Positions 1 to 1,065 of a stretch of 1,065 bases of DNA are shown one piece after another. The DNA is from a phage. Numbering within the stretch: position 1 is the stretch's first letter; every line of letters begins with the position of its first letter. The notes beneath the pieces were generated by a model. That model saw only the letters and a list, made by a program, of their open reading frames with translations. It made no database searches and had not been told where the DNA came from. The stretch is taken from the sequence record OR846431.1; one strand, written 5' to 3'. Both the position numbers and the translations under genes were made by a program.

Positions 1-252
1 AAACCTTATCTTACGCAGGTAGCTATTATGCTGAAATGGGTGTGTCAATCAGCTTCAGCAAATACATATTATGACCCACAGATTTTTCCAAAAGGAAAGG
101 TTCCAATGTCTGTAATGATTGATGACATGCTATACGGATGGTATTATGGCATTAAAAACTTCTACTATCATAATACTCGTGATGGTTCCGGTACTGATGA
201 TTATGAAATAGAAACTCCAAAAGCCGATGATTGCGCAGCGTGTAAATTGTAA
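1..252 (+). CDS. nrdA: Ribonucleoside-diphosphate reductase large (alpha) subunit, C-terminal 83 codons (5'-partial; gene continues upstream of the window)
   Basis: Frame 1 has no stop between base 1 and the ATG at 28, so the ORF extends off the left edge. Translation KPYLTQVAIMLKWVCQSASANTYYDP...IKNFYYHNTRDGSGTDDYEIETPKADDCAACKL* has the class Ia alpha-subunit C-terminus: a YY pair (nt 163-168) in a YYxNTRDG block, corresponding to the radical-transfer tyrosines Y730/Y731 of E. coli NrdA, and a C-terminal cysteine pair (CAAC, nt 232-243) a few residues before the stop. Stop TAA at 250-252. Identification is by recalled similarity to the E. coli NrdA C-terminus, not a search. Confidence 0.92.
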   Translation, partial: KPYLTQVAIMLKWVCQSASANTYYDPQIFPKGKVPMSVMIDDMLYGWYYGIKNFYYHNTRDGSGTDDYEIETPKADDCAACKL

Positions 253-983
253 TGAATTATCAAAAAATCTATAACGACCTAATTTCCCGAGCTCAGGCTC
301 GGGAATCTTTACTAGAATATAAAGAGACACATCATATAATCCCTAAATGTATGGGAGGTTCTGATGATAAGGAAAATTTAGTTGAATTAACAGCCAGAGA
401 ACATTTTATAGCTCATCTATTACTATGTAAGATAAATGAAGGCCATTTTGGTCTTGCCTCTGCGTTAACGTTAATGGCAACAGATAAAGCTGGCAATAGA
501 ATTAATAACAGATTATACAGCTTACACAGAAAATTATTTGCTAAAGCTAATTCTGAGTTCTTTAAGAAATATTGGAAAAATAATCCTCATCCTAAAGGGA
601 TGCTAGGCAAGCATCATAAAAACGAAACTAAACAGCATGTATCTAACGTGAATAGATATGCGTGCCCATCTGTAGAAATACATAAATTCTCATTAGATGG
701 GGATTTCATAGAAACCTTTCACTCTATTGCGGCAGCGTCCCGGTCAGTTAATGGAAACGGGTCAAATATCAAATATTGTGCCGAGGGTAAATTTCAATAT
801 GCTTATGGATTTAGATGGTCATATCAACTTGATGCAAAGTTTGACAAAATAAAACCAAGAGATTATAAAGGAATCCGCGGTAAGAAATGGATTAATAATG
901 GAAGTGAATGCACGCTTATAGGTAAAGATGATATTATACCGCTAGGTTGGAAACACGGCAGAATTTTAAAGAGGAAAAATTAA
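252..983 (+). CDS. mobE: Free-standing HNH-family homing endonuclease (243 aa) with NUMOD3-like and NUMOD1-like DNA-binding modules
   Basis: Complete ORF from ATG 252 to TAA 981-983. Residues 25-57 (ETHHIIPKCMGGSDDKENLVELTAREHFIAHLL) form a canonical HNH (His-Me finger) motif: HH at aa 27-28, GG, Asn42, His51-x3-His55. Downstream are GKHHKNETKQH (NUMOD3-like), DGDFIETFHSIAAASRS...GFRWSY (NUMOD1/IENR1-like helix-turn-helix) and a basic WINNG...PLGWKHGR tail. The gene sits between nrdA and nrdB, where T4 carries mobE; the symbol is assigned by synteny and family only and was not confirmed by alignment. Confidence 0.9.
   Translation: MNYQKIYNDLISRAQARESLLEYKETHHIIPKCMGGSDDKENLVELTAREHFIAHLLLCKINEGHFGLASALTLMATDKAGNRINNRLYSLHRKLFAKANSEFFKKYWKNNPHPKGMLGKHHKNETKQHVSNVNRYACPSVEIHKFSLDGDFIETFHSIAAASRSVNGNGSNIKYCAEGKFQYAYGFRWSYQLDAKFDKIKPRDYKGIRGKKWINNGSECTLIGKDDIIPLGWKHGRILKRKN
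284..310 (+). terminator. GC-rich stem-loop (9-bp stem, 4-nt loop) followed by a short T-rich run; candidate intrinsic terminator or attenuator inside the 5' end of the endonuclease ORF
   Basis: TTCCCGAGC (284-292) pairs perfectly with GCTCGGGAA (297-305) around loop TCAG (293-296); the core 7 bp are 6 G:C plus 1 A:U. It is followed by TCTTT (306-310). It sits 32 nt downstream of the nrdA stop and 30 nt into the endonuclease coding sequence, in otherwise AT-rich DNA. The U-tract is short and interrupted, so termination would be partial at best. Confidence 0.45.
324..422 (+). other. HNH catalytic motif (His-Me finger) of the endonuclease
   Basis: Codons for E25-L57. Catalytic and metal-ligand candidates: H27 (330-332), H28 (333-335), N42 (375-377), H51 (402-404), H55 (414-416). 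All are intact with no frameshift or stop. Only two cysteines occur in this part of the protein (C33, C59), so a CxxC...CxxC structural zinc site is not evident. Confidence 0.85.
597..644 (+). other. NUMOD3-like DNA-binding motif (GMLGKHHKNETKQHVS)
   Basis: Matches the recalled G-K-H-H/S-x-E-T-K-x-K/H-x-S pattern of NUMOD3 repeats found in GIY-YIG and HNH homing endonucleases; judged by eye, not by HMM. Confidence 0.55.
687..824 (+). other. NUMOD1/IENR1-like helix-turn-helix DNA-binding module
   Basis: FSLDGDFIETFHSIAAASRSVNGNGSNIKYCAEGKFQYAYGFRWSY follows the recalled pattern (DG-x-F/I ... S-x-x-AA ... I ... G-F/Y-x-W-x-Y) seen in C-terminal DNA-binding domains of phage homing endonucleases such as the I-TevI HTH region; judged by eye. 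Confidence 0.5.
841..869 (+). promoter_or_regulatory. Candidate sigma70-type promoter (TTGACA-N17-TATAAA) inside the 3' part of the endonuclease ORF, oriented toward nrdB
   Basis: Exact -35 consensus TTGACA at 841-846, a 17-nt spacer, then TATAAA at 864-869 (5/6 match to TATAAT). The predicted start would be near 876-878, about 105 nt upstream of the nrdB ATG. It could be a chance match in AT-rich DNA. Confidence 0.3.
913..937 (+). promoter_or_regulatory. Weak candidate T4 middle-type (MotA-dependent) promoter: imperfect MotA box plus -10 TATTAT
   Basis: CGCTTAT at 913-919 is an imperfect match to the MotA-box core TGCTTtA (5/7), followed 12 nt later by TATTAT at 932-937 (fits TAnnnT). The spacing is right for a middle promoter, with a predicted start near 944, about 39 nt before the nrdB ATG. 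The box is degenerate, so confidence is low. Confidence 0.2.
968..975 (+). promoter_or_regulatory. Shine-Dalgarno / ribosome-binding site for nrdB (AAGAGGA)
   Basis: Purine-rich AAAGAGGA at 968-975, with the GAGG core 8 nt upstream of the nrdB ATG (983). It lies within the last codons (K-R-K-N) of the endonuclease ORF. Confidence 0.7.
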
Positions 984-1065
984 TGTCTACAGTTTTTAAT
1001 ACAAATCCAGTTGATGTTTTAAAAGAACCCATGTTCTTCGGTTCAGGTCTTGGTATTGCGCGTTA
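983..1065 (+). CDS. nrdB: Ribonucleoside-diphosphate reductase small (beta) subunit, N-terminal 27 codons (3'-partial; gene continues downstream of the window)
   Basis: ATG at 983-985 preceded by a GAGG Shine-Dalgarno at 971-974 (8-nt spacer). Translation MSTVFNTNPVDVLKEPMFFGSGLGIAR contains the LKEPMFFG block typical of the N-terminus of class Ia RNR beta subunits (E. coli NrdB has ...LKEPMFFG... near its N-terminus). The frame is open to the end of the window. Confidence 0.9.
   Translation, partial: MSTVFNTNPVDVLKEPMFFGSGLGIAR

Follow-up and report, generated by a model that had tools for sequence, protein, structure and literature searches.

The C-terminus of a phage ribonucleotide reductase (RNR) raises the question of why its two last cysteines stand closer together than those of the E. 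coli enzyme, and whether this spacing has anything to do with the redoxin by which they would be reduced. The tail is encoded at the start of a 1,065-nt stretch of phage DNA (sequence record OR846431.1, hereafter the window) and closes on Cys-Ala-Ala-Cys-Lys-Leu. All class I RNRs carry at their C-terminus a pair of redox-active cysteines that is reduced by thioredoxin (Trx), glutaredoxin (Grx) or NrdH (PMC6187632), and these shuttle cysteines reduce the active-site disulfide and are then re-reduced by the redoxin (PMC6187632, PMC4078304). In E. coli, residues 754-761 have been named 'the CX4C motif', while the tail past Q742 is disordered and unresolved in cryo-EM (PMC11067019). The original prediction set the two-residue spacing of the phage against an E. 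coli ending given as ...CESGACKI, with four residues between the cysteines, and proposed a possible adaptation to the phage's own glutaredoxin, NrdC. This E. coli ending is right: R1 chains in the PDB, such as 2r1r_A (761 aa), end in ...YYQNTRDGAEDAQDDLVPSIQDDGCESGACKI.

The nrdA 3' end and its neighbourhood

The last 83 codons and the stop codon of nrdA, which encodes the alpha subunit of a class Ia RNR, occupy positions 1..252 on the plus strand of the window. Frame 1 of this segment translates to KPYLTQVAIMLKWVCQSASANTYYDPQIFPKGKVPMSVMIDDMLYGWYYGIKNFYYHNTRDGSGTDDYEIETPKADDCAACKL followed by the stop, the C-terminal part of this product being ...GIKNFYYHNTRDGSGTDDYEIETPKADDCAACKL and its last 31 residues (nt 157-252) NFYYHNTRDGSGTDDYEIETPKADDCAACKL. 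Fragment residues 3-57 matched PF02867 (Ribonuc_red_lgC) with 29.7 bits (Pfam; cutoff 23.9), at profile positions 475-523 of 523, so that only the end of the domain is carried by the window, and the 83-aa fragment matched E. coli R1 structures in the PDB with E=2.7e-17 (HMMER). Tequatrovirus phages, EC101 and SH7 among them, match the window DNA with 99.2% identity, and in these phages the matching segment runs from the nrdA 3' end through a homing endonuclease gene into the nrdB 5' end; the gene is annotated as nrdA in phages with 99% DNA identity to the window. The aligned C-terminus of the EC101 NrdA (754 aa) equals the window translation, and E. coli R1 aligns with residues 5-753 of this protein (E=2.5e-258). 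FSSCV, SNLCxEI and LCTLSAF, the active-site motifs, are kept in EC101 NrdA relative to E. coli R1, and the residues corresponding to E. coli C225, N437, C439, E441 and C462 are all conserved, these sites being located upstream of the window.

The Tyr-Tyr radical-transfer dyad is encoded at 163..168 (plus strand; corresponding to E. coli Y730/Y731 and to residues 726/727 of the 754-aa protein). It aligned with the YY of E. coli R1 and was invariant in both multiple alignments of NrdA tails described below (A1 and A2), which bears out the conservation originally claimed for it. The dyad is followed at 169..249 (plus strand) by the flexible acidic C-terminal tail, HNTRDGSGTDDYEIETPKADDCAACKL, which lies outside the Pfam barrel domain ending at fragment residue 57. 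Within this tail, the CAAC redox-shuttle pair is found at 232..243 (plus strand; Cys749/Cys752 of the 754-aa protein), with a TGC codon (Cys) at 232-234, two Ala codons at 235-240, a TGT codon (Cys) at 241-243, Lys and Leu at 244-249 and the TAA stop at 250-252. The CxxC tail predicted from the letters was thus confirmed both by direct reading and by translation. HMMER aligned the two cysteines with E. coli C754/C759 across a 2-residue gap (C..AAC vs CESGAC), and both Cys columns were invariant across the alignments of diverse NrdA tails (A1 and A2). A metal-binding CxxC was also considered as a candidate and dropped, because the window has a single Cys pair and this pair is aligned with the known shuttle pair.

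With the end of the barrel domain, the YY dyad, the C-terminal Cys pair and an adjacent nrdB, the window presents the features by which class Ia RNR alpha subunits are recognized; the cysteine pair fits NrdA/R1 and its redox activity is predicted. The likeness to E. coli R1 covers the end-to-end alignment with EC101 NrdA, the YY dyad, the acidic residues before the first cysteine and the Cys-Lys-(Ile/Leu) ending, whereas the residues between the cysteines are ESGA in E. coli (ending DDGCESGACKI) and AA in the window. Overall, the tail of the window is three residues shorter, as the first cysteine stands 22 instead of 23 positions from the second tyrosine and the loop lacks a further two residues. 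In phage T4, the NrdA tail (NP_049845, ...PKADDCAACKL) is identical, and the last 50 residues are equal except for one Val/Ile exchange.

T4 also has the same gene order (nrdA, mobE, nrdB) and the same TAATGA stop/start overlap. In the window, this overlap lies at 250-255, where the nrdA stop runs into the ATG of a free-standing mobE-type HNH homing endonuclease ORF (252..983, plus strand, 243 aa), identified from the ORF list, from Pfam (NUMOD1, 25.9 bits; HNH, a weak match of 19.8 bits) and from the mobE/homing endonuclease annotation in related phages. Its own stop (981-983) overlaps the ATG (983-985) of nrdB, the RNR beta subunit gene (983..1065, plus strand), which is annotated in the matching phages and is 90% identical in DNA to the beginning of T4 nrdB; both overlaps are of the TAATG form. 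The UAAUGA overlap is known for T4 mobE, for which translational coupling has been suggested (PMC2988022). A terminator-like hairpin at 284-305 (plus strand; TTCCCGAGC-TCAG-GCTCGGGAA, then TCTTT), within the endonuclease ORF at its 5' end, corresponds to a weak intrinsic terminator that has been described inside the T4 mobE 5' end (PMC2988022). The two phages differ in the endonuclease gene itself: DNA identity to T4 is about 95% over nt 1-421, and megablast aligned only 1-421 (95%) and 982-1044 (90%), so that the last two-thirds of the endonuclease gene (~560 nt at its 3' side) had no T4 alignment by this program. In the T4 reference (3717-4417), mobE with 141 aa and nrdB.1 with 83 aa are annotated in place of the single intact HNH/NUMOD1 ORF of 243 aa found in the window.

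An effect of the mobE insertion on the NrdA tail was rejected, as phages that lack it share the spacing and the ending with those that carry it. In IME08, nrdB directly follows nrdA with no endonuclease gene between them and the tail is CAACKL like that of T4; T2 is also without the insertion and its tail is CSSCKL.

Cysteine spacing in phages and their hosts

The spacing of the last two cysteines was surveyed in three kinds of samples. A HMMER search with the 83-aa fragment against 1.84 billion cluster representatives gave 286 matches, and among the best 150 of these CX2C was found in 70, CX4C in 60, CX3C in 6 and CC in 4. By these representative counts (70 and 60), CX2C and CX4C are the two spacings commonly seen among NrdA-like proteins. 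A word-indexed protein search with the same fragment returned two 48-aa fragments only and was uninformative. For named phages, the tails of 18 phages taken across the tblastn identity range were translated. For the genome scans, a 22-sequence alignment (A1) was too diverse, and the narrower A2 was used instead; its peptide pattern restricted the bacterial scan (species-representative bacterial genomes) and the viral scan (IMG/VR viral contigs) to tails preceded by YY[HQ]NTRD. Each scan consists of the 80 loci most similar to the window, and both samples are biased in this respect.

CX2C was present in 17 of the 18 named phages, including all 12 sampled genera of Straboviridae, in which the motif reads CAAC in IME08, Melville and Mineola, CSSC in T2, Vettismorki and Aragogtheria, CESC in Pm5461 and Cronus, CAGC in phiKp_17 and avDM6, CDAC in AC4, and CEGC in Nando. 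It was also found in the sampled Kyanoviridae cyanophage (Synechococcus), in one Kuttervirus and one Asteriusvirus, in Caulobacter phage Cr30 and in ICP1. The sole CX4C tail in this sample belonged to the jumbo Vibrio phage vB_pir03 (CAGGGC). Among the best 80 bacterial loci, all of them from gamma- or beta-proteobacteria, CX4C was counted 74 times, CX2C 5 times and CX3C once, while the best 80 viral contigs had CX2C in 56, CX3C in 11, CX4C in 8 and CX1C in 5 cases. After identical fragments were collapsed, CX2C accounted for 42 of 59 viral and 4 of 73 bacterial tails; the Fisher p-values of the viral-vs-bacterial contrast (~8e-18 for 56/80 vs 5/80; ~1e-17 to 1e-16 overall) describe these biased samples only and ignore shared ancestry. 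The window itself does not follow the E. coli-type CX4C pattern C-[AED]-[GS]-G-[AG]-C, and its CAACKL ending has the CX2C-type arrangement with the last cysteine two residues from the C-terminus.

The difference in spacing between the phage and E. coli is therefore systematic rather than a feature of one strain, with 17/18 named phages carrying CX2C and 74/80 of the closest bacterial loci CX4C. The same CxxC spacing in E. coli and its relatives, which would have left no phage-specific difference to explain, is not what was seen, and the observation stands. Among E. coli-like NrdA, CX4C is the usual spacing of cells and CX2C that of T4-like phages, as read directly from sequence, homology and the spread of spacings.

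All five bacterial CX2C loci came from Photobacterium, on chromosomal contigs of 188-710 kb. The Photobacterium NrdA ends in DDCTSCKI, and over its C-terminal 208 residues it shares 87% identity with Aliivibrio NrdA and 80% with Vibrio NrdA, two CX4C proteins. Nested as it is among CX4C Vibrionaceae, the Photobacterium CX2C indicates that a cellular lineage made the same 2-residue change. The CTSCKI ending was also observed on four IMG/VR contigs of 141-176 kb. In two of these (L151 and L170) the NrdA C-terminus resembles Vibrionaceae NrdA (~70% identity) more than the T4 type (51%); judging from these similarities, the shared CTSCKI may stem from an exchange of nrdA, or of its tail, between phage and host.

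Other parts of the tail vary to different degrees. The last cysteine stands exactly two residues from the C-terminus in 160/160 loci retrieved and in almost every complete tail among the 150 representatives; together, the invariant Cys columns and this fixed distance to the end argue that the pairing of the cysteines is not due to chance. The C-x-x-COOH ending is more constant than either the Cys-Cys spacing or the linker length; the last cysteine is usually followed by K, T, S, A or V and then by I, L or V. Relatives differ in the distance from YY to the first cysteine (14-44 residues), and the intervening pair of the phages varies as well (AA, SS, SA, ES, DA, AG, EG, DS, DT) while the spacing and the C-x-x-COOH ending are kept. 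Viral tails ranging from CX1C to CX4C and freely varying intervening residues point to a tolerant loop. Among the less common forms, CX3C was seen as DDCGDACK[LI] or DDCGDSCKI on five viral contigs of ~64-110 kb and as ECDGACKI on six further viral contigs, the latter tail being present also in a Kluyvera sp. genome contig that may represent a prophage or a second copy, and CX1C was seen on five contigs as YDCGCK[IV] after a long Pro/Glu-rich linker.

The prevalence of CX2C in the unrelated Straboviridae, Kyanoviridae, Ackermannviridae, ICP1, Cr30 and Asteriusvirus speaks for the view that the spacing tunes the shuttle itself, through disulfide ring strain, redox potential or the speed of active-site exchange, to the high dNTP flux of infection, whichever redoxin is used. 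The disulfide ring also differs in size, with 14 atoms in CX2C and 20 atoms in CX4C. This view is, however, at odds with the CX1C, CX3C and CX4C tails that occur among viruses as well, such as the CAGGGC of vB_pir03, and with the fact that CX2C is common to slow-growing eukaryotes, and we consider such tuning very improbable.

The probable redox shuttle and its redoxin

The tail of the window is most probably an ordinary C-terminal disulfide shuttle with a CX2C spacing inherited within its lineage. By analogy with established RNR biochemistry, the Tyr-Tyr would be a step of the radical pathway, followed by a flexible acidic tail that leads to Cys-Ala-Ala-Cys-Lys-Leu; at each turnover this tail would enter an active site and reduce the disulfide made there, would itself become a disulfide, and would then be re-reduced by a redoxin. 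In T4-like phages this redoxin would be the phage glutaredoxin NrdC, and from the T4 literature the enzyme of the window would be expected to be reduced by it too; T4 is known to deliver its own redoxin (PMC6459318). As to the spacing, CX2C would be a trait passed on through the T4-like phage lineage, with CX4C being the form of E. coli and of most gamma- and beta-proteobacteria, and it would represent one of the two common class I RNR spacings in a loop that appears to accept 1-4 intervening residues. The shuttle role is the most likely one for this tail on the basis of its sequence, and nothing contradicts it. The claim that the spacing is due to inheritance and nothing else is weaker: the phage-vs-host contrast is strong (56/80 vs 5/80), although it comes from biased samples with shared ancestry, and the phage spacing may have a functional reason.

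By the explanation put forward in the original prediction, the shorter CX2C loop belongs to a phage reductase co-adapted to its own glutaredoxin; NrdC would then reduce the tail well, and host thioredoxin would do so poorly. All 12 of the 12 sampled Straboviridae genera have CX2C, NrdC homologues occur across the same genera (e.g., in the Melville, Klebsiella, Acinetobacter, RB49 and RB43 groups), and the NrdA of Straboviridae hosts is CX4C. E. coli thioredoxin was reportedly a poor donor for the T4 RNR in work by Berglund in the 1970s. The interaction surface of the T4 glutaredoxin has unusual elongated loops (PMC5947528), and glutaredoxins are usually without cross-reaction to heterologous RNRs, according to PMC6187632, which cites Holmgren 1989. 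IME537 and JoYop, close matches to the window, encode an NrdC 100% identical to that of T4, nrdC itself being located outside the window. However, the joint presence of CX2C and NrdC in Straboviridae counts as a single clade-level event and not as a correlation, and co-adaptation and shared inheritance are for this reason inseparable there.

CX2C also occurs outside this clade. Photobacterium has CX2C on its chromosomes with no T4-type NrdC evident, and the sampled Synechococcus phage and Kuttervirus have CX2C although few matches of the T4-NrdC type were found in their groups, in which other redoxins are possible. A tblastn search with the 87-aa NrdC as query found homologues in 1510 phage records, mostly T4-like, a count from which divergent redoxins are missing because such a short query is insensitive. 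Compared by organism-name counts only, which is how the co-occurrence of NrdA and NrdC was followed, Synechococcus had 377 NrdA records and was not among the top-ten NrdC organisms (smallest entry 32), and Salmonella had 206 NrdA vs 32 NrdC records.

The same spacing is also at home in enzymes that are far from T4. In eukaryotic R1 (yeast Rnr1 and mammalian RRM1), CX2C is a named motif, indispensable for regeneration, on which thioredoxin and glutaredoxin both act (PMC6382339, PMC4078304), which again counts against a spacing fitted to NrdC. The eukaryotic enzymes differ from that of the window in a C-terminal insertion of ~100 residues before the motif (PMC6382339), as compared with only 21 residues from YY to the first cysteine, and EC101 NrdA is much less similar to human (E~1e-72) and yeast (~1e-63) R1 than to E. 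coli R1 (~1e-258). Conversely, the CX4C enzyme of E. coli is more efficient with Grx1 than with Trx1 (PMC5947528), so CX4C is not a thioredoxin-only tail. The viral tails, moreover, span CX1C, CX2C, CX3C and CX4C, and redoxin specificity has been ascribed to electrostatic and geometric complementarity of the surfaces, not to loop size (PMC5947528). Our literature searches found no statement linking the spacing of the T4 tail to NrdC. Taken with these points, co-adaptation to NrdC appears improbable, and somewhat less probable still is the stronger form of the claim, in which the loop, two residues shorter, is the specificity determinant that couples T4-like reductases to NrdC and shields them from the thioredoxin pool of the host. 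CX2C is not phage-specific, and nothing was found that ties it to NrdC.

Meaning for the reductases of T4-like phages

The CX2C of the T4-type tail is a real and already known lineage difference, and the small descriptive addition made here is the pattern of phage-vs-host spacing, with occasional switches. For the ordinary shuttle with inherited spacing, the consequences hardly go beyond annotation: the nrdA sequence of T4 has been openly available since 1988 (Tseng et al., as cited in PMC2988022), and both CX2C and CX4C are named in the RNR literature. If, on the other hand, the spacing did set the preference for a redoxin, it would provide a sequence marker for which redoxin a viral RNR uses and for its draw on the reducing power of the host.

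Follow-up and report, generated by a model that had tools for sequence, protein, structure and literature searches.

In phage T4, the downstream gene nrdB is expressed from a promoter located towards the 3' end of the homing endonuclease gene mobE, as described in PMC2790892 and PMC2988022, which both cite Tseng 1990. The T4 version of a hairpin within mobE terminates approximately 30% of transcripts (PMC2790892, PMC2988022), and the promoter inside the endonuclease gene offsets this terminator, which helps the element to be retained (Tseng et al. 1990; Wilson & Edgell 2009). For T4, it is well established as an idea that an endonuclease gene may carry the promoter of an essential downstream gene and that the selfish element is thereby shielded from being deleted. 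Promoters of essential downstream genes also lie within the endonuclease open reading frames of segG (upstream of gene 32), segA, segE, mobB and mobC (PMC2988022). The T4 nrdB promoter (PnrdB) is a MotA/AsiA-dependent middle promoter with the sequence TGCTTAA-N12-TGgTACAAT and a mapped start at 139878 (Hinton 2010, Table 1), 159 nt upstream of the nrdB ATG. The phage protein AsiA strongly inhibits -35/-10 promoters, whereas TGn/-10 promoters are immune to it (PMC2988021). In T4-like phages, the relevant promoter grammar is a MotA box followed by a -10 element, with or without TGn, rather than a -35/-10 pair.

We analysed a 1,065-nt stretch of DNA (OR846431.1; hereafter the window) from a T4-like phage other than T4. 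It contains the end of nrdA, a mobE-type gene and the start of nrdB, all on the + strand and in the same order as in T4. The nrdA part (1-252 in the list of open reading frames) is 93-99% identical to nrdA of T4-like phages, and its stop codon (TAA, 250-252) overlaps the mobE start codon as TAATG. The mobE-type gene (252-983 in the same list) encodes a free-standing HNH homing endonuclease of 243 amino acids and is annotated as mobE in RB3; the HNH motif spans amino acids 22-44 and a NUMOD1 motif spans amino acids 147-177. Its stop codon overlaps the nrdB ATG (983-985), again as TAATG, and a GAGG ribosome-binding site lies at 971-974, in agreement with the annotation of relatives. The 5' end of nrdB (983-1065) was assigned by alignment to T4 nrdB and from relatives' annotations. 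An intrinsic terminator, found by a terminator scan, is located approximately 30 nt into mobE (284-315). Its stem (284-305) consists of nine base pairs, six of them G-C, closed by a 4-nt loop and followed by a T tract. This stem is exactly that of T4 and was invariant across ten sequences, and by analogy with T4, transcription coming from nrdA would partly stop here. The arrangement of T4 thus recurs in a mobE variant of which the 3' two-thirds are unrelated to those of T4: homology to T4 mobE covered only about the first 170 nt of the gene, alignment of the window to T4 ended at approximately nt 420 and resumed at the start of nrdB, and the window encodes NUMOD1 where T4 has NUMOD3.

As the original prediction proposed, nrdB is expected both to require and to possess a separate promoter within the endonuclease gene, beyond the hairpin. 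The accompanying statement that T4 nrdB is expressed both coordinately with nrdA and separately is correct. The position of T4 PnrdB could not be transferred to the window by homology, because it lies in the non-homologous part of T4 mobE, and we rejected it as a guide. An nrdB promoter within mobE is already known from T4, and the window would be a new instance of it.

The original prediction had placed the promoter at a sigma70-type pair, TTGACA (841-846) and TATAAA (864-869). This pair is present as described, on the + strand and with a 17-nt spacer, AAATAAAACCAAGAGAT (847-863). Like E. coli sigma70 promoters and T4 early promoters, it has a perfect -35 hexamer and spacing within the 17 +/- 1 bp of host-type promoters, and it fits the -10 consensus at five of six positions, the A at -11 among them. 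It therefore matches TTGACA-N17-TATAAT at 11 of 12 positions, the sole mismatch being an A at -7. Sites this good are rare: only eight matching at 11 or more positions occur on both strands of the whole T4 genome, and simulating the window with a first-order Markov model gave a probability of 0.037 for at least one. The description of the pair as unusually good is borne out against random sequence, but not against the protein that is encoded there. Both hexamers are situated in a region (K-F-D-K-I-K-P-R-D-Y-K-G) containing the conserved MobE peptide FDKIKPRDYKG (FDKIKPRxYKG across orthologs), where they arise from the codons ttT GAC Aaa ... TAT AAA. When we fixed the MobE amino acids and resampled synonymous codons with T4 codon usage, a site matching at 11 or more positions appeared in 14.5% of recodings (P = 0.145). 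The motif is thus unsurprising, because codons for the conserved peptide readily generate it.

Unlike E. coli sigma70 and T4 early promoters, the site is intragenic with hexamers set by conserved amino acids, and it has an A at -7, no TGn and no recognisable early-promoter extras. All 58 mapped T4 middle promoters have a T at -7 once the register is allowed to shift by as much as 3 nt, as do all eight T4 sites matching at 11 or more positions. Scored as a T4 -10 element with a position weight matrix, TATAAA reached 2.2 bits, compared with 9.3-9.5 bits for the alternatives. The TG expected at -15/-14 is missing (861-863 read GAT), and the 'uber' architecture of T4 early promoters (UP/-35/TGn/-10; PMC2988021), judged by TGn and -10, was not found at 841-869, where the -10 is imperfect. 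The pair was also missing from our promoter scan, because the scan requires T as the last -10 base.

Comparison with relatives gave no sign that the two hexamers are conserved beyond coding needs. The C of TTGACA (845) is polymorphic: counting exact 35-mer matches in the records of 55 close relatives, we found at least 35 with TTGACA and 18 with TTGATA. EC101, SH7 and G50 have the TTGACA form, and RB3-type phages the TTGATA form. In nine of nine aligned ortholog sequences, the GAC codon is replaced by GAT or another codon. TATAAA was invariant in ten sequences compared, but the corresponding position reads TACAAG in CF1 and GTCAAA in IT22. Relatives from IMG/VR offered no useful comparison, with only two loci covering the C-terminal half.

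These results make it distinctly unlikely that the pair is a working sigma70 promoter, of host or early type, with an nrdB start at about 876-878. Such a promoter would have the right orientation, downstream of the terminator and approximately 107 nt upstream of nrdB, and TTGACA is the majority allele among close relatives. A weak -10 can be compensated in part by a consensus -35 at 17-nt spacing, and some activity may occur, above all during the first minute of infection or when E. coli is uninfected. Nevertheless, a promoter consisting solely of -35 and -10 elements would be shut off by AsiA in the middle period, when nrdB is needed. TTGACA-17-TATAAA is a genuine feature of the sequence but probably not the nrdB promoter in the form first proposed, and its -35/-10 type differs from that of the T4 counterpart. 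Nor is the -10 hexamer likely to belong to a late promoter. The first six bases of TATAAAGG (864-871) fit the consensus of gp55-dependent late promoters, TATAAATA at -13 to -6 (PMC1524935), but positions 7 and 8 are GG instead of TA in what is a short, highly conserved 8-bp motif. Given this 6/8 match, the loss of the motif in CF1 and IT22 and the prereplicative expression of nrdB, we consider a late promoter here extremely improbable and ruled it out on consensus.

Orthologs of this mobE gene in at least four further genera (Gaprivervirus, Moonvirus, Gualtarvirus and Gelderlandvirus, together with a Yersinia phage) support a different explanation for TTGACA. At the aligned position, these orthologs carry tCGCTTnn-N12-TGaTAAAAT or TGaTACAAT, that is, a GCTT-core MotA box followed at 12 nt by an extended -10 of the form TAnnnT. 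In these genes, TTGATAAAAT, which differs from the '-35' of the window by one synonymous base (GAT to GAC), is predicted to act as the extended -10 (TGnTAAAAT) in a MotA-box middle promoter for nrdB. The ortholog sites scored 14.5-18.9 and were the top match within 260 nt upstream of nrdB. The codons and amino acids of the spacer change among orthologs, while the box and the -10 stay. The GCTT core uses a rare serine codon, TCG (6% of Ser codons), and this TCG-CTT box is kept across genera. Recoding tests gave P = 0.0045-0.031 for the ortholog sites, although these lineages are not fully independent and the mobE element is mobile. Among the aligned mobE genes, the motif was absent from the ortholog of a Vibrio phage classed in Schizotequatrovirus, which we equate with the KVP40 group. 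No MotA has been identified in KVP40 (PMC1524935).

In the window, the aligned site reads AACTTGA (826-832), 12 nt, TGa (842-844) and CAAAAT (845-850), with a predicted start at about 857. GCTT has become ACTT in the box core, and C has replaced T at -12, so neither a GCTT-core box nor a TAnnnT -10 is present, and the score falls to 4.7. RB3-type relatives, which have TGaTAAAAT and hence a TAnnnT -10, scored 10.6. Because orthologs carry a MotA box and an extended -10 at this position, the proposed '-35' appears to be the decayed -10 of an older nrdB middle promoter, with TG at 842-843 belonging to its extended -10, and this older promoter would be weakened in the lineage of the window. It is unlikely that 826-850 remains the principal nrdB middle promoter, or one of equal rank, its ACTT-core box aided by glucosyl-hydroxymethyl-cytosine DNA as at T4 P46. 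The site does keep positional homology to the strong ortholog sites, the TGn, the A at -11 and the T at -7. ACTT-core boxes can function on modified T4 DNA (PMC2988021), RB3-type relatives retain TGaTAAAAT, and GCTT is restored in one relative. Its score, however, falls short of the 10th percentile (5.7) for mapped T4 promoters, there is a C at -12, and box and -10 both vary among close relatives, which suggests relaxed constraint.

The polymorphism at 845 allows a further reading. With T, the bases form TGATAAAAT, which reads as the extended -10 in a middle promoter of MotA type; the C allele gives TTGACA, a consensus -35 lying 17 bp from TATAAA. If C/T at 845 were a natural switch between promoter classes, close T4-like phages would differ in the timing and mode of nrdB transcription (host-type or early versus middle), and the nrdB promoter would have turned over among three positions inside or beside a mobile endonuclease gene. 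We give this possibility very little weight.

The preferred site for nrdB transcription lies farther downstream, at 913-937. Here, a MotA-box-like cGCTTAT (913-919) is followed by a 12-nt spacer ending in TGa (929-931) and by TATTAT (932-937), which starts 51 nt before the nrdB ATG. This was the top + strand match in the window to a promoter model trained on 58 mapped T4 middle promoters, which also served to judge the model; its score of 14.2 compares with 16.3 for T4 PnrdB and falls within the range of mapped promoters. Only 64 T4 positions score as high, of which 41 are mapped promoters, and the number of unlisted sites expected at this score is only 0.018 per 260 nt. The box has a GCTT core near -30, 12 bp from the -10 (within the 12 +/- 1 bp of MotA promoters), and CGCTT boxes occur in five mapped T4 promoters. 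The -10 combines TGn with TAnnnT (TGaTATTAT, 929-937) and reaches 9.3 bits in its -10 part. EC121 and G50, two close relatives with this mobE, encode a MotA that is 97% identical to that of T4. The 33-mer at 908-940 was identical in 55 of 55 close relatives, but the invariance cannot be attributed to a promoter alone, because the stretch without a variable site (879-942) extends well past the motif. The recoding test for 913-937 was borderline (P = 0.065).

On this evidence, independent nrdB transcription would most likely start approximately 87 bp downstream of the older start, from a MotA-type extended -10 promoter at 913-937. The predicted start at about 944 would leave a 5' untranslated region of approximately 39 nt, with the GAGG ribosome-binding site inside it. 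We infer promoter activity, start sites and MotA dependence from the sequences, their conservation and their scores, which are direct observations. As a whole, this explanation (a motif that is a by-product of codons, a weakened older promoter and an nrdB start from a second MotA-type site) seems to us moderately probable. The independent nrdB promoter in mobE that the original prediction called for would be retained, differently parsed: the MotA promoters overlapping and just downstream of the pair are its likelier drivers, which would make the case largely ordinary.

We also considered whether the 3' part of mobE may have no functional promoter, in which case nrdB would depend solely on read-through of transcripts initiated upstream of nrdA, and all the motifs would be by-products of coding. 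The T4 terminator is leaky (PMC2988022), and TAATG overlaps join nrdA, mobE and nrdB. Chance matches of approximately 14 bits do occur, as an antisense MotA-like site in the window demonstrates (box 637-631, -10 618-613, score 13.9); it decays in relatives, and we rejected it as a chance match and used it as a control. However, nine of 11 mobE-bearing sequences scanned (the exceptions being IT22 and the Vibrio phage) have one site scoring at least 14.2 within 260 nt of nrdB, where 0.018 would be expected. In addition, the rare-codon box is conserved across genera, and T4 and all relatives without mobE have a promoter or promoter-like site near nrdB. We therefore regard read-through alone as very unlikely.

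Two further candidates were rejected. The site at 800-824 (TGCTTAT-N12-TGgTCATAT, score 11.1) resembles T4 PnrdB, but its -10 lacks the A at -11, and the RB3 group carries changes in both its box and its -10 (803 T>C, 819 T>G). Within nrdA, TTGATG-17-TGgTATTAT (119-147) is identical in T4, where 5' RACE detected no start immediately upstream of mobE (PMC2790892).

The candidate sites share with T4 PnrdB a GCTT-core box, a 12-bp spacing and TGn plus TAnnnT, although the T4 start is mapped and those of the window are predicted from sequence. The distance from the start of the -10 to the nrdB ATG is 170 nt in T4, 132-137 nt in the orthologs, and 138 and 51 nt for the two predicted sites of the window. 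The promoter has apparently been rebuilt from different codons in this mobE variant. In other genera the strong site is the one at 826-850, in this clade it is the one at 913-937, which hints that the promoter moved within mobE during evolution; if confirmed, this would be a compact case of regulatory turnover inside a mobile element. Unlike in segG and the other endonuclease genes of that kind, two alternative sites appear here to have swapped roles between lineages. In T4-like phages without mobE, a promoter-like extended -10, TGaTATAAT, overlaps the nrdA stop codon and so lies in the region of the stop and the intergenic sequence, whereas the site in the window lies inside the endonuclease gene. 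The -10 hexamer of these phages is likewise 51-52 nt before the nrdB ATG, with similar ribosome-binding regions, but their MotA box is poor (score -0.8) and the sequence from the -10 to the ribosome-binding site could not be aligned by eye. For genome scanning, the locus also serves as a caution: in AT-rich coding sequence, a conserved peptide can give rise to a -35/-10 pair close to consensus.

In the window, the last 252 nt of nrdA are followed by a mobE-type open reading frame of 243 codons (252–983) and the first 83 nt of nrdB, all on the + strand, with the nrdB ATG (983–985) overlapping the stop codon of the reading frame as TAATG. The original prediction placed a sigma70-type promoter for nrdB inside this endonuclease gene, and we confirmed the motif itself: TTGACA (841–846) and TATAAA (864–869) are separated by 17 nt and match the consensus at 11 of 12 positions. 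Only 8 matches of at least 11/12 occur on the two strands of the T4 genome, each of them carrying T at −7, and Markov simulations of the window's composition gave P = 0.037 for at least one such match per window. The site was absent from the promoter scan output because its −10 hexamer ends in A instead of T. Its codons, ttT GAC Aaa ata aaa cca aga gat TAT AAA, encode the peptide F-D-K-I-K-P-R-D-Y-K, which is conserved among orthologs of other genera. When the final 88 codons of mobE were redrawn synonymously with T4 usage, leaving the peptide unchanged, a site of at least 11/12 arose in 14.5% of trials. This rate and the conserved peptide indicate that the coding sequence largely accounts for the motif.

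In T4, a MotA-dependent middle promoter located in the 3′ part of mobE serves nrdB separately (PMC2790892, PMC2988022, citing Tseng et al. 1990). Its start is listed by Hinton as T4 139878, and in the T4 sequence the promoter reads TGCTTAA-N12 (ending TGg)-TACAAT-N6-G, 159 nt upstream of the nrdB ATG. This position is not transferable by homology because the DNA has no counterpart in the window. Our promoter model was derived from 58 mapped middle promoters taken from the T4 genome and combines position weight matrices of two elements, the MotA box and TGn with the −10, using spacer lengths distributed as in those promoters. T occupies −7 in 58/58 of these promoters (register adjusted by up to 3 nt); their median score is 16.7, and T4 PnrdB scores 16.3. 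Treated as a middle promoter, the TATAAA at 864–869 scored −6.6, and alone as a −10 element it reached 2.2 bits, versus 9.3 for TGaTATTAT.

The top + strand site in the window, cGCTTAT (913–919)-N12-TGaTATTAT (929–937), scored 14.2 in this model. Genome-wide in T4, 64 positions score at least 14.2, comprising 41 mapped promoters and 23 unlisted positions; on one strand, a 260-nt stretch is expected to hold 0.018 unlisted sites at this threshold. The 33-mer spanning the site (908–940) is unchanged in 55/55 close relatives, and close relatives with this mobE have a MotA that is 97% conserved. The recoding P for the site is only 0.065, and the invariant tract in which it lies (879–942) is wider than the motif. 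Judged from sequence, 913–937 is the best current candidate for the nrdB promoter. The 64-nt tract has no variable sites among 10 sequences that differ at 83/1065 window positions, and it covers the site and reaches 34 nt further upstream; constraint on the promoter or on the protein, or a recent co-conversion, could be the cause. Position 943, −1 relative to the predicted start, is T uniquely in the window and C in 9/9 compared relatives, changing a MobE Pro to Leu.

Relatives that lack mobE (L088 and L089) have TGaTATAAT overlapping the nrdA stop, with the hexamer beginning 51–52 nt upstream of the nrdB ATG; TGaTATTAT in the window lies equally far from it. At the position of that element, the nrdA end in the window reads TTGTAATGAATTAT, and the mobE insertion thus appears to have destroyed this −10.

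The same mobE variant lies between nrdA and nrdB in Gaprivervirus (RZ, TH15), a Yersinia phage (P8), Moonvirus (CF1), Gualtarvirus (MP1), Gelderlandvirus (CGG4-1, ABTNLPp2), Roskildevirus (IT22) and Vibrio Schizotequatrovirus (PC-Liy1). In all of these except IT22 and PC-Liy1, the site that scores highest as a middle promoter in the 260 nt before nrdB falls at one aligned position and reads tCGCTT(c/a)n-N12-TGaTAAAAT (TGaTACAAT in MP1), scoring 14.5–18.9 with the −10 beginning 132–137 nt upstream of the ATG. This −10, ttT GAT AAA ATa (F-D-K-I codons), occupies the exact bases of the predicted −35. The spacer between box and −10 varies in codons and even in amino acids (QPT, IPN, NPK, TPN), with box and −10 retained, and the GCTT core uses the rare Ser codon TCG (approximately 6% of Ser codons) followed by CTT. 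Recoding gave P = 0.0045 (RZ), 0.031 (CF1), 0.020 (MP1) and 0.0275 (CGG4-1). From these comparisons we conclude that this site is the ancestral promoter from which this mobE variant drives nrdB. The motif was not found in PC-Liy1, nor was it found in IT22. PC-Liy1 is assigned to Schizotequatrovirus, here taken to be the KVP40 group. No MotA has been identified in KVP40 (PMC1524935).

In the window, the old site (826–850) has the box AACTTGA, with Gln-Leu rather than Ser-Leu codons, and the −10 TGaCAAAAT, and its score is 4.7. A single GAT-to-GAC change both spoils the −12 T and makes a perfect TTGACA. Among the 55 close relatives, exact 35-mer counts showed the window's sequence in 26, TTGACA with an altered spacer in 9 and TTGATA in 18; the predicted −35 thus varies at a synonymous position. 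In the TTGATA (RB3) type, TGaTAAAAT is intact and the old site scores 10.6. The remnant may still add to nrdB transcription, above all in phages of the RB3 type. Two evolutionary details are of modest interest: the promoter appears to have moved between lineages, and a single synonymous base would decide whether the sequence reads as an extended −10 or as a consensus −35. In PsgM02F, CAA has become CAG at the base aligned to 827, a synonymous substitution of A by G that brings back the GCTT core of the old box; although the −10 is still CAAAAT, the site then scores 10.7 instead of 4.7.

The hairpin at 284–305 scores as an intrinsic terminator in a terminator scan, and its stem matches exactly that of the T4 mobE terminator, at which approximately 30% of transcripts were shown to end (PMC2790892, PMC2988022). 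A fraction of polymerases arriving from nrdA would presumably halt here, as in T4, and a promoter within the 3′ end of mobE would then top up nrdB mRNA. During a T4-type infection, AsiA prevents −35 recognition and MotA provides the upstream contact; TGn/−10 promoters are immune to AsiA (PMC2988021). The TTGACA/TATAAA pair is poorly suited to this role because it is −35 dependent, lacks TGn and has A at −7. Site 913–937 is a good fit, with its GCTT-core box, TGn and TATTAT, and would yield a leader of approximately 39 nt containing a GAGG ribosome-binding site. The original interpretation is partly supported: an independent nrdB promoter within the endonuclease gene very probably exists. Its assignment to the −35/−10 pair did not hold up: a functional promoter there is improbable, and the pair is most likely a codon by-product overlapping a decayed MotA-type promoter. 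We consider this reading as a whole, with 913–937 as the best candidate, reasonably probable.

Several free-standing homing endonuclease genes of T4 contain promoters of essential genes, including mobE/nrdB and segG/gene 32 (PMC2988022). As in T4 mobE/nrdB, the predicted nrdB promoter lies inside the endonuclease gene, but the part of the mobE variant that holds it in the window is not homologous to T4. The window would thus be a further instance of a known mechanism.

Other promoter-like matches fared less well. An antisense MotA-type match on the − strand (613–637; box 637–631, TATGAT 618–613) scored 13.9 but decays to 2.2–9.8 in most close relatives, and is therefore probably a chance match. 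A look-alike of T4 PnrdB at 800–824 also decays in relatives; both matches served as controls for the invariance of site 913–937. Within nrdA, a + strand site (119–147) has TTGATG, a 17-nt spacer and TATTAT with a preceding TG (extended −10), and is the same in T4. T4 5′ RACE found no start directly upstream of mobE (PMC2790892), and this good-looking motif is apparently silent.

The window does not come from T4; T4-like phages, among them EC101 and SH7 (99.2%), match it best, and RB3, in which the reading frame is annotated as mobE, is 95.7% identical. MobE of the window has HNH and NUMOD1 motifs. The alignment with T4 extends to approximately nt 420 and resumes at the nrdB start; the 3′ two-thirds of mobE are unrelated to T4 mobE, which has a NUMOD3 module instead. 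Only about the first 170 nt of this chimeric gene (HNH N terminus and terminator) are approximately 97% identical to T4 mobE before identity collapses, and the NUMOD3-carrying T4 counterpart is annotated as mobE plus nrdB.1. The differing modules and this collapse suggest that DNA-binding modules were swapped between HNH endonucleases occupying the same locus. TAATG overlaps occur at both the nrdA/mobE (250–254) and mobE/nrdB (981–985) junctions, which is compatible with translational coupling.
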